DNA of 63,988 nucleotides, the filler included, from Ionaspis alba (lineage: Eukaryota): NCBI GenBank assembly GCA_964255285.1. It is 10 parts of 10 records of this genome, joined end to end, with 100 filler letters (N's around TTAATTAATTAA, not from the genome) between each part and the next. Parts side by side here need not be neighbours in the genome. Positions count along the whole stretch, not along the records: positions 12,892 to 19,220 come from CAXUUL010000928.1; 9 more parts are not named here. One strand, 5' to 3'. The translations under genes were made by a program, and so were the position numbers. Below are positions 1 through 63,988 of the stretch, piece after piece. How positions within the stretch are numbered: position 1 is the first letter of the stretch; every line of letters begins with the position of its first letter. The notes below the pieces were generated by a model. That model saw only the letters and a list, made by a program, of their open reading frames with translations. It did no database searches and was not told the DNA's origin.

Positions 1-2292
1 AGAGCACTCGGAGACCTTCGTGCATATAATCGAGACCCGGCAGACATAGAGCCGCGTGCACCGTTTAAAGCTGATTGGACTCTCTCGTTCATTACGAACA
101 CCGTCCTCGGGCTTGGCCCCTTGGCCTTGAGCAGGAGCGACGCTCTTGACCGACTTCTGGCCGGTTTCCGCGATTGTCGAAGGGAAAAACAAAGTCGAGG
201 AGCCACAACGTAGCGAAAGGAAAGAGGAGAACATCTTGCTAGAACAACTGAAGACAAGGGACTGAGAATACCAGTGGTATATCCACGTTTCGAACTTGCT
301 TACGAAGAGACATAGGACAGGTATGAGCAGGTATATATGAAACAAGTGAGTGAGAATGGTTTTCTTTTTTTTGTTTATTTCCTCAGGAATTTTTCTAAAC
401 ACTTACAACATGCATTGACTTTCAAAATATCAACATACTTGTCATTAGCTATGTCACAGTCTCAACATGATTGTCTTGGACAGGTCTTCCAAGGCTTTGA
501 TGATTCGCGGATAGATTCATAATCTCCCATGATTTGCAATGCTCAGGACTTTTCTTCTTATGGTGCCTTTCAGGTGCACACGCTGATCATAAATCATTTT
601 GTGCACACTGATCCGATATATATATGTTCGATCCTTGATTGACCTTGCCCCTGAATTAGGGCTGTCTTGTGCGTCTTTGTCGATGCTTCACACAGATTGG
701 TATTTATGATTGACTGCAAGTGCGTGTCAATGCAATCCGAAAGCTCAAGTCCCTCGCGTACTCCCCTCCTACGATTCGTAGGATCCATTTCCACTCTCTC
801 TTTGTATATATCAATACTGCTGCTGCAAAGCTCGCAATGACTCCTGTACATACCGCCTCTGTTGGTTTCTCTTCAGTTTGACTTAGCCATTCAGTACTTG
901 CACAGTATAAATGTCTCATCTTTCTCCGACTTTTATAAGTACCTCCATACATATGATCAACAAATATTTCAGCTTAATGCTGTGGCCACTGGGATCGTGC
1001 CTCCTGGAGTCTTTGCCTCGTCGAAAGCCAACGTATCTTGCGGTAATAGGTCTTGCTGTCCTAGATTGGAGCTGCCGGTGAGCACTCTTTATTGGGGTTG
1101 GCTCTTTCTTGATATGGCCATGGTATATGCCATTCTGCAAAGATGGCTCAGCTCATTCATGCTCGGTCACCTATTGCAGAAATATTTCAGGGTATTGCGA
1201 CTTCGGGAAGATTCCTTTACTTCACTCACTTCCCTTCACTCTTGAGCCAACCTCGGTGTTCTCGCATTCATCTTTGGCGAAATGATCACGCCATTCATCC
1301 TCATCCGAGTGTGAATAAACTCCCTGTCCCCCGCCCTATATCTTCTTCACCTTGCTCTCTGCATTCTTGTCACTCTCCCACTCTTACTCTCAACCAAATT
1401 CATTCTTGGATAGTCTTATTCTTCACCGATTTTGCTTCAACAGATCTGCATCATACATAGCCTGGTACGACACGATATTGTTAGTGGATTGGAAAGACTG
1501 GCAAGGTCGCACAAAATTAGCTGGAAGAGTTTTGAGAGAAGTAAGTCGTCCACGAACTCCAAAGTACTCAATTTCCTCATGGGTGAACGTGCGACCATGA
1601 GTGAGCTTGCACACTGCTTGACCATCGTTTTCAGAAACACCTACGGACCGCGCAGGCTCTTGTGAAAGCACTCGAAGGAACAGTCTTGCGCGGTGCGTAG
1701 CCGTTCGACAATATGGAGAAATGTCATTTGCCGTCCACTTAAGTATCGACACCTCACTAATTAAGATCAACTAACCATGAGTGTCAAATGCCAGGTCGCA
1801 ACAATCCTTAGTTGTCGGAAAGCTTCAAGGAAGTTGATTGCCGAGCAACGATCACCGTCAACACGGAAGCGACGCTAACGCTAAGCTCCGCTAGTTCAGG
1901 GCTTCGATAGAGGTAAGCAAGCATATTGACAGAACTAGCCTAACTAGCTGGCTAGCACGATGCCAACACATGTCTAATACGCATTGTCAACAGTGTTGTT
2001 ATTCCTGCAAAGCTGGGCCTCTACTTTCGAGTTTCAATTGATATGCGAACGGTTGCACATTGAGGGCTTACAATCTTTCAAGCTCGCTTGTCTCCAAGGT
2101 ACAATAAGCTCCTACCTCGATTGAACAGCCCACTGATCATGGACAGGTGCTTCTACCAGGATTTGCTTCCCTCTTCTCCTCGATCTCTAGGATTCTCCTC
2201 AACCACCAACTCCTGGCTTCAAGCCAAGTCTGATTCGATACCCTGTGACGGTAACTTGCCTCTTTACTTAATTCACATCTGCCTGTCACAAT

Positions 2293-5200
2293 ATGGAAGG
2301 ATTGAAGCACAATGAGAGAGCAGACTTGAGTCGGGACGCAGCAGTGGATGTGTCTGGGGAAGCTGGAAGTTACGAGGTTCCGGACACTAACGAGACCCAG
2401 GAAGTTGATGATGCGGGCCCTACCGACGAGGAACTCCTGGACCTTCTGACGTTCAACAACGACTGGCAACCACCCGGGGTGTCTGCAAGCAGTCCCCAAA
2501 CTCCCACATTTCCCGATCAATCTTTTGCACGCTACCGATACGCGGCAGAGCGTCAGACCAGCGAGCCCCCGGACGTGCAGGTCACACATGTCAGCCGTGA
2601 GGTGACATCTCGTGCTGCTGCCTCAGACACTTTAGATCTCAGCGGCTCTTCTACTAATGCAGAAGGTCCAGGTTTAGAACATCAAGCTTTGGAGGAACAG
2701 CGTCAGCGAGATCAACCGACGATCGGTGCTGCAGACGCTCCCTCAGGTCTTCCTGAAGGGCAAGTCCTCGAGGCGTGGGAGGCTCAAATCCGCGCAGAAG
2801 CTCCCGAGATCAGATCTCGTCATGATGACTTCCTACGAGAACTCCCGGGGCTTCGAGCTGAGGATATGGCTGCAAAGCCTCAAGATCTGTCGAAATATCA
2901 GCCGGCGCAGTCTTATGGAGCTCACGATATGCCCTTTCCTCCCCATGAGTCTATTGGTTATGATGCTATGGCTCTACATACCGAGGATTGGATGATCGGC
3001 AAGCCCCAGAGGAAGAGCATCGAGGCTTCTTATGAAGCTCCCAATCAGCTGGAACAGATCTTGAATGTGCCCAGATTCGATCAGCAACTGCAAGCAGCGC
3101 CTCAGCAGGCACAATACAGCCCTGTACAGCAACTGCAACAGCCACAAGTTTACTCCGAACAACCAGACCAGGTCAAACAGAATTGGTTGCAAGACGAGTA
3201 TGGGTACCAGCTGCCGCCAATGTCCGATTATTCCCAGAACCATGCGCAGACTCACGGCCAGTTCAGTTCGCCAACTGTTGGACAGGTCACGGGTCAAAGC
3301 CATTATCTGGTGGCTCAGGCTCAGAGCCCGATGCAGTACGGGTCTCCGAGGTTGGAAAATCGTCAGCACCAGGGCCGACAGCTGTCAAGAAACGTTTCGT
3401 TAGGAGCTCAGCAGAGCAGTCCGTGGCCGGCAAGGAGTCAGTTTCAGCAGGAGCAGGACTATCGACGCCGAGTCCAAGGGGTTGTTGCAAATCCGAGTCG
3501 AGCACAAATGGCCTGGGTCCCCGGACGAGGTCAGACTGCTCGTCAGTCTGTGAGCCGTAGCCATCGACTCCAGCTTCCCGCTGCCAACGTACTCCTGTCG
3601 CAGACTGAGAATGTCTCGGATTCGCTGGTAGGACCTAGCCCTACGCTTTCTGCCGGCGAAGTCACTTTGCGCTATAATTCATGGCAGGAGGTGAATCGAA
3701 GAAAGCTATCAACGCAGCAGGCTCTACACATACCTTCAGACCCTACCTATCCCAGGTTTGATGAGCTGGAGCAGCGCTACGTGAAGCAGATGATCTCGGC
3801 CATGAATAGTATGGAGGATGCCAAGGACAATCCTGGAATGATCGACATGTGGCGGAGGATGAAGAGGAACACGGATGCAGTGGAGGATACGGCCTGGGAA
3901 CTTCTTGTAAGCATACAGGACGTGCCGCAACACTCACCGGGCGTGTCACTCATTTTCCCTAGGGCCTCTGTAAGCGCTCCCAAAGCCAGCCCATGCCGCT
4001 GGTTCCTGGGTCAAAGTTGTCAGCACAGTTTACGAGCTTTGAGGAGCACATGAAGGAGATCTGCCTGGCCTTGAGGGTACGTTGTCTATTCGCCAGCAAT
4101 TCATATTTGGACATGACTGATTGCGGTCTTCAACCACTAGGAGCAGAAGACGATCTGTAAGCATTTGCTTGCAGCTCCATACGCCTTTTCTTTCATCGAC
4201 GATCCTACGCAAGCAGCTCATGTATGTTGTTCCATCCACGACAGATTGTTACTATGGCTTACTCATATTTCATAGCGTGTCGCCAACAACCGCAAAGTAA
4301 ATGGCGGTAAGAAAGTGATGATTGAGAGAGGTCGCGAAGCAAACCTTTTTACTAAGACGAGTAAAGAGAGATCAGGTTCGCGTCAAGCCTCCTCGGAGCA
4401 GTTCCAGGAGCAGCACAGCGAATTTGGTCAGGAGGAAGAAATTGGTGCCGAGGACCAGACTGTCAAGCTCACCCAAGCGGAAATGGATGAGATTTACGCT
4501 CGGACAGTCAATACAGACTTGAATAGGCGAACGCCAAGGCGAGCTGCGAGCAAGGCATCGACGGGTCCATCGGCGACACCAGCTCCTCCACCGGCGGACA
4601 CAACTTCACTAGAGACTGTGGCTCCGGAACCGACCTCGACAAAACGGAAAGCGACCGACTCGCCGTACGAGCCTCCGACAAGTAGTGCAAAGAAGCAGAC
4701 GAAGTCGACAAAATCTTCGAAGTATCCTCTGGTCAAGAAACCTGATGGCAGTGTCACTGTCATGACAGTGCCCTCGCCTCCGAAGGCTCGTTCGCGCCGT
4801 TCACGACCTGTCTCAAGCCCGCATACGCCGACGCCAGGAGGATCTCGGCCGGGCACAGTCATGCTGCCTAATCCATTGAACATGGGATTAGGTCAACAAC
4901 AGGACACAGCGGCCTACCAGATGGCAGCATCTCAGGCCACGATGGCGGACTTCGGAAATCGCCCTCTTTACAACACGTCCTCAGTCCGAGATACGTTCCC
5001 GCAGCAGGGGTATGGCCAACAGATGCGGAGCTATCAGGAGACCCAATTTGATCCTCGGCAGTCACGTCACCTTCCGACTCCTTCACCCTCCAGCAGATAT
5101 CCTGCAGTTGATCCTCAGCTTGGCAATCTACTGCTGCCGGAATCTGCGACCGGGTTTGATAACAATGCTCCCTGGTATCCTCAGACCCAAGATCAATTCT

Positions 5201-5352
5201 CAGCCGAGGGTCAACTCCAGGACCAAGATCTCTTCAGGTTGATGGGCGGAGACGGAGGGGAAGCCGAGGAACATGAGAATGATAGGCTTGCCAGAGTCCG
5301 CGGGCTGAGGCCTGGCCAAGTTCGTCGGCGTCATCCTGAGCCTGAATGGTAG
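2293..5352 (+). CDS. Hypothetical protein, 4 exons (2293-3906, 3963-4076, 4141-4221, 4276-5352); Q/P/S-rich termini around a central helical domain
   Basis: Introns 3907-3962 (GTAAGC..TAG), 4077-4140 (GTACGT..TAG) and 4222-4275 (GTATGT..TAG) join the 586-aa and 345-aa ORFs in frame, giving AWELL|GLCKRSQ..EICLALR|EQKTICKHLL..IDDPTQAAH|RVANNRKVNGGKK. Confidence 0.75.
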
Positions 5353-6351
5353 AGCAATCTCCTTGCCCACGACTTCCTTGATTCACGATCCGCCGGCTAT
5401 CTGCTGCAGAACTTTTGACCAACCATGCTTTCCACGACTCTCTGTGTCCCCATCAGAACTCCTTTTGCTGAGCTTACCTCTTCCTTTCTACTGTTTTCTT
5501 GACCGTGGATCGTACGGTTGAGGTTACCGAACCTTTGACATGCCGTGGCGTCATTTGCTTATGCAGACTGCCACCACTACTCACAGTTTACGACTTTGAC
5601 GACTTTTGGAGCCACAATGGCCCGCTTCTCACTTTTCGAGTCAAAATTTTGCTCGCACCACTGCATATCATTATCGCCTTTCTCTCATGAGACAATTCCT
5701 TGGATTGTCATGCATAGCCTGCGATGGACTCAAAGAATATGATGTCTAGACCGACATGTTGCGATATCACGTCAATAGAACAAGACAACAGTTGGATCAC
5801 AGTTTACGACTTTTGGACAACAGTACCAGCATTTGCTATTAGAGACGACCGATAGATTATGTTCGGAACACAGCTTACGACATACCTATGGACGAATTTC
5901 TTTGGTTTTGCGCCTAACGACATGTTGTACTTTGAGCGAGAGATACCATCTGCTGCGACTTTTGATACCCATTGCTGCAACTTTGTTGTTTGTTGGAGGA
6001 TTTTTGACGTGCTACTAGCACTATCTGCAGATTCTTGTCTGAACCTAACCTGTGCTTTTCTTCTGCTGAGGATAGTTTACACGAGAGTGAAAGGTAGACA
6101 ATGCTCGAGATACAGACTTAGAAAACGAAGCTCAGCATCACAAAGCCAAACATTTTCCAAGTTCTATGGTCGTGAGGGTAACAGTCTATGTCTAACCATG
6201 CATCTAAATATATGCCCAACTCCAATCAGTCTATGACTAACTCCACATCGCACCTTTCTATCGCTTCCACATCTTCATTTCTTAACCTTAATCCCATACC
6301 TCCCATAATCAAACTCCTTTAACGTATCATACATCACCCCCCACCCATCAC

Positions 6352-6451
6352 NNNNNNNNNNNNNNNNNNNNNNNNNNNNNNNNNNNNNNNNNNNNTTAAT
6401 TAATTAANNNNNNNNNNNNNNNNNNNNNNNNNNNNNNNNNNNNNNNNNNNN
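6352..6451. other. Artificial scaffold-joining spacer N44-TTAATTAATTAA-N44 (stops in all six frames); identical spacers at 12792-12891, 19221-19320, 25649-25748, 32075-32174, 38496-38595, 44890-44989, 51274-51373, 57636-57735
   Basis: Nine identical 100-nt spacers. The segments between them decrease monotonically in length, and genes are cut off at the spacers. Confidence 0.97.
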
Positions 6452-7869
6452 TCCCCACAGTCGGCACCACCCCCACCCTCTCCTTCGCCAACAGATCCAC
6501 CAACAACGGACTCGGACGACTATCCCTCTGGGGACTAAAGGCCACCGCATGATTCTTATACCTACCCACACTCTCGAGATAATTCTCAAACAAATAACTC
6601 GAATCGAGCGGTCCGCCTTTGGCTTCGGGATGGAACTGCGTGCTGAAAATGGGCCGCGAATTGTGGATCATGCCTTCGTTGCTGGAGTCGTTCAGATTGA
6701 TGAAGTATTCTTTCCAGTCGGCGGGGAGAGTCGCAGCGTCGACGGCGTAGCCATGGTTTTGGCTCGTGATGTGGCAGCGCCCGGTCGTGAGGTCTAGGGC
6801 AGGGATGTTGTGTGCGCGGTTGCCGTACTTCAGCTTGACGGTCCGGGCGCCGGCGGCGAGGGCGAGGAGTTGGTGTCCGAGACAGATGCCCATGACGGGG
6901 ATTTGGGACGTTTCCATCAGTTTGCGGAGATGGTAGACGGTTTGTTGGCAATGAGTGGGGTCGCCAGGCCCGTTGGAGATGAAGACGCCGTCGAAGTGGT
7001 GGGCGACTTTGTGGATGGGGTAGTCGTAAGGAAATGCCGTGACGCTTGCGCCGCGGCCGACAAGGCTGCGGAGAATGTTCTCTTTGACACCACAGTCGAT
7101 GACGGCGACGTGGAGGTCGCCGGTGCCGGAGCTGACGTGGAAGGGGGCTTTGGTGCTGACTTGGCGGACGAGATTGATTTGTTCGGGGTCGACGAAGGCT
7201 TCGTCTTGGTCCGCGTCGTATTCTTCGCCGATGGTGATGCGGGCGAGGGAGGAACCTTGTTCCCGGAGGTAGGTTACGATGGCGCGGGTGTCGACGCCGG
7301 AGATGGCGGGGACGCCTTCGCGGGCACACCAGGCGCTGAGGCTTTCGACGGCGGTCCAGTGGCTGTATTGTTCTGCGACGTCTGCTACGACTACACCTGA
7401 TGCTTGGATGTTGGGTGATTCGAAGTATTTTAGTAGTCCGTGTTCATCACGAGTAGAAGACGGGACTCCGTAATTGCCAATGAGAGGCTGAGTAAAGACG
7501 AGAATCTGCCCACGATATGAAGGGTCGGTCAAGGATTCGGGGTAGCCGACAAGGGAAGTCGTGAAGACGGCTTCACCAGAAATATTCGACTTTGCTCCGA
7601 AGGACTTGCCATTGAAGATTGGTCCATCCTGTGAATCAAGGTCAGCATATGATTGATAATGTTAACTTGATGCGTGGGCAGACCCTGATAGTGAAAGTCG
7701 CCCGATCATGAGAAACGGGCGTAGTCCTAACCCTGGGGTTGCCAGGCATCTGACGAGGAGTATTCGTCTCGACAGTAGCCAGGCCCCTTGCCTGTGCAAA
7801 GCTCCTCAATGGCATTTTGAAGCCATATGTAGACCCTTTAGAGGCCTGTTTCAAAATGTGTGAAAACAT
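6452..7869 (-). CDS. CPA1: Carbamoyl-phosphate synthase (arginine-specific) small glutaminase subunit with mitochondrial presequence; 3' end cut by scaffold end
   Basis: Exon 1 7869-7684 ([18 protein letters not shown]), intron 7683-7629, exon 2 [38 protein letters not shown]. Class I glutamine amidotransferase motifs [23 protein letters not shown] and QFHPE are present. Confidence 0.97.
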
Positions 7870-7929
7870 CTCTATCTGCTGCCTCTCGAGTATGGTGTAA
7901 AATTTGTTGAGCTTATTTGGAAGGACGCT

Positions 7930-8137
7930 TCAGTTGCCCGAAGCTTTCCAGAGGTGATCTATGTGTTGTGAGCATATGGAGGTAGCATGAAGAAAGGTGT
8001 TGAGGGTACCAGAAATATAATCCTAAGTGTTTGAGTTAGCTTAACGGTTTCCAGTCCAGTTTGCAATCCGCTTGAAGCCATGGTGGGTTGTTGGAAGGTC
8101 ATACCTGAGACGTGAAGACTGACGGAGACACACGCAT
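7930..8137 (-). CDS. AAP: Arginine attenuator peptide uORF, 24 aa MRVSPSVFTSQDYISDHLWKASGN, three exons (8137-8105, 8022-8010, 7958-7930)
   Basis: Removing introns 8104-8023 (GTATGA..GCTAAC..TAG) and 8009-7959 (GTACCC..GCTCAC..TAG) gives 75 nt that closely match the Neurospora arg-2 AAP (MNGRPSVFTSQDYLSDHLWRALNA). The stop lies 60 nt upstream of the CPA1 ATG. Confidence 0.95.
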
Positions 8138-8448
8138 AAGCGCAACAGTGCTCTTCAGCAGGTTTAGATAGTTGAGGTTGCTTGTGGGGACGTGGCTAGC
8201 ATTGAGATTTCTAAAGACTTTGACGGTATCTTGCTGTTGGTTGAGTCGGTGTAGATAAGGAAAGATAGTGCGAGATTCACGATATGGCGTCTGATATGAA
8301 GATTTAGGACGATGTTGCTGTATGCGAGCTCGAAGAAGCTTTTTGTATGCTGTAAGTGTCCCTTCGAAGAATTTTTCTGTAGTCAATGGCAGAGTGTGAG
8401 GTGGGGAATTGCTTTGTGTGACGGGTTGCTGCTCTCGGACCATTATCG

Positions 8449-8454
8449 GAGTCA
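8449..8454 (-). promoter_or_regulatory. Candidate Gcn4/Cpc1 cross-pathway control site TGACTC upstream of AAP-CPA1
   Basis: GAGTCA on the + strand, about 310 nt upstream of the uORF ATG. arg-2/CPA1 are known Cpc1/Gcn4 targets, but a hexamer alone is weak evidence. Confidence 0.45.
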
Positions 8455-8940
8455 CTTGGCGGCACATGCAACCGCTAAAAGTTTTCCATAGGGCTGGATG
8501 TTTTTGTTGCCGTGATCAGGTGGGTTGACGATATTTACGATCAGCGTGCCTATGGAAGATGACCTAGCAGGAAAGAATTGGACAGATAGAAGTTCAGTCA
8601 ATGGCAGTAAAGTATGGATGTCACATTGAGACAACAGATATATGCATATAAACTATCTACTTTTTGCTAAACATCTCAAGAAAATCTTCAACCATCTGAT
8701 CATTACCATCCCTCTCCCACGCTATGTATATTGTTCTCCCTCTCCTCTCAACATATGCAAACCACACATCATTACCACAACAAAACAACCGTAACATCAT
8801 CCCACATTACTCCTCCCCTCTCACCTCCAAGCTCCTGCAGATCTCAAAAAGTCCACGTGTATATCCCTAAATATGCAACAAAGAATCGAACTCTCCATTT
8901 CCTACCCCTCCCTCAAACCCCTTCTCAAAACACCACACAA

Positions 8941-10981
8941 TCAATGCGCCGTAACCGGCCTCCCCAACCCCTTCTCCCCGACCCCAAAAAACCGACTCAT
9001 CCTATACCTAATCCCCCTCCTCTTTCTCCCCCCATCAGACACCTTCTGCACAACCGCCACCAACTCCGGCACCTTCTCTTCCTCCACCTTCACCACACTC
9101 ACACCCTCAATTGCACACCCATTCCCACTTCCCTCCACCAACGGCCTCCTAGGCTCCCTTTCTTGGCTCCTCCCCGCGGTATCCGGCCTCCCCAAACTCG
9201 GCCCAGGACTCATCGAATTGCCATGGCTGACGGGTCTACGGAGAGCTTTCATATTTGGACTGATGGGGGGCGAAATAGCGCCCATGAGCATCTTCTCCTG
9301 GACAGCGCGGCGGAGATCGTCCTGGCGGGATTGTTCTTCGACTTCGGAGAGGGAGCGTTCGAGACCGTTGTCGTCGATGATGGTTGCTGAGGACTTCTCG
9401 GCGGGCATGGTGGGGCGGGGGTGCTTGGAGAGCTGGAAATAATCTGCTCCTCCTGCTCCTGCTCCTCCACTACCATTGGTAGCAGCGGCATTCAGCGGAC
9501 TGAGAGGCGATTTGGCTGTCGGAGGCGGGGGTTTGACATCTCGCGTCCGTGACATGAGTTGGCTGATATGCATTTTCTTCTTCTTCTCCTCCTTGTACGA
9601 GTCCAACCCGGGCAAAGGCGGTAAGCTGCGATTAAGATCCAGACCCTTCTCCCTCCCCCCACCACCAGCAGCTCTCTCTCTCTCAGCCTCAAGCTCATCT
9701 TCTGGTTTCGCACTACGGAACGACGACCACGACCCTTTGCGTCTGAGACCCGCACTGGCACCCCGCCACCAGTTCCCGCCTTTGCTGCTACTGCTGCGGG
9801 AGCCAGACCGCGAGAGCTGGGTATCAGAGCGCGCGGTGCGGAAACTGTCCATGCTAGCGCGGGGACGAATATACTCTCTGATGCCCTCTGCAATACTGCC
9901 CGCACGACTAGGGGGTCTCTCAGACTCTGAATGTCCACGGCGGAGGCTCGCACGACTGGTCGATTTGTGAAGCGTGGGAGGAGCAGTAGCAGCGCTGGCT
10001 TCTTCACGGCGACGGGCGAGCTCGTACGCCATCCAGGCCTTTGCCGTGGCGTCGGCTTGGGAGGCGGCGGGCCCGTCCTGAAGGATTTGTTCCGAGATGC
10101 GCAGCTGGGCTGAGGCGCGCTTTTCGTTGGCGGGGGTCATGGCGAGGGAGGTGAGACCTGTGGAGGGCCGCACGGGGTCGTAGGTTGTGGCTGTGCGGGA
10201 GGTGGAGGAGGAGTTGTCGGCCGAGAGGGTGGGGCCTGTGTAATCGATGCAGGCTGCGGCGGAGGTTTTGGGTCGGAGGTCGAGGTTGGAGCGGATGAGG
10301 GTGAGGGGGTCATTGGGGTCTGTGGTGGGTTTTCGGGAGTTGCTGTGGCCACTGACGGTTGTGTGGGTGGGTTCGAGTGGCTCAAAGTTGAGGTTGTTGG
10401 CAAGGAGTGCGTTTGGGTTGACGGATGTGGCTTGGAAGTCTCTGGCTGCGTACGTGGGTTTGTGAGTAAATGAGGCATTGTGAGATGCGTTGGACTGTTG
10501 ACGGGAGAATGTGGGTTTTTCTTTCTTCGAGTCACGTCTGACAGCGGGTTGAGTACGATGGCCAGACATTTCTCGGTATGCAGCACGTTCGCTGTGGTAT
10601 TTTTCAAGCGGGTCTGGCTGATTGAGGATTTCATCGTACTCTGCGCCCGAAGGCCCGGACTCTTGTACGATTCTAGCGCATGCTTGTCGAAGCTCTAATA
10701 GTATTTGGGGAGATAATCCTTGTCGTTCAATGACGAATGAAACCGGACTGAAGGGTGGTGATCCCATTAGAGGTTCTGGTTTTGGGTTTTCGGGTCTTGG
10801 AGTAGCTTGCACCTTCTAATCAAATGGAAGTCAGCAAAAGATTAGATAACGATCATCGATATGATTCACGACATCTAGATCGTTCTTCTCAGAGGTAAAT
10901 GTAGTAGAAATTGAGATGAAGTCGTAGTTGGAGAAATGGACTCACAATGGGTGTAGGCTTTAAACCGAATGCCCGCCGCAT
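8941..10981 (-). CDS. Hypothetical, largely disordered S/R/P-rich protein, 2 exons (10981-10946, 10815-8941)
   Basis: The 623-aa ORF is extended by exon MRRAFGLKPTPI through intron 10945-10816 (GTGAGT..GCTGAC..TAG). Short conserved-looking motifs: LELRQACARIV, KAWMAYELARRR, LDLNRSLPPLPGLD. Confidence 0.75.
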
Positions 10982-12891
10982 TTTGAAACCGAGAAATTAA
11001 GGTGTAATCGATAAAGTTGAGTCGCGATCCAGTAGAACGAGCAAGAGTTTTATGAGTGATTGTCCTTCAGAGGCATATGAAACAGCAAAGCCCCCAATAT
11101 ATGAGCACAGTCGATGCTGCACTTGTACAGCCAGCGGCGAAGTTATCCAACGATCACAGAGTCGGCGGTTCTCACCACAAAGTCAAATGGGACCTCGGCG
11201 GTGTCCTGCGGATGATTTGTCGGTATCACCGTAAAAGGGAGAGACTTGTGAAATATGGACAATGTCGACCCTATGTCGATACCGATGATATGAACGCGTC
11301 AGAGGTCTATATACAGAATTGTGGAATGACTGAGAGTGCTTGTACTCGAGTGAAGTGACAGAGTTGCCGTCGACGGGTGAAGAAGGGAACACAAAGAATT
11401 GAGAGAAGATGGAGGGTTACAAGACGAAACAAGCCACTCGGCGAATGACGGTGGCAGGACTGCCAAATAGTCTCGAAGCGATACCTCTGTAGGGGAAGGT
11501 GGAAAATTGAGGCACAGGACGAGAATGATGGGATGGGATGGTATCCGCATGGGGCCATGCACGCTGCAGTCAGTTCTCTAAGTCTGGCTCGCCGAAACAA
11601 CGCCTACCGTTGAGGCGTTTTTTCATCCATCGATCTTCAGCATAGCAAGCAGCAAGCCAGTAAGCTGGTGGAAGCTCCTTTTTCGTTCCCTTCCACATCA
11701 TTAGCAATAATAAGAATAATAAAAATCAACATCATATCCCTTCACCATCAATTTACAGCAGTAATTCCCCCATAATCCCGACAAGCAAATCACAACCCCC
11801 GAACCCACAATGTCCCATGCCGCAATCGCGAAAAAAAAAAGAAAACTTCTCCTGGCCCTGCTTCCAGACCATGCATACCATGCGGAATGTGGGTGAGGCA
11901 CCGAACAGGCACGGCAGTGGATTGGCTGTGCTCTTGAGGGCGAGCAAGCATTTGATTCCTTCTATACCCCCGTTGTTGAGACTAACGGATTGACTGACTA
12001 TACAAGCCATGGGGGATTGCCGTGTGGGTGTCTCCCCCGGAAACTTCCCTCGTCTTCCTCTTTACCCCAGATCCCACAGAAGAAGATACTTTTTTACTCC
12101 TTGGACCAGCCATACGGAAGCAGAGTTTCTCGCTCCTGCGCCGTGCCATGCTCACACCCTTACCAAGACTGTCCATTTTGTTCCTTTTGGGGGATTTCTT
12201 TCGCTTCTATGCGTGCGGTCGATATGCTTTGATCCGATCGTGCAGCATCGCAGCTTCCTTTCTCTGGCAAACGCTAAACTAGTCTTCTGGAGGAGAATTA
12301 GCCAACCACCGTCGTCCGTCACATTTCTTCTTAAGATTCCAGCTGGAAAGGACACAACGGCAAATCATGATCTAATTCACCAGCTTGCAACGCGAACCGA
12401 TGGACCAAAATACCCTAGAACACTTCAATTCCCTCCCTCCCCCCGGACTCCGAATATCGATTGGTCAACCTCGGTGATTGACACATTACCGTCATCTCGG
12501 CCCCATCGGCTCGACTTCCATCTTGCCTCTATCACAATTCATCAAAAACCTATTCGTCCAAATCCCCATGCTCCGAGAACACACAGTCCCATACGCACGC
12601 TCAGGTATTTACAGAGTACAAACCCCTCCACCTCACATCACCCGTATCCATCCCCAACCCCCGGACAACGCACCTATAGCAGTCATGTAATTGCCAAATA
12701 ACGGTCCCGCATCTCCAGAAGCGCATCCAACCGCTGGTACTAACCCCAAAAAAACCCACCGCGCAAAGACCTCCGACGGACATATGTACATNNNNNNNNN
12801 NNNNNNNNNNNNNNNNNNNNNNNNNNNNNNNNNNNTTAATTAATTAANNNNNNNNNNNNNNNNNNNNNNNNNNNNNNNNNNNNNNNNNNNN

Positions 12892-13043
12892 GATCGTGCT
12901 GGGCATTGTGGTGAGGAGGAGGTTTGGGAGCGGGTGGAGAGGTGGGTGAGGAGGAGGGTTTTGGTGGTGCGGAGGAGGGGCCGGTGGGTGGTTGTGAGGC
13001 AGGGGTAGAGGAAGGGTAGGAAGGTGGTTGAGATGAGAGACAT
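12892..13043 (-). CDS. 5' fragment of a gene with a probable mitochondrial targeting peptide (MSLISTTFLPFLYPCLTTTHRPLLRTTKTLL..), truncated by scaffold end
   Basis: ATG at 13043; N-terminus rich in T/S/L/R with no acidic residues; open to the gap; divergent from the UEV gene. Confidence 0.45.
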
Positions 13044-13186
13044 TTTGGTATTTGAATGTCATGATCTATTGCTTGATGTGAGGTGCATTTCTGGCGATGG
13101 TGTTGAGCTTTGGGCTGGGCGCGTCGTGGTAAATGGTCCGCGGTATTTTTGTTTCAAGGACAATCTCGCCAAGCTTTGAACAAACC

Positions 13187-14337
13187 ATGCCTTCACTTCG
13201 TTATCAACACAGACGTCCGTTTGGCCAGCAGCAAGCTCTGCTGGAATTGTGAGTACTGTTCATCGAGGATACTTTTCATGGTTGCTGATCCTTTGTTTCT
13301 TTCCAAAGTGGAAGCTTGAAATACCTGTGCCCAGAGGGTGTTTACTTGAGTCTGGTTCCTGGCCATTTCACAACATGGACTGGTGTATTGTTTGTTCGCA
13401 CAGGTATGTAGCGATCACATTCTACGACTTACCTACATTCACTCATCCATACCTTTAGGTCCATATGCACCTGCGATCTTACGCTTCCAAGTTGCTTTCC
13501 CTTCTCGATACCCTAATTCCGCGCCGCTAGTGACTTTCACGAGTGATATCTTTCACCCTCTTGTCTCTCCATTGACGACTTATACACATACTGGGACTTC
13601 AGCTTCAGATACCGTTAGTGCTACTGATGAAGAACGTCTGCCGCCCGGTGGATTCAGCTTGAGGCATGGCTTTCCGACCTGGTTCGAGAAGGAGGAGAAA
13701 GATTCAGGGGGGCTGGAGACATCTCGGGACGTGAAGGTGCCCACTCTTGAAAATAAAGATGGATTCCGCTCTCCCAAGAATGAGGGGACAATGTCACCGT
13801 CCTCGGTAGTCACCGGAGACCCTGTCACATTCAACACGACATCTGCAAAACGCGAACGTCAACACCCAGCTTCAACGTCAAGCACGATCACGATCGTCGA
13901 GGTATTACAATACATGAAGAAATCATTCGAGGACGTTTCTTTTCTGGACGAGCTACCACTAGAAGGCGCTGGCAACACCGGCGCCTGGAAAGCGTGGCGT
14001 GCTTATCTAGAGGCTTCGAGGTCACCGCGGTCCGACACTGATGACGAACGCAATGCAGCCAACACGCCTCAACGTAAACTTGGTGCTATCAGTCAAGCGA
14101 AGCCTTCTAATGACTGGAGCTGGTCTGGGATCTGGGAACAGCGTGTCAGAGAAGGCATCGAGTCAAGTATCTCCAATCCTGTGCTGTATGGAGGCTCAGA
14201 CGGGGACGATCTGGTATGTCTTATCTCTGTCATTTGGTAAAAAGCGCTGATGACTTGGCTAGATCAACTTTCTTGATCTCGATGAAGAGACGATTGAGAC
14301 AATCAAGAAGAATATCATTGAGCATGTACAGCGATAG
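13187..14337 (+). CDS. Ubiquitin-conjugating enzyme variant (UEV), AKTIP/Ft1/crossbronx-like, catalytically inactive; 4 exons
   Basis: Spliced product MPSLRYQH..QALLEF|GSLKYLCPEGVYLSL..WTGVLFVRTG|PYAPAILRFQVAFPSRYPNSAPLVTFTSDIFHPLV..GGFSLRHGF..GDDL|INFLDLDEETIETIKK. UBC fold with HPLV instead of HPN and no catalytic Cys. Confidence 0.85.
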
Positions 14338-14666
14338 TATAAACCTGTCTCCCTTGCTTTTCTCCACTGTCTCCTGTCATGGTGAACGTGGTTTCCATAT
14401 TTACCACGTATTCGACACTCGCTCAGCTCCTTCTCCCATTCTCACGGTTGTTGGCTCCACGATCTCGACCATGGCTTGTTTGGATCGCTCCTTCTCTACA
14501 GCTATGCTAGCTCTCCGACTTATATACTCCGCAGTCCTCGTAACTTGCTTCTTTCTCTATAGCAATTCCATACCATTGAGTTACAGAGCAGATCTCATCC
14601 AGCAACGATTACTCCCTTTTTGGCTATCATCTTGGGCAATACCGTCTCATCGGCTGAAGCCAATTC

Positions 14667-14972
14667 ATGGAAATTGCAGGGCTGACGATCATCGTTTTCT
14701 TATCCATCTGCATTCTCATCGGCATCCTCGTCTTTGTTGGCAGGAAATACGGAACAGCCATTCTCGAATACCTCATCCACAGCTCGATCATCGTATACCT
14801 CTGCAAACGTCTAGATAACTGCTTCGTGTGGACAAGGACGAAGAAGGCACTCGTTGCAGGCTACTTCAAGTTTGTGACAGAACCGGTTGTTGCAAGATAC
14901 AAAGGGACTGAAACTACGGAGCCGGCTTATGAGCGGCTGAAGACACGGATTCCGAGGTTCTCAGAATACTAG
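14667..14972 (+). CDS. Small membrane protein, 101 aa, N-terminal signal-anchor
   Basis: ATG-initiated ORF MEIAGLTIIVFLSICILIGILVFVGRKYG.., with a ~20-residue hydrophobic stretch followed by basic residues. Confidence 0.5.
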   Translation: MEIAGLTIIVFLSICILIGILVFVGRKYGTAILEYLIHSSIIVYLCKRLDNCFVWTRTKKALVAGYFKFVTEPVVARYKGTETTEPAYERLKTRIPRFSEY

Positions 14973-14979
14973 GGACCTC

Positions 14980-15348
14980 ATGATCAAGGGCTCGAAGCAC
15001 GGACGTTCTAGATCAGTTCCAGTTGCACACTATTCTATAGAAAAGGGACTCGTCAAGAAGAAGCCCATCACGTACCCTGGAGCCAGTATATTCGAACCTG
15101 CGCCAGATACCTTTGGTGTCCGAGTACTGCGATTGTTGTCATATCTCGACCCTCTGCTCGTCCTTTCGTACTTACTCCTTTTGAGCTTGAACATTTTGCA
15201 CTGGTTTATACCAAAGACGATACAAAGGTATGCAAAACAGTTCTTTGCCCTTTATCGGCCTTACAAAGCCTTCGAGACCCTACAAATTGCATCGGTTGCT
15301 AATCTACCTTGCCCAGGTACTCTCCTGATCTCGTATCAAGAGCCCTGA
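14980..15348 (+). CDS. Small membrane protein, 122 aa, central hydrophobic segment
   Basis: ATG 7 nt after the previous stop; hydrophobic segment LLSYLDPLLVLSYLLLLSLNILHWFI; SIEKG motif near the N-terminus. Confidence 0.4.
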   Translation: MIKGSKHGRSRSVPVAHYSIEKGLVKKKPITYPGASIFEPAPDTFGVRVLRLLSYLDPLLVLSYLLLLSLNILHWFIPKTIQRYAKQFFALYRPYKAFETLQIASVANLPCPGTLLISYQEP

Positions 15349-15864
15349 TATCCGTCCGAGCAGTACCTTCTTGCTACATCAACCACCCACAGCATCGTCT
15401 ACAGTACGGAACAGTGTTCTTCTTCCTCATTGGTATTATCTACGGCATCCACCTCAGCATCATAAGGTTGGTGGAGAACATCTGTACAGCAGCTCATCTG
15501 TATCAGGATCTGAAGGTATAGCCAAAGTCTCATCACTCGTATAGATACAGACATCCCATCTGACTTTGCTAGTATCGCTGGAACAATTATACCATACGAC
15601 GGCCAACAATCCCCAGGTTTGAGATACAGGATTTACTTCCTGGCAACTTGACGGGCTTCTCACCATACAAGAATATCTTTCCAAGAAAGGAAGAACTCTT
15701 AGAAATACTCCCAAGGATCACAGCTCTTCACTGGGCTGAGCTTTCAATAACGGTATCGACAGCTTTGTACACCTGCTATCTCTACCTTTCTGCGTGGTTC
15801 CAGCAACGTGCTGCGAATAGAAGGAGACGACTGCGTGCCACCCAGCAGCCGGCTATATAGTGGT

Positions 15865-16095
15865 ATGGGTGACCTCTCGACTGGTCTAATTGGTCTCCTA
15901 CTCCTAGTGCCTGTCGTGATTGCTGTAGGAGTGGCCTGTTGTGCTATCAAGTGCTCTGAGTGGCATTTCTATATTACACAAAAAATCACTACCAAGAAGC
16001 ACAAGAGAAACAAGTCCGAAGCTGGTTCGAATACGCAGAATTCTACGAAGAGCGAAGACTCGACCGATTTAGAAAAGGGGATTGCGAGATCCTGA
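15865..16095 (+). CDS. Small single-pass membrane protein, 76 aa
   Basis: MGDLSTGLIGLLLLVPVVIAVGVACCAIK..TTKKHKRNK..STDLEKGIARS: N-terminal TM, basic cluster, and a DLEKG tail common in fungal membrane proteins. Confidence 0.55.
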   Translation: MGDLSTGLIGLLLLVPVVIAVGVACCAIKCSEWHFYITQKITTKKHKRNKSEAGSNTQNSTKSEDSTDLEKGIARS

Positions 16096-16287
16096 AGTGG
16101 GGTTTCCTCCTGTTTCCGGGACTTAGGGCAACGCGGTGCGCGTGACGAAGTCGACATCTGCTATTGTTAGCGCCGGGTATACCCTCCAGGAGAGGATACT
16201 GCGTTCGACTTCTCACTGGACTTTTCAGCTCAGCGGTTCCCCTTTCTCAAAATCCGAGACTACTTCTTTCCTGATACGGCAGCAAAC

Positions 16288-19214
16288 ATGGATTCAGAAA
16301 GTCTAAAATCCTGGAGATCCAGCGAATCAGGTTTGACGGAAAAGCTCACCCCCAAACCTCTGCGCATTATCAAGCGAGATCTCAAGCGTCTTTCCGCTAC
16401 AGCTTTCAGACCTTCATCATCAGCTACTGTCGGAACTTCAATTCTCTCTTTGTCAAATTATGAAGATTTCAATATTCACAACGGCTCCTTTTCCGACCGC
16501 CATGGTCATCACGGGTCTTCGCGTGGATCTGTCAGATCTATGAGTGGCCATTCTACCACACGTGTAATGCCACCGCATCCATCTGGAGACTACAAGCTAA
16601 ACGTACGAAAGACGCGTAGGAGTGACACAGCTGGCTCCATCACGGGTACCGACACTTCGGCTAGCAGGCACGGCGGTTACACTGGTCAATTCCCACCTCA
16701 CACAGCAGATTCTTTCGCGAGCTTGCCTGAGTCTTCTACTTTACCATCTCTTCAAGCTTTTGAGCGCAATTCAAACATCCAGCCTGGCACACAGTTGCGC
16801 AGATCCTTGACTGTCAGCGAATATCCCAAGCTCCACCGTCCACATCCATTCGTTGCTAACTATGGTTCCAATTTCAAGCTTGCCCCAACACCAATTATAG
16901 CTCACGCGCACCGACGTATTGCTAGTGAAAGACCTTCGAACGCTGACGATGGGCCCGCAGCTGAGCTGATTGGATGGTCTAACCTTCCTCAAGCCCCATT
17001 TGCCGATAGTCAGCCATCTCGCAAACTCCGCTTCCTCAATAGAATCGTCAGTGGCCTCAATGTCACTATGAATGCTGGCCAATCCACGCGGGAACGCAGA
17101 GGGCGTGGAGGAAACCCTAGGATACACGCTAGTGGAGAGTCCGGCTTCGAACTAGCCATGGAGGATCGAAACGCGGTCGCTGGCGCTGTACAGCCAACGC
17201 GATCAGCCTTTGAGCCCATTATCAAGACTACCAGAACTACTTCCGTTTCAAGTGATCTTGAAAGTACCATTGGAGCATTCCCCAGCCCACCGAATTCTGG
17301 ATCTGGTCCATCTACCAGAGTGACTTCTCAGAAGACGAATTCATCTTCCACCTTGGCGCATAGCTCCCTGACAATCCCAAAGGAGAAGACCATCATGGGC
17401 GCAGAGCTTACGATCTTCCTCGAAAAGGATAGGCTTGATGAGGATGGCGCCAAACATCTGTTCGCAGCTGTCGAAATCAGGGGTACTTCTCGCGCAACTG
17501 TCAACGGTGCCAACGCGTCTGAAGGCAGCTGTCGCTTGGATATCGCGATCGTCGTTGACAACTCGTGAGTCATCCGTGTCAATTTCTTGCCAGCATTAGC
17601 TAAGGTAACGAATCTAGTGTTTTCACTTCACCAGCAGCCCTAATGGCATGTTGCGAAACGGTCTTCTTCCTTGCATCAAATCTAGATGTCGGCCGCGACC
17701 GTATCGGTATCTTATGTACTAGCAGCTCCAATGCCGGAGCTGATGAGGGCCATGAAGTCTTCCCTTTCGGTACTATCAATTTGCGTCAGACTCGTCAAGC
17801 CCTTGATTCCATTGTCTCCAATACGACCAAAGCGCCTCTAGACTATCTGACGAAAACTATCAACAAGGCCAGGAAGATGCTAGAGCATTCTTTCCATGGA
17901 GACGAGGCTTACAGGAAGAAGCACAAGACTATTGGGCATGTTCTTGTCTTTACTGCGAATCCTGGAGTTGTGCCAATGGAGGTCTTCAGCCAAAAGGAGA
18001 TTCAAGCACATTTCATCTGCCCCGGCAGCCTCCCATGGAGAGGCAGTCAAGTCTGTACCCCTTACGGATGGCAGCTTTCTCAGCGAGATGTGCACCAGCC
18101 GTGGTCAACTATTCGAAGTTGCAAGAAGGACCAAGACAACGTCCGCAACGGGCTGCTTGAACTGATTGCGGAAGCTCGCTTTGGTCTAGTCTCCGAGAGA
18201 ATGTCAGATCTGACACTCTCCTTCAAAGCGGGACCTCAGTGCACAGTCGACGGCATCATGGGACGCGTCCAATTTCCTTATCTTGCACCCGGCCAAGTCT
18301 TGACCACTCTGGTCGGAATCAAGCTCGGCGACATTCAGGCAGGAACAGCCATGCTTGCCAATTTCCCGCAGACTCCCCGAAGCCCGTCTGGCGCTATCGA
18401 TCTTCCTACAGAACTTGACGTGATTCTCGGAGACCAGATGGCGACCATCTTGACAGCGACTCTAGTCTATAAGCACGCTGCTCTACCTGAAGGAACCATG
18501 TGCACCATCTCAGCCGAAGGAAGAATTCCAGTTCCTGAAGACAATCCTCTACCAAATCTCATGCCACAGCCTTCCACAGATTTCAACGTCGAGCCTGGCG
18601 ACTATAGCCAAGAAGAAGTCGAGAAACGCTTGATTTACTACTTTGCGACCGAAAGGGAGGTCAAGAATGCACTGAACATCTTCCGCAAGCACTTCGGAGA
18701 GGGTAACGCACGTTGTTTCTGTCAAGACTATCTCAGGACCGTCACCGCGGAGCTCAAGTACCAGCGACGCATGATCGAGATTTTCGAGATGGCAGAAGAG
18801 CAGGCTGCAAGCGTCACGAATCCCTCGCCGCGCAGCGTGGTGAAACCTCGCGATCGTCCAGCCAACATCGAGAACCACAATCCTATCGACTGGTGTCGTC
18901 CAGCCCCCGCCGACATCACTCCTCTAAGGATCATTGAGACTAATCATAACGTTGGTCAGCTGAGGCATGAACCGTCTACAGAGTCCATTGACCCGGCACC
19001 AGGCTTCTGGAGAAGTCAGAGAATGCGAACCAATGGTCCCGGCGGCAAGAAGCTTCTCAAGAAGAAGAGCTTCCATAACGAAGCTAATGAGGAGACGCTT
19101 CTGCAGATCCGTGATGATGCGTTGAAGAACAAGAGGAGCGTTGGTCAGGATACGCTGCGCAGCTTGACTTTCCGTGGTGGTCGAGGGATTGAGAATGTTG
19201 CTCCGTGGCTTTAA
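16288..19214 (+). CDS. Hypothetical protein with disordered N-terminus and degenerate von Willebrand factor A-like domain, 2 exons (16288-17564, 17618-19214)
   Basis: Intron 17565-17617 (GTGAGT..TAG) joins LFAAVEIRG..LDIAIVVDNS|VFTSPAALMACCETVFFLASNL..DRIGIL, resembling the vWA beta1/MIDAS start. C-terminus ALKNKRSVGQDTLRSL..ENVAPWL. Confidence 0.75.
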
Positions 19215-19429
19215 GAAGCTNNNNNNNNNNNNNNNNNNNNNNNNNNNNNNNNNNNNNNNNNNNNTTAATTAATTAANNNNNNNNNNNNNNNNNNNNNNNN
19301 NNNNNNNNNNNNNNNNNNNNTGTGATTGGGCTTTGGCTCAAGGTCTAATGTCTCTGCGAGGCATTTTCAGGGGCAGGGCACAGAGACATTATTGTAGGAA
19401 GTGGCCCTAAGCGACTAGGATATGACTCT

Positions 19430-19690
19430 GGAGGTATCCTCGCGCAGTTGACGGGATCTTTCAGGGACCCTCCGTCATCTAATGTGCACTTCTAATTGGC
19501 CCTATTGGATTTAAGACATGTTGGCGAAGGCCTCCTCATGCGGTGGGAGGGATTCTTCGGGCACCTTCCGGCATTTCAAGTTCACTTTTATTGTGCCCGG
19601 TGTGACTAAGCTCTGCTTCTGAAGGCCTCCTCGCGCAGTCGGCGGGATCTTTAGGCACTCTCCAATATATAAGGTGCAATCTCATTTGAC
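19430..19690. repeat. Three degenerate tandem copies of a ~95-96 bp unit
   Basis: Copies start at 19430 (ggaggtatcctcgcgcagttgacgggatcttt), 19526 (gaaggcctcctcatgcggtgggagggattctt) and 19621 (gaaggcctcctcgcgcagtcggcgggatcttt). Confidence 0.8.
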
Positions 19691-21829
19691 GCTCCTATCA
19701 CCGTATAAACATTCTGTGGAATGCTTTTCTCTGGTGGTTCTCAAGTCCTTCGAATGTGTCTCCGGAACTCGTGACGGCTGATATAGATCTGTGTCTTGGT
19801 CCTGCTGCCTAGTCATTCTCGCCTCCTCCCCATCAGTCTGGATGAGAATCTACTTCAGGACGGGAGGCTATGGAGCGGAAGGAACAGTGTCGGGAGTCTC
19901 CAGGGTTAGTCGTTGGATACAGTAGTTATTACCCAAACCAACTGCCACTTTCTCCTTGATCTGCCAGCCAAGCAGAGTCATGCGATCTAGATATGGATCG
20001 CTATACTGTAGATTCAGATTCGAAAATTCCTAGGACCAGGTTCCCCAACCCAAAACCCTAATGCAATCCATGAGCGATCAGGACATGAGAACCTTGCAGG
20101 CAGTGTAAACCAAACTCAGTACAGCCAAAATATGCTTGTACCATTGGCTACCGGGTGTGTGGCATCTTCGAGAACGACAATCTGTATAGGCCCGCCGGAA
20201 AATCGAGTGGTTGATATGATTTAATGCAGACCTGCTTTTCTACACTCGAGAGACGGAAATCAAAGTCGTGGCTATGACAAACGAAACATTAAATCAAGCT
20301 AATTGGCTTGCGCAGCTCTTGCAGTTCTGACTCTCGTTTCGATTGAAGACTCCGATGCGGATAGAGTGCGAAGGTAGATGTAATCCCAATACTTGGTGAC
20401 TTTTGGAATGTGCGTTCGTTTGCTCCGGCCACGACTTTGAGGGGAATGATAATCCCCAGGTGACGATTAGCTCGGTGCTACGGGAACCGAAATGGGGAAC
20501 CAGCCCCTGACAAAGTAACGATACGCCTTGACTTTTGTGCCGTGTATGAGGAGAATAGCTGCCCCGTTCCGAGGACCTGCGTACAGTCCCAAGAACGCGT
20601 CGAGTCGTGTTGGTAGTTGGTACGCACTCCATTATGCTTCCACCTCGTTCAACCACCGCACTTACTATGCGGAGATGCGACTGGGCCGCTCTGGAAGTCT
20701 GAGGAATAGAAACTCCCCTGATCCATCCTATCCCAGCGCCATTCTCAACGATGTCTCGCTGGTCGAACTGTTCGGAAATCTACTCTCGCCTCTACCAAGA
20801 CCAATGTCAATCCATCTATGGTAATGCTTTCCCAATGCTTTTAGCAACACTCTATGGTAGGTCAAGGTCATTGCTTCATGATTAAAACTCTTCTTCTTTT
20901 GACAAGTCTTTGCCTTTTGTCAAGCGATGAATTTGTCCAGCATAACTCTCCTGTCTTATCATACAGGTGTCAATGATGATTCTATGGTAAAAGGTCTGAC
21001 TGCGATATCATCTTCCTGTGGTTTCTACCTCGCTCGAGCTCCTTCACCTGTGGCTTTGTCTCTTTCGGTTACTCCTCGAAGCAGCCATTGAGACATTGTC
21101 CTCGGTGGAGTTGAGCTTCATCAAGTGGATTGGCACGTTGACCGGCAAGATTGGCTGCTCAAGGTCCATGATCAGTTAAGTCCTGGAGTCAAGGTGTATA
21201 TTGTAGATCACTTCTTCATGGAACGTCAACTCGCTCCTCTCCTGAGTTGGCGTCAATGGCGGTTGTGAACATTATAGGCGTCTGGCTATTGTTCAATCTG
21301 GTGGGACGGCTCCGTGGCCAGATTGATAATCATTCTGCCACTGGTAGTTTGTTCTGAGAAGTGGAAACCTGGGAAGATGTGCAGTATGAAGACTGCAACA
21401 AGACTGAAAAGACCTGAGACATCTTGATGCAACCATGAGATTCTGTCTTGCTTTCATGAGCACTTGAACCTTTTCCATATCTTGCTGACTCCAGAACCCT
21501 AATAGGTTGTTTCGTACTTCTATACTGATCTTCCAATACGCGATTTGCGCACCAAGCATCCACATTCACGGCATTTGTGAAATCTTATAGACACTCGACT
21601 CCTTGCTAGTCATTTCCACCTAACAGGCTGTCAAAGTTTTCATTGGACAATATGCAGAGGCAACTACAGGGAGCTCCTTCAGGTAATAGCAATTATTGCA
21701 TTTCACGTGCGCTCCCGAGCCCTCCAATTCTTAACTTCCCGCCTTGCTCAGCCACTATATGATTTCATCGTTCAGCCAGGCTTGAGATGTGTATGCACTT
21801 CGTGGAGTGTTTATAGGTCAAACACAAGC

Positions 21830-24800
21830 ATGAGTGTTGCCTCTTGTCTAAAATCTCCAGGCGGAGAGCAGCAAGTCGGCCGTTCCTCTCCTATTACAAC
21901 GGACATCGCTGGCTGCAAGGTGTTGAACGCCGAGAATTTTTCTGACGGCCACAGCGAAATCCCAAAGGGTGTGCACGGAGTAAGCTCGCTTACTGATGAA
22001 CCACTAACTCGTTTCCGCAGGCTGGATGAGGTTATAGTGTTGTCTTCGGATATATCTCGCTCAAGCGAGCGTGGTCCATCCACGACATCAGATGGTGATA
22101 TTAAGAAGTGTCACATCTGTAAGAAACCACCTACGACTATCTTCTCACAGCCTTTGAAGCGGTGTCGGACTTGTCGTCGCCGATTTCATCTGGATTGTCA
22201 TAATCCTCCTATTCCATCTCCTCTAGGATCTTCGTAAGCTGAAAATTCTTGCAATGACTTGACCTGGTAAGGGGGCTGATGTTGAATTTATAGCTCTTTG
22301 ACTCAACTCCAGTGGCAGTGTAGTCGCTGCGCCAAGAAGAGAAAGAGGTCACCGAGCCCTTCAGGACCCTTCAGCTTGTCTTCTCGCGATTTTCTCAGAT
22401 TGTCCGACGATGCTTCAAAGGTACTAGAGTCTTGCAGAGCCGAAGAAAGGTCTTCGAAACGACAGAAAGTAGCTGCGGTGGCGTGCCAGCCGGAGTCAAA
22501 TAGTTTAGTGGAAAACCGTGCCACAGAGAAAGATACCACGGAATATCCATCAGCCTTACCCAGAGCTCCATTGGAAGAAGACCAATCCAAATACACAGAA
22601 ATTGCTCAATGTCGACGAGAAGGCAGGATCAGCCATTCGGAAGAGTCGCGGAGTGTTGTGGATTATGCGTTAACAGCTCCAATACCAAAGCTAGCAGGCG
22701 TTGTTGAGCTAACATGTCCTCCAAGAGACGAGCGGGGAAACGGCGCCAATTCGGAAGGAATTGCGGAGCTGCCGCCAGCAAAGATCAAGATGGACGAAAG
22801 AATTGTTGAAATGCTGTCAGTGGAGGTTGGAATGCTATCAGCGAAGGCGGAGACGGATGAGCGACTTGAATATTTGCTAAGAATCGTTACCTCTGGAGAA
22901 GGGACGTCGGCTGAAACAGAAGAATTCAAGATGCATTTCGTTGATCCAGCTTTGAGAAGGTGTGGATTAGAGAATCGCACCGCTCCGAAGTCCATTGAGG
23001 AGAGCACGAGCCAGCCACAAGAACCCCAAGTAGGAACTGGCAATCACGACTCACAACGTTGCTCCCAAGTCTCTTCACAGAAGTCTTCCAATCCTTTCGT
23101 TCCTCAATACCGAGAATTGTCGCCACCCTATAGCCCTGTCGAGGAGGCCATCATTGCGGAAAACACCCAAGCAAAGTCAGACGTGGGAGTGCAGGTGGAC
23201 ATCGTCGAAGATCTTGAACTCCAACTCGTGGATCATAGCGACCCTCTTGACTTCGACGCTCCCATGCGATATACCTGCGATGATAAAGGTGTTGAGAATC
23301 AAAGCGACGTTATGTCCGGCCGTGGCAAAGAGAGATGGACCAGGTGCAGGGCATGTCCAACAAAGATCACGACATTCAGAACGGAAGACGATGAAACGGT
23401 TCTCTGGTGAATACTAGCTATTGCTTCATAATCGCTTTTTGCTAATTGCGTCAGCTGTTCGTGCAAAAGGGTCAATGCTGCCAAAGCCAATGGCCCCTTA
23501 TATACACGATCCAAGTCTTCGCCCCCAAGCCTAAGCAAAAAGTCAAGGACAGAATGCCTCAATCAGTCTTGCAAAACCACTACGACTGAGGAGAACGTGG
23601 CTACGGTGTCTAATCAGTCCTATGAACGGGCACTATATGAGTGCGCCGATGAATCATCTGATCACCCACTTTTCGTACCTCTAGAGCCATCCTGCCATGA
23701 ACCACAGGATCATGAGAATCATCACGACACAGTCACGGCCGTAAATGACTCAAAACCCTCATTAAAGACATCAGCAGATCACCGCAATGAACTACGCAGC
23801 AATGATGGTAGGGCGAAAAACTCAGCACGAAGGCGTCCCAAGGATGCGGCGACAGGCACAGACAATCGGGTTTCAGCTCCTCTTACTCAAGGAATGGAAG
23901 AAAAAAGCCTTCAGGCAACACTAGCACCAGATGCAATTGGCGATGAAAGTAACAAAGCCGTCTTCGATCTGTGCCATCTTAAGGAGATCAAAGCTTACAA
24001 GAAACGCATCAAGAAAATAAAGAAAGAGGCAAGGAGTGATGCAAAGGAGGCAGAAACGGAAATTGCGAATTTGCGGAATAAATTGAAAGCAGCAAATGCT
24101 GCCAAAGCCTATGTATCGTCGGAACTTGAGAAAGCTGTACAAGAGAGTCATAGGTTACATCACTCACAACGCGGTGAAAGAATGGAGACTTATGAGCTTG
24201 CCCTTCAAAAGTTGAACGATAGTCTAGACCACGCCAAACTTGAGATTGAGTCCTTGAGAGATCAACTTCGCCGTTCCGTCCCATCTCTCTCCATGAGGGA
24301 CGTGGAAATTCGGCAACCCATCAGACGGGAGGGCGCCGACGAGAACGAAATATTGAACCTGCGCGACGAGGTGGTTGCTCTGAAGAAAATCCTAGCCTCT
24401 CGAGATGACCCTTACCGACACTTCGACTTCGCGCACCAGGATTTATTGGCTGCCAGTCACGCCGCAGGAAGTCTCGACGAAGAGACTAGAGAAGCTAAGT
24501 TGAAGGAGATCAGTAAAAGACACCGGAGGAAGGAAAGCTCAACGCAACTATTGGCAAGCGCCCGGGGGCAGCGAGGTCATGACCCTCACCGAGAAATCGC
24601 AGGTCGTCCGCCCTCGCGGCTCATCTTGCCTAGTGGACCTGCTAGTGCAAGCTCTAGCACAAGTGATGTTCCCAGAAGATCAAGAGGACGGCCGAGGAAA
24701 TCAATTATGATAGAAGACCGAAATGTGAGTAGTGGACAAACGGACGTTTCCTGTCTCGACGGTCAAAAGAAGAAAAGAGGAAGGCCGAAGAAGCGCAGTA

Positions 24801-25209
24801 TGGTTTGCAAAGACACAGATGGGAGTGATGACGGTTCCGAGTGGAATGACGAGGGAGAAGACCGGATGGAACGTGAAGGTAAACAACACAAAATCATACG
24901 GCAGGAACAGGAACGGAATAGCGATATCGAAGATGAATACAAAGGGGATAAGAGTGAGGAAGAGAGCCTACCTTCAGCCATTGAAGCGCTACGCCGTTTC
25001 GATGAGATGGTCGGTATACCTAAGAACCCTCGTCCGTTGCGAATAGATAATGCCCTGGTGATGAGAGATGGTACTCTAGTACAACATTCCAGACCCACAT
25101 GCCTTCTTTGAGTTGCGACTGACCAGGTGTGCAGGATGCAAAAGGTGGATTGCCAAGGGCGAAGGTGGCTTACAAGGTCGGCCGCTCTCTCGCTGGACGG
25201 TTGCGGTGA
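21830..25209 (+). CDS. PHD-finger, coiled-coil and AT-hook chromatin-associated protein, 4 exons
   Basis: C4HC3 pattern CHIC..CRTC..HLDC|..WQCSRC split by intron 22234-22293. Further introns near 23407-23454 and 25079-25134. AT-hooks RRSRGRPRK and KKRGRPKK. Last exon DAKGGLPRAKVAYKVGRSLAGRLR*. Confidence 0.8.
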
Positions 25210-25770
25210 CCGTGAAGCCATCTGGATACTAGGCACAAATTAGCTAGAGGTGTGCTTGGTTTCGGAGCGGTTTCGGTATTTTTGGTTTGCCGATAAGGTT
25301 TTTGGCATTATACTCCTATACTCTACAACAAATACAATGCTCAACCTTCCTTCTATGACAGATTATTGTGGTAAGAGGGGGAGCCAACTCGGCAGAAAGA
25401 TCCTCGTAGGATACGACATGTATGGAAAATATGATCAGTCAAGTGATCTGGAAGGCCTCCACCAACACCCAGGACAATTCATTCGGAGAACCTTCGTAGC
25501 AAAACGGCAGACTCAACGTTTACCTGCCACAGTATTAATGATCTCTCAAATGGTGCGGAAGGCCTCCATCTATAGCCAGGACAAAGTCTCCCAAGGGCCT
25601 CGTAAATAGATGGCAACCCTTTATCCATGTCACACGTAGCATTGAAGGNNNNNNNNNNNNNNNNNNNNNNNNNNNNNNNNNNNNNNNNNNNNTTAATTAA
25701 TTAANNNNNNNNNNNNNNNNNNNNNNNNNNNNNNNNNNNNNNNNNNNNCGACTGACCGTCCCTTCCTCAG

Positions 25771-28700
25771 CTGGTCGAAATCAGGTAGACTCCTTGCCTC
25801 CGGCTCAGATGACCAGCACCTGAACATCCACTCCTACCAGCCCGACTCCTCATGTGCGCCCTTCGCTCTCACGACCACCGTCTCGACGGGCCATACCGCC
25901 AATATCTTTTCCGTGAAGTTTATGCCCCACTCGAATGACGGGACTCTAGTCACCTGTGCTGGCGATGCGGAAGTAAGGGTCTTCGACATTGAGTATTCTG
26001 GTCAATCTACGGTCCCATCAGCGGCTTCAAATCTCGCCTCGTCGGGGCAAACGAGGGGGCCGGGAAGCAGGAGGTTCAATAATGTTTACCAGGGGGTCAC
26101 ATATTTGGGTGATGGGGATACAAATGCCAGGGTCTACAGGTCACATGGAGATAGGGTCAAACGGATAGTGACGGAGTCCTCGCCGTATCTTTTCCTGTCC
26201 TGCTCAGAGGACGGGGAAGTACGACAATGGGATCTGAGGCTGCCTTCGTCGGCATATCCTGCTCCAAGAGGTGGAAGGGGCTTCTCGGCTCATCGCGAGA
26301 GACATGATACTTCGAATGTTCCGCCGCCGTTGATCTCGTATAAGCGGTATCATCTGGATCTCAATACCATTTCTTGCTCCGCGACTCAGCCACACTACAT
26401 TGCCCTGGGAGGGGCGCATCTTCACTGCTTTCTGCATGATCGCCGAATGCTTGGTCGTGATGCACTGGTCGAAAGGGGTGATCCTGGGAGTGGGTCTCCA
26501 GCAAGCCAACTCTCAGAACATGACGATGAAATGATGGGCCGGGCTACGCGCTGTGTGAGAAGATTTGCTCCCAAAGGACAGAAGAAGATGAGGCGGACAG
26601 ACAATGGCCACGTCACAGCTTGCAAAATTAGCGATGCCAACCCGAACGAGATGATTGCAAGCTGGTCTGGTGACAACATCTACAGCTTCGATCTAGTGCA
26701 CACTCCCGACGCAAGAGATGGTCATGGCACAAAGGAAGCAGGGACGACGAATGGCAGCGTGAGCGGAAAGGTCAAGGAATCAAGAGATCGGAAGCGAAAG
26801 AGGAGGCCAGCCAACTCTTCCGTATCAGCAGAGGGGAGAAGAAGAGGAGGATCCCAACCTCGACTTTCTCGAGATGCAGAAGAAGCCCATGGAGATCTTG
26901 CGCTGAGGATACGGTACGAAAATGGACAGAGCGAAGAGATCTCGCTGGACGATCCTGCGTCAGGGGTATCACGCGTGATGGTTGAAGAAGCACGAGAAAG
27001 TGTTTTGACGGAGTCTCAAAAGCGAAGTCTGCAAATCGCCAAGAGCGTGGTCAAGATGCGTAAACTCATGTTCTCTCTCGACGCCTCCACTCGTACGGCT
27101 GATGAGTTTACGAATGGTGATCTGGGTCGGCATACTCCTTCGTTTACGTCTGTTCTAGGCTTTGCTGCGACTATCCTTCCTGAAATGGATCAGATCATCC
27201 GGACTTGGAGATATCCGGTAGAGCCGTTCGAAGAAGAGGTTGCATTCCAGACTACGCTTCGATATAATCGTGATTCGTCACGGAGATTTGTGCAAGCTGC
27301 TGGCACGCTGTCGAGAGTGCTTGGTGGAAAGCTACGGACGGCTGGACGGGGTGAAAGTCCTGCTCTTTTATACTTTGATGAGGTCAAATCGACTCAAATT
27401 GAAGGGCCATGTCGAGACACTGGACAGATCTTCAGTTTTGACTTTCTCAAAGCTATTCTACTCTGGCTTGAAGATGGTCCTCAGGCTCTACTCCAGGGCT
27501 TCAAAAAAGCCTCTGGGCAGTCTGGACCCGCATCCAGGTTCCCCTTATCAGACGAAGCCCAGAAGTCCGATATTGATTTATGCCTTATCCCGTATCTACT
27601 TCGCCAAGCTGGTGCTCGGCCTATTCCGAATGTGGATGCTTCGAGGTTTGAGAAGGATGAATCTCGGAGGATATTCGACACCGAAACCGCGGCTGTGATT
27701 GCATTCAGTCATGCCATCAGAATTCCTATCGAAGACATGTCTAGAGCTATTATGCCTGCATCATCAAGTGCTGATGGTACTGGACCTCTAGCTACTGGCG
27801 TGCAAGACAGGAAGACTGCACTGAAGTTCTGGGGCTTTAAAGTTGGCAGAGGTTTATTGATGAACGCCGGGGAGGGTGTCAACTTCTCGTTTGTGGATCG
27901 AGCGTTCGGTGGGTTGGGAAGGACGAGAGGAGAGGACGAAGGTAGGCTACAGGAGGATATCGATCCTGAGGAAGGGGACGAGCCTATCCGTGCAGTGGGA
28001 CTTGTCAACGGTTCTCGAAACCAGAATCATGATGTGAGCATGGAAGACGCTGGAGATGGCCTGCCGAATGGCAATCATGAAGCTTCACACGATGGAACTC
28101 ATACTCCACGGACCTTAGAGACGGTATCCGTCGCAGAGCTGGATTCAGACGAGGAAATGATCCTTATGGATGACTTGCACAACGAGATAGCCGACCATAT
28201 GACCGGCCACGAACACGACGAGCAAGACTCTAATGCAGAAGACGACAACGATGAGGAAGAAGACGAAGAGGACGACGAGGACGATGACAACGATGAAGAT
28301 ATTACGGCTTCAGAGCGCCACTTCATTTTCCGATCTGCTTCTCAACGTGGCCGCTTACGGGAGTCAGTCGAAGCAGATGTGCCTTGCTATGCTGGGACAC
28401 GGCAGTATCGTGGGCATTGCAACGTCAAGACCGTCAAGGATGTCAACTTCTTTGGCTTGCAGGACGAGTATGTGGTCAGTGGATCCGACAGCGGACATGT
28501 TTTCATCTGGGATCGAAAAAGTTCAGAGCTAGTCAACATACTTGAAGGAGATGCTGATGTGGTGAATGTTGTCCAAGGTACGTTCCTTTCCATCCAACGC
28601 TTCATCGTCCCAACCCTCCACCCCCTCTCCTTTTCTTGCATCCAAGCGCTAACAACGGCTTCAAAGGACATCCATACGAACCAATGCTCGCCGTCTCCGG

Positions 28701-29495
28701 CATCGACCACACCATCAAAATCTTCTCCCCCGACCACCGCGCCCAACGCGACGCCCGCCTCGGCCGCAACCTTGGCATCTCCTCTACTGAAAGCAGTCAT
28801 TCCGTCCTCTCCGGCTGGCCACGATCCCGGCGTCGACAACCCACAGTCCCACCACCTAACTCTAATGTAGACGTTCAAACAGAACTTCGACATGCTCAGA
28901 AAGACGAGGATGATGACGACGACGAAGGGGACGATGATGTGCATGGTGCGGAGGAGGATAGGGCGGAACGGAGAATGCCCGGGCTGTCGTCGAGGAAGAG
29001 GATGCATGATAGTTATGCGATTACGAGCCAGAATGATGTGGAGAGTAGGGGTGGGATGAGGGATGCGTTTATTACGGTGAGTGGTGATACTTTCCCCTTG
29101 AGAGTGGTCGCTATGGGGTTTGAGGCATGGATAAGGCTTGTGCATGAGGCGGAAGAGGAGGAGAGGGGATAAAGTTTGTCGTCGGTGTTACGACCGGGTT
29201 GGCTCTGTTGTGGCGAGAATAGGATGGTCAGGCAAAGCAGAGGATGAGCTGGAGGCAAGGGGCCGTTTACTTTGCAACTGTGAATCGTAGAAAAGTCCAT
29301 GCTGATAGTTTTGTGTTCCCAGAGAGGCATGCTGGCACGACTGGCTGCGAGGTTGAGAGCACGACAGGGAAGAGAAGAGGGAGGGGATGGTGAAGGCGAG
29401 GTCGAAGGAGAGGTGCTGCTGGATGATGACTGCACGGTTGGTAGGCTCTTGTGGCAATAATGGAGTTATGCTAATCGCTTGACCAGATGATGTGA
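25771..29495 (+). CDS. WD40 DDB1/CUL4-associated factor of the DCAF6/DCAF8 (S. pombe iqw1-like) type; 5' end missing
   Basis: WSKSGRLLASGSDD, GHTANIFSVKFMP, HGDRVKRI, SEDGEVRQWDLR, YRGHCNVKTVKDVNF, SGSDSGHVFIWDR, VVNVVQG|HPYEPMLAVSGIDHTIKIF. Introns 28578-28666, 29077-29322 and 29437-29486; ends DDDCT|MM*. Confidence 0.9.
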
Positions 29496-29743
29496 ACGAC
29501 TGCAAATAGCGTGTTTTGTAGTCTGATGATAGTTATTCCTTTGATGTGTTTTTGTGGATATAATATTACGACAAGTTCAACATGTGATGCTCGATGTTTA
29601 TACTCGTAATGCATTGTGGGGCGCTAATTGGACGACGCGAATGGTGCATGTGGTTACATTTGGTGACAGGTCACAGTTTTGTTCGTGATTGTTACTACCA
29701 ATGTCAATCTTTGCTTCTTGCTTTCGCAATGTGCGCAGTCAGC

Positions 29744-29791
29744 TGACTAATGTACGTCATCTTGAATTCCTGCATCTGCCACTACTATAAA
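29744..29791 (+). promoter_or_regulatory. Candidate stress-responsive core promoter: TGACTAA (Yap1/AP-1-like), TACGTCA (CRE-like), TATAAA
   Basis: TGACTAA 29744-29750, TACGTCA 29753-29759 and TATAAA 29786-29791 cluster about 270-320 nt upstream of the oxidoreductase ATG. Confidence 0.4.
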
Positions 29792-30062
29792 GTTCTCGGA
29801 CCCCCTAATCGTCGGACATCGGAGTTAGCAGCCATTGTGGAGCTCTTTAAGTCCGAACTGTCGCGAGAAGTGGAAATATAACATTGCTAGGTGGAGCTTC
29901 TTCCCAACCATTGCGGAAGGAAATCTTTGGTCTTTCAAGATATTGAATACTTGTCCCACCGGTTGAGTAGCTGCACAACTAAACCACACCTTCTCCTCAT
30001 ATCACAAGCAAATCAACTTTTATGGTCTTTCGGCGGCTCTGAACTCATCGATCTCATACAAA

Positions 30063-31082
30063 ATGCCGTCCAACACGGCCGCCTGGCTTGTCGCAGAAAA
30101 GACAAAGCCGTTCGAGGTCAAACCGGCTCCCTACACCTCCCCTCGCGAGCACGAGATAGTCGTCAAGAACGCCGCAGTGGCCATAAATCCCGTTGACTGG
30201 CAATTTCAAGAGCGGGCGCTCTGGCCAGCGAACTACCCAACTATCATCGGCGAAGATGTAGCTGGCGTGGTGGTCGAGGTCGGTAGTTCAGTCAGCCGAT
30301 TTCGTGTTGGCGATCGTGTGCTTGGTTTTGGTCTGGGCCAAATCACAAAACGTGATTGCGAGGGCGCATTTCAGGAACACACCGTTCTGTGGGACAATAT
30401 GTCATCACCCTTTCCGGACACTATCTCTTTCGAGGCTGCAGCCGTCATTCCCTGCGGATTGGCCACTGCAGCCAATGGCTTGTATCAGAAAGATTACTTG
30501 GGGCTTCGGTACCCGACCACAAATCCAAATGCGACTGGACAGGTCCTGATTGTTTGGGGTGGAGCTTCGAGTGTCGGCAGCAATGGTATCCAACTGGCTG
30601 TTTCCTCTGGCTACGAGGTCATTACCACTGCCTCGCCCAAGAATTTTGACTATGTCAAGAAGATCGGTGCTAGCAGGGTCTTTGACTATAACAGCAAGAC
30701 CCTTGTCGACGAGCTAGTTAATGCATTGAAGGGCAAAACCATTGCGGGCGTGCTCGACTGCATAACTATTGATGGAGTAGTTGAGGTCTGCGCGGAGGTC
30801 TTACGACGATCTGAAGGCGGCAAATTCATTGCCACGGCTCAACCAGCCTCGGAAGACATGACTGGTGGTGTCAAGACCAAGTTCATGTACTGCAGTGATA
30901 TCAAGGATAACGAGGTTGGAGAGGCTGTCTATGAGCATTATTTACCGAAAGCACTAGTTGAGGGCAAATTTGTCCCTGCTCCTGATCCTGTTGTTGTAGG
31001 CCATGGGCTGGATGCTATACAAGTCGGTTTGGAGGCTCAGAAGAAGGGAGTGTCTGCTCAGAAAGTGGTCGTTACCCTATAG
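30063..31082 (+). CDS. Medium-chain dehydrogenase/reductase, enoyl-reductase-like (CipB/LovC-type GroES-fold oxidoreductase), intronless
   Basis: AVAINPVDW, IIGEDVAGVVVEVGSSVSRFRVGDRV, NADPH-binding VWGGASSVG, ASPKNFDYVKKIGA..FDY, C-terminal GVSAQKVVV. Confidence 0.92.
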   Translation: MPSNTAAWLVAEKTKPFEVKPAPYTSPREHEIVVKNAAVAINPVDWQFQERALWPANYPTIIGEDVAGVVVEVGSSVSRFRVGDRVLGFGLGQITKRDCEGAFQEHTVLWDNMSSPFPDTISFEAAAVIPCGLATAANGLYQKDYLGLRYPTTNPNATGQVLIVWGGASSVGSNGIQLAVSSGYEVITTASPKNFDYVKKIGASRVFDYNSKTLVDELVNALKGKTIAGVLDCITIDGVVEVCAEVLRRSEGGKFIATAQPASEDMTGGVKTKFMYCSDIKDNEVGEAVYEHYLPKALVEGKFVPAPDPVVVGHGLDAIQVGLEAQKKGVSAQKVVVTL

Positions 31083-31828
31083 TTATGATACCTACGATCT
31101 GAGGGGAAACTGGCTATGGGCGACCTCAAGATTGAACCTGACCAAGTGGTCGATCATATACCTTGCCCTAGTAGCGACAATCGAGTCGAGTGCGGAGAAT
31201 CTACAACGTCCTTCAACCACCCCTTGCAACAATCCTCATAATCTGTGGATCATTTGAACAGAAGCCAAAGCCGCCATGACCTTGTGATGCTATGCCTGGA
31301 TTGCTTCAACCACTGCTCGGTCTAAAAACCTGGTGAATGGCTAGACTCGCGTAAGTAGTATCCGGATATCCCCCTAAAGCTACCTAAAACCTGCCACCTA
31401 ATTTGAGAACAGATGGGTGACGTTAGGGGACTTAGTGGGTTCTGTCCGGATACTTACTTGGTCATGTCCGGGTACTATGTACGACCCTCCAGTGTCATGC
31501 CCCAATGCTCCGCCATGTCAACGTTGAAGGCTTCCCACACTTCCCTCTATCGGTTTGGAATGGAGCAGATGGGTCTACCCTCGTTTGCACCGGGTTCTGA
31601 GCTACTATGCGGCGAAGCAGTGGTCTGTGGCTGTGTCTTGTGTAACCACACATCCCAGGCTCACAAGGCTGACAGATTTCGCACCTATATAGTCAATGAA
31701 TCGAGGTCTGTTATTCCTAGGGATACAGTTCCTTTATTGTTGTTTGTGGAACACATTGGTCAAGAAGAGGAAGGAATTCGTCTCATCTTTGAAATCAGGC
31801 CTCCAATTCTCGCGACGTCGTTAGGACC

Positions 31829-32074
31829 ATGGCTCCCGGAATCCAATTTGTGCTGGCTACCGAACTCACAAGCATTGTGAGCCTATTGGCCTCAGCTCTT
31901 TCCAAGCTGGCGTCATTGGCCATCATTGATGCCATCAAGAGATCTGGATCCGACATCATTACGGAGACGAAGTTAGCCGCCTTGTTAGGCCGACACCGCA
32001 TTGATCCTGGGATCGAGATCCATTTCAAGCAAATGGTGGCGAAATCAGACAAGACCTTCCTATCGAGATACGTC
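31829..32074 (+). CDS. 5' fragment of a hypothetical protein, truncated by scaffold end
   Basis: accATGg start; MAPGIQFVLATELTSIV..KRSGSDIITETKLAALLGRHRIDP is open to the gap with protein-like composition. Confidence 0.55.
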
Positions 32075-32174
32075 NNNNNNNNNNNNNNNNNNNNNNNNNN
32101 NNNNNNNNNNNNNNNNNNTTAATTAATTAANNNNNNNNNNNNNNNNNNNNNNNNNNNNNNNNNNNNNNNNNNNN

Positions 32175-35100
32175 CCTGCTCCTCCCATCCCAACCCTCGG
32201 CTCCAACAAAAGACTCCTGCGATACGCATTCTGGGTATCGCCTCCCTCAGCCGATCTGACTCTGACCAACTGATCCTGCATCCAAGTCTGCAATTCAGGC
32301 ACCTCGTGAAGCCTATACGGGATCTGGAAACGCTGCAACTCAGAGATGATCTTGGCAGTCTTCATATGCTTATCGAAATTGATCACACTGATACCCTCGG
32401 CGGCGTCCGGGCTGGGAAGCTGGCGCGTGGTGGTGTTGCCCACGTCGACGAAGGTGAGGTCCGTGAGGTAGATGCCCACGAAGGGGAGGCAAGGGGGGAC
32501 GAGACCTTGGAGACGGGAGCGCAGGGCTTTGTAGTTTTTCGAGACTTCGACGATGGCGGCGAGGGCGGCGAGGGCGGTTTTGGTCTTGGAGGGGACGGCG
32601 TCCCAGGTGCGTTTTAGGCGGTGGATGTTTGTTGAGTTGAGGGAGCAGATGATTGCCATCAGGGAGTCGTAGTTGTGGAGATCGAGACACTTGTTCGCGA
32701 TCTTGACCCACTGTTTGATGAGCTTGGCGCGCTTGGACGGGTCTTCGAGTTGGAGGATGCTGTCTGCGACTAGGTTTGCGAGGTCGGTGGAGAGGGTCGA
32801 CATGGCGCGGACGTTGACGGCTAGGGAGCCGGATTTTTTGGTCCATTCGGTTGCGAGGAGTTCTTCGGGGAGGATGGAGCAGAAGATGCGGGATTCTTTG
32901 ATGGTGAATTGCCGGGCTAGTTCCAGCGGGTCGAAGTCCAGGATGCTGAGGCCGGTGCCGTTGTTTTTCCAGTTCTTGAGGGCGGTGAGCTGGCTTTTGG
33001 TGATTATGGGTGCGGGCATGGGAGTGTCGGGCGCGATGTAGTTGGCCACGGATGTGTTTGTTTTGCCCATGGAGGAGACCAACCTGGGAACCAAGGGTGC
33101 TGTGACGCTGGACACTTTCGAAGCCAACTCGACCATGAATCTTCCGGCACTTGGAATTGCGATTGACAGTTGCGTCTTCGCGAACGGTACTATCACGTCC
33201 AAAGCTGGTTTATCGCAGTCCATTCGCCAATGCGACTCTAGCCAGCCTTTGAAGACATTGAATACTCGGAGTCGAACCACGCCTGCGACAGCATCAGGGC
33301 TATCATTGGCATACTCGAATCGATCAATGAGACTTTGGGCGAAGCCTTGAGGAGTAGTGAAGAGGCGGAATGTGAGATAGAACGTAGAAACAAAGAGCGC
33401 ATCGGGTGTCGAATCGTGCGTAGTGAGGCGTTCAATCAGCGCAGGTAAGGTACCTCCCGTGATCTGGCCTTCCTTATTGAAGAGGAGTTCATGAGCAAAA
33501 GTCTTGGTAAGTAGCTTTGTTTCAAGCTCCTCGACATCCTCTTCGGCTGGAGACTGACTGCCACAGTACGCATAGTCCATAGGTCCACCAGACTGTTGTG
33601 TCGACGCGAAATCAGGTGACTCAGCGCGTGTAGAACCCGTGGAGAACATACTTCTCTCGGAGTCTCGCGTGCTGCCAATGTAGGTGCTGCCACTCACGTT
33701 GCTCGAGACACCAATGCTTTCCGTTCTGAAGTTGCTGCTGCTGGATGGCAGGCTGGACATGCTATCTGTGGATGTTTGTGACGACGGGCTGAAGTCTCCA
33801 GGTTGTAGAAGAGGACTCGCTAATGGTGGAAGAGGTGGTAAAAGTGATTTTGTGGAGATTCGGAAGGGGGTGACAGAAGGGTTCTCTTCTGCGTCGTTAA
33901 AGTTATCTGGGGGTTGAGACATAGCTGTCTGGATCGGTTGCAGAACCTGTGTAGAGGGAGATGGTGGTGGAGGCGGAGGAGGTTCATGAGTTGGCTGAGG
34001 CGGAATTGAAGTAGATCGATCGTTCTCGGTTTGAACTGCTTCCTCATCGCTGTCCGGTGTTGGTGTCGGCGTCGTCGACTCGGATCCATAATCTCCAAAG
34101 GCGGAAATCCCCAACCCAATCGGTTCAAATTCAAAGTCCCCAATTGTCTCCAGCACAAAGCGCGTCTTGGCGATACACTCTCCTGCTCCTCTAATGCATG
34201 ATGTTGCAGCGTCAACGAGCCTCTTTCCATCGTCAGCGGTCAACAACTCTCTATTCGAGGAATTGGCAGGCTGGAAAATATCGCGCGCGGCTTCGACCAG
34301 CTCCGTGATCTTGCTATACATATTGTCGCGTGCTTGCTCTAAAGGCGTAGATCTTCGAAGATCGCGATCCCATACTGCGTCAACAATTATGAGAAAGGCT
34401 CGACATGCATTGACCGCCTGCTGTGTTGTGATGAGGACGTCCGTCGAGGTGCGGGAGGGGAGATGCAGCCCAATGAAGCTACCTAGAAAGCCAAGAAAAG
34501 CATCGTGCGTCGCATTCAATTTCTCGGAAGCAAGACTCGCAGATCGCAGTGTTGGCGATTGGGCAGAGCAAGATACGCGATGGGAAATGGATTGTCGCTT
34601 GACATGCACGGACTGTGGCCTCGATTTGTGGGGAGCTGTTTGCGAAGGTCGGGGTTGATTGTAAGATTTGGATCCGCGATGGTATCCTGGTCGACAGACG
34701 GTTTGTTCCCGGCTGTTCCGCGTACAATTGTCGCCTCGATTTGCCGACGAGATCCGACGTGTCGCAATTTCGATCGTGCGTTCTGAATGTATCCCTGCAT
34801 TAAATGATACCTCATCAGCGGGTGGAGTCGGCGGTACGGTACTGCTGCTTCCATCATGGCTACCGTCGAAGGTAGAGGTCGTATCTTGGTTGTCTTCTTC
34901 AAAACCAATGTCTTCTTGCCAGATGTCCAAGAACTTGACAGCCCGGAGTGCCATTGCAAAGGCTTTCATAACCATATTGTCTAATTCCTCGTCGGAAGGC
35001 TCGGTCGCTTCGCGATCATGGCTCATCCGCTCCTGGACTGCTTTCGCAATCTTAACCATGACGGAGAGGTCAGCTAGAAGCGCCTTGCGATTTCGCCGAA

Positions 35101-35775
35101 GACCAGGATGAGATTGAATTAAAGGAGCCTCGCGTGTGAGACAATGTGTAGTTTCCTGCACCATCATCAGTGCCTGTCTCCCTGCATGCAGGTGTCCCAC
35201 GTGTGATCGAGGTTCGTCGTGGCAAAACTTACAAGCAAGTATCGGACTCCAGCAACCAATCCTCTCATGTAGTGTTGACCTCTGAAGGCTTCATGATTCC
35301 CATCGCTGCTTCCCCTGACAAGATCCCAGAAAGTGGTCAGAGCTCTCATGAGGTTACGGATTGGTTCCTCATCATAGGCCATGCAGTAGTTTGTTGGTAG
35401 CCATCCTCGTGCTCCAGATATGAGCAAAGTCCCATCAGCCCAGCCATTGGTGTGAACTGAATGAACGAGGACGATGTCACCAACATTCAATGGTAGAGTG
35501 ATTGTCGACGATGTCTCGTCAGCTGTGGGGTGGAAAGGGTAGAAGGCGCGGAGGTAGTGGTGAAACTGCGACCGAGCTGAGGTTTCTGACGCGACGAGAG
35601 TATCCTCTGAACCAGATGGCGTGAGTGGAGGTGTCATTCGCGAGTCGTGATATGTTTGGGATGTTGATTGCGCATCAGCAACTGGGAAACTCGAGATTGT
35701 GGTGGCCTGATGGGATCGATCTTTCGAGATTTTGAGTGGCGCGACCTGAACACTTGCTCGTGTGGAATAATCCAT
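32175..35775 (-). CDS. Ras guanine-nucleotide exchange factor (SH3, REM/RasGEF_N and CDC25-homology domains); extreme 3' end cut
   Basis: Exon 1 SH3 (YLRAFYPFHP..LNVGDIVLVHSVHTNGWADG..RGWLPTNY), intron 35232-35156, REM (ITGGTLPALIERLT..FYLTFRLF..RLRVFNVFKGW), catalytic domain (DPLELARQFT..NYDSLMAII..PCLPFVGIYLTDLTFV..INFDK). Confidence 0.93.
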
Positions 35776-36816
35776 GACTTCAGCTACTGTATCTGAGCAT
35801 CCGGATCGTACGGTATAAGCTTAGGCCTTAGCCAGACGTGTTGGTTGTTTTTTCGAAGGTAAGGCAGGCTTTCTGGTTCCTTCGAGGACTTTTGCCCTCA
35901 GAAGAATGTGAGCCTAGGTATCCTTGACCTATGTTATCTCAGACGCAGCTTCCTAGATTGATTGCGAGTTCGGGTCTGTAATTCGAGATTGATACCGGTC
36001 TGTCCAAAGCAGAGTGTATGTCGTGAGAACCTTCTAGGTCGTGCTCTCCTAGAGCTAGCAATTAGCGACGTTCGCAAGGGAGTTGCGTGTTGTTGTTTGC
36101 GGAGAAGGAGCGAGGAATGCAAGCTTCCACTTAGGGTTTGGGAGAGAGGAGGTTTAGATCTGGGGTTGTAGCTGCATACATACCTACTCACTCGGTACCA
36201 ACTGAGATTATGTTTTCATTCCAATGTTGGCTCCCAGTAGCAGTACACTGTCAAGGTAAATAGACAAAGAGTCGAGCGGGCCTCGAAGGAGGTCGTTCGT
36301 TGGCTTATGACGTCCCGCGATCAAGGGAGTTTGGGGTGGTCCGAAACACAAGACTGTCTCGGGTTGCTGATGGGACGAACCAACAGCAAGGCGATATATC
36401 GACGTCCTCGTCAGCTTCCGGAAGAAAACGTCCGGCGCGGGTGAAGCAATTGCGTAGAGGGCCACGCAAGGTGTGCTTTTTGTGAGGGCAAGCAGAGGCA
36501 CTGATCAACAGGCAAAGCAAGGACCACGTTCCTGGGTCCCAACGTGGAGGGAAAAGAGTGAGTGAGGTAAGGGAGTGTGTTAGGGTAACCCAAGCATAAT
36601 CAATCAACGCAAACCAGGTCGCAAGTGTTCACGCCAGCAACGTACAAGTACACAATGCTTGATCTACTGTCAGATTGAATGAATGTTGTATGAAGCTTGG
36701 GGAGGAGGTGGTGTCTAGTGAGTAGGAGATGGAGTTCGGGGACCAACAGCGATGAAGGGTCCTCGGGAACATGTGTGGACATGGACATGGGGAGCAATCC
36801 ATGCCCAGCTTCTACA

Positions 36817-36916
36817 NNNNNNNNNNNNNNNNNNNNNNNNNNNNNNNNNNNNNNNNNNNNNNNNNNNNNNNNNNNNNNNNNNNNNNNNNNNNNNNNNNNN
36901 NNNNNNNNNNNNNNNN
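36817..36916. other. Intra-scaffold assembly gap (100 N, no linker); a second one at 42565-42664
   Basis: Plain 100-N runs without the TTAATTAATTAA linker. Confidence 0.9.
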
Positions 36917-39168
36917 CCCCTTGAACCACTCGAAAATCTTCATTTCATCTGGCTTGTTGGTTCTGGAGGATAGCTGGATATTCTCGCAGAGTCTACTCTA
37001 CTTGCTGTATCTCCGATGAACACAAAGTGACTATGAGCCAGTAAGAACATTTCGCATGGGATGAAAATTCTTCTCCTGCATATCGCAGGATTTGTGTGAC
37101 CGTGATAGACATCTCTCAGTCAGCAGCATGAGAAAAGCCTGTGACTCGGCAAAACGTTGGATCGAGTCTTTCTCCAACGGTGGCGCGAAACAGACCCAAC
37201 CATCGATCTCTTCGTCAAGGGGGCGTTCTTCTCCCCAATCTTCACAAGACAGTTCTTAAGTCGTCCACTCTTTGATTGGTGCTTCTCTATCTTCCTCAAT
37301 TGCTTTGAGAACAGTACGACCCCGAATTGAGCGATGGGGTGTGATACGAGGTACAGGCACAATGGGCTCTTGCATACTGATTTCCCACTTATCGATTGTG
37401 TATCGACTACCGTGCGTCAGGCACGAGCGTTTTATGCATGAAGGTGCAGGATGTCACTTTTGTTCATGCAGCCACGCTGTCAGAGAAGCATAACCATAGG
37501 CTGACTTCTTTTTTGTTCAGTCCACGATGCATTCAATGGTCTTCGTCCCTTGGTACAGAATCAAAGAGTGTGACGATATCCAACTCTTCTGTTTCTCGAT
37601 TCAGGTCGTCTTTGGGGACAACAACAACTCCAATAATAATGATCAACTAATACCTAATCCAACCACCCCCATCCCAGCAGTCATCTCGGGGGCTTGATCG
37701 GGAGCGAGTTCTCCCCCCAAAGCTTATTTCCTCTTTAGCGCACGGTATTCCTGACTTCGATTTCCGAGGGCGCCACTCACAATTCTAGCTCGATCCGTTT
37801 TCTTCGCCGGCGTTGCACCTAGACACATGCCATCGAACTCCTTTTCCGATTTTTCGTTATTGAAGGATCACTGTGAATAGAGCAACTCCCATGCTCTGGG
37901 TATGGGCACCGTAGTGAGCATCCAGAGGAGCTCAGACAAGCCGACTATCATTCTAAACTTGCACGGTACACATGAAGAACAGCCATCACAACACCACATT
38001 TTCAGTGCACACGCCTCCCCAAGACCATGATCATCCGTAACCCGAACAGGCCAACATTCACAGACCCCCTTCCCATCACGAACCACGGCTCTCATCACCA
38101 ATCCCCTCATCCGAAAAAAATTCCACTCCATCCCGTCCCCATCACCTGGGCCAACGACTCCACAAACACCAGCCCTGCAAACTCAAAAAAACCACGCTTC
38201 CCCGAAGAAAAGTACTAGCAACAAATCAGGACGAGATAACCCGATTTTCTACAGTCCTGGCCCGATTTCATCATTTCAAGGCCTCAAATCCGGTCGCTAT
38301 GAAGAACCATGGGACCGAGCTCGAGTCGCCACCCTCACTTGCACGGACGACGTAGATACAATAGGTAACGAAGAAACCAGAAGAAAACATCATCGTGCAG
38401 AACCCGAACGCGTGCCTACCCGCGCGGCTCCTCCGTGGCAATCACCACATATTCATTATTATTAACATGCATCTCGCCCATCTCCACAAACCCAANNNNN
38501 NNNNNNNNNNNNNNNNNNNNNNNNNNNNNNNNNNNNNNNTTAATTAATTAANNNNNNNNNNNNNNNNNNNNNNNNNNNNNNNNNNNNNNNNNNNNTGGAA
38601 CGCTTCGGCGCATATTCTGCCTCTTGTTCGATGTATCGTGGGACCACCCTGCTCTTTCCCATAGGATAAAACGTTATATCATAGGTACATGATTCTGCAG
38701 CGTCGCAATCGTCACTCTTTCTTAGCTTCTGCTTCTTTTTCCTACTTATGACACTTATACAACAACTTCCCACAATCCTACCCATACACCAACGTTGTCG
38801 GTGCAACTTACGGTCGGGACTGGGCCGCCCGAGAAAAGAACAGTAACTCCCCCTTGTTGCAAATCTTAGCGTGCCTCTATCATCCTTGAAAGCCAAATCC
38901 ACACCTCACCTTTCCCCAACTTGTTCAAATCACCCAAGAAGGAAACGGGACCAATCTCTTATTCAAAGCCTGAGGCTTGCTATCAAACACTATCCAGCAC
39001 TATACCCGTTCTATCGACGCCAAACCAAAGTCTTCGACCTCCTTTTCCCTTTCTCGACTCCACAAAGCCTTGGGATAGCTTCCCCTCCCCTGGTCAGGAT
39101 CTTTCCTCTATGCGGCTGGCTATCATGAATCACCGCCATCGCCATTGAAACGGTGGACCGTGTGTGCC

Positions 39169-42100
39169 ATGGAGCATTCACACCCTCCCATCACGCCAGG
39201 CTCGAGCCAGGACTTTGCCGTCTCTTCACCCACAGTTCACACCGTCACGCGATTGAAGGCTGGCAAGCCCGCTCAGATTGACGTCTCCTCCTTCTCGGCG
39301 CTGCAGTCGCAAAAGACCAAAGCCAATACTCCCTCGCCTGTGCGTAGAAAGCCCTTACCATCTTCCGCCTCTCCTCCTCCTCTGGTCGTACCAAGATTCT
39401 CTAGTGGGGGACGGGTCGTGGCAGTTGGAGTGGAAGGGTTCAACGACAATCGATCAACGACACAGGTCGAAAATCATCCCCCTCTCACGTCACATCGTCC
39501 ACCATGGCTACCAGAACCCAGCTCCTCTCCTACCCTCGTGGTGCGAGATCTTGACCAGTAAGCAATCCTTGCGCCATCTTGACCTTCACATCTTCGAGTA
39601 AGACCGGCACTGACTCTATGACCGTGATAGATTCCCTCGCGGTCATTCTCCTCAAGTCCCACAAAGTCCTGACCGTACTCCCTTTGCTGATTTGCCTGCC
39701 GACCAAGCACGGCAAATTCTACAGAATCTCGATAGCGTCACCGAAGTATCCTCGATACCAGGCCATTCACGGATCGCAAGCGAACCATCTGATGTTCCTA
39801 CACTAAAAAGCAGGGCGCGGCCTGTTCACCAGACCCAGCGGTCTACCACAATGCCTATGCGTGGTGCCTCTGGACCTCCTCCCCTCCAGCTCAATGGCGA
39901 ACCACGCATACCCTCACACCGTGCGAACGGATCCAACGAGTCAAATCCTCCTTCAAGATCGAACATGCTCACTAGCTTTTTCGGCTGGAAAGGCGCGGCG
40001 TCCTCACCTGTTGCTGAATCCTCACCAACAACAATATCAGATAGGAGTCACTCACCCCTTCCGTCCCCACGGGTTCCACCGTCGCCATTGGGTTTCCCTT
40101 CTTCTATAAAGGCAATACCTCAGATGATAGACGTTACCAAAGCAAATGGTGCTCAGAGGGGCTCGTATTTCGGTACTGCAGGCGCACCTCCTGCGCCACC
40201 CACACCCGCTATGACGAAAAAAGTGGAAGAACTGGAGGAAGAGCTCCGGGAAATCAGTGCGGAATTGGCAGGTTCGATCCGCAGAGAGATGGAATTGGAG
40301 GATCAAGTGGAGCGATTACAGTCGGAAGGTCCTCAAGCACCTGTCTTGAGTCGAAGAACAAGTGACTACTTTTCGGACTCTGGCACTAGTTCGGTCAGAT
40401 ACCAAAATAGTGAAGCAGATGGGAGTAAGTTGGAGGATCTGGAAAAGCAGAAGCGGAAATCGGACCAAGAGAAGGCGCAATTGAAGGTCGATGTGTCTCA
40501 AAAGCTTCAGGAGGAGCGGAGCCGAAGAACGCAGATGGAGGCTCATATAAAGAGTCTGGAGGAACACATCTATAACGTGGGTAACACAGATCTTGGCCAG
40601 ATGAAAGTTCAACTAACATCCAATGCAGATGGAGCAGAACCAAGGAAAGACAGCAAACGCGCCTGCCCGAATTCAAGAGCTAGAGAACGCACTCGAGGAC
40701 AACCGCCGGCGGATGACCGAAGAAAGGCGGCAGAAGGAGAACTATGAGGATCTGCTCAAGGCTTTACGGGTAGAGGAAGCACGGCACCGGAACGAGAGGG
40801 ATAATCTTAGGGACGAGGTTGTTCCTCAACTTCGAGCTCGAGTCGAGGGTCTAGAGGCGGAAGCTGCGGAATTCCAGAAACTCACCTATGAGAATGCGAG
40901 GATGCAGCAGGAACTGCAATCTCTCAGGAGCATGAATGCGTTCTCTCCCTCCTCGCGCATCGGTATGATTGCGGAGGAAGGATCTTCGTCTTCACCTACA
41001 ACTCCTGTACCAAAAAGCGCTGGACTGGCAAGATCTGCCTCACTAGCCCGAGGCACGCCATCAGCTACTGGACTGGCAAGGTCTGGCTCATTATCGCGAT
41101 CGAACTCCGTATCCAAAGACCGAGAGTCTCGAGAATCACTCGCAGATCGAGTCAAAGAGATTGAAATGCAGCGAGACGCGCTACACCGAGCATTGAAAAG
41201 TTTATTAGAACGACAAAAGTACCAAGGCCTAGAACATGAAAAGCGAGTCAGAGCATTAGAGCAAGAGCGAGATAGAGCATTAGAGTCTCATTCGCCACGG
41301 AGAAGAGGCTACGAAAAAGAAGTGAAAGATTTGCGGTACGAAATCAATGATCTCCGGCGGCGAGCAGACGAGGCTCTAGAACAAAAGTGGCAATGCGAAA
41401 AAGGTCTCGGAGGATTGAAAAAAGATCTCGACAGAGCTGAACAAGAAACTGGCTCCCTCCGAGCTCTCCTCCACGAAAACGACATCCTAATCCCCGATCT
41501 CCCCACCAAATCCTCTCCCACCGACATCCACATCGACACACACGCCACCTCCGCCTCGCTCGAGCGCGCCTACAAAGAACTGCAAGAAACCCAAGCTCTC
41601 TCCATCTCCCGCCTGCGCGAACTCAAAGGCCTCACCCCCTCCAGCACCGACGACGCCAAAACCAGCGAAACAATGGACATGCTCCTAAAAACTATGTCCA
41701 ACGCCGAAGCCGAGCGGGACCTCGCCCAAAAACAAGCCGCGACCTACCGCGCCCAAGCCGCCTCCCTGCAAGACACGACTGCCTTCCACGAAACCGAGAA
41801 CGCGGGTCTCGCGGCCCAGTTACGTGCTTCCGCTGACCGCGTCACGGCCTTGTCGTCTCAAGTCCGGTTCCAGCTCGAGTCAAACGGCGTGCTGCGTACC
41901 CGTCTTGCGGAAGCGGTCGGCCGTGGCGAGAGAGAGCAGAAGGCGTCGGCGACGAGAATCAATAATATGCAGGGGAAACTCAAAGCGCTCGAAGACCGCC
42001 TCATGGCCGCGCAACAGCATTCCGAAGAAGCGGTCTTGCTGCACGAAGACGAGGTCAAAGGCCTCCGCGACAACACCAATCCCCAGCTCCAACGCCTCCG

Positions 42101-42564
42101 GAGCGGTCCCTCCCCCCGGGCGTCGCTCTTGCCGGTCTCCTCGAATATGGGCGTCCGGATGAGCCCCCGTAGTCCGCGCAGCCCGATGTTCTTCCAGGGG
42201 GCAAAATCCCCTAGATTGGGGAAGACCAGTAGTGGAGTGGGGATGAGTATGAATGAGGCGCTGAGGACGGAGTTTTTGGAAAGGAGAGTCCTGGAGTTGG
42301 AGGGCGCGTTGGCGGAGGCGGATAAGGAGATCAGGGAGGTGGTGCAGAGGATGAATCGCGCGCAGATTGAGGTGGGGGAGTTGCAGTCTGCTAGGTAGGA
42401 TGACCCGATCCTTTTTTTTCTGGTCTGTGAGGGCGAGGGAGATTGATTGCTGATGTATGTTTTTGGCAATGTAGGGATGAGGCGATGAAGTCGACGAGGC
42501 TGTTGCAGGGGCAGATCGTGGCGGAGAATGAGAAGGTTGGGGGGTTGATGCGGTTTTTGCCGAT
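39169..42564 (+). CDS. Long coiled-coil hypothetical protein with P/S-rich N-terminus, 4 exons; last codons lost in gap
   Basis: Introns 39558-39630, 40578-40630 and 42395-42474 join the 138-, 351- and 591-aa ORFs. Heptad-rich segments ELREISAELAGSIRREMELED, AEDALEQKWQCEKGLGGLKKDLDRAEQE-type and QSAR|DEAMKSTRLLQ. Confidence 0.85.
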
Positions 42565-43357
42565 NNNNNNNNNNNNNNNNNNNNNNNNNNNNNNNNNNNN
42601 NNNNNNNNNNNNNNNNNNNNNNNNNNNNNNNNNNNNNNNNNNNNNNNNNNNNNNNNNNNNNNNNCCCCCATTTTTCTCCAAATTTTATCTTAGCGACGCC
42701 GACTTGTTGGAGAGGAGGTGGGATTGTTGTAAATAGAAAAAGAAAGAAAGAAGCAGAGGACGATGAGCAATGGAATTATGTTGCAGGTTTGATTTGTTTC
42801 TTTGTTATGGCTCTGAGTATTACTATCGTGGTGCAAGTACGCGTGCTTGCCCTATATGGAAGATCCACCTCGGTTGTCTCGGCTTGGTTCGCGTGCTTTC
42901 CTCACACGTCGACTTCAGCTTCAGCGTCGACCTCATCGTTCCTTTTCACCTACTTAGTCCCTTCATCTCCATTCCATCTTCACTATCTATCTGTCGCCAG
43001 ACCTTTATTACCATTCGTGTTGTCGTTCCGCTCGGTTCACTGCCGTTATCAAGGTAATGTCTCTTGGGCTACAACTTGTCTATTGCTATTGCTGACGTTG
43101 CTCTGGTAGTATCTGGGGTCATCGTTCTTGCAGCTTGAACAATAGCGAGATCTCAACTGCTGTAGTGGATGTTGAAAGAGGCAGTAAGTACATCGAACAT
43201 GCAATTGATGTTGAGACACAATCTGGTTGGCGATGGATTCTGATGTTATGTGAAGCTTTGGTACTTGACTATTATTTCCTTGCACGCTGAGGTCAGAAGT
43301 TGAGGCATGTGGTAGCAGACCTTGGTGTTTTGTGATCAGTCACTCGTCTTCCATCTG

Positions 43358-44480
43358 ATGTCCTATCCTCGGGTGAATGAGCTGCGTGGGGTAGCTTTCG
43401 CATTCTATTAACATCCACAGTACTTTGACCCCGAAAGAGCAAGGTACAGACAAAGCCTCGTAGATACTATGTTTACTTGTCATCACCATCACGTTGGGCG
43501 TCGTAAGAAACACTTCTCTACGTCGATCTTGCCACAAGTTCTGATAACCGATTACAGGTCCTGTTCCCAGCACTCCTTTCCGCTTTCAGCGTCTCCCCGC
43601 GGAACTCCGTAATCGCGTCTACAAGTTTGCCCTCGTGGCACCCGGTCCTCTCAGACCGGACAGCGCGCACAACTATGCGCGTCATGGCTGGCAAATGGGT
43701 CTCGGCCACCTTCATCTCCCCACAACTCTGCTCCGCACAAACAAAGCCATCCACGAGGAGGCTGCCGCGGTTCTGTACGGTCAAAATAGCTTCACTTTTG
43801 ACGACGTGAATCCCTGCTGCCATGGCTGCTGTGGTGATTCAGAGTTCGAAGAAATGGAAGGTGGCCATAGCGAGTGCGAGAGAACAGATTTCAAGCTCTT
43901 TCTCTTAGACATCGGGCTAAGAAATCGTCTCCGTTTACGGCACATAATTTTCTCCTTTCACCGTAATTATGCCCCGAGCTACTTCGGACGCAAAGGCCGC
44001 TTCATCGCCGACGCGCTTCACATTCTCTCGCAAGGCCACGCCCTCCGCGTCCTGGAGATCAACCTTTCTGGTGAGGCTCACCTGGGCGACATGGGGACGC
44101 CCAACGGCATCCTAAGCGAGATGCGCAAGATCAAAGGTCTCGCAGAACTGCGTATCACTTCTTCGGATGAGGAGGCGAGCAACTTGCTCAAGCAGGAAAT
44201 AGAATCTAAGATCGGTGATATGGAAGACTCATCAGAGGAGGAGTGTGCTGCTCATCAAGAAGATCGGGATTTGGTAAGGCATTTGGCCTCGCTGGTCAAT
44301 GAGCGTGGTAAGCTTGAGGAGAAGAATAAGGAGGAAAGGAGGGAGAGGATGATCAGATTGAGGCGCATTGAGCAAATTGACAAGCTTTTTGAAGGTGTGA
44401 AGAAGGCCCCGACAGAGATCACGAAGACGCCTGACGAGGTTAAGAAGTCGAAGAGTCTTAAGCGGGGTTTGCGGAAGTGA
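43358..44480 (+). CDS. Hypothetical protein with F-box-like 'FxxLPAELRNRVY' motif and C-terminal coiled coil, 3 exons (43358-43372, 43421-43502, 43558-44480)
   Basis: PFRFQRLPAELRNRVYKFAL..LLRTNKAIHEEAAAVLYGQNSFTF..FLLDIGLRNRLRLRHI, the signature of a widespread Pezizomycotina family. Two GT-AG introns keep the frame. Confidence 0.75.
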
Positions 44481-44998
44481 TGGAAGGGAGAGCGTTGAAT
44501 GGCTAAAGATCGTGGTAAGAGCCTTCGCGGAACATCAGGGTGAGTGAGAAGATCAACGGACTTGAAAGAAAGATTGGAGCAAATAACAGATGGCTACGTT
44601 GGGCTTTCTCATCTTTAGCTATTGTTGCCCTAGATACCGACAGGTTTTGCTTGGCAGGTGGTTGCAAGTGGTATGATATTTGCTTCGATAAGAGCCATGA
44701 TTGAATCAAATCCATTTCTTTTTACAGATTGGAGCTTGAGTAGCATGTGGTCAGGACATCGAAGGAATGGAAGCAAAACATGGAATGGTCATTGATGTAT
44801 ACAAGACATCACTACCTCATGATAACTACTAGCCGGGGAGAATTGGATACTAATAATATAGGAGCTATTATCCACATGCTTTAGCTCAANNNNNNNNNNN
44901 NNNNNNNNNNNNNNNNNNNNNNNNNNNNNNNNNTTAATTAATTAANNNNNNNNNNNNNNNNNNNNNNNNNNNNNNNNNNNNNNNNNNNNGCGTACAGT

Positions 44999-47900
44999 TC
45001 ACTTCTCTTCATCGGTCATATCTTCGCCATCCTCATCGCCTTCATCAGATACAATAGACCCATCAGTGTCCATCCCGTCTATCTCTGCCTCGCCTTCACC
45101 AACCTCTAGACCATAATCGTCTTGGAAGAACGCCAACGGCTTCACTTCCGGCTTGAAACCCATAGCTTTGAATTCCTCGACTTGACCCTTCGTCAGGTTA
45201 GCTATGGATTCCTACGTATAGAGCAACTCCGGATGAGCATAGAAAAATACGTACTTTCTCCATGATTGCGGCACAAGTCACAAAGACATTGGCTGTCTCT
45301 GCTACAAAGATTGGATGTAGGACTTGCTTCATCACTGCTTTGATCTCGTCTACAGTGACGTCTCTGACTTTCTTCAGGATAGTATCGTTCCAATCGGCTG
45401 GCAGTCCTCGCATGACCTGCTTGACAAAGCTCTCGGCAGCCGCTGCCGCCATGGTAGACTGCCCGTTGGCAAACCCGAGAACGATTTGACTGATAGCACC
45501 CTCCAATGCCAGATTATCAACCTCAGTCTTCCCGGAAATGTAGCCTTCCAGCACAGTTCTGCTCGCTGCATATGCTTTTGCTGCATCTGGAGATCGATAC
45601 ACGTTGAATGTGACTTGGCCAGAATGAACACTGCGGCTGAACCCGGTCCCGTATGCAAGGCCAGTTCCTCTTACAGCAGTCCAGAGGGGGCCTTCAGTGG
45701 CGTCAAGATAGGAAATAGCAACCATCAAGGCTGCAGTGCGAGGATCCTGGAGGTCTGTAGGTCCTTTGGCGACAGAGAGCAGATAAGAAGAGTCAATAGT
45801 GGCGAGAGGAACTACAAATGCTAGATCGCCTGGGATTTTTCCGGCCTTACTCATTCTGTCGAGCCTTGCGTCCAGAGGCGGAAGTGGCTTGTCAGGGCTA
45901 CCAAGATGTTGCCATGATGTGACCGGTCTATTGAGTTTCTCCATATTCGCAATGACCAAGATACGGAGATTTGATACTTGACATATTGCCTGACGAATTT
46001 CCTCCAGCTGAGAGAGAATGGTGGCTGCTCCGTCTCCAGAGTTGAGTTGCTGCTTGACACGTTTGAGATACACCGCTTTTACAAGAGTGTCTCGAGCCCT
46101 ACTTATCGATTCAGGAGCTGTGTGGGTCATCATGGCTGCAGAATAAGTCATGCTACTCCCGTCCCTTTTCTCGTCCGGAATGTCTGCGAGCAATTTGGCG
46201 GTAGTGGCTTTGATCCTCGTAAGGTCAAAGATGGAGCTCCAGAACAGATCCTTTATCCAGCCAATTGCAGTTCCGTACTTTCCTGCCTCTAGTTGAAGAG
46301 ATAATCGCAAGACTTCCGGGTTTCCAAGAGAAGATCCGGAGTCCATATCGTATTCCACAGTGTCCTTCTCCAGCTCAATAACGACATTCTCAAACTCAAT
46401 TCGTTCACCATTGCGCGTTATTGGAGTGTCAAAAAAGTTACCAAGATATATTGACAATAGTGGTCGAAGTTGGACCGGAATCTTAGCAGTACCCAATAGC
46501 ACGGTGATGAAGACGAAACTGGTTGGGATATGCTCGAAATGAAGGAAGGGTGCTGCTTGTGATTTGTCTTGATCAACAATTTTCTGTATGGAATTATCTG
46601 GAGCACCAAATTCCTCGCGGGCAGCACCGGCACGAGCTGTCACGGTCTGGATGAAGTGAATAGAGCTGGTATCCGGGACTTTAAACCTCTCAAGTATCTC
46701 ACGAGGGATTTCTCGATCATTTTCGGCCTTTGCAGCGGCGAGTCTCTCTTCCAACCTCTTTAGCCCGGCCTCTCCCAACTTTGCTATTTGTGCAGCTACA
46801 CGGGCTTTCTCGTCCTCCTTGATTTTCTTCGATAGAGCAGCAGACGGCTTGCCGAGTATCGTGATATGAGGCGCACCAGCTATCCATTTGTTCAAGAAGT
46901 GTCTCCAGTCAGTGTCGCTCCAAAGCTTGAGCTCCTCAAACTCTGCGAGCGAAGCCATAGTTCGTAGTGCTGAGCCATCCCGCTCACCAAAAAGAAATCT
47001 TGAGATGATTGCGGAGGTGAAGAAAGAGTCGGTACTCTCGGCATAGAATTTTTGGCGACGTGTTTCTCGAACGATACAGTCAGTCATGTAGTTCATGTCT
47101 AAGTTCTTGTCAACTACTCCTTTCACGACCTCGAAAAATCGAGCTTCCACTTGCTCCAATTTGGTGGCATCGACACTGCTCAGTGTAAATTGAATCACTG
47201 TATCTGGTCGGCTTTCTTGTGAGTAGTAAACTGCGCTTGCTATCTGTTCCTTCTCAACCAACGTGTTCTCCAGCACTGAAGCGGAAGACCCAGCCAGGTA
47301 CGTCAAGAGAACTGCGAGAGCACCCATTGCAAGCACGTCGTTGCAGCTCGGACCAAGGAAGCTGATTGAGATCTCGCCTGTCGACTCATCTTCTTCTGGG
47401 AACTCCACTGTCTCGATAACCGACTTTTCCAAAGGGGTAGCCTGTTTCGATTCAACCCAGGGTCTTCTGAACGGCGCATTAGGCTTGGGAATATCCTCAA
47501 GAATGGTCTCCTCAAAATCATCGAGAATTGTGAGCAGATCAGAATGATCAACTTCTCCAACAATGACAAGACAAAGGTTCTTGGGCTGATACATGTCCCG
47601 GTGGAACTGCCTTATCTGGTCCGCCGTTAGGACACGAAGCTGCTCCATCATGCCTCCTGTCTCGTAACGAAAGCCAACTCCTTCTTTGTACATTAGGCGC
47701 TTACTTTTCAGCTCCATAATTTCGCCTTGGTTATTTTGACAGCCCTGCATCTCAGAATACACGACGCCAGCGTCATGACCACTGTCATCCACGTGATGGA
47801 CCTCGGTATAACAGCCCGCATCTGTGAGGGTGGGGACAACAACATGCTCTAGATAGACTGGCAAGATTTGAGAAAAGCCTGCCCAACCAGCACTATCGAG

Positions 47901-48221
47901 AGTATACGCGGTATGGTCGGTGGCCGTCCATGCGTTCGTACCTGAGTAAGCCCTAGTTGCAAGCTTATCTAGTACACCCTTGTATGGGTAACTTTTAGAG
48001 CCCATAAAGCATAGATGCTCTAGTGTGTGAGGTGCACCAGAATCATTGTGGATCTCTGTAGCTAAGGCAAAGAATCCCAACACCTTGGGTCCTTTCTGAT
48101 CGACGACGACCACTTGCATTCCAGTCCTTCTTGATTCATATTGGACGAAAGTATTGGGCGAGAATTCGCAAGCAACCTTTTGCAGTACCCGGAAGTGGTT
48201 CTTTCGGAAAGCAGAGGGCAT
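44999..48221 (-). CDS. M16 (insulinase/LuxS-MPP-like) zinc metallopeptidase, presequence-protease-related M16C subgroup; 2 exons
   Basis: Inverted zinc motif SGAPHTLEHLCFMGS, TNAWTATDHTAY, GVVYSEMQG, YRSPD. Intron 45254-45188, then an acidic last exon ending ..DMTDEEK* at 44999. Confidence 0.93.
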
Positions 48222-49041
48222 TTTGGATGCGGTGCTGAACGCTCTTCGTAAGGTACAACCGAGACTAGAAGATACACATGAACCACCGGTCCGCCGTAAA
48301 AAGTTGGGTATCCTAGATCAGACTAGGTAAGCTCTGTCGTCGCCTTTCCATAGAGGAGTATCTGCACAACTAGGAGCCACATACCCTGCGGATAACAACG
48401 AGTAGAGGACTAATACAGCTAGTAGCGTGAATGACAAAATGTTTAGAGCGCGCTGTGCTTTCATAAGAAAGGAATGATAATCTCAAGCAGAGAGCAACAA
48501 GCTAACCAGGTATAGCTCTGTATGGCAGATGAGAAGCCTTGCCTTACTGAAATTGGGCAAACGATGAGTTCTCTACAAGACGGATGGCAATGCAATTCGA
48601 AGGAGATATTGACAAGGATTTACGAACTTGGCTATCATGTAAAAAGTTGTGTGCTGTCTAAGCAAAGGAAAGCATGGTAATGTGATGATTAGGCAGAAAT
48701 CTAAGGCACTTTCTTCTAAGAAATAGTAACACTGAAATTGGTGCAAGAGAAGAATGAAGCACTCGCCTGAGTTTTAAGTGGCCCTGAGGCACTGCCCAAG
48801 GCGCGTGGACAGATTTCGCTGCAGGGCATTTTTAGCACAATGGGTAGGAGGCCGGGGGCGTATTTAGGGGGAAGTCCCTTGTTCCACCGTACCCGTGTCG
48901 CCAGCTGGAGGGCCCCCGGGGGATTTTTGGCTATTAATCATGCTAATTATGCTCGGCAGCGATTCCTGACCATGCGCCTCGGCCCCAGGACCAATGTCCG
49001 CCCATATCTAGTGAACCTCTGAACGGAGGATCTAACCGGAA

Positions 49042-49068
49042 ACGCGCTTCCACACTATGGTCCCGCGT
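49042..49068 (+). promoter_or_regulatory. Two MCB-like ACGCG cores just upstream of POL31
   Basis: ACGCG at 49042-49046 and CGCGT at 49064-49068, within 85 nt of the ATG. MBF regulation is typical of fungal replication genes. Confidence 0.4.
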
Positions 49069-49124
49069 CACAACGAGCCGAGCAAAACTATTAACGGTCT
49101 TGATGCTTGCCATACAGAGAAGTC

Positions 49125-50856
49125 ATGGAGGATGACAGCCTGCTTCAGCCCCCAGGGTATGCGCACACTATTGATACTGACCAATCGAGATTGACGATGA
49201 ATGCAGCAATGAAGAGTACCCGTCCATTGAACGCTTTCCCTCCACGTACAACCCTCTACGAACATACGAGCTAGCTAAAGGAGACAACAAGCACTACCAA
49301 CAACAATACAGTGACATCTACTTCCTACGATTGGCTCAATTGAAGCCTATAGTCGAACAAGCTGCAAGAGATGCGTGGGCGGACTTTGAGGTATGACGAC
49401 AACCCCACGAATACTAGGTAAGGGCACTGCTAAGCTTCAGGTTTGCAGGTCGGTGGAGAGAAAGTGCGAAGAGTGGACCGAGTGCTCGATGTGCGGCAAG
49501 GAGATCTCTGTTGGGTGGCGGGGACGGTATACATGGATATGCCCCTAAAGCCAAATATCCTGGACGATATCTCGAAGGACGTGAGTGGGCTTAGTCCACA
49601 CAGCCCTAATTTGTGTCTGCTATGCTGACAAGCTTTCGCCATACAGCATTGGATATCTGCACCTCCGCCTAGAGACAAGTACCTGTCCTCCAATGGGCAG
49701 GACCTGACGATGCTTGAGGATGAATCTGGACGTATTCGACTCATTGGTGTGCCGTTACAAACTACAATGCTTGTTACCGGCTGTATTGTTGCTGTCATGG
49801 GTACAGAGAATGCCAATGGCGACTTCGAGATCGTGGATATCCAGTTCCCAGATCTCCCACGTCAGCCACAGCGCTGGGAGCGAGACGACGCCGCAGCCGT
49901 CCTTGCCAATGGTAGTGACGGCAAACGGAAGAAATCGGGCGGAGAGGAGAGAAAACCTGGTGGAAAGGTCGCTATTGCAAGCGGTCTCGAGATTAGCGGC
50001 GACGAAGCAAACAGCTTGACGGTTGACTTATTTATGGAATATCTACTAGGCGAATCATCCGGTGTATCCGATCAGCAAGATGCCGGAAAGATATCACGGT
50101 TGATCATTGCAGGCAACTCACTTGCTGAGGCTTCCCCTCTGAGTGTTAAAGACGAGGTCCTTGGTAAGAAGGCTGCTCGGAAATATGGTTACGATTCTTC
50201 AGTGTACAACCCAGCACCTACAGCACACCTGGATAGTTTTATTGCTACATTACTGCCTTCGATACCAGTGACGCTTATTCCAGGGGAGTCGGATCCTGCA
50301 AATGTCTCCATGCCACAGCAACCAATTCATCCGGCAATGCTTCCCCATAGTAGAGCATACGCAGCGATGCCAGGATCGAATGAAGTGGGATGGTTCGACA
50401 GTGCGACTAATCCTTGGCAAGGAGATGTGGACGGGTGGAGATTGATGGGTACCGGAGGACAGCCCATCAACGATGTGTTCAAGTATGTGGAGGGCGACGA
50501 CAGACTGGATATGATGGAGAATCTGCTGCGCTGGAGATGCATGGCTCCGACCGCTCCCGACACCTTATGTGAGTCTCGCTTACACCTTCTTACTTGTTGC
50601 TGGATGGCTAAAAGGACTTTGTACAGGGTGCTATCCGTTTCAAGAAAATGATCCTTTTGTGATCGAGGAATGTCCTCATGTATACTTTGTCGGCAATCAG
50701 CCAAGATTTGAGACTACAGTGATTACGGGCCCCGCAGGGCAACGTGTCACCTTGATTGCGGTACCGAAGTTCAAAGAGACAGGAACCGTTGTTCTTCTAG
50801 ACATGGACACTCTGGAGGTCGAGCTCATAAACTTCTCTGTCTATGATGAACCTTGA
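49125..50856 (+). CDS. POL31: DNA polymerase delta small (B) subunit, 5 exons
   Basis: YQQQYSDIYFLRLAQLKP, VDRVLDVRQGDLCWVAGTVYMDMPLKPNILDD, LEDESGRIRL, LIIAGNS, PGESDPANVSMPQQPIH, APTAPDTL|WCYPF, CPHVYFVGNQ. Confidence 0.95.
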
Positions 50857-51373
50857 CCCTGACAACACAAGTCATTTCTTGCTCGCAGCGAACTCGCGCA
50901 CCTGGTGACAAGCTCATATGGCAGAGGATATAGCACCATAGCTGAATATGGCGTCTTGTGTACCAGCTGCGTCTGGACATAGATCACGCGTAAGGATGCT
51001 TCGCATTAGAACTATGGTATGTTTATGAGAATGCCAAATGCGTGCTAATACAGTCAGGCTCTAGTTGTTGTGCTAATCGTCTCACAGAACAGGCATAACA
51101 GGCATTTCATAGCCGAGGGACTTAGTGAAGGCATGCTGGATGATCTAATGGCTTTCTTCTTGAAATGCTATTCCTGCGTCCTGTCATGCGCTTTTTCAAC
51201 TGCCGTTCGAGTAATAAACTCAGATATTTTCAGGGACGAAATTAAATGTCCAGAAGCGAAACGAGCATGAAGTNNNNNNNNNNNNNNNNNNNNNNNNNNN
51301 NNNNNNNNNNNNNNNNNTTAATTAATTAANNNNNNNNNNNNNNNNNNNNNNNNNNNNNNNNNNNNNNNNNNNN

Positions 51374-51958
51374 CATCAAATCCTCCGCCACCCTCTTCAA
51401 CTCCACCAAGATCCCCTTCCTCTCTTCCTTCTCAACGACGTTCCCCATCCAGACTATCCTATACTTAGGAACCGGCTCCCAGACCTCCCTCTCTGCCATC
51501 TCCTCAATCCTTGCTATCCACTTTAGCGCCTTCTTAGCAAGTCGCGCAGACCTCGCATGCGACCTAGCAAGCACCGCGAACAGAAGGTACGCCTTGGCAC
51601 GATAGAAGATAGGAGTCTTTGGGTCGTGGGTCAGGGCGTGGCAGTCGGCGCGAGCAGCGAGGTAGTCGGGTTCTGAGCTGAAGGCGGTCTCTTGAGCCTT
51701 TGTGGTGTTAGCCGTGAAAATTGAATGAACGTGAGGATGAGGAGTAGGGAATGGATGGAAGGAATGGTGGAGCCGGGAATTCAGGGAGCAGAGGTCGCAT
51801 GAATGACTTACAGAATCATATATCTGCATGTAGTCGAGGGCCTCCTCGGAGAGTTCTGGATGACTACCGAAGGAGGGCTTTGATGGTACTGGATATGATG
51901 ATCCGTAGGCGGAAGCGCTGTAGTCGATGTACGTGCGTTCAGGAGTGGGTTGCGACAT
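51374..51958 (-). CDS. Hypothetical protein, helical, 3' end truncated; probable intron 51811-51698
   Basis: ATG at 51958; GTAAGT..GCTAAC..AAG intron; downstream exon AQETAFSSEPDYLAARADCHAL..YRAKAYLLFAVLA is open to the gap. Confidence 0.55.
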
Positions 51959-52660
51959 CTTGGACGGAGTGTTGAGTGTGGTGATGACTGTCGATGGTTA
52001 AACTTGAGCTACTTGTTCAGCAACGAGGACAACACTAGGGCGGTACGTGTGGCGTGAATGTGGAGCGCAGCAAGATTTGTGGGTGGTGGTTGAGCGGTCT
52101 CCGAAGTCTTTGGTTGAGATGTTCTTTAGGCAGACTCTGTCTCGACCGGGGTGCTGCGAATAGTGGGAACGGTGTAAGAAAGTATCCGGAAGTGTGTCGA
52201 ATGACGGTAGGCTCGAAGGAGTTCGCAGATGATGCGATTGCTTAATACGGGGCTGAATGTGAAGACGTGAGCTGAAGAGGGACGATGAATTTTTGGGCGA
52301 TTGCTCGGCGTGATCAAGAATCTGAGCTCAACCTTGATGCGTTGGGTCGCTCAATGACAGCCACTGCGAAGTTCACGGGTGGATCTGTGTGCAATCTGGT
52401 ATCTGCGGCGACGTGGACGGACAAATCAAGCCGCAATGAAGAGAAAAGACAAACGATTAAAGGTGTAGCATCAATTCATGGAATTTTATCAAAGTATAAG
52501 CGAAGGTGTTATCCAGACGAATGTCACGCAGAGACGAAGAAGATTATGATTATCACTAGAAGATCATATAGAAGCATTAGGGGTATCCAAGCAGACAACT
52601 TTTCCCATCCATACATTAACCATTCTTAATACCATGACCAGAATGCTGCCACACATTACT

Positions 52661-55600
52661 TCAGGAGATGTTGTACTTGCCCCAATGCTCCTCCATCTCA
52701 TAAGTATTCGCCCTCCCCGTTCGCGACCTCGATCTCTCTCTCCTGGAAGGGGGCTCAGGGATGACCGCCAATTCCACATCATGAGGATTATAATGTAAAT
52801 AATTCTGCAATCTCTCGCTCGGAATGCGATCCAAAAGTCTTGAAACAGGTCCCGCTGTGACCTTCCACACCTTCAGCATGATCCTCCTCGAGAATCTATT
52901 GAAGGCAACAAGCAATGCAATGATGATGACCGCGAGGGAGACGGAGATCATATACACGAACACGGTGTAGAGTGAAGGATTGGTCGGCGTACCGCTCCAC
53001 TCTCGGACGTTGATGCCGAAGACGGAGGCGAAGAAGGAGAGGGGTAAGAAGATAATAGTAAAAATAGTGAAGATCATGACAGAGCGAGATTGGTTGGCAG
53101 CGACTTCTGTTTGTTCTCGAGCCAGGTGCGCTTCGACGATATTGGCTTGTTTTTGTTTCATGTCGAGGAGCTTTTGGAACTAAGGGTCTGTCAGCATGAG
53201 TACTGCGTAGCTGAAGAGGCGACTCACAGCATCCTGAGCTACACTGGCGCTCTTCAACATGCCAGAGACCTGCTCCTCGTACCCGGATAGAGTGTGGTCC
53301 ACCTCCTGGAGAAAGTAGATGCCATGTCGACCTTTGCGATGAGAGTTGTTCAATACTTTATACTGCTTGACCATATCGGCGACGCACTTGTGCTGCTCTA
53401 TTAGAAGCTTCGAGATTGTGTTGAGCTCATCTTCGATATCCCGCAGCTCTAGTAATGCGTTCAAGTCTTCGCGATTGTCGACATATCTTGGCAATTTCTT
53501 GACGTCCAGATCTTGAGGGTCGCGATATCGATGATTGTCTCGAAACTCCTTGAATGATTTGGTCTGCTGTTCGGTCTGGTGGTTGTCAGTTAGCAGATTC
53601 TCGTAGCAGTCGAGGGCCATACTAACAAGGATACTGATGTACTCCTCGAATATCCTGAACACCTGCAAGTTTGGGTCATCGGTGTGGTCAAGAAGGGCCT
53701 TCACGGCATGAAAGACAGCCAGTGCCGCAAAGTCAAAACAGTCATCACACTGTCTGGCATGATCCCCATTGACATCCTGAGAAATTAGTAATTTGGTCGT
53801 CATAGGTCTCCATTGCGGTCTCCTACCTTGTAGATGTTGGCTTTGACGTCGCCTTCTTGAAAAGTCCCAGTGTCGTGCTCCGTTTTCTCCTTCACCGGCA
53901 AGAACGTGACTACCGTACTCTCGTCCACGATCCAACACCAGAGCTGGTCTAGGAATGGTCAGCGGACGAACTACTTTATGACGGTGATGTTCCTCCTGCC
54001 TATCATGAGCACTTTTGCTACTGTATCTTCATTCACCGTTCTGACTTTGCTATGTCGGGGTCCGGAAGGCCGCGTAGAATGTAAGATTGCATTAATATTA
54101 TGCATGGTCGAATCTCTGGGTGGTATTGCATCTACAGTCTGAGTTTTGGTCCGCTTATAGAGGACTTGGTCAACGTCCCGTGCCTCAGTATTGCGTAAGC
54201 TCGGGTACCCATACTGATCCAAAGTTCTGAAGCACAGTCAGTGGATGCTGATATGCGTTTGCGTCAAGCAGTACCTTCTACAGTGAAGGGGCCATTTGGA
54301 ATTCAAATACTGCCAGATGAGCTTGCTTTCAAGTGAATTTCCCTTCGCAATCGCTGAATCAATAGGATGAACATAGGATTTCGTTCCTCGTTTCTTGATG
54401 ACTGCAGCGCGGGCCTGTAGACGGTGAAAGGTGTCCCAATGCAGATATGGTAAATAAAGAGCAAATTGAGCTTGCTCAGTTGCACTCGATGGCGACAAGA
54501 GCTCGTCGCTGTGCATTGCGTGGAACTTCTTGGGCGGCAGAACCTTACAATGTGGTCTTACGAATCTTGCATGGGAAGAAGCATGCCGGGAACGATTATG
54601 GTGCGATGCCCAGCACTGGTCGGACAACAGCTTCCCATGGAGGTCTGGTATTCCCTTTTCTTGGGAGATTTTTGATAGAACTTGTGGCACCCAATTCGAA
54701 TTATTGCATGGCACGTTAATCCATCGGAAACGATCGCTCGACTGAGTTGGTGCTTGATATGTCCGAGCTTTTGCGGGTCTTCTGTCTAAGTTCTCCAAAA
54801 GCGGCATGTCAGTATCGCGTTGACGCTGAAGGGAGCCTGGCTTGGAAACAGTGGATGTAGGATTAAGACTGCCAAGGGTTGGTAGATACATTGATTCGGA
54901 ACTTAGAGAAAGCCTGGGGCCTAGTGACGGCCGACGTGTGTGAATGTTCTTAGGTATGACAGTGACAGGAGCCGCCAGCGTAGAATGCGACTCCACGTCC
55001 GGAGATGGATTGATAGCGCTCTCGCCTGCAACAGGTGCAAGGGTAATAATAGGTGCAGCGGTGTCTGGAGCTGACGGCGGTGCCTGCGTCTTCAGTACCA
55101 CAGAACTTTGCGACGGATGGCGTACTCTGATTTGCGGTTCAGGTGCTGGCACTCCATTGACCTGGTTCTGATCCTTCTTTGTTGGCCGTAGCCTTCTACG
55201 AAGGCAATCGGCTGGTCCATGCTCTAAGAGGTCTTGCAAACTTGGGTACTCGGACCAAACTCTGATAGAGACCTTATCAGCCGACAACTCCATCTCATAG
55301 AATTGATGAACATCGACTTGGATATCGGCCATGATGCTGGTCGTCAAGTGATGATGGGCTGCACGATCTTGAGCACTAGTGGAAGCGATGAAGGCTTGAA
55401 GCTCTTTGCAGAACCCGCCAAAAAGCTCGTCATCATCTGCAAAGCGAGCTGTTCCAACATGGGTGGTGTCCATCTGAATGTTCTGTTCTTCCTCGATTAA
55501 AACGTCGGTAGTGCTCATCTTGCTTGAGGAAGCATCAACAACGTAGAGTCCAACAGTGGTAAGGGACTCGCCAGAGCCGTCCCCAGAGGTAAGCACTTTG

Positions 55601-56457
55601 AGTTTCGTTTCCCTCGTCTCAACGAAATTCCATATCCTGATACCTAGGGATATTGACCCAAATCTATGGTTGAGGAGAGTAAGATCGGGGTCTTCTACAG
55701 AGAACTGATCTTGCAAAAGTTCCGACATCTCAAATTTTAGATTCAATCTATTCTTGACCGCTTGAGTAAACTCGAACCTAGACAGCACACTGGAGCCATG
55801 GTGAGGTGTGCCGAAGAAAGCGATGCCCAAGCAAACGGCTGCTAGACTGGGACTGTCTTCTTTAAGCTTCGTGGTCAAAGCCTACAGGCATGATTAGCAT
55901 GTTGGAGGGTACACCGCCGCCGAAAATAACACATACTCTTTTCAAGATTATCCCACCGGTGCTGTGGCAAATGAAAAAGAGAGGCCGCTGTTGCAGCTAT
56001 ATTCTATCAGCTAGTCTCTCAATGACGAACATATTAGGGACGCTACACTGGCTGTGTTCCGCCGCTCATGGATTGCTTCGAGGAATCTCGTAGTCCACCC
56101 ATCGATATTCAGCTCTGCTAACGACCGTTGTACCAATGCATACTCTCTTGTGCTAGATTTGTGATTATCGCTAGTGCTAGGCTTAACCTCGACGGATCGC
56201 TCGTCCGGCTTCAGATGATCGTAAAGTAGTACTCGCGCCGACGGAATTTCGTCGTGTAACGCAGGACCGAGCCATTGGTAAGGGAGGCCATCACGGTGGC
56301 TGTTCCAAGTCGTATTTGGATCTGCGCAGATGGCTGGAATGCCAATTATGCTATCGCGCCGTCAGTATAGTTACTTCCACGCGCAGTGACGTTCGGCATA
56401 CTCGATCTTTGTGTTCGCAACCGAATCATAGCCTGGTGGAGATGGCACAAAGGCCAT
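52661..56457 (-). CDS. Multi-exon fusion: N-terminal SesB/DUF676-like alpha/beta hydrolase plus C-terminal CorA-like Mg2+-transporter domain with two TM helices
   Basis: Exons from ATG 56457 give KID|IIGIPAICADPNTTW..W..LHDEIPSARVLLYDH..|RPLFFICHSTGGIILKR|AL..GIAFFGTPHHGS. Then RWINVPCNNSNWV, LYLPYLHWD, HCRR|TLDQYGYPSL..RDVDQVL, DQLWCWIVD, LELRDIEDELNTI, LLDMKQKQAN, SVMIFTIFTIIFLPLSFFASVFGIN. Confidence 0.85.
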
Positions 56458-57515
56458 TGGACTTCAAGCCCGAGCCAATTGCCCGCTCAAGGCTGAGGTT
56501 CGTCAGATCGCATTGGCCGCGATAGCTGCACGCTGCAGAGATGGCAGGGGGGAGCACGGATTGCGGACTCTGGTCTTGTCAAATAGAAGGAATGCCGGCA
56601 GCAAAGAAACACACTCGAGACTCCACCAAAAAGCAGTTGCTGTAAGCAAGAACGAGGATAAGCAGCAGAGACGACAGAGCCGCATACATCCCTCAGAGGT
56701 AACCCCATCTCTCTTGCGGCCGACCAGATCTGGTTTACGGCGAATGGCGCATCAGCCTCATGCCTTGATGAAGACGGCACCTATGCACGATCCCTGCATG
56801 ATAGACCGCCATTGCCCCCACAGAGCTCGTTCTCCCTTGCAGTGCTTGCCAACCACCGTTCATGCACCGATTGTTCTATGCATGTTCATGTTGACAACGT
56901 TGTTGATGTCTTGAGCTAGATATCAGAGGCGAGATATGTATGTCACTACAGAGGACAAATAGACAAAGCCTGGAGCTCCGGATTCCGATCGTGCCAAGGA
57001 ATCTGGGCACAAGATGCCAAGAGTCGCTTCCAAATGTGTGGACATTGCCCGAGATGACGCCGCCCCGCTCAAGATCATGGAAACATCCTTCACTCAACAC
57101 TGACGCTTTACGGTTCAAGACCGTTAAATGATGGTATACAATGTCGGACTCAATTACAAAATCACAAAATCAAAGTTCATGGACAGTTATGCGTTTGACA
57201 ACTTTCATTCCCAAGCTAACCTAGCTACCAAGATCCAAGCTAAAGATTTGCAGTAGAGACAGTGATCATCCCTCAGGGACACGGCCAACACAACCCGCCG
57301 AATTTTACCTCGGAAAGGAGCGAGAAGAAAGAGAAAGTCATGTTCCAGCCAATGAAAGCGTGAAGTTTCCTAAGCGCAAAAATAAGACTTAAAACGTTAG
57401 TTCGACACAACTCCCAACTTTCAGTTTGCCGTGTCCTCCGCATACACCTCCCGCCTTCCCTCATCTCTGTCAACTTCTCAACTCTCTCCACGTTCGTACC
57501 GACTCCACCTCGTAC

Positions 57516-57635
57516 CTAAGCTCTGAAGGTGCGGCGGTAGTGGTATCCGCTCTTCTTGGACTTTCCGCTCTTGTTTGATTTGTTAGATTTTCCGGATTTC
57601 TTGGATTTGTTTGATTTTCCGGACTTTCCACTCTT
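57516..57635 (-). CDS. 3' end of a gene with a K-S-x tripeptide repeat tail (KSGKSGKSNKSKKSGKSNKSNKSGKSKKSGYHYRRTFRA*)
   Basis: 40 codons open from the scaffold end to TAG. Ser is encoded by AGT, TCC, TCA, TCT and AGC, so the repeat is conserved at protein level. Confidence 0.65.
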   Translation of the reverse strand, partial: KSGKSGKSNKSKKSGKSNKSNKSGKSKKSGYHYRRTFRA

Positions 57636-58563
57636 NNNNNNNNNNNNNNNNNNNNNNNNNNNNNNNNNNNNNNNNNNNNTTAATTAATTAANNNNNNNNN
57701 NNNNNNNNNNNNNNNNNNNNNNNNNNNNNNNNNNNACAGTGCGGCTATTGTAACCACATGCCTCTATTGACCACTTGACTTCAGGATTTGTTATGTTAGC
57801 CATAGAGCACATGTAACGACGCTCTGAAGTTCAATTCTGAATAGCAGGTAGAATAGATCGAAGTACATGCGCGCGATCTTTATCAGTGGAGCATGCCAAT
57901 TTCAAGATCGGCATTAGACCACCGCAAAAAGGGTTCAGTTCCGCTGCGAAACGTCCATAACCAGGAGTAGCATCCAGGCGAAGGACCTTGACAGGCATCG
58001 AAGCCAATCAAGCATGAATCCAAGGAGGAGTTGTTGGCGGAAGCAGAACGGTCAGTGGTCCTTTCCATTTCCCGTTCCTTGCTTGCAAGAGCCGATCGTG
58101 GCTTGTTATTCGTTGCTCCGCTCGCCTCCCCATGCGGCTACTTGGCGTCGTTGACACTCACGTCATAGGCGGACCACACTTTCAGCGGACAAATTTGCGG
58201 AGCGATGCCCGCTTCTGCTCTGCTTTTTGTGTGTGCAGACTGCTCAGGGGATCAGTGGTAGTATTATTCGAGTAACCGTGATGCAAGATCTTTGGACTAT
58301 GGCTTAGGACATTTCAGCATTCGTGCAACCATTACTTCTTTGCCATCTCTACCTTGTTCAATAGGTATCTACTACTATTGAATAGACGATACTATCGTTA
58401 CTCTCTTGCCTTCATTTCTCTAACGACTACTGCTTCGACCATCGTTCGACCGTTGCAAAAGCTTGATTCGATTGGTCAGAGGCGAGAGGACCTCCATTGC
58501 AGTTTGCCAATACTATCTACCTCCATCTCTCGACGACAGTTAGATCACAATCTACCCGCGGCA

Positions 58564-60927
58564 ATGGAGTCCGCCACGAGTGATCGACAATGCGATGCTC
58601 CAGATGCTACGCATACACGGCGCGCATCAGTTTTCGTGGAGGTAGATGTCGATGGGTCAACCGAGACCAAGACTCCTACAAGACCTCAAAGACGCGTCCG
58701 CTTCTGCAGCAAGCACGACGTCTTCGAAATGCCGAGACTCGAAGACTTCCTGTCGTCGCATGATTACGATCACCACGAATTGGAGCACAATAACGACTCC
58801 ACCCAACCTTTTCCAACAGCCTCTCACACTTCCCTCTCGTCCTTCACCCGCATCTTTCCATTTACCATCATACTCATCGCGATCATGACCTTGTTACACA
58901 ATTCACCTCTGATCGGTACTGCTGGAGACTCGGCTATTGGGGTCCAAGGTGGCGTGATCAAAGCACCACGGGAAAACGGCCAGCTCGTGAGCAGAGCTAT
59001 GGTTGACAGAGACCTGGTTGAAAGAGCCGATAGCTCCGCAGACACATGTACACGATGGAGTCACCAGAGTGCCGTTGTCAACGGTACACTATACATCTAT
59101 GGTGGTCAAGCCAAGCAGACCTCTAAACAGTCTACGGACACATGGAACAACAACTTTCTGTACCTTCCACTCAACGATTCATTCACGATCGCTTCGCCAA
59201 CTCTCAAGGGCATGCCTCAACCATCTGGTCCTCCTCCAGTCGCGAACGGCTATCTCTGGAACTCGTATGACTCGCTTTTCCTCTACGGAGGCGAATTCTC
59301 GGATAAACCTGCTACCTCGCCTGTGCCATACGCCATGTGGGAATATGATATCAAAGCTGGCAGCTGGAAGAAGCACGACTCGCCCAAGACTTCAGATGGA
59401 ACCAATTCTGATCCAGGAAACCAACCTGTTATGCAAGCAGCTGAAGGAGCCGGTATTAGTGTACCAGAATTAGGAAGAGGGTGGTATTTCGGTGGTCATC
59501 TGGATGGTTTCACTGTGGCCGGATGGTCTCAATCTGTAGCAAGAGTATATCTGAGATCCATGATCGAATTCACCTTCCCTGGCTACTCGAACAAAGACAT
59601 CAAATCACTTAGCGGGGGACAGCCTGCAGGTAGTGATGGAGCATGGCGTAACATCACCCAGGGAGGTCTCCAAGAAAGCAAAGGTTTCACAGAACGAGCG
59701 GATGGCGTTCTCGTTTACGTTCCTGGGTACGGTCCAGAGGGCATTATTCTAGGCCTTGCTGGAGGCACAGATTCCACCTTTACAGAAATGAATATCATCG
59801 ACGTATTCGACGTTGCTACCTCCTCATGGTATAAGCAATCGACGGCCGGGCCAGCCCCCAAGATTCGCGTGAATCCATGCGCAGTAGCTGCGTCTGCCGC
59901 CGACGGATCCAGTACCAATATCTATATGTTCGGTGGCCAAAACCTGGTACCATACGCCGATCAAATCCAGTACGACGACATGTACATCCTCACCGTCCCC
60001 AGTTTTACCTGGATCAAAGTCGACACAAGCAATCAATCCGTTCCCTATGCCCGCGCAGGCCACAGCTGCCATCTCTGGAACAGCCAAATGATAGTCGTCG
60101 GCGGCTACGTCGGCAAAGACATCGGCTGTGACAGTCCCGGCATCTACGTCTTCGACGCATCTCAACTCAAATGGGTCAACTCATTCACCGCGCTCTCGGG
60201 CGGCAACGTGCAAAACCAGCAATTGGCTCAACAAGCCAACCCCACCGGTCTAAGCGGTAGCTACGGCTACCAAGTCCCCGCTGCAGTCCAAAGCGTCATC
60301 GGCGGACAAGCCACCGGCGGCGCAACCGTCACCGCCCCCGCCATCCTCGCCACCGACGGCCCCCTCGCAACCGGCAAACCCATCACCTACACTGTAACCG
60401 GCGCGGACGGAGCCACTGTCACCGAAACCGTCAACTCCCCCAACAGCCCCACCTCGCAGAAGGCGACAGGCCCCAACATTGCCGCTATTGTCGCAGGCGT
60501 CGTCGCCGGCCTCCTCTTCATCATCTGCTGCTACCTCGGCTTTTGCGCCTGGGTCTACAGGCGCCAGCTCAAGCTCTACAAGAACCACGTCGCGATGTCA
60601 CAGCGCGCGGCTGCAGCCGGCGGCCTCAACGAAAAATCAACTTTCCTCGGCGCCGCGGGCGGGATCAGGACTTCGGCAGAGGGATCCTCGACAGGCCGCG
60701 GGAAGTACTCGACTGATCAGAGTAGTGGACCCTCGGGGAGTGGGTACCGCAGCAGCAATAATGGGGCTGGTGAAGTCCCGCCATTGCCGACGGGCGTGCA
60801 GGCGCCTGTTGGGGGAAACAGTACGGCGAATTCGAGTACGGAGGATTTGATGACGGGGCAGGAACCGAGTTTTATTGGGGTGTTGTTGAATCCGAGGCGG
60901 AGCTTGAGGGTTGTGAATCGCGATTGA
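58564..60927 (+). CDS. Kelch/galactose-oxidase-type beta-propeller membrane protein, intronless
   Basis: Kelch-like repeats (TLYIYGG, LFLYGG, GWYFGG, IYMFGG, MIVVGG), C-terminal TM IAAIVAGVVAGLLFIICCYLGFCAWVY followed by RR, tail EPSFIGVLLNPRRSLRVVNRD, and an extra hydrophobic segment FPFTIILIAIMTLL. The start codon is uncertain. Confidence 0.88.
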   Translation: MESATSDRQCDAPDATHTRRASVFVEVDVDGSTETKTPTRPQRRVRFCSKHDVFEMPRLEDFLSSHDYDHHELEHNNDSTQPFPTASHTSLSSFTRIFPFTIILIAIMTLLHNSPLIGTAGDSAIGVQGGVIKAPRENGQLVSRAMVDRDLVERADSSADTCTRWSHQSAVVNGTLYIYGGQAKQTSKQSTDTWNNNFLYLPLNDSFTIASPTLKGMPQPSGPPPVANGYLWNSYDSLFLYGGEFSDKPATSPVPYAMWEYDIKAGSWKKHDSPKTSDGTNSDPGNQPVMQAAEGAGISVPELGRGWYFGGHLDGFTVAGWSQSVARVYLRSMIEFTFPGYSNKDIKSLSGGQPAGSDGAWRNITQGGLQESKGFTERADGVLVYVPGYGPEGIILGLAGGTDSTFTEMNIIDVFDVATSSWYKQSTAGPAPKIRVNPCAVAASAADGSSTNIYMFGGQNLVPYADQIQYDDMYILTVPSFTWIKVDTSNQSVPYARAGHSCHLWNSQMIVVGGYVGKDIGCDSPGIYVFDASQLKWVNSFTALSGGNVQNQQLAQQANPTGLSGSYGYQVPAAVQSVIGGQATGGATVTAPAILATDGPLATGKPITYTVTGADGATVTETVNSPNSPTSQKATGPNIAAIVAGVVAGLLFIICCYLGFCAWVYRRQLKLYKNHVAMSQRAAAAGGLNEKSTFLGAAGGIRTSAEGSSTGRGKYSTDQSSGPSGSGYRSSNNGAGEVPPLPTGVQAPVGGNSTANSSTEDLMTGQEPSFIGVLLNPRRSLRVVNRD

Positions 60928-61798
60928 TTTGATTGAGAATTTTATGATGGGGAGGGGAGAACTAATGAATTTTCTTGGTGTGGTGGGACCTGTATACGTG
61001 GTTGGGTTCTGGTTCGCTTCTGTGTACAAAAAGCAACGACTGTGTTGGTGGTGGGGGAAAGGAGCATGATATATGTGTGCTTCAAGGGGGGAGGTTTGGG
61101 GGAGGGGACTGGCGATACCCGGTGAACGTGCGAAGGTCGCGGCGTTTGGGTGGGAGATTTGAGAAAATGTTTGAGGGGAGTGAGAGGAGGCGAGGTTGGT
61201 AATGATATATAGATCTGTCGTATACGAGGACAGTTTATTACATATTTGGTACATGTGAGTTCAAGTTTTGAGGTGCCTTTGTTTCAGAGGGAAGTGATGC
61301 ATCGGATATCAATGATAGACGAGAGTCTACCTTAGTCTTAATGCCGGGTAATAGAGCAGCTTCTGCTAGCGAATGCTATAATGATCCACTAAAACGTTGT
61401 GGAAGACTAGTGCCAGGTTTAGGTCTAGATCCCTACACGAATGACGAACCTTGGCGATCTACGTCATACATCGCTGTTGCGCCTGATTTGTGTAGTCGTT
61501 CTGCCAGGCTGCGAAAACACGAGACTTCCATAGACTCAAGCATAGCGACTGGTGAGTCAAAAATCCTGCGCGCATGTACCCTGACATCGCTACATCTAAA
61601 CTGACTCTTTTACTCGCCAGCCATCGTTTTCCCTAGAACTTTTATGCCAGCAAGCCTAGAGTCTTAGAGATTACACAACCTACTTCTGAGGGATACTCGA
61701 CACTGACACACCGATTACACGCGAAGTCAGTCCTTAACGCGTGACAGTCGTTGAGCATCTCTACATTTTAGTCAAAACCCCAACACACTCAGCCTGTC

Positions 61799-62980
61799 AT
61801 GTCTACCGCCGTGGTCGACGCCGACTCCGACACCCTCGAACCTTCCCTCCAATGCATCCTCGACCAAAAGCCCATCCGCTGGATCTTTGTCGGCGGTAAA
61901 GGCGGTGTCGGCAAAACCACAACCTCATGCTCACTCGCCATCCAAATGGCCAAGGTCCGCAAATCAGTCCTCCTAATCTCGACCGACCCAGCGCACAACC
62001 TCTCCGATGCCTTCAGCCAAAAGTTCGGCAAAGAAGCGCGCCTAATCGACGGCTTCACAAACCTAAGCGCCATGGAAATCGACCCCAACGGGAGCATCCA
62101 AGATCTACTCAAAGAAGGCGGAGAAGGCGCCGAAGAGGCAATGGCAGGGATGGGCGGCATGGGAGGCATGATGCAAGATCTAGCATTTAGTGTGAGTCAA
62201 GCCCTTCCCTCCATTCATGCAGGTACCCGGAGGGCGAACTACTACCGCAGCAAGGCCTTGCTGAATCACAAGGGGTGCAGATACCAGGTGTGGATGAGGC
62301 AATGTCATTCGCCGAAGTGCTCAAGCAAGTCAAGTCACTATCCTACGAGGTCATCATCTTCGACACCGCGCCTACGGGCCACACGCTGCGCTTCCTGCAG
62401 TTCCCGACTGTGCTCGAGAAGGCGCTGGCGAAGCTGTCGCAGCTGTCTACGCAGTTTGGGCCGATGCTGAATTCGGTGATCGGGGCTCGCGGAGGCTTGC
62501 CCGGAGGACAGAATCTGGATGATTTGTTGCAGAAGATGGAGTCGCTGCGGGAAACGATTGGGGAGGTGAATACGCAGTTCAAGAATCCGGAGATGACGAC
62601 TTTTGTCTGTGTGTGCATTCCGGAGTTCTTGTCGCTGTATGAGACGGAGAGGATGATTCAGGAGTTGGCGTCTTATGAGATCGATACGCATGCGATTGTG
62701 GTCAATCAGTTGCTGTTTCCGAAGAAGAGTAATGATTGTGAGCAGTGCAATGCGAGGAGGAAGATGCAGAAGAAGTATTTGGAGCAGATTGAGGAGTTGT
62801 ATGATGAGTTTAATGTGGTTAAGATGCCGCTGCTTGTTGAAGAGGTTAGGGGGAAGGAAAGACTTGAGAAGTGAGTGTATTTTCTCGGATGTTTGGTACC
62901 TCTGGGGAAGAATGCTGACGTTACGGCTTGGAAACAGATTCAGCGAGATGCTCATCCATCCGTATGTACCACCAGAGTAG
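61799..62980 (+). CDS. GET3: ArsA-family ATPase of the guided entry of tail-anchored proteins pathway, 3 exons (61799-62191, 62281-62870, 62938-62980)
   Basis: Deviant Walker [54 protein letters not shown] and dimer CxxC (CEQC). Confidence 0.97.
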
Positions 62981-63988
62981 GAGGTAGTGCTCGTTTGATG
63001 GTTGTTCACGAGGTCATGTGGTAGATATGGGAGCTTGTTTCGTTTCGTTGATGTTCTAGACGTGGAATTTTGTGCCTGCAGGTATAGAAGCTTGAAAGTG
63101 CAAAGAGGAGATACAGATAGTGAGTGAGCAAGGAAGAGACGTTTCTCATTCAACGGATCTGGTACTGCCAATCCTGGTATCAACGATTTGAAGGGTTTTG
63201 AATTCTCCAGAATCATTCTCCTTTCCCGGACGAGGATGGCGGAAACGCTCTTTCCTACCGCCTTTGCCCTTGACGAGATCTGAGAAATCCCTTCACGGGA
63301 CACTCAGTTACCAGTGTCCTGTCTTACTTGTTGCCTTTCCGTGACGCTGCCGTTCAAGTGATTAGCATCAATATCTGTAGGGCCGGTCACCGTCCGAGGA
63401 ATATCATAACGAGCGAACTATCTGTCATCAAGTTATGGAAGAATCGTTCATCGTGCTCGCCCTGGCCGCCGAGACTCAGCGATAGGATAAGTCGTTGCAT
63501 CTAGTTCTGTCAAACTGCCATCTGTTCTCCCGATATTGCTCTCACACCATCTTAATCCATTGTTCTTTCTAGCTCATCAAGGCTCCAGTATTTCTCATCG
63601 ATTATAAGTTGGAGAAGCACACACGTGAGCAGTGTGGGGTCCGTTCGGACAGCCCCATAAGAGACAACTGCGGGGCAACCATTGGGAACCTGCGGAACTC
63701 GGATTCGAGTCTTGGAGTAAGCTGATCGTTACCTTGGTAACGTCGGATAGCTCTACTCTACCGTGATCTTCGCTGTATGTTCGTTGTCGAAAAGCAGACT
63801 GTGGAGTTCGTGTGCCGTTATCGATAGCCAGTGGTTATCAATTCGGGTGCTGCGTGTTCAATATCTGCCAGCCAGATATCAACAATTTCCGCCTTGCTCT
63901 GCGCGTGAGTGCCTATCTTCACACAAGATCCTAGGGATGGAGCTCTCGTCTCAATATATGTACAACTAATAAAATGCACACATGCAAG

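Follow-up and report, generated by a model that had tools for sequence, protein, structure and literature searches.

The plus-strand interval between a UEV-like and a vWA-like gene of Ionaspis alba may be the front of one scanned mRNA from which several ORFs are translated, and we give this reading a probability of roughly 55%. Most likely it holds three upstream cistrons, here called B, C (spliced) and F, and not six microproteins. We infer from the sequence the single transcript, its transcription start, the splicing, and the translation of C and F. As a more far-reaching and tentative proposal, B, C, F and the vWA-like protein would be encoded by a natural four-cistron nuclear mRNA of a filamentous ascomycete, read by graded leaky scanning over a 1.6-kb AUG desert, an operon-like arrangement that might fix the proportions of a membrane-associated complex. 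All positions refer to the window, by which we mean the whole stretch of 63,988 nt that was analysed, and the features are collected in Table 1.

Table 1. Features between the UEV-like gene and the end of the vWA-like gene, in window coordinates; cistrons, introns and leader are those proposed here.
Feature	Position	Strand	Remarks
ORF 1 (A)	14471..14818	+	ATG at 14471; nested in a longer ATG ORF, 14216-14818
Putative 5' leader	14505..14666	+	ATG-free between 14504 and 14667; predicted transcription start inside
Cistron B (ORF 2)	14667..14972	+	101 aa; N-terminal TM helix, conserved C-terminal tail; weak start context ttcATGg
3-codon mini-ORF	14929..14940	+	cttATGa; inside the end of B; sole internal ATG of B in any frame
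ORF 3 as unspliced frame	14980-15348	+	ATG start; 122 aa
Cistron C exon 1	14980..15227	+	weak start ctcATGa; basic N-terminus; first hydrophobic segment, Kyte-Doolittle 2.09
C intron 1	15228..15316	+	89 nt; GTATGC ... CTAAT ... CAG; coding score -0.43
ORF 4 as open frame	15303-15521	+	no Met codon
Cistron C exon 2 (ORF 4)	15317..15515	+	no ATG; second hydrophobic segment, Kyte-Doolittle 2.13
C intron 2	15516..15572	+	57 nt; GTATAG ... CTGAC ... TAG; coding score -1.02
ORF 5 as open frame	15573-15860	+	no Met codon
Cistron C exon 3 (ORF 5)	15573..15860	+	no ATG; weak third hydrophobic segment (1.09), then RRRR tail and stop
Cistron F (ORF 6)	15865..16095	+	76 aa; bitopic membrane protein, strong TM helix; intermediate start context ggtATGg
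Spacer	16096..16287	+	192 nt; ATG-free
vWA-like gene	16288..19214	+	last ORF of the proposed unit; optimal start aacATGg; intron 17565-17617

Results

Open reading frames and spacers of the interval

All six plus-strand open frames described in the earlier note lie where it placed them, and its distances hold. The ORF 1 ATG at 14471 follows the UEV-like stop (14335-14337) on the plus strand after 133 nt, the stop-to-start spacers are 7 nt between B and C (14973-14979) and 4 nt between C and F (15861-15864), and 192 nt separate the F stop from the vWA-like ATG at 16288. Its proposal of six independent microprotein genes did not survive. Lacking any Met codon, ORFs 4 and 5 are excluded as independent cistrons; the score of ORF 1 is that of non-coding sequence; and introns at 15228-15316 and 15516-15572 join ORFs 3-5 in frame, so that the statement that no clear introns are present was wrong.

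Neither AATAAA nor ATTAAA occurs within 14200-16400. Short stop-to-start distances and no such polyadenylation signal, the marks of a short-spacer dicistron of the IGG type, are thus both found here. Rfam gave no match at E <= 1, and no Pfam family came above cut-off for any piece of B, C or F (best E = 0.057). No paralogy was found among the interval ORFs or between them and the rest of the window, and the repeat search returned a single weak 21-nt pair. For the vWA-like protein Pfam gave no match; its nearest atlas clusters, to be taken as leads only, comprise a hypothetical family of Ascomycota (0.97) together with VWA families (<= 0.93).

ORF 1 is probably non-coding and would lie at or upstream of the transcription start. 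Its coding log-odds are -0.15 to -0.18, a value exceeded by 90-98% of chance open frames. The 3' third of the frame overlaps conserved B in another frame, and all four differences in this overlap from the second haplotype (DNA contigs of the same species) alter a residue of the A frame. Counter to this, the ATG has a strong context (accATGg) and the hydrophobic segment scores 2.11. If transcribed, ORF A with its optimal start context would intercept scanning ribosomes, which counts against the one-mRNA reading. The putative leader carries TATATA at 14521-14526 and CCAAT at 14660.

Cistron B is a conserved gene

B is a real gene and encodes a bitopic membrane protein. The candidate search matched 2 of 10 sequences (E = 3.5e-27 and 7.6e-26), and five relatives were found in all, every one of 101 aa, 55-60% identical, free of indels and with one Met each. 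Start and stop are kept in all five, and 52 of the 101 columns are invariant across the six aligned sequences. With this length and conservation B does not fit the ordinary class of regulatory uORF leaders, where the peptide is short and unconserved, and C, at 150-244 codons, would be long for that class as well.

The Kyte-Doolittle maximum of B is 3.21, and the predicted structure is one long helix over residues 3-79 (mean pLDDT 73.5). In a profile search of the PDB, the alignment of B had its best hit, at E = 0.028, in a TM helix of ATP synthase subunit b, and the atlas search with B reached a best score of 0.83, which is under the lead threshold; we rejected these matches as generic single-pass membrane look-alikes. 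Metagenome scans with the B alignment and with the vWA-like C-terminal ORF as queries found nothing with either.

Proposed splicing of cistron C

ORFs 3-5 join through both candidate introns into an uninterrupted CDS of 735 nt, or 244 codons. Intron 1 holds the sole ATG between 14980 and 15865 (at 15230), and six of the eight haplotype differences at 15247-15326 fall inside it, with the splice signals kept. Intron 2 preserves the frame, and the downstream frame opens exactly at its acceptor. It is less certain than intron 1 because of its weak donor, GTATAG being off consensus at +5; if it were not spliced, C would have 150 codons and end at 15519-15521. It should be noted that ORF junctions yielded too few introns of this organism for a splice matrix.

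One of 500 Markov-1 shuffles produced a spliced CDS as long as that of C; on the minus strand the maximum is 70 codons. Under a stricter null, which keeps the low stop-codon content of the region, a 244-codon spliced CDS appeared in 39 of 1000 simulations, and with strict donors the 150-codon form of C gave p = 0.16.

Searches for relatives of C gave no homologue. Exon 1 matched none of 199 candidates among longer proteins, and the 122-aa ORF 3 matched only itself among 15 candidates. Exon 3 had one match among 1.84 billion representatives, P0001 (E = 1.6e-07, 11 stretches), which is spurious; we rejected it as a homologue, since it is a translated tandem repeat, a satellite-repeat protein.

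The earlier note had also considered that the ORFs might be frameshifted fragments of one decayed polytopic membrane-protein gene. The start and stop of B, kept in its five relatives, speak against this; in addition, introns and not frameshifts join ORFs 3-5, and no consensus intron leads from B to C or from C to F. Candidate introns bridging B-C, C-F, A-B or F and the vWA-like frame had only poor donors or no branch point, and a single B-C-F fusion gene was rejected on these grounds.

Hydrophobic segments and coding potential

Hydrophobicity was measured as the 19-residue Kyte-Doolittle mean, with 319 open frames of 60-135 codons elsewhere in the window as controls. A value of at least 2.0 was reached by 8 of the 319 control frames, and at least 2.9 by none, so that the maximum of 2.91 in F was unmatched. 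In the interval, four of the eight plus-strand frames reached at least 2.0 (3.21, 2.09, 2.13 and 2.91), as did one of seven on the minus strand. The hydrophobic segments of the interval are real and beyond chance. The fifth segment (LSITVST..., C exon 3) is unremarkable at 1.09.

The 3-periodic Markov score seemed supportive when compared with all non-coding chunks; the proper null is chance open frames. Against these the coding potential of the three C exons is not significant (p = 0.37-0.50, 0.13-0.19 and 0.43-0.56, respectively), and F has log-odds of 0.081 (p ~0.03). The proposed frame was the best of six in each of five pieces, namely B, the three C exons and F, though the score favours open frames. 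Both candidate introns score as strongly non-coding and the flanking exons do not. Simple codon log-odds were weak, and an RSCU score, which in this genome failed to tell in-frame from off-frame sequence (0.025 +/- 0.053 vs 0.009 +/- 0.055, respectively), was discarded.

ATG depletion and start contexts

On the plus strand an ATG desert runs from 14505 to the vWA-like start and ends exactly at that ATG. The 1621 nt of 14667-16287 hold 5 ATGs, while the 837 background tiles of the window average 28.2 and go down to 12 at the lowest; no other of the 64 trinucleotides is as depleted in this stretch (z = -3.4 for ATG). Of 2000 dinucleotide-preserving shuffles of 14337-16287, which gave 25.3 +/- 4.9 ATGs, none had as few as the 8 counted on the plus strand. 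The complement CAT occurs there 38 times with 36.1 expected, hence the depletion is strand-specific. The longest plus-strand ATG-free gap of the window (15230-15865, 635 nt) adjoins the third longest (15865-16288, 423 nt).

All remaining ATGs of the desert are accounted for by the starts of B, C and F, the 3-codon ORF, and the one at 15230 in intron 1. The second haplotype has one extra ATG in the desert (15287), likewise within intron 1. F has no internal ATG, and the vWA-like gene holds 14 more in the 1300 nt past its start, the density going back towards normal.

The start contexts strengthen along the chain, from ttcATGg, cttATGa and ctcATGa through ggtATGg to aacATGg. Position -3 is occupied in turn by T, C, C, G and A, and G stands at +4 of the last two starts. 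Contexts were judged by the general rule of A/G at -3 and G at +4 as quoted in the part of PMC11892635 that we cover, a rule that is not species-specific. AUG is depleted in all frames, over upstream ORFs as well as spacers, and weak upstream starts lead to a strong last one; these are the two marks expected of leaky scanning. Together the ATG desert and the context gradient look like the signature of one mRNA translated under leaky scanning. The idea of a polycistronic transcript or a giant uORF leader, as put forward in the earlier note, gains support because of the strand-specific desert, the gradient and the protein conservation of ORF 2, while its count of units is wrong and three upstream cistrons are most likely.

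Proposed translation path

We place the transcription start between 14505 and 14666, downstream of the TATATA at 14521. Scanning 40S subunits would reach the B start first (14667, with a pyrimidine at -3), where part of them would initiate and produce the conserved 101-aa single-pass membrane protein, and the rest would leak past. These would next meet two starts of weak context, that of the 3-codon ORF (14929) and then that of C (14980). With 15228-15316 and probably also 15516-15572 removed, C would yield a protein of 244 codons in which two hydrophobic segments are clear.

Once spliced, the C mRNA would contain no additional AUG, whatever the frame, and therefore subunits that pass the C start could go on to that of F at 15865, which has G at both -3 and +4. 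Past the 231 AUG-free nt of F and the 192-nt AUG-free spacer they would arrive at 16288, where the vWA-like start is optimal, with A at -3 and G at +4. Termination and reinitiation would also be allowed by the 7-nt and 4-nt spacers, as with short fungal intergenic sequences. We speculate that the three membrane proteins may be functionally linked with the vWA-like protein, for example as a membrane anchor or a partner set in fixed proportions.

Discussion

Alternative explanations

B, C, F and the vWA-like gene might instead be separately transcribed overlapping genes with promoters inside the upstream gene, in which case long 5' UTRs running over upstream coding sequence would explain the avoidance of ATG. 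TATATA recurs at 15854, 434 nt ahead of the vWA-like ATG; it could be a promoter of the vWA-like gene itself and would then make the last 423 ATG-free bases an ordinary 5' UTR. At 38748-39110 of the window, too, an ATG-free stretch of ~360 nt precedes a likely gene start. Same-strand neighbours with overlapping UTRs and few polycistronic reads are described for a compact ascomycete genome in the part covered of 10.1101/2023.04.26.537486. The difficulty lies in the ATG-free 735-nt mature CDS of C, which would require the F mRNA to begin upstream of the C start and so would amount to a shared transcript. Moreover, gaps of 7 and 4 nt are too small for core promoters outside coding sequence, and a weak-to-strong gradient is unexpected for independent mRNAs, the control ratios being near 1 in the material covered from PMC11892635. 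On balance we consider separate transcription unlikely.

Alternatively, only the B and vWA-like proteins are functional, and C and F are long uORFs, regulatory or fortuitous, in an unusually long and partly spliced leader. The searches with exon 1, exon 3 and the 122-aa ORF, none of which found a homologue of C, fit this, as do the C exon coding scores, which equal those of chance open frames, and the spliced-ORF statistic, which is just p = 0.039 under the stricter null. Frames as long as F are common by chance, the longest unspliced ORF of the shuffles averaging 78 codons. The hydrophobic segments of C (2.09 and 2.13) are matched by a mere 2.5% of control frames, and that of F by none; these values speak against two fortuitous uORFs, as do the coding score of F, the agreement of the best frame in the five pieces (with the bias towards open frames noted above) and the non-coding scores of the introns beside exons that lack them. 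We regard this explanation as improbable.

It is very improbable that the ORFs are unrelated products of chance, lying in plain intergenic sequence or in B's 3' UTR. Single ORFs of 76-122 codons are not rare, the longest reaching at least 122 codons in 7% of shuffles, but B is conserved, the ATG depletion is strand-specific and unequalled in the window, hydrophobic segments are in large excess, and ATG avoidance has no selective reason in a 3' UTR or an untranscribed spacer.

Comparison with known polycistronic systems

Rice tungro bacilliform virus translates its ORFs I-III by leaky scanning over an AUG-poor stretch of about a kilobase, with tiny gaps or overlaps and weak upstream starts. It differs from the present locus in being a viral pregenomic RNA and not a cellular gene.

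Green-algal bicistrons under leaky scanning have a weak ORF 1 Kozak and under-representation of AUG both within ORF 1 and between the ORFs, as described in the parts of PMC11892635 that we draw on; polycistronic nuclear mRNAs of green algae are also the subject of PMC7896298, similarly covered in part. The proposed fungal unit resembles them in its single strand, short spacers, weak upstream starts, stronger last start, and upstream ORFs and spacers scarce in AUG. Small membrane proteins occur as upstream ORFs here too, TOM22 and OST4 being among the algal ORF 1 examples given in the same excerpted source. In contrast, the organism is a fungus, three upstream cistrons precede a large last ORF where the algae mostly have two cistrons, and one upstream cistron would be spliced. 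The algal loci are described there as highly conserved, whereas no relative of C was found, and for the fungal locus transcript and translation are predicted from sequence.

The same marks of leaky scanning are summarised for Drosophila stoned and Snapin in the portion of PMC11892635 at hand: upstream ORFs poor in internal AUGs and with non-consensus Kozak, and a downstream ORF reached by leaky scanning. These loci come from animals, carry two cistrons each and encode unrelated proteins.

Among fungi, a dicistron of Glarea lozoyensis has a 26-bp spacer (PMC4471562), and a derived 9-bp IGG6 spacer supports reinitiation of up to four ORFs (PMC10352335), as far as the covered sections of these papers go. 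Glarea lozoyensis is likewise a filamentous ascomycete, with at least two ORFs per mRNA. Its spacers are similarly tiny (26 bp in nature and 9 bp by engineering; the present ones measure 7 and 4 nt), no AATAAA or ATTAAA lies between the ORFs, and introns lie within cistrons. Its operons differ in consisting of PKS and NRPS genes of secondary-metabolite clusters, which according to the authors are translated by reinitiation (PMC4471562, PMC10352335). The covered sections report no depletion of AUG in the upstream ORFs; here small membrane proteins are involved, and the AUG desert points to leaky scanning.

Iso-Seq of Zymoseptoria tritici found polycistronic transcripts at low abundance, which were judged to be possibly rare read-through in the part covered of 10.1101/2023.04.26.537486, and this precedent counts against the one-mRNA reading. 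Adjacent same-strand genes on one RNA in compact ascomycete genomes are common to both cases, observed in those Pezizomycotina data and predicted here. The read-through is rarer than single-gene transcripts and affects mostly genes with overlapping transcripts, and that portion of the report describes no adaptation of the sequence that would serve downstream translation; in the present interval the AUG depletion and the context gradient look adapted.

Implications

For annotation the locus advises caution, as two of the six supposed microprotein ORFs are best read as exons. To our knowledge, eukaryotic nuclear mRNAs that are polycistronic and translated are still the exception. Functional fungal polycistrons in the literature covered are PKS/NRPS dicistrons (PMC4471562, PMC10352335). 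B represents a small conserved family of membrane proteins, unnamed in all sources searched. A simple criterion for finding similar units across a genome would be an ATG desert on one strand that stops at a strong start codon. With the signature of leaky scanning in its sequence, the locus would offer a testable case of natural multi-ORF translation in a filamentous fungus.

Genomic setting

The window is of eukaryotic origin and resembles the DNA of a filamentous ascomycete, with short introns carrying GT..CTRAY..YAG signals and housekeeping genes, among them those for the CPSase small chain, a RasGEF, an M16 peptidase and subunit B of DNA polymerase. The interval studied lies between two genes. 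The upstream one encodes a UBC/UEV-type domain (PF00179, E = 1.1e-07), and was read as having a 49-nt intron followed by its stop codon, TAG, at 14335-14337. For the downstream gene the label vWA-like is plausible, not proven, on the basis of Atlas features (VWA families at 0.93 and lower); the protein had no Pfam match, VWA models included, and its nearest Atlas cluster, mainly Ascomycota, is a lead only. A 53-nt intron in this gene (17565-17617, GTGAGT..CTAAG..TAG) directly follows residues D-N-S that may belong to a MIDAS-like motif, and the residues after them do not complete the canonical DxSxS.

DNA contigs of the same species (run X1) over 13300-19200 represent a second haplotype or strain, with 30 listed differences in five tight clusters and long identical stretches between them.

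Features of the interval and its surroundings
Feature	Position	Strand	Description
B	14667-14972	+	conserved 101-aa ORF
ATG	14667	+	B start
ATG	14929	+	3-codon ORF
ATG	14980	+	C start
ATG	15230	+	inside C intron 1
C intron 1 candidate	15228-15316, 89 nt	+	GTATGC, CTAAT 18 nt from end, CAG
C intron 2 candidate	15516-15572, 57 nt	+	GTATAG, CTGAC 13 nt from end, TAG
ATG	15865	+	F start
vWA-like gene	start 16288	+	last ORF of proposed unit
Haplotype difference clusters	13360-13453, 14406-14468, 14685-14741, 15247-15326, 16736-16806		run X1

A strand-specific ATG desert

An earlier note had described six small ORFs here, but not the ATG desert of 1.6 kb, which runs up to a strong start codon. From the UEV-like stop to the vWA-like start, the plus strand holds ATGs only at 14379, 14471, 14504 and the five tabulated positions, that is 8 against 25.3 +/- 4.9 in dinucleotide-preserving shuffles, none of 2000 being as low, whereas CAT, the reverse complement of ATG, is as frequent as expected (38 vs 36.1). 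ATG is the most depleted of the 64 trinucleotides in the interval. The longest and third-longest ATG-free gaps of the window's plus strand adjoin each other within it. Counted in tiles of 1621 nt, the interval holds 5 ATGs; the 837 background tiles, taken from both strands, average 28.2 and never have fewer than 12. Density recovers past the vWA-like start.

The start contexts are ttcATGg for B (ORF 2), cttATGa for the 3-codon ORF, ctcATGa for C (ORFs 3-5 spliced), ggtATGg for F (ORF 6) and aacATGg for the vWA-like ORF; position -3 is thus a pyrimidine at the first three starts, then G, then the optimal A.

On the plus strand of 14667-16287 TAC is enriched (42 vs a tile mean of 17.0, z = 4.4) and ATA, TAT and ATC are also high, perhaps as substitutes for ATG; apart from this stretch, ATA is seldom used for Ile in the window (RSCU 0.41). 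Elsewhere, 362 nt of plus strand without an ATG (38748-39110) lead up to an ATG close to where the open frame 39079-39561 begins; this stretch is probably an ordinary long 5' UTR, a yardstick for the desert.

Open frames and hydrophobic segments

All six plus-strand frames are open where the earlier note placed them, and its gaps of 7, 4, 192 and 133 nt are correct, but only four of the six contain an ATG and the upstream cistrons most likely number three. The open frames 15303-15521 and 15573-15860 hold no Met codon at all. On the minus strand, ATG ORFs within the interval reach at most 68 aa.

One hydrophobic segment had been assigned to each ORF. Among 319 control frames of 60-135 codons from the window outside the interval, eight (2.5%) have a 19-residue Kyte-Doolittle mean reaching 2.0 and none reaches 2.9; simulated chance frames give the same 2% rate at 2.0. 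In the interval, four of the eight plus-strand frames of this size reach 2.0 (3.21, 2.09, 2.13 and 2.91), as does one of seven on the minus strand. Against these controls a composition artefact does not account for the segments of 2.0 or more, but the fifth claimed segment scores only 1.09. An antisense frame opposite the F tail (15969-16160, minus strand; segment 2.24, low coding score) probably only mirrors the sequence of F.

Coding status of B, F and A

On the evidence of its conserved relatives, B is clearly a gene. Two clusters matched among 10 candidates (E = 3.5e-27 and 7.6e-26), comprising five sequences from five contigs, each exactly 101 aa, indel-free and 55-60% identical to B; the alignment is invariant at 52 of its 101 columns, among them the first three residues and a block at the C-terminus. 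B found no Pfam family, nothing above noise among solved structures and no Atlas cluster above 0.83. The predicted structure is a single long helix spanning residues 3-79 (mean pLDDT 73.5), so we read B as a bitopic membrane protein of an undescribed family. Four haplotype differences fall in B (T>A, L>F, V>I and one synonymous). A 21-nt in-frame direct repeat (14686-14706 and 14785-14805, 76% identity, 99 nt apart) may be chance.

F has a hydrophobic segment of 2.91 and a coding score of p about 0.03; its exact sequence is absent from the protein collection. A (ORF 1, 14471-14818) has an optimal start context and a segment of 2.11, and was treated as spurious because it scores as non-coding and overlaps conserved B in another frame.

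ORFs 3-5 as one proposed spliced gene

The locus had been described as having no clear introns, yet two candidates merge ORFs 3-5 into one frame: joining 14980-15227, 15317-15515 and 15573-15860 gives 735 nt, or 244 codons, with a sole, terminal stop. When the interval was searched without bias for its longest spliced CDS, exactly this model came out; the longest on the minus strand has 70 codons. A CDS as long arose in 1 of 500 Markov-1 shuffles and, with the region's low stop-codon content preserved, in 39 of 1000 Markov-2 simulations, so the length statistic is suggestive but falls short of proof.

Intron 1 is also backed independently. Of the eight haplotype differences at 15247-15326, six fall within it and leave GT, CTAAT and CAG intact. 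It also contains the reference ATG at 15230 and the ATG at 15287 of the other haplotype, the two that occur between the starts of C and F. The donor of intron 2 is weak, and with intron 1 alone the product stops after 150 codons. Support for C comes from the splice-joined frame, from its two TM-like segments (2.5% level for each) and from introns that both score as strongly non-coding. The coding scores of its exons resemble those of open frames arising by chance, and sequence searches detected no relatives. The sole library match to exon 3, P0001 (890 aa), consists of a unit of about 68 residues repeated in tandem about 11 times; summing over the repeats inflates its score, and it is evidently a translated satellite repeat. 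No consensus intron was found bridging B to C or C to F.

A possible leaky-scanned transcript

Avoidance of AUG on one strand and in all frames over coding sequence has one well-known cause, 40S subunits scanning across to a downstream start. Once spliced, the RNA running from the start of C to that of the vWA-like ORF would hold three AUGs only, each opening one of the ORFs.

The green-algal leaky-scanning bicistrons and Drosophila stoned and Snapin are described as combining exactly these traits: weak contexts at the upstream starts, a strong one at the last, and upstream ORFs poor in AUG (PMC11892635). From the desert, the contexts and such precedents we therefore read the locus as one leaky-scanned transcript. 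It would start within the ATG-free 14505-14666 and carry B, C, F and the vWA-like ORF, translated mainly by leaky scanning, with reinitiation possible over the 7-nt and 4-nt spacers. The polycistron or giant uORF leader proposed earlier is thus partly supported by the desert and contexts, but with three upstream units, one conserved and one spliced.

Overlapping but separate transcripts for B, C, F and the vWA-like gene would still need an F mRNA beginning upstream of C to explain the AUG-free CDS of C. A leader in which B and the vWA-like ORF alone matter agrees with the absence of homologues for C, yet leaves the excess of TM-like segments unaccounted for. The TATATA at 15854 could be the vWA-like gene's own promoter, which would shrink the unit to B-C-F. 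Chance can be excluded as the origin of B and is a very unlikely source of the desert.

Translated multi-ORF mRNAs with very short spacers have fungal precedents: the Glarea dicistron with its 26-bp spacer (PMC4471562), and a 9-bp spacer that in yeasts allows reinitiation as far as a fourth ORF and in Aspergillus nidulans supports bicistronic expression of GFP (PMC10352335). A limited literature search turned up no AUG-depleted unit of several cistrons described from a filamentous fungus; one may exist in print. In Iso-Seq of another ascomycete polycistronic transcripts were low in abundance and maybe rare read-through (10.1101/2023.04.26.537486), and on this basis the sequence signature alone should not count as proof of a polycistron. 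Read in this way, the locus would be a variant of eukaryotic leaky-scanning polycistrons and fungal short-spacer dicistrons, and it merits a test at the RNA level.
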